A stretch of 10,473 nt of DNA from Giardia intestinalis (GCA_000002435.2 AACB03000009.1), one strand, 5' to 3'. Shown: positions 1 through 10,473, counted from the first letter of the stretch. Notes: generated by a model from the letters alone, not told the origin. A program made the numbers and translations.

Positions 1-177
1 CCCCTGTGCGCTGCGCCGGCCGCCCCGCCCCACAGGCCCGGGCTGGAGTCAAGCTCAAAAGGGTCTTCTTGCCCCGCTGGCCGGCCCTCGCCCGTTCCCG
101 AGGCTGGAGGCTCGCGGAGGCGCGGCTCGGGACAGTGGGATCCTCGTTGGTCCATTCATGCACGTCGGAAATTGCCC

Positions 178-229
<52 letters not shown>

Positions 230-1945
230 AGGGCTTCGGCGGATCGCTTCACGGTGACGGTCGTGGCACTGGGCAGAAATCACGTCGCGCCAGCGCCGGG
301 TGCGGCCCTCGCGACGCTGTGTTTCTAGTAAACAGTCGGGATCCCCGCGTCCGTTCCAGTTCTGACCCGGCGCGCCGTCAGAGCCACTCCTTTTCCCGAG
401 GTTACGGAGCCGGCTTGCCGACTTCCCTGAGCCGCGTTCGCTCCCGCGCTAGAGGCTGCTGACCCCGGAGTCCTGCTGCGGTCGGTACGGCGCGCGGCCG
501 GCGCCCCCCGGCTTTTCAGGGGCGGCCGGGGACGCGCGGGGTCCGCCCCCGGGCCCCCCTCTCCGCGCAAGGCGTCCGGGGGCTGCGGGGCGTTCGCGGG
601 CCGGGGCGCCGCCCGCCGCGGTCCCCGTGCGCGTCGCCGGGGGGCGGGCGTCTCCGCGGGGGCCGCGCCTGCCGGAGTCTCCGCCGGCTCCCCGTTCGAC
701 GGGCGGGCACGCCCCTTCCCGGTCTTCACCCGCCGCTTAGGCCCGAGTCACCCGCGGCCAGATGCAGGCGCCGCGGAACCCGTCTCCCCCTCAGTCCTCC
801 GGGGCGCGGAGTAGCGGCTACTGCTGCCGAGATCTGCACCAGAGGCCGGTCCGGCGGGGCCTGCGCGCCGCCTTCGCCCCCGGGGCCTCTGCGGCCTCCT
901 ACCCGCCGCGCGCGGCGGCCGGGCGCGGGTCCGGGGCTCCGGCGCGCTCCATTTTCCGGGCCGGCCGATTCGGCTGGTGGGTTGTTACACACTCCCTGGA
1001 GGATGCCGACTTCTGGGGCCACCTTCCAGCTGTCGGGACCGGCCGACGCCGTTCCGCGGGCCCCGGCGGCGCACCCTGGCCCGGCGTCCGGATCGTCCCG
1101 CCTCGCCCGTCCTGCTTACCAGGAGGGGCCCACGCGCCGCCCGCATTCGCCCGCCCCGCCCAGGCCAGCGGCGGGGCGGCGCGGCCCTTCGGAGTTTGGG
1201 GGGCGGGCGAGGGGCAGGCCCCCCGCTCCCGCCGGCCAGCGCTCTACGGGCCGCAACTGCGGGGCGGCGGCTGTCCTGGGAGACATTTCGGAGGCAACCA
1301 GCTACCAGGCGGTTCGATGAGTCTTTCGCCCCCATGCCCGGCTCCGACGAGCGATCTGCGCGTCAGCACCGCGGCGGGCCTCCACCAGGCTTTCGCCCGG
1401 CCTCGCCCTCGCCGGGCATAGATCACCGCCTTTCGGGCCCACGCGCCGCGGCTCGGCCCGCGCACGCCCGCAGGGGCGCGGCGGGCCCGGGGCGTCTCGC
1501 GCTCGCTCCGCCGCGGGGGCTCCCTCGGGCTCGCCGCGGCGCGTGGCTCCTCGGTCCGTGTTTCGAGACGGGGCCGGCGGGCCGGCGGCCGGCCGGGTTC
1601 AGGTCTTTTGAGCGGCCGCAGGGCGTCCTTTTCACCGTTCGCTCGCGCTACTTGGTCCGCTATCGGTCCCGGGGCGTATTTAGCCTTGGAAGGGCCGCGC
1701 CTCCCTTCGCGCTGCACGCTCAAGCAGCGCTACTCGCCGCGCAGGCCCGGCGGCCGCCGTACGGGGCTTGCACCCTCTCGGGCGGGGCCCTCGGGCCCCC
1801 TCGCGGCGGGCCTGCGCCTGCGCCCCACAGCGCGCCTTCGGGGCGGGCTCCTCCCGCGTCGCTCGCCGCTACGGGGAATCCCGGTTGGTTTCTCCTCCGG
1901 GGCGTACTGATATGCTTAAGTTCCGCCCGTCGCCCCCGCCGCCTC
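1..1945 (-). rRNA. Large-subunit (28S-like) rRNA, 5' portion of about 1.95 kb. The 3' portion, including the sarcin-ricin loop, lies beyond the left edge of the window.
   Basis: The reverse complement contains ACGGGCGGAACTTAAGCATATCAGTACGCC (1898-1925), the LSU 5' ACCCGCTGAAYTTAAGCATAT region. It also contains CGAAAGACTCATCGAACCGCCTGGTAGCTGGTTGCCTCCGAAATGTCTCCCAGGACAGC (about 1260-1320), a conserved LSU domain II sequence. The 5' boundary of about 1945 is estimated from the usual 20-25 nt distance to the GCTGAA motif. Confidence 0.85.
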
Positions 1946-2011
1946 GGGCCGCGCAGCCCGGCGGGACCGCCCCGGGGCGCTCTCTGCGGCGCGGCGCGCG
2001 GCACGCGGCGG
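1946..2011 (-). other. ITS2 (internal transcribed spacer 2), about 65 nt; boundaries approximate.
   Basis: This is the interval between the inferred 5.8S 3' end and the LSU 5' end. It is GC-rich with no conserved rRNA motif. Confidence 0.45.
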
Positions 2012-2150
2012 GCGCCGAGGCGGCGGCGCCGGGGCGCGCTGCGTTCGAGGGTCGGTGCTTCTCGGGGCGGGCGGGTCCGCACCGCGTCTCGCGCTCCGCC
2101 GCGCTCTTCGTCGCCGCCCGGGCCGAGGCATCCGCCGGCGGGGCGTTCGG
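2012..2150 (-). rRNA. 5.8S rRNA, about 139 nt; ends ±10 nt.
   Basis: The minus strand reads CGCCGGCGGATGCCTCGGCCCGGGCGGCGACGAAGAGCGCCGGC...CCCTCGAACGCAGCGCGCCCC. This aligns with the universal 5.8S blocks CGGTGGATCACTCGGCTCGTGCGTCGATGAAGAACGCAGC and TTTGAACGCACATTGCGCCC. Confidence 0.65.
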
Positions 2151-2191
2151 GGGCCGACCGGGCCGCGGGGGCGACGCGCGGGGCGCGCGAG
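2151..2191 (-). other. ITS1, about 41 nt.
   Basis: This lies between the SSU 3' terminus (…GTAGGTGAACCTGCGGATGGATCC) and the inferred 5.8S start. Confidence 0.55.
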
Positions 2192-3640
2192 GGATCCATC
2201 CGCAGGTTCACCTACGGATACCTTGTTACGACTTCTCCTTCCTCCAGGCGCGGGGGCTCGCGGCCCTTCGCGCGTCCGGGGCGCTCGCCGCCGCGCCCAG
2301 TCGGTAGGAGCGACGGGCGGTGTGTACAAGGGGCAGGGACGCGTCCGGCGCGCGGTGGGGGCGGGCGCCTACAAGACATTCCTGGTGCGCGGGGGCGTTC
2401 CAGCCCGCGGTCCCGGCCACGGCGGGGGCTCCGCGCGTCCTCGCGGGCGCCGGCTGGCCCCGCCAGTGTAGCGCGCGTGCGGCCCAGGGCGTCTGAGGGC
2501 ATCACAGACCTGCTATCGCCCCGCCGTCCTCCCGCTCGCGCGGGCCGTCCCGCGGCGCCCGCGGCCGGGGTCTCGCTCGTTGTCGCAATGGAGCAGACGG
2601 CTCGCGCCACGGGCTGGGAGCGGCCATGCACCACCGCCCGCGCGATCGCGAAAGCGCGCCCGGCTGTCGGTCCTCCGCGCGTCCGGGCCTGGTGAGGTGC
2701 GCGCGTTGAGTCAGATTGAGCCGCAGACTCCACGTCTGGTGGTACCCCTCCGTCAATGCCTTCAAGTTTCAGCCTTGCGGCCATACTCCCCCCAGAGCCC
2801 GGAGCCTCCCGGTTTCCCTGGGCGGCCGGCGGGACGCGCGCGCCGGCCGCGGGGCGGCACCGTTTACGGCCGGGAATACGGTGGTGTCTGATCGCCTTCT
2901 AGCCCCCGGCCTTCGCCCTTGATTGACAGAGGCGGTCTTGGCAGGCGCCTGCGCGGCCGGCGGTCTCGGCGGGATCATCCTGTTTCACCCGTCCCCGGCC
3001 GGTACCGGTGCCCCCGCCCGCTCTCCTCGGGGCTGCCGCGGCGCGCCGCGCCCGCTGCGCGGTCCCACGCGGCGGGTCCAACGGGCCTGCCTGGAGCGCT
3101 CCCGTTTCCTCGTGGCGGCGGGGGGCCAACTACGGGCGTTTCAACTGCAGCAGCGCCGCGCGACGCTCGCCGAGCTGGAATTACCGCGGCTGCTGGCACC
3201 AGACCTTGCCCTCGGCTCCGCGGCGGGGGCTGTGGGCCCGCCTCGCTCGCGCGCTCCCCGTCGCTGCCTCGCGCGCCGCGCATTGGGCAAGTTCCGCGCC
3301 TGCTGCCGTCCTTGGATGTGCGGGCCGTCTCGCAGGCCCGCTCTCCGGAGTCGAACCCTGATTCTCCGCCAGGCGTCGGGCCCTCGGCGCGCCGCGACCG
3401 CGCCGACCGGGTGATGCCCCGGAAGCCCGGGCGGGCCGTCGCTGCGTCACGCTGCTCGCCCGCGGGCGCCCGCCCTTGCGCGCACGTCTTGGCGCCGGGT
3501 TGCCAGCGGTGTCCGGCTAGCAGGGACCGCCGCGGGGGGTGCAACCGTTGTCCTGAGCCGTCCGCCGCGTCCCGGGTGAGCGGGCATGCATGGCTTCGTC
3601 CTTGGGGAGAGCGTCGCGCTCCGGCAGGATCGACCGGATG
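2192..3640 (-). rRNA. Small-subunit (18S-type) rRNA, about 1449 nt. It is unusually short and lacks most eukaryotic expansion segments.
   Basis: The reverse complement of 3559-3640 is CATCCGGTCGATCCTGCCGGAGCGCGACGCTCTCCCCAAGGACGAAGCCATGCATGCCCGCTCACCCGGG, the SSU 5' end, equivalent to TACCTGGTTGATCCTGCCAG…AAGCCATGCATG. GGTGCCAGCAGCCGCGGTAATTC is present as a reverse complement at 3177-3199. GGCTGAAACTTGAAGGCATTGACGG is present as a reverse complement near 2745-2770. GTACACACCGCCCGTCGCTCCTACC is present as a reverse complement near 2296-2320. The 3' end is GTAGGTGAACCTGCGGATGGATCC, present as a reverse complement at 2192-2215. Confidence 0.92.
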
Positions 3641-3699
3641 GCCGGGCGCGGGCGCCGCGGGCCGGGCGCCTCCCTGCGCGGGGGCCGCCGCCTGGCACG

Positions 3700-3740
3700 G
3701 GGGCCGCCCCCTCCGTGCCCATGCCGTGTCGGGGGTCCCC
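3700..3740 (-). promoter_or_regulatory. Candidate RNA polymerase I initiator or core promoter for the SSU-5.8S-LSU precursor. The minus strand reads …GGCACTATAGGGGGGACCCC…, about 80-90 nt upstream of the mature SSU 5' end.
   Basis: A TATAGGG-type motif lies on the transcribed strand inside an AT-richer patch immediately 5' of the SSU. It resembles the (T)ATATAGGG-type Pol I start-site consensus seen in many plants and protists. This is inference only. Confidence 0.3.
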
Positions 3741-3800
3741 CCTATAGTGCCGGGCGGAGGCCGCCCCCCACAGCCCGGCCCGGGTCCGCCTGCACCACAC
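3722..3800. repeat. IGS subrepeat copy A (CCTATAGTGCC…CTGCACCACACTTTTTTGGATTCCCTTGGGG).
   Basis: An imperfect direct repeat of 3871-3952. The shared blocks are CCTATA(TA)GTGC, GCCGCCCCC(C)ACA, CTGCACCACA(C/T)TTTTT(T)G(G/A)A(T/A)TCCCTTGGGG. Confidence 0.7.
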
Positions 3801-3864
3801 TTTTTTGGATTCCCTTGGGGCCCTCTGCCCCCCTCCAAAAAACCGGCCCTCGCGAGATAAAGCA

Positions 3865-3892
3865 CCTTGTCCTATATAGTGCGTGACAGAAG
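3865..3892 (-). promoter_or_regulatory. Second TATAGG-type motif. The minus strand reads CGCACTATATAGGACAAGG, about 235 nt upstream of the SSU. It is a candidate spacer or duplicated promoter.
   Basis: A repeat-borne copy of the same motif class as at 3721-3730. Confidence 0.2.
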
Positions 3893-3952
3893 CCGCCCCC
3901 ACACACCCCCTGGAGTCCCCCTGCACCACATTTTTTTGAAATCCCTTGGGGG
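3871..3952. repeat. IGS subrepeat copy B (CCTATATAGTGCG…CTGCACCACATTTTTTTGAAATCCCTTGGGGG).
   Basis: A direct repeat of 3722-3800 about 149 bp downstream. The spurious ORF products PGSACTTLFWIPLG and PGVPLHHIFLKSLGG mirror the DNA similarity. Confidence 0.7.
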
Positions 3953-4850
3953 CGTCCGGGGGGCCGGGGGGCCGGTCCGCGGGGAGCGCCGGGGAGCCCG
4001 GGCGGACCCTGCAGGACTGCATATCACGGCAAACCCTCCTGTGCGGACCGCGTGTCCCGGGCTCCCTGCCGGTCGGGAGATCCGCGCCCCTCGTTCTCCG
4101 TCCACCGTGCCCCGGGGAGGCCCTTGACTGCAAAACGATCGAATTGGAGGCTGATTGTGCATCCGGGCGCTCTGGGGGCCCTCTCCGGGGAGACCGCCCG
4201 AAACGGCTTCTCGCGGGGATCTCAGCAGCCGTGGCTATATACGGTCCGTCTCTAACCTATATGATTGCTGGCAGCGGGAGGGCACTGCGTGGGGGGCGGC
4301 CCCCCGGAAGGGCGCGGTCCGAGGAGGGGCCCCCGACCGGCCCTGGACCGACTGGGGCAGCCCCGGGTGCTGTGCGTGCGCCTGGCTGCAGCGGGGCCAC
4401 GGGGCGCAGGAGGCCGCAGGAGAGACCGGAGTGTTTACTGGCCCGGGGGATCGGCTGCTCTGGGCCGTCCGGGGGTCCTTCCGCGCTCTCCCCGCGGTCC
4501 CCCGGTCTCCTGCACCGGGCCTCCCCAGCGCCCGTCCCCGCACGTGGGCGTGTCTCCCGGTCGTGCGTGGCCTGCTGGAGGCGCTGGGCCTCCCTGCCGC
4601 CCTCTCTGTCTGGATCCCCCGGGCCGCCTCCCCCGGGCCCCCTGCGGTCCTGCGCCGCCCCCCTGCGCACACGGGGTCTCTCTGTGCAAGGCAGACCCGG
4701 TGGTGGGCGTGCACTGCCCCCTGGCCACCCCTTGGGGCACCCTGCACTCCCTCAATCTTCTCTTTCCGCGCTCTGCCTGTCTGTCTGCCCCGCACCCCCC
4801 CAGAGCAAGTGGGCCGCGCGCCCCGCCCCGCGCTCTGCAGGCGCGTCCCT

Positions 4851-5105
4851 CAGGCGATCGCAGGGCTCTGCGCCGTACAGGAGCGCCGCGCCGGGTGGTC
4901 TCCCCGGGCGGGGGCCGCTCGGCGACGGGGCACGGGGCTGGGGCGCGCGGCCGGGCGGGGCGCGAGGCGGGGTGCGCGCTTAGAGGCGGTCAGCGCAGGG
5001 CCCCCGGGCGCGGCGGCGCGGCGCTGCCCGGCCGGGCAACCGCGGGGCTGGCGGCCCGCGGCGGGCGTTCCTCTCGTACTGGCCCGCCGTGCTCTGGCCC
5101 CGGGG

Positions 5106-5158
<53 letters not shown>

Positions 5159-5208
5159 CCTTGAACGGGTGAACAATCCGACGCTTCCGCGCCGGTGCGC
5201 GCGGACGG

Positions 5209-5241
<33 letters not shown>

Positions 5242-5259
5242 GCGTCGCTGCGGGCGCTC

Positions 5260-5298
<39 letters not shown>

Positions 5299-5740
5299 CC
5301 ACCTCCGCGCCCGCGGCCGGGGCGGCGAAGGATCGGTAGGCCCCGCTTTCGCGGCCCGCGCCGGCACGGGGGGCGCGGGTCGGGCGGGCTTGTGCCCTTC
5401 TGCTCCGCGGGAGGTCTCCGTCCTCGCTGAGCCCGCCGTGGGACGCCTGCGGTCCGGTGTAGCAGGCGCGCCGCCCCAGCCGAACTCCCCGCCCGGGCGG
5501 GTCCCCGCGCGACCGGGTGAGCGGGGCGGCGGCGGCCGTCAGGGTGTCTCAGGGGCGCGGCCTCCCCTGTGCGCTGCGCCGGCCGCCCCGCCCCACAGGC
5601 CCGGGCTGGAGTCAAGCTCAAAAGGGTCTTCTTGCCCCGCTGGCCGGCCCTCGCCCGTTCCCGAGGCTGGAGGCTCGCGGAGGCGCGGCTCGGGACAGTG
5701 GGATCCTCGTTGGTCCATTCATGCACGTCGGAAATTGCCC

Positions 5741-5792
<52 letters not shown>

Positions 5793-7508
5793 AGGGCTTC
5801 GGCGGATCGCTTCACGGTGACGGTCGTGGCACTGGGCAGAAATCACGTCGCGCCAGCGCCGGGTGCGGCCCTCGCGACGCTGTGTTTCTAGTAAACAGTC
5901 GGGATCCCCGCGTCCGTTCCAGTTCTGACCCGGCGCGCCGTCAGAGCCACTCCTTTTCCCGAGGTTACGGAGCCGGCTTGCCGACTTCCCTGAGCCGCGT
6001 TCGCTCCCGCGCTAGAGGCTGCTGACCCCGGAGTCCTGCTGCGGTCGGTACGGCGCGCGGCCGGCGCCCCCCGGCTTTTCAGGGGCGGCCGGGGACGCGC
6101 GGGGTCCGCCCCCGGGCCCCCCTCTCCGCGCAAGGCGTCCGGGGGCTGCGGGGCGTTCGCGGGCCGGGGCGCCGCCCGCCGCGGTCCCCGTGCGCGTCGC
6201 CGGGGGGCGGGCGTCTCCGCGGGGGCCGCGCCTGCCGGAGTCTCCGCCGGCTCCCCGTTCGACGGGCGGGCACGCCCCTTCCCGGTCTTCACCCGCCGCT
6301 TAGGCCCGAGTCACCCGCGGCCAGATGCAGGCGCCGCGGAACCCGTCTCCCCCTCAGTCCTCCGGGGCGCGGAGTAGCGGCTACTGCTGCCGAGATCTGC
6401 ACCAGAGGCCGGTCCGGCGGGGCCTGCGCGCCGCCTTCGCCCCCGGGGCCTCTGCGGCCTCCTACCCGCCGCGCGCGGCGGCCGGGCGCGGGTCCGGGGC
6501 TCCGGCGCGCTCCATTTTCCGGGCCGGCCGATTCGGCTGGTGGGTTGTTACACACTCCCTGGAGGATGCCGACTTCTGGGGCCACCTTCCAGCTGTCGGG
6601 ACCGGCCGACGCCGTTCCGCGGGCCCCGGCGGCGCACCCTGGCCCGGCGTCCGGATCGTCCCGCCTCGCCCGTCCTGCTTACCAGGAGGGGCCCACGCGC
6701 CGCCCGCATTCGCCCGCCCCGCCCAGGCCAGCGGCGGGGCGGCGCGGCCCTTCGGAGTTTGGGGGGCGGGCGAGGGGCAGGCCCCCCGCTCCCGCCGGCC
6801 AGCGCTCTACGGGCCGCAACTGCGGGGCGGCGGCTGTCCTGGGAGACATTTCGGAGGCAACCAGCTACCAGGCGGTTCGATGAGTCTTTCGCCCCCATGC
6901 CCGGCTCCGACGAGCGATCTGCGCGTCAGCACCGCGGCGGGCCTCCACCAGGCTTTCGCCCGGCCTCGCCCTCGCCGGGCATAGATCACCGCCTTTCGGG
7001 CCCACGCGCCGCGGCTCGGCCCGCGCACGCCCGCAGGGGCGCGGCGGGCCCGGGGCGTCTCGCGCTCGCTCCGCCGCGGGGGCTCCCTCGGGCTCGCCGC
7101 GGCGCGTGGCTCCTCGGTCCGTGTTTCGAGACGGGGCCGGCGGGCCGGCGGCCGGCCGGGTTCAGGTCTTTTGAGCGGCCGCAGGGCGTCCTTTTCACCG
7201 TTCGCTCGCGCTACTTGGTCCGCTATCGGTCCCGGGGCGTATTTAGCCTTGGAAGGGCCGCGCCTCCCTTCGCGCTGCACGCTCAAGCAGCGCTACTCGC
7301 CGCGCAGGCCCGGCGGCCGCCGTACGGGGCTTGCACCCTCTCGGGCGGGGCCCTCGGGCCCCCTCGCGGCGGGCCTGCGCCTGCGCCCCACAGCGCGCCT
7401 TCGGGGCGGGCTCCTCCCGCGTCGCTCGCCGCTACGGGGAATCCCGGTTGGTTTCTCCTCCGGGGCGTACTGATATGCTTAAGTTCCGCCCGTCGCCCCC
7501 GCCGCCTC
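4851..7508 (-). rRNA. Large-subunit (28S-like) rRNA, complete copy of about 2.6-2.7 kb. The 3' end, at the lower coordinate, is approximate.
   Basis: The sarcin-ricin loop AGTACGAGAGGAAC is present as a reverse complement at 5067-5080. CGTGAGCTGGGTTTAGACCGTCGTGAGACAGGTTAGTTTTACCC is present as a reverse complement at 5103-5146. GGATAACTGGCTTGTGGC is present as a reverse complement near 5268-5286. The 5' motifs are at 7461-7488, which is copy 1 plus 5563. Confidence 0.85.
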
Positions 7509-7574
7509 GGGCCGCGCAGCCCGGCGGGACCGCCCCGGGGCGCTCTCTGCGGCGCGGCGCGCGGCACGCGGCGG
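7509..7574 (-). other. ITS2, copy 2.
   Basis: Identical to 1946-2011 at offset 5563. Confidence 0.45.
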
Positions 7575-7713
7575 GCGCCGAGGCGGCGGCGCCGGGGCGC
7601 GCTGCGTTCGAGGGTCGGTGCTTCTCGGGGCGGGCGGGTCCGCACCGCGTCTCGCGCTCCGCCGCGCTCTTCGTCGCCGCCCGGGCCGAGGCATCCGCCG
7701 GCGGGGCGTTCGG
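7575..7713 (-). rRNA. 5.8S rRNA, copy 2.
   Basis: Identical to 2012-2150 at offset 5563. Confidence 0.65.
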
Positions 7714-7754
7714 GGGCCGACCGGGCCGCGGGGGCGACGCGCGGGGCGCGCGAG
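7714..7754 (-). other. ITS1, copy 2.
   Basis: Identical to 2151-2191 at offset 5563. Confidence 0.55.
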
Positions 7755-9203
7755 GGATCCATCCGCAGGTTCACCTACGGATACCTTGTTACGACTTCTC
7801 CTTCCTCCAGGCGCGGGGGCTCGCGGCCCTTCGCGCGTCCGGGGCGCTCGCCGCCGCGCCCAGTCGGTAGGAGCGACGGGCGGTGTGTACAAGGGGCAGG
7901 GACGCGTCCGGCGCGCGGTGGGGGCGGGCGCCTACAAGACATTCCTGGTGCGCGGGGGCGTTCCAGCCCGCGGTCCCGGCCACGGCGGGGGCTCCGCGCG
8001 TCCTCGCGGGCGCCGGCTGGCCCCGCCAGTGTAGCGCGCGTGCGGCCCAGGGCGTCTGAGGGCATCACAGACCTGCTATCGCCCCGCCGTCCTCCCGCTC
8101 GCGCGGGCCGTCCCGCGGCGCCCGCGGCCGGGGTCTCGCTCGTTGTCGCAATGGAGCAGACGGCTCGCGCCACGGGCTGGGAGCGGCCATGCACCACCGC
8201 CCGCGCGATCGCGAAAGCGCGCCCGGCTGTCGGTCCTCCGCGCGTCCGGGCCTGGTGAGGTGCGCGCGTTGAGTCAGATTGAGCCGCAGACTCCACGTCT
8301 GGTGGTACCCCTCCGTCAATGCCTTCAAGTTTCAGCCTTGCGGCCATACTCCCCCCAGAGCCCGGAGCCTCCCGGTTTCCCTGGGCGGCCGGCGGGACGC
8401 GCGCGCCGGCCGCGGGGCGGCACCGTTTACGGCCGGGAATACGGTGGTGTCTGATCGCCTTCTAGCCCCCGGCCTTCGCCCTTGATTGACAGAGGCGGTC
8501 TTGGCAGGCGCCTGCGCGGCCGGCGGTCTCGGCGGGATCATCCTGTTTCACCCGTCCCCGGCCGGTACCGGTGCCCCCGCCCGCTCTCCTCGGGGCTGCC
8601 GCGGCGCGCCGCGCCCGCTGCGCGGTCCCACGCGGCGGGTCCAACGGGCCTGCCTGGAGCGCTCCCGTTTCCTCGTGGCGGCGGGGGGCCAACTACGGGC
8701 GTTTCAACTGCAGCAGCGCCGCGCGACGCTCGCCGAGCTGGAATTACCGCGGCTGCTGGCACCAGACCTTGCCCTCGGCTCCGCGGCGGGGGCTGTGGGC
8801 CCGCCTCGCTCGCGCGCTCCCCGTCGCTGCCTCGCGCGCCGCGCATTGGGCAAGTTCCGCGCCTGCTGCCGTCCTTGGATGTGCGGGCCGTCTCGCAGGC
8901 CCGCTCTCCGGAGTCGAACCCTGATTCTCCGCCAGGCGTCGGGCCCTCGGCGCGCCGCGACCGCGCCGACCGGGTGATGCCCCGGAAGCCCGGGCGGGCC
9001 GTCGCTGCGTCACGCTGCTCGCCCGCGGGCGCCCGCCCTTGCGCGCACGTCTTGGCGCCGGGTTGCCAGCGGTGTCCGGCTAGCAGGGACCGCCGCGGGG
9101 GGTGCAACCGTTGTCCTGAGCCGTCCGCCGCGTCCCGGGTGAGCGGGCATGCATGGCTTCGTCCTTGGGGAGAGCGTCGCGCTCCGGCAGGATCGACCGG
9201 ATG
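7755..9203 (-). rRNA. Small-subunit (18S-type) rRNA, copy 2.
   Basis: Identical to 2192-3640 at offset 5563. The 5' end …GGATCGACCGGATG ends at 9203. Confidence 0.92.
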
Positions 9204-10473
9204 GCCGGGCGCGGGCGCCGCGGGCCGGGCGCCTCCCTGCGCGGGGGCCGCCGCCTGGCACGGGGGCCGCCCCCTCCGTGCCCATGCCGTGTCGGGGGTC
9301 CCCCCTATAGTGCCGGGCGGAGGCCGCCCCCCACAGCCCGGCCCGGGTCCGCCTGCACCACACTTTTTTGGATTCCCTTGGGGCCCTCTGCCCCCCTCCA
9401 AAAAACCGGCCCTCGCGAGATAAAGCACCTTGTCCTATATAGTGCGTGACAGAAGCCGCCCCCCACACACCCCCTGGAGTCCCCCTGCACCACATTTTTT
9501 TGAAATCCCTTGGGGGCGTCCGGGGGGCCGGGGGGCCGGTCCGCGGGGAGCGCCGGGGAGCCCGGGCGGACCCTGCAGGACTGCATATCACGGCAAACCC
9601 TCCTGTGCGGACCGCGTGTCCCGGGCTCCCTGCCGGTCGGGAGATCCGCGCCCCTCGTTCTCCGTCCACCGTGCCCCGGGGAGGCCCTTGACTGCAAAAC
9701 GATCGAATTGGAGGCTGACTGTGCATCCGGGCGCTCTGGGGGCCCTCTCCGGGGAGACCGCCCGAAACGGCTTCTCGCGGGGATCTCAGCAGCCGTGGCT
9801 ATATACGGTCCGTCTCTAACCTATATGATTGCTGGCAGCGGGAGGGCACTGCGTGGGGGGCGGCCCCCCGGAAGGGCGCGGTCCGAGGAGGGGCCCCCGA
9901 CCGGCCCTGGACCGACTGGGGCAGCCCCGGGTGCTGTGCGTGCGCCTGGCTGCAGCGGGGCCACGGGGGCGCAGGAGGCCGCAGGAGAGACCGGAGTGTT
10001 TACTGGCCCGGGGGATCGGCTGCTCTGGGCCGTCCGGGGGTCCTTCCGCGCTCTCCCCGCGGTCCCCCGGTCTCCTGCACCGGGCCTCCCCAGCGCCCGT
10101 CCCCGCACGTGGGCGTGTCTCCCGGTCGTGCGTGGCCTGCTGGAGGCGCTGGGCCTCCCTGCCGCCCTCTCTGTCTGGATCCCCCGGGCCGCCTCCCCCG
10201 GGCCCCCTGCGGTCCTGCGCCGCCCCCCTGCGCACACGGGCGTCTCTCTGTGCAAGGCAGACCCGGTGGTGGGCGTGCACTGCCCCCTGGCCACCCCTTG
10301 GGGCACCCTGCACTCCCTCAATCTTCTCTTTCCGCGCTCTGCCTGTCTGTCTGCCCCGCACCCCCCCAGAGCAAGTGGGCCGCGCGCCCCGCCCCGCGCT
10401 CTGCAGGCGCGTCCCTCAGGCGATCGCAGGGCTCTGCGCCGTACAGGAGCGCCGCGCCGGGTGGTCTCCCCGG
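9204..10473 (-). other. Intergenic spacer, copy 2, truncated by the window end. It contains the same subrepeats (9285-9363 and 9434-9516) and the same TATAGG motifs as copy 1.
   Basis: It aligns with 3641-4907 with three 1-bp insertions and one substitution. Confidence 0.6.

Follow-up and report, generated by a model that had tools for sequence, protein, structure and literature searches.

In Xenopus, Drosophila and mouse, near-copies of the rRNA gene promoter lie in subrepeats of the IGS and are often followed by a promoter-proximal terminator. In most plants, a TATA is placed directly upstream of the initiating A, which is followed by a G-run (PMC4043768), and the duplicated genic and spacer promoters of plants each carry TATATAGGGG (PMC6589552). 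Moreover, a CAAAAAA-type motif is present at -78 to -111 in oaks, beech and Brassicaceae (PMC4043768). For Giardia itself, AT-rich initiators have been described in general terms for Pol II (PMC12209930). As to Pol I, a bioinformatic survey from 2022 stated that the rDNA promoter of G. duodenalis was unidentified, that TBP and Rrn3 are the recognisable Pol I factors, and that no Pol I-specific TAFs of SL1/core factor could be recognised (PMC9705513). According to the same survey, TBP/TAF binding sequences have been predicted in the rDNA intergenic region (Lagunas-Rangel et al. 2021, Acta Trop 217:105872, as related in PMC9705513), and these are probably the TATA sites described below. Full-text literature searches returned no mapped rRNA start site for Giardia.

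The window analysed here, a stretch of 10,473 nt, is tandem G. duodenalis rDNA of assemblage A type, with GCG at SSU nt 22-24 and GCTCA further on, which we take to be the assemblage A signature of the typing literature. The genes lie on the minus strand (Table 1), the unit has a period of 5563/5564 nt, the SSU is only 1452 nt long and the GC content of the rDNA is about 75%. The standard G. duodenalis typing primers RH11 (CATCCGGTCGATCCTGCC, at the extreme SSU 5' end), GiarF and RH4, which are quoted for instance in PMC10663360, match the SSU exactly. The two spacer copies of the window differ by three one-base indels and one substitution, and every motif is identical between them. A search of the spacer against Rfam (E<=1) yielded no RNA family.

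Table 1. Features of the rDNA spacer and its flanking genes (positions are those of the window; minus-strand motifs are given in rRNA-sense order)
Feature	Position	Strand	Remark
LSU genes	1-1930 (cut), 4955-7493	-	Rfam
SSU genes	2189-3640, 7752-9203	-	Rfam
IGS	3641-4954		1314 nt (~1.3 kb)
Putative 5' ETS	3641-3743	-	~103 nt if +1 = A3743; continuity of L005/L006/L011 into the SSU
5' boundary of RNA-type assemblies	3731-3734	-	Illumina adapter fused to rDNA
M1 CACTATAGGGGGG	3749-3737	-	Candidate Pol I gene-promoter initiator; predicted +1 = A3743 or G3742
Proximal 131-nt subrepeat copy	3737-3825	-	Box CCCCAAGGGAATCCAAAAAAGTGTGGTGCAGG, GC-rich variable stretch, then M1
Proximal upstream box CCCCAAGGGAATCCAAAAAAGTGTGGTGCAG	3790-3820	-	CAAAAAA run begins 62 nt upstream of the M1 TATA
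Inter-repeat segment	3837-3856	-	Palindrome CTCGCGAG (3856-3849) and T6 run (3842-3837)
M2 CACTATATAGGAC	3881-3869	-	Duplicated promoter-like copy, candidate spacer promoter; analogous A = A3873
Distal 131-nt subrepeat copy	3869-3956	-	Box CCCCAAGGGATTTCAAAAAAATGTGGTGCAGG, variable stretch, then M2
M4 CGTATATAGCCAC	4243-4231	-	Weakly conserved; unsupported
M3 TCATATAGGTTAG	4263-4251	-	Unsupported as a conserved element
ACTATAGG			Candidate promoter element

Four TATA motifs, M1 to M4, had been reported from the spacer in a preliminary description. All four strings exist on the minus strand, which is the rRNA-sense strand, but the coordinates given for them were inexact. The span 3717-3729 assigned to M1 reads ACACGGCATGGGC and lies about 20 nt from the actual site, and the positions of M2, M3 and M4 were off by 1, 3 and 2 nt, respectively. 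M1 had also been placed 80-90 nt from the SSU; in fact, it spans -109 to -97 in the IGS relative to SSU base 3640, with the T of its TATA 106 nt and the A preceding the G-run 103 nt upstream of this first SSU base. The description was right in that the motifs lie in AT-richer patches, where the GC content is 0.65 versus 0.75-0.82. The occurrence of the TATA motif in the unit is far above chance. All TATA tetramers of the whole 5563-nt unit fall within the four sites, TATAGG is present three times per unit (0.04-0.12 expected) and TATAG four times (0.09-0.40 expected), and none of 1000 dinucleotide-preserving shuffles reached these counts. Furthermore, CACTATAKRGG occurs twice per unit as compared to about 0.05 expected. 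Since M1 and M2 go back to the duplication of a single element, the number of independent occurrences is about three rather than four. The strand-specific reading of TATAG is weaker than had been claimed because M1 and M2 share a palindromic core, CTATAG, which gives TATAG on both strands; polarity therefore rests on the G-run and on position.

That M1 and M2 occupy equivalent positions in two IGS subrepeats was confirmed: the copies follow each other with a period of 131 nt, are about 80% identical and are in register (the pair, with copies of about 131 nt, matches at plus-strand 3743-3825 and 3875-3956). The sequence CCCCARGG...CAAAAAA..GTGGT..A...GGAC is carried by seven of seven subrepeat copies from A-type and B-type spacers, and in all seven the distance from the start of the CAAAAAA run to the TATA is 62 nt. 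The interval of about 40 nt between the box and the TATA varies freely among the copies. Some 100 nt upstream of M1, the segment that separates M2 from the proximal box contains a palindrome and a T6 run. The T6 run is kept in both A-type and B-type spacers, and the 8-nt palindrome CTCGCGAG is maintained via paired changes, reading CTCATGAG in contig L008 and CCCGCGGG in contig L018. Judged by its sequence, this segment may be a promoter-proximal terminator or a factor site. A bacterial promoter/terminator scan, which is not expected to apply here, gave no match, so that no hairpin-type terminator was found, and the predicted folds of the 5' ETS, of its first 24 nt and of the interval from M2 to the T-run had energies no better than those of shuffles.

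Homologous rDNA contigs were gathered via the spurious long ORFs of GC-rich rDNA that are annotated in public assemblies, by a protein search with these ORFs followed by contig look-up. A-type variants (L003, L004, L007-L010, L012 and L013; 0-2 SSU differences) and B-type sequences (L016, L018 and L017; SSU signature CCGGAATCCGACG...GACACAAGCC...GCGCA) were recovered, and the depth of the footprint is that of A-type and B-type G. duodenalis, i.e. of one species complex. More distant Giardia-like rDNAs (L014 and L015, with 94.8% and 83.4% SSU identity, respectively) break at the 530 loop and come without spacer. When A-type and B-type spacers are compared, their distal two-thirds are unalignable and the architecture of the proximal 330 nt is kept. 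ACTATA(TA)GG is present at -106/-105 and -236/-235 in both types. The B-type spacers carry it at -105, -235 and -366, with the boxes and the 131-nt period retained, the copy at -366 (CCGCACTATATAGGGGGAGG) belonging to an extra third subrepeat. M1 and M2 are unchanged across the A-type variants, and ACTATA-GGGG at M1 is invariant in six spacer lineages, B-type included. Thus, M1 has been kept in A-type and B-type amid a diverging spacer, as expected of a promoter. M2 is conserved more strictly than M1, and no invariant block of the proximal spacer is longer than the one around it (27 nt, GTCACGCACTATATAGGACAAGGTGCT, 3887-3861). The invariant runs of at least 8 nt across the six spacers also comprise CCCCCGAC just past M1 and both boxes, with the runs of the proximal box at 3814-3801 and 3798-3790. 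Between M1 and the SSU, blocks at 3713-3694, 3691-3681 and 3657-3641 are invariant in A-type and B-type. In the A-type lineage of L003 and L008, M3 reads TCACATAGG and has lost its TATA, M4 reads GGTGTATAGCC with a weakened TATA, and counterparts of M3 and M4 are absent from the B-type spacers. Therefore, M3 and M4, which had been listed as promoter elements as well, are to be dropped. By this comparison, M1, M2 and the boxes are under constraint and M3 and M4 are not. A scan of genome contigs with a box-gap-ACTATA pattern gave 120 chance matches in AT-rich prokaryotes, none of them Giardia-like, and was discarded as too permissive; two matches to the SSU 5' end in a scan of metagenome contigs contained no rRNA and were likewise attributed to chance.

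Three further short contigs of a different character begin next to M1. In L005 (SRR3568102) and L006 (SRR3568103), adapter sequence is joined to rDNA at 3734, and in L011 (SRR24056658) at 3731. All three, which stem from three runs of two accession series, open with 27 nt of adapter, GAGTTCAGACGTGTGCTCTTCCGATCT, which is recognisable as the end of the Illumina TruSeq adapter. From the boundary, they are continuous through the ETS and the whole SSU into ITS1/5.8S, their ETS is identical to that of the window, and IGS upstream of 3734 is present in none of the three. The DNA-type contigs L008-L010 (5620 nt) close the complete unit, and L012 and L013, which start upstream of M2 without adapters, look DNA-derived. 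Judging from contig content and adapter fusion, the three runs appear to be RNA-seq; an adapter-ended path at one place in three runs points to the end of coverage of an abundant RNA and not to randomly sheared DNA. The boundary, which is placed within 3 nt by the three runs, lies 9-12 nt downstream of A3743 in CACTATA-GGGGGG. As cDNA libraries normally lose roughly the first ten nt of an RNA, the actual 5' end should fall within 3734 to about 3755, an interval bracketing TATAGGGGGG (3746-3737). The positions 3731-3734 would then represent a sharp 5' boundary of the transcript. Alternatively, the RNA could be processed at this boundary, or the RT could halt at the GGGGGGACCCCC hairpin/G-run, and RNA upstream of the boundary might sit in a separate contig beyond the reach of the ORF-based retrieval. 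At M2, no contig boundary or other RNA signal was found among the recovered contigs. The presence of a single adapter type was rejected as proof of a stranded RNA library because single-end read-through looks alike.

A rearranged rDNA copy is relevant to the same position. On the B-type metagenome scaffold L017, a partial rDNA copy has Ank-repeat, kinase and permease genes as neighbours. The part of it that is homologous to rDNA opens precisely with the G-run behind the TATA position, at the junction of ...GACCTCCT and GGGGACCCCCCGACC..., and extends to about SSU nt 689. Upstream of this part come 503 nt of unrelated sequence and, before these, 55 nt of SSU (nt 708-762). The scaffold could be an RNA-mediated copy from the 5' end of a transcript, a recombination breakpoint or an assembly chimera, and as support for a start at M1 its junction is suggestive only. 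A telomere-healing origin of the TAGGG in M1 was also considered and rejected, since healing would have left the rDNA on the other side of the motif.

With moderate confidence, we interpret M1 as the initiator/core of the Pol I gene promoter, with the start at A3743/G3742 or a few bases off, and M2 as a duplicate of this promoter. The preliminary description had proposed the motifs as Pol I initiator and spacer-promoter elements. For M1, this proposal is strengthened by the A/B conservation, the fixed distance to the SSU, the contig starts and the match to the plant-type initiator, which make M1 a well-supported candidate. M2 resembles a spacer promoter in its sequence, given its location in the longest invariant block and the third copy in B-type. 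A short 5' ETS had been predicted as well; it would indeed be short, but with about 100 nt instead of 80-90 nt, which fits the extreme compaction of the unit. Pol I transcription would begin at or near the junction of the A and the G-run (A3743/G3742). The promoter module would comprise about 90 nt, namely a CCCCARGG..CAAAAAA..GTGGTGCAG box, about 40 nt of variable GC-rich DNA and then ACTATA(TA)GG, and its duplication with a 131-nt period would have given rise to M2 and to the third copy in B-type. M2 probably recruits the same factors as M1 and may fire short spacer transcripts that end at the T6 run. M3 and M4 would be lineage-specific AT-rich remnants without a conserved role. The anatomy of the sequence, the enrichment, the A/B conservation and the place where the RNA-type contigs begin are shown here, whereas it is by inference that this boundary is read as the initiation site and Pol I as the polymerase, and that any activity is ascribed to M2.

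The isolated TATA in DNA of about 80% GC may act as a melting or recognition point. Recognition of the TATA by TBP cannot be assumed because Giardia TBP has been reported to prefer single-stranded G-tracts and flexible DNA and not TATA or AT-rich DNA (PMC12209930). The sense strand of M1 matches the single-strand G-tract motif of gTBP, [AC]NNGGGGNN[AC] (PMC12209930), with ATAGGGGGGA in A-type and ATAGGGGACC in B-type, a match that carries little weight since the unit has one such site in about every 200 nt. It is conceivable, although decidedly unlikely, that in Giardia, which lacks identifiable SL1/core-factor TAFs, the TATA island melts and TBP, along with Rrn3-Pol I, binds to the TATAGGGG sense strand thus exposed, and that a minimal TATA-(G)n initiator is ancient and shared with plants and other eukaryotes and not convergent.

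Early cleavage in the 5' ETS and rapid decay of the upstream fragment are common in eukaryotes, and the primary Pol I start might lie at M2 (A3873) or further upstream, in which case 3731-3734 would be an early 5'-ETS processing site and M1 the repeat twin of the true initiator. The stricter conservation of M2 and its place in the 27-nt invariant block would suit this arrangement, as would the fact that steady-state RNA assemblies cannot separate a TSS from a fast cleavage site. However, the adapter-ended contigs of the three runs show no upstream continuation, implying that transcripts spanning 3735-3750 are below assembly abundance. Moreover, a conserved T6 run separates M2 from M1, the boundary falls just past an initiator-like motif and not at an arbitrary place, and the homology of L017 begins at the same G-run. 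Taken together, we consider a primary start at M2 unlikely. It is very unlikely that the conserved blocks serve a non-transcriptional purpose (replication-fork barrier, recombination, or chromatin, e.g. sirtuin-dependent silencing, in subtelomeric rDNA) or merely reflect concerted evolution, with the boundary arising as an RT or assembly artefact at a G6/C5 hairpin. In favour of such readings, rDNA units homogenise within a genome, a GGGGGGACCCCC stem is predicted at the 5' end, and the breakpoint of L017, which coincides with the motif, could be a hotspot of recombination. Yet concerted evolution does not account for A/B conservation amid flanks that are beyond alignment, and a stem of 4 bp is a weak block for RT, the DNA-type contigs read through it and the three runs agree so closely.

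The mRNAs of Giardia show a layout of an AT-rich initiator followed by the ATG, and the Pol II initiators have a AATTAAAAA-type form, from which the TATAG signature of the rDNA differs. That the AT-rich islands of the spacer (the TATA motifs and the CAAAAAA boxes) are such Pol II initiators, which produce sterile or bidirectional transcripts from the spacer and have no part in pre-rRNA initiation, seems highly improbable. The idea draws on the bidirectional sterile transcription that arises from short AT-rich initiators in Giardia (summarised in PMC12209930), on the palindromic CTATAG and on the CAAAAAAATG of the distal box, which resembles an AT-rich initiator followed by ATG. However, the ATG after the distal box is missing in the proximal copy and in some B-type copies, no conserved ORF follows, and the spacer ORFs are composition artefacts, so that the spacer showed no conserved ORF with an AT-rich initiator a few bases ahead of its start codon. 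Furthermore, the RNA-type contigs adjoining M1 run in the sense direction into the SSU, and the spacing between M1 and the SSU is fixed between A-type and B-type.

The promoter question becomes directly testable with a module of some 190 bp (3641-3830), for which +1 is predicted at 3743/3742 and whose conserved blocks are defined. If M1 is indeed the initiator of the Pol I gene promoter, this module would provide a strong Pol I promoter for Giardia expression tools. The predictions of Lagunas-Rangel et al. (2021), as far as they are summarised in PMC9705513, where the promoter is still given as unidentified, are extended here by the RNA boundary, by the subrepeat module and by the A/B footprint.

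The kind of element is itself ordinary, and its parts have counterparts in the systems described above. Like the AT-rich Pol II initiators of Giardia, the rDNA motif is a short AT-rich island in a compact GC-rich setting, and its palindromic core permits bidirectionality. In contrast to these initiators, it has no downstream ORF, its transcript would be pre-rRNA, and it combines TATAG with a G-run and an upstream box. As in the spacer promoters of animals, promoter near-copies lie in upstream IGS subrepeats (two copies in A-type and three in B-type), with a T6 run between M2 and M1; however, the extra copies number only one in A-type and two in B-type, and they are candidate spacer promoters by their sequence. 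The layout matches that of the plant Pol I initiator TATATA(A/G)GGGG, which also consists of TATA before a purine and a G-run, in an AT-richer island of the IGS and on the rRNA-sense strand. M1 shows the plant-type succession of TATA, A/G and at least four G in A-type (TATA-GGGGGG) as well as in B-type (TATA-GGGG), where the third copy reads TATATA-GGGGG; M2 (TATATAGGAC) has only GG and shows this feature incompletely. As in plants, the whole module is duplicated upstream with the same motif (PMC4043768, PMC6589552), and a CAAAAAA-type motif, which lies tens of bases upstream in plants, is found at -62 from the TATA in Giardia. Unlike in plants, the module measures about 90 nt, the period is 131 nt, the 5' ETS would be about 100 nt, the IGS is 1.3 kb and the start is a predicted one. 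The likeness between the two initiators is best regarded as a functional resemblance because the motif has 10 nt, the divergence is very deep and convergence is possible. Together with the duplication of spacer promoters, the likeness to the TATATAGGGG initiator of plants is of comparative interest for the evolution of Pol I promoters.

The segment between M2 and M1, the TATA-type motifs of two 131-nt spacer subrepeats of which M1 is the candidate Pol I initiator, contains an 8-nt palindrome and a T6 run (see the table). The palindrome is kept in other spacers via paired substitutions, as it reads CTCATGAG in the assemblage-A-like (A-type) variant L008 and CCCGCGGG in the assemblage-B-like (B-type) contig L018; it is imperfect in the A-type variants L007 and L012. 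The retention of palindromy through paired substitutions suggests that the element is the site of a dimeric factor. The T6 run is conserved in both A-type and B-type spacers, being interrupted in L007, and it may be where spacer or read-through transcripts are halted close to the promoter. Further upstream, in the middle of the spacer, an AGTAAAC heptamer exactly matches AGTRAAY, the consensus of the Giardia polyadenylation signal. The heptamer is kept in the A-type variants; the B-type spacers cannot be aligned at this position.

Features of the spacer and of related rDNA contigs
Feature	Position	Strand	Remark
AGTAAAC	4428-4434	minus (rRNA-sense)	mid-spacer
Box CCCCARGG..CAAAAAA..GTGGTGCAG	3790-3820 and 3921-3952	minus	conserved
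Box variant GTGGTATAG	-285 and -416 from SSU		L018/L016
Palindrome CTCGCGAG, 8 nt	3849-3856	minus	between M2 and T-run
T6 run TTTTTT	3837-3842	minus	~100 nt 5' of M1 and 30 nt 3' of M2
Partial rDNA copy, B-type	L017 (rc) 559-1348		junctions 55/56, 558/559, about 1337

Between the two spacer copies within the window (3641-4954 vs 9204-10473) there are three indels of one base each, of which two fall in homopolymer runs, and one A/G substitution; these differences represent either genuine variation within the array or errors of sequencing. A partial B-type rDNA copy is present in the contig L017, where the rDNA homology extends from exactly the G-run after the TATA position to about SSU nt 689. 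This partial copy is preceded by 503 nt of unrelated sequence (63% GC) and a 55-nt piece of the SSU (nt 708-762), and it is directly followed by an Ank-repeat gene. The copy may have arisen by rearrangement at the edge of the array or through an RNA intermediate, or it may be a chimera produced during assembly. SSU-derived sequence was also observed in three ORFs with a VSP domain (PF03302) on ENA contigs of 2.2-2.5 kb (P0025, P0026 and P0027), in which about 36 aa of the C-terminal part exactly match the translated antisense strand of a conserved stretch of the SSU. These ORFs are either VSP genes adjoining SSU fragments or metagenome assembly chimeras. In two further, Giardia-like rDNA contigs, L014 (SRR10605906) and L015 (SRR25169929), the SSU 3' kilobase shares 94.8% and 83.4% identity, respectively, with that of the window at a GC content of about 70%; the contigs presumably come from other Giardia species. 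Both end at the universal 530 loop and thus do not cover the spacer.

Every copy of the ACTATA element is accompanied by the conserved box, which is located 62 nt upstream. Some B-type subrepeat copies carry an extra TATAG within this box, reading GTGGTATAG in place of GTGGTGCAG. A CAAAAAA-type motif like that of the box is also found in plant Pol I promoters, at -78 to -111 (PMC4043768).
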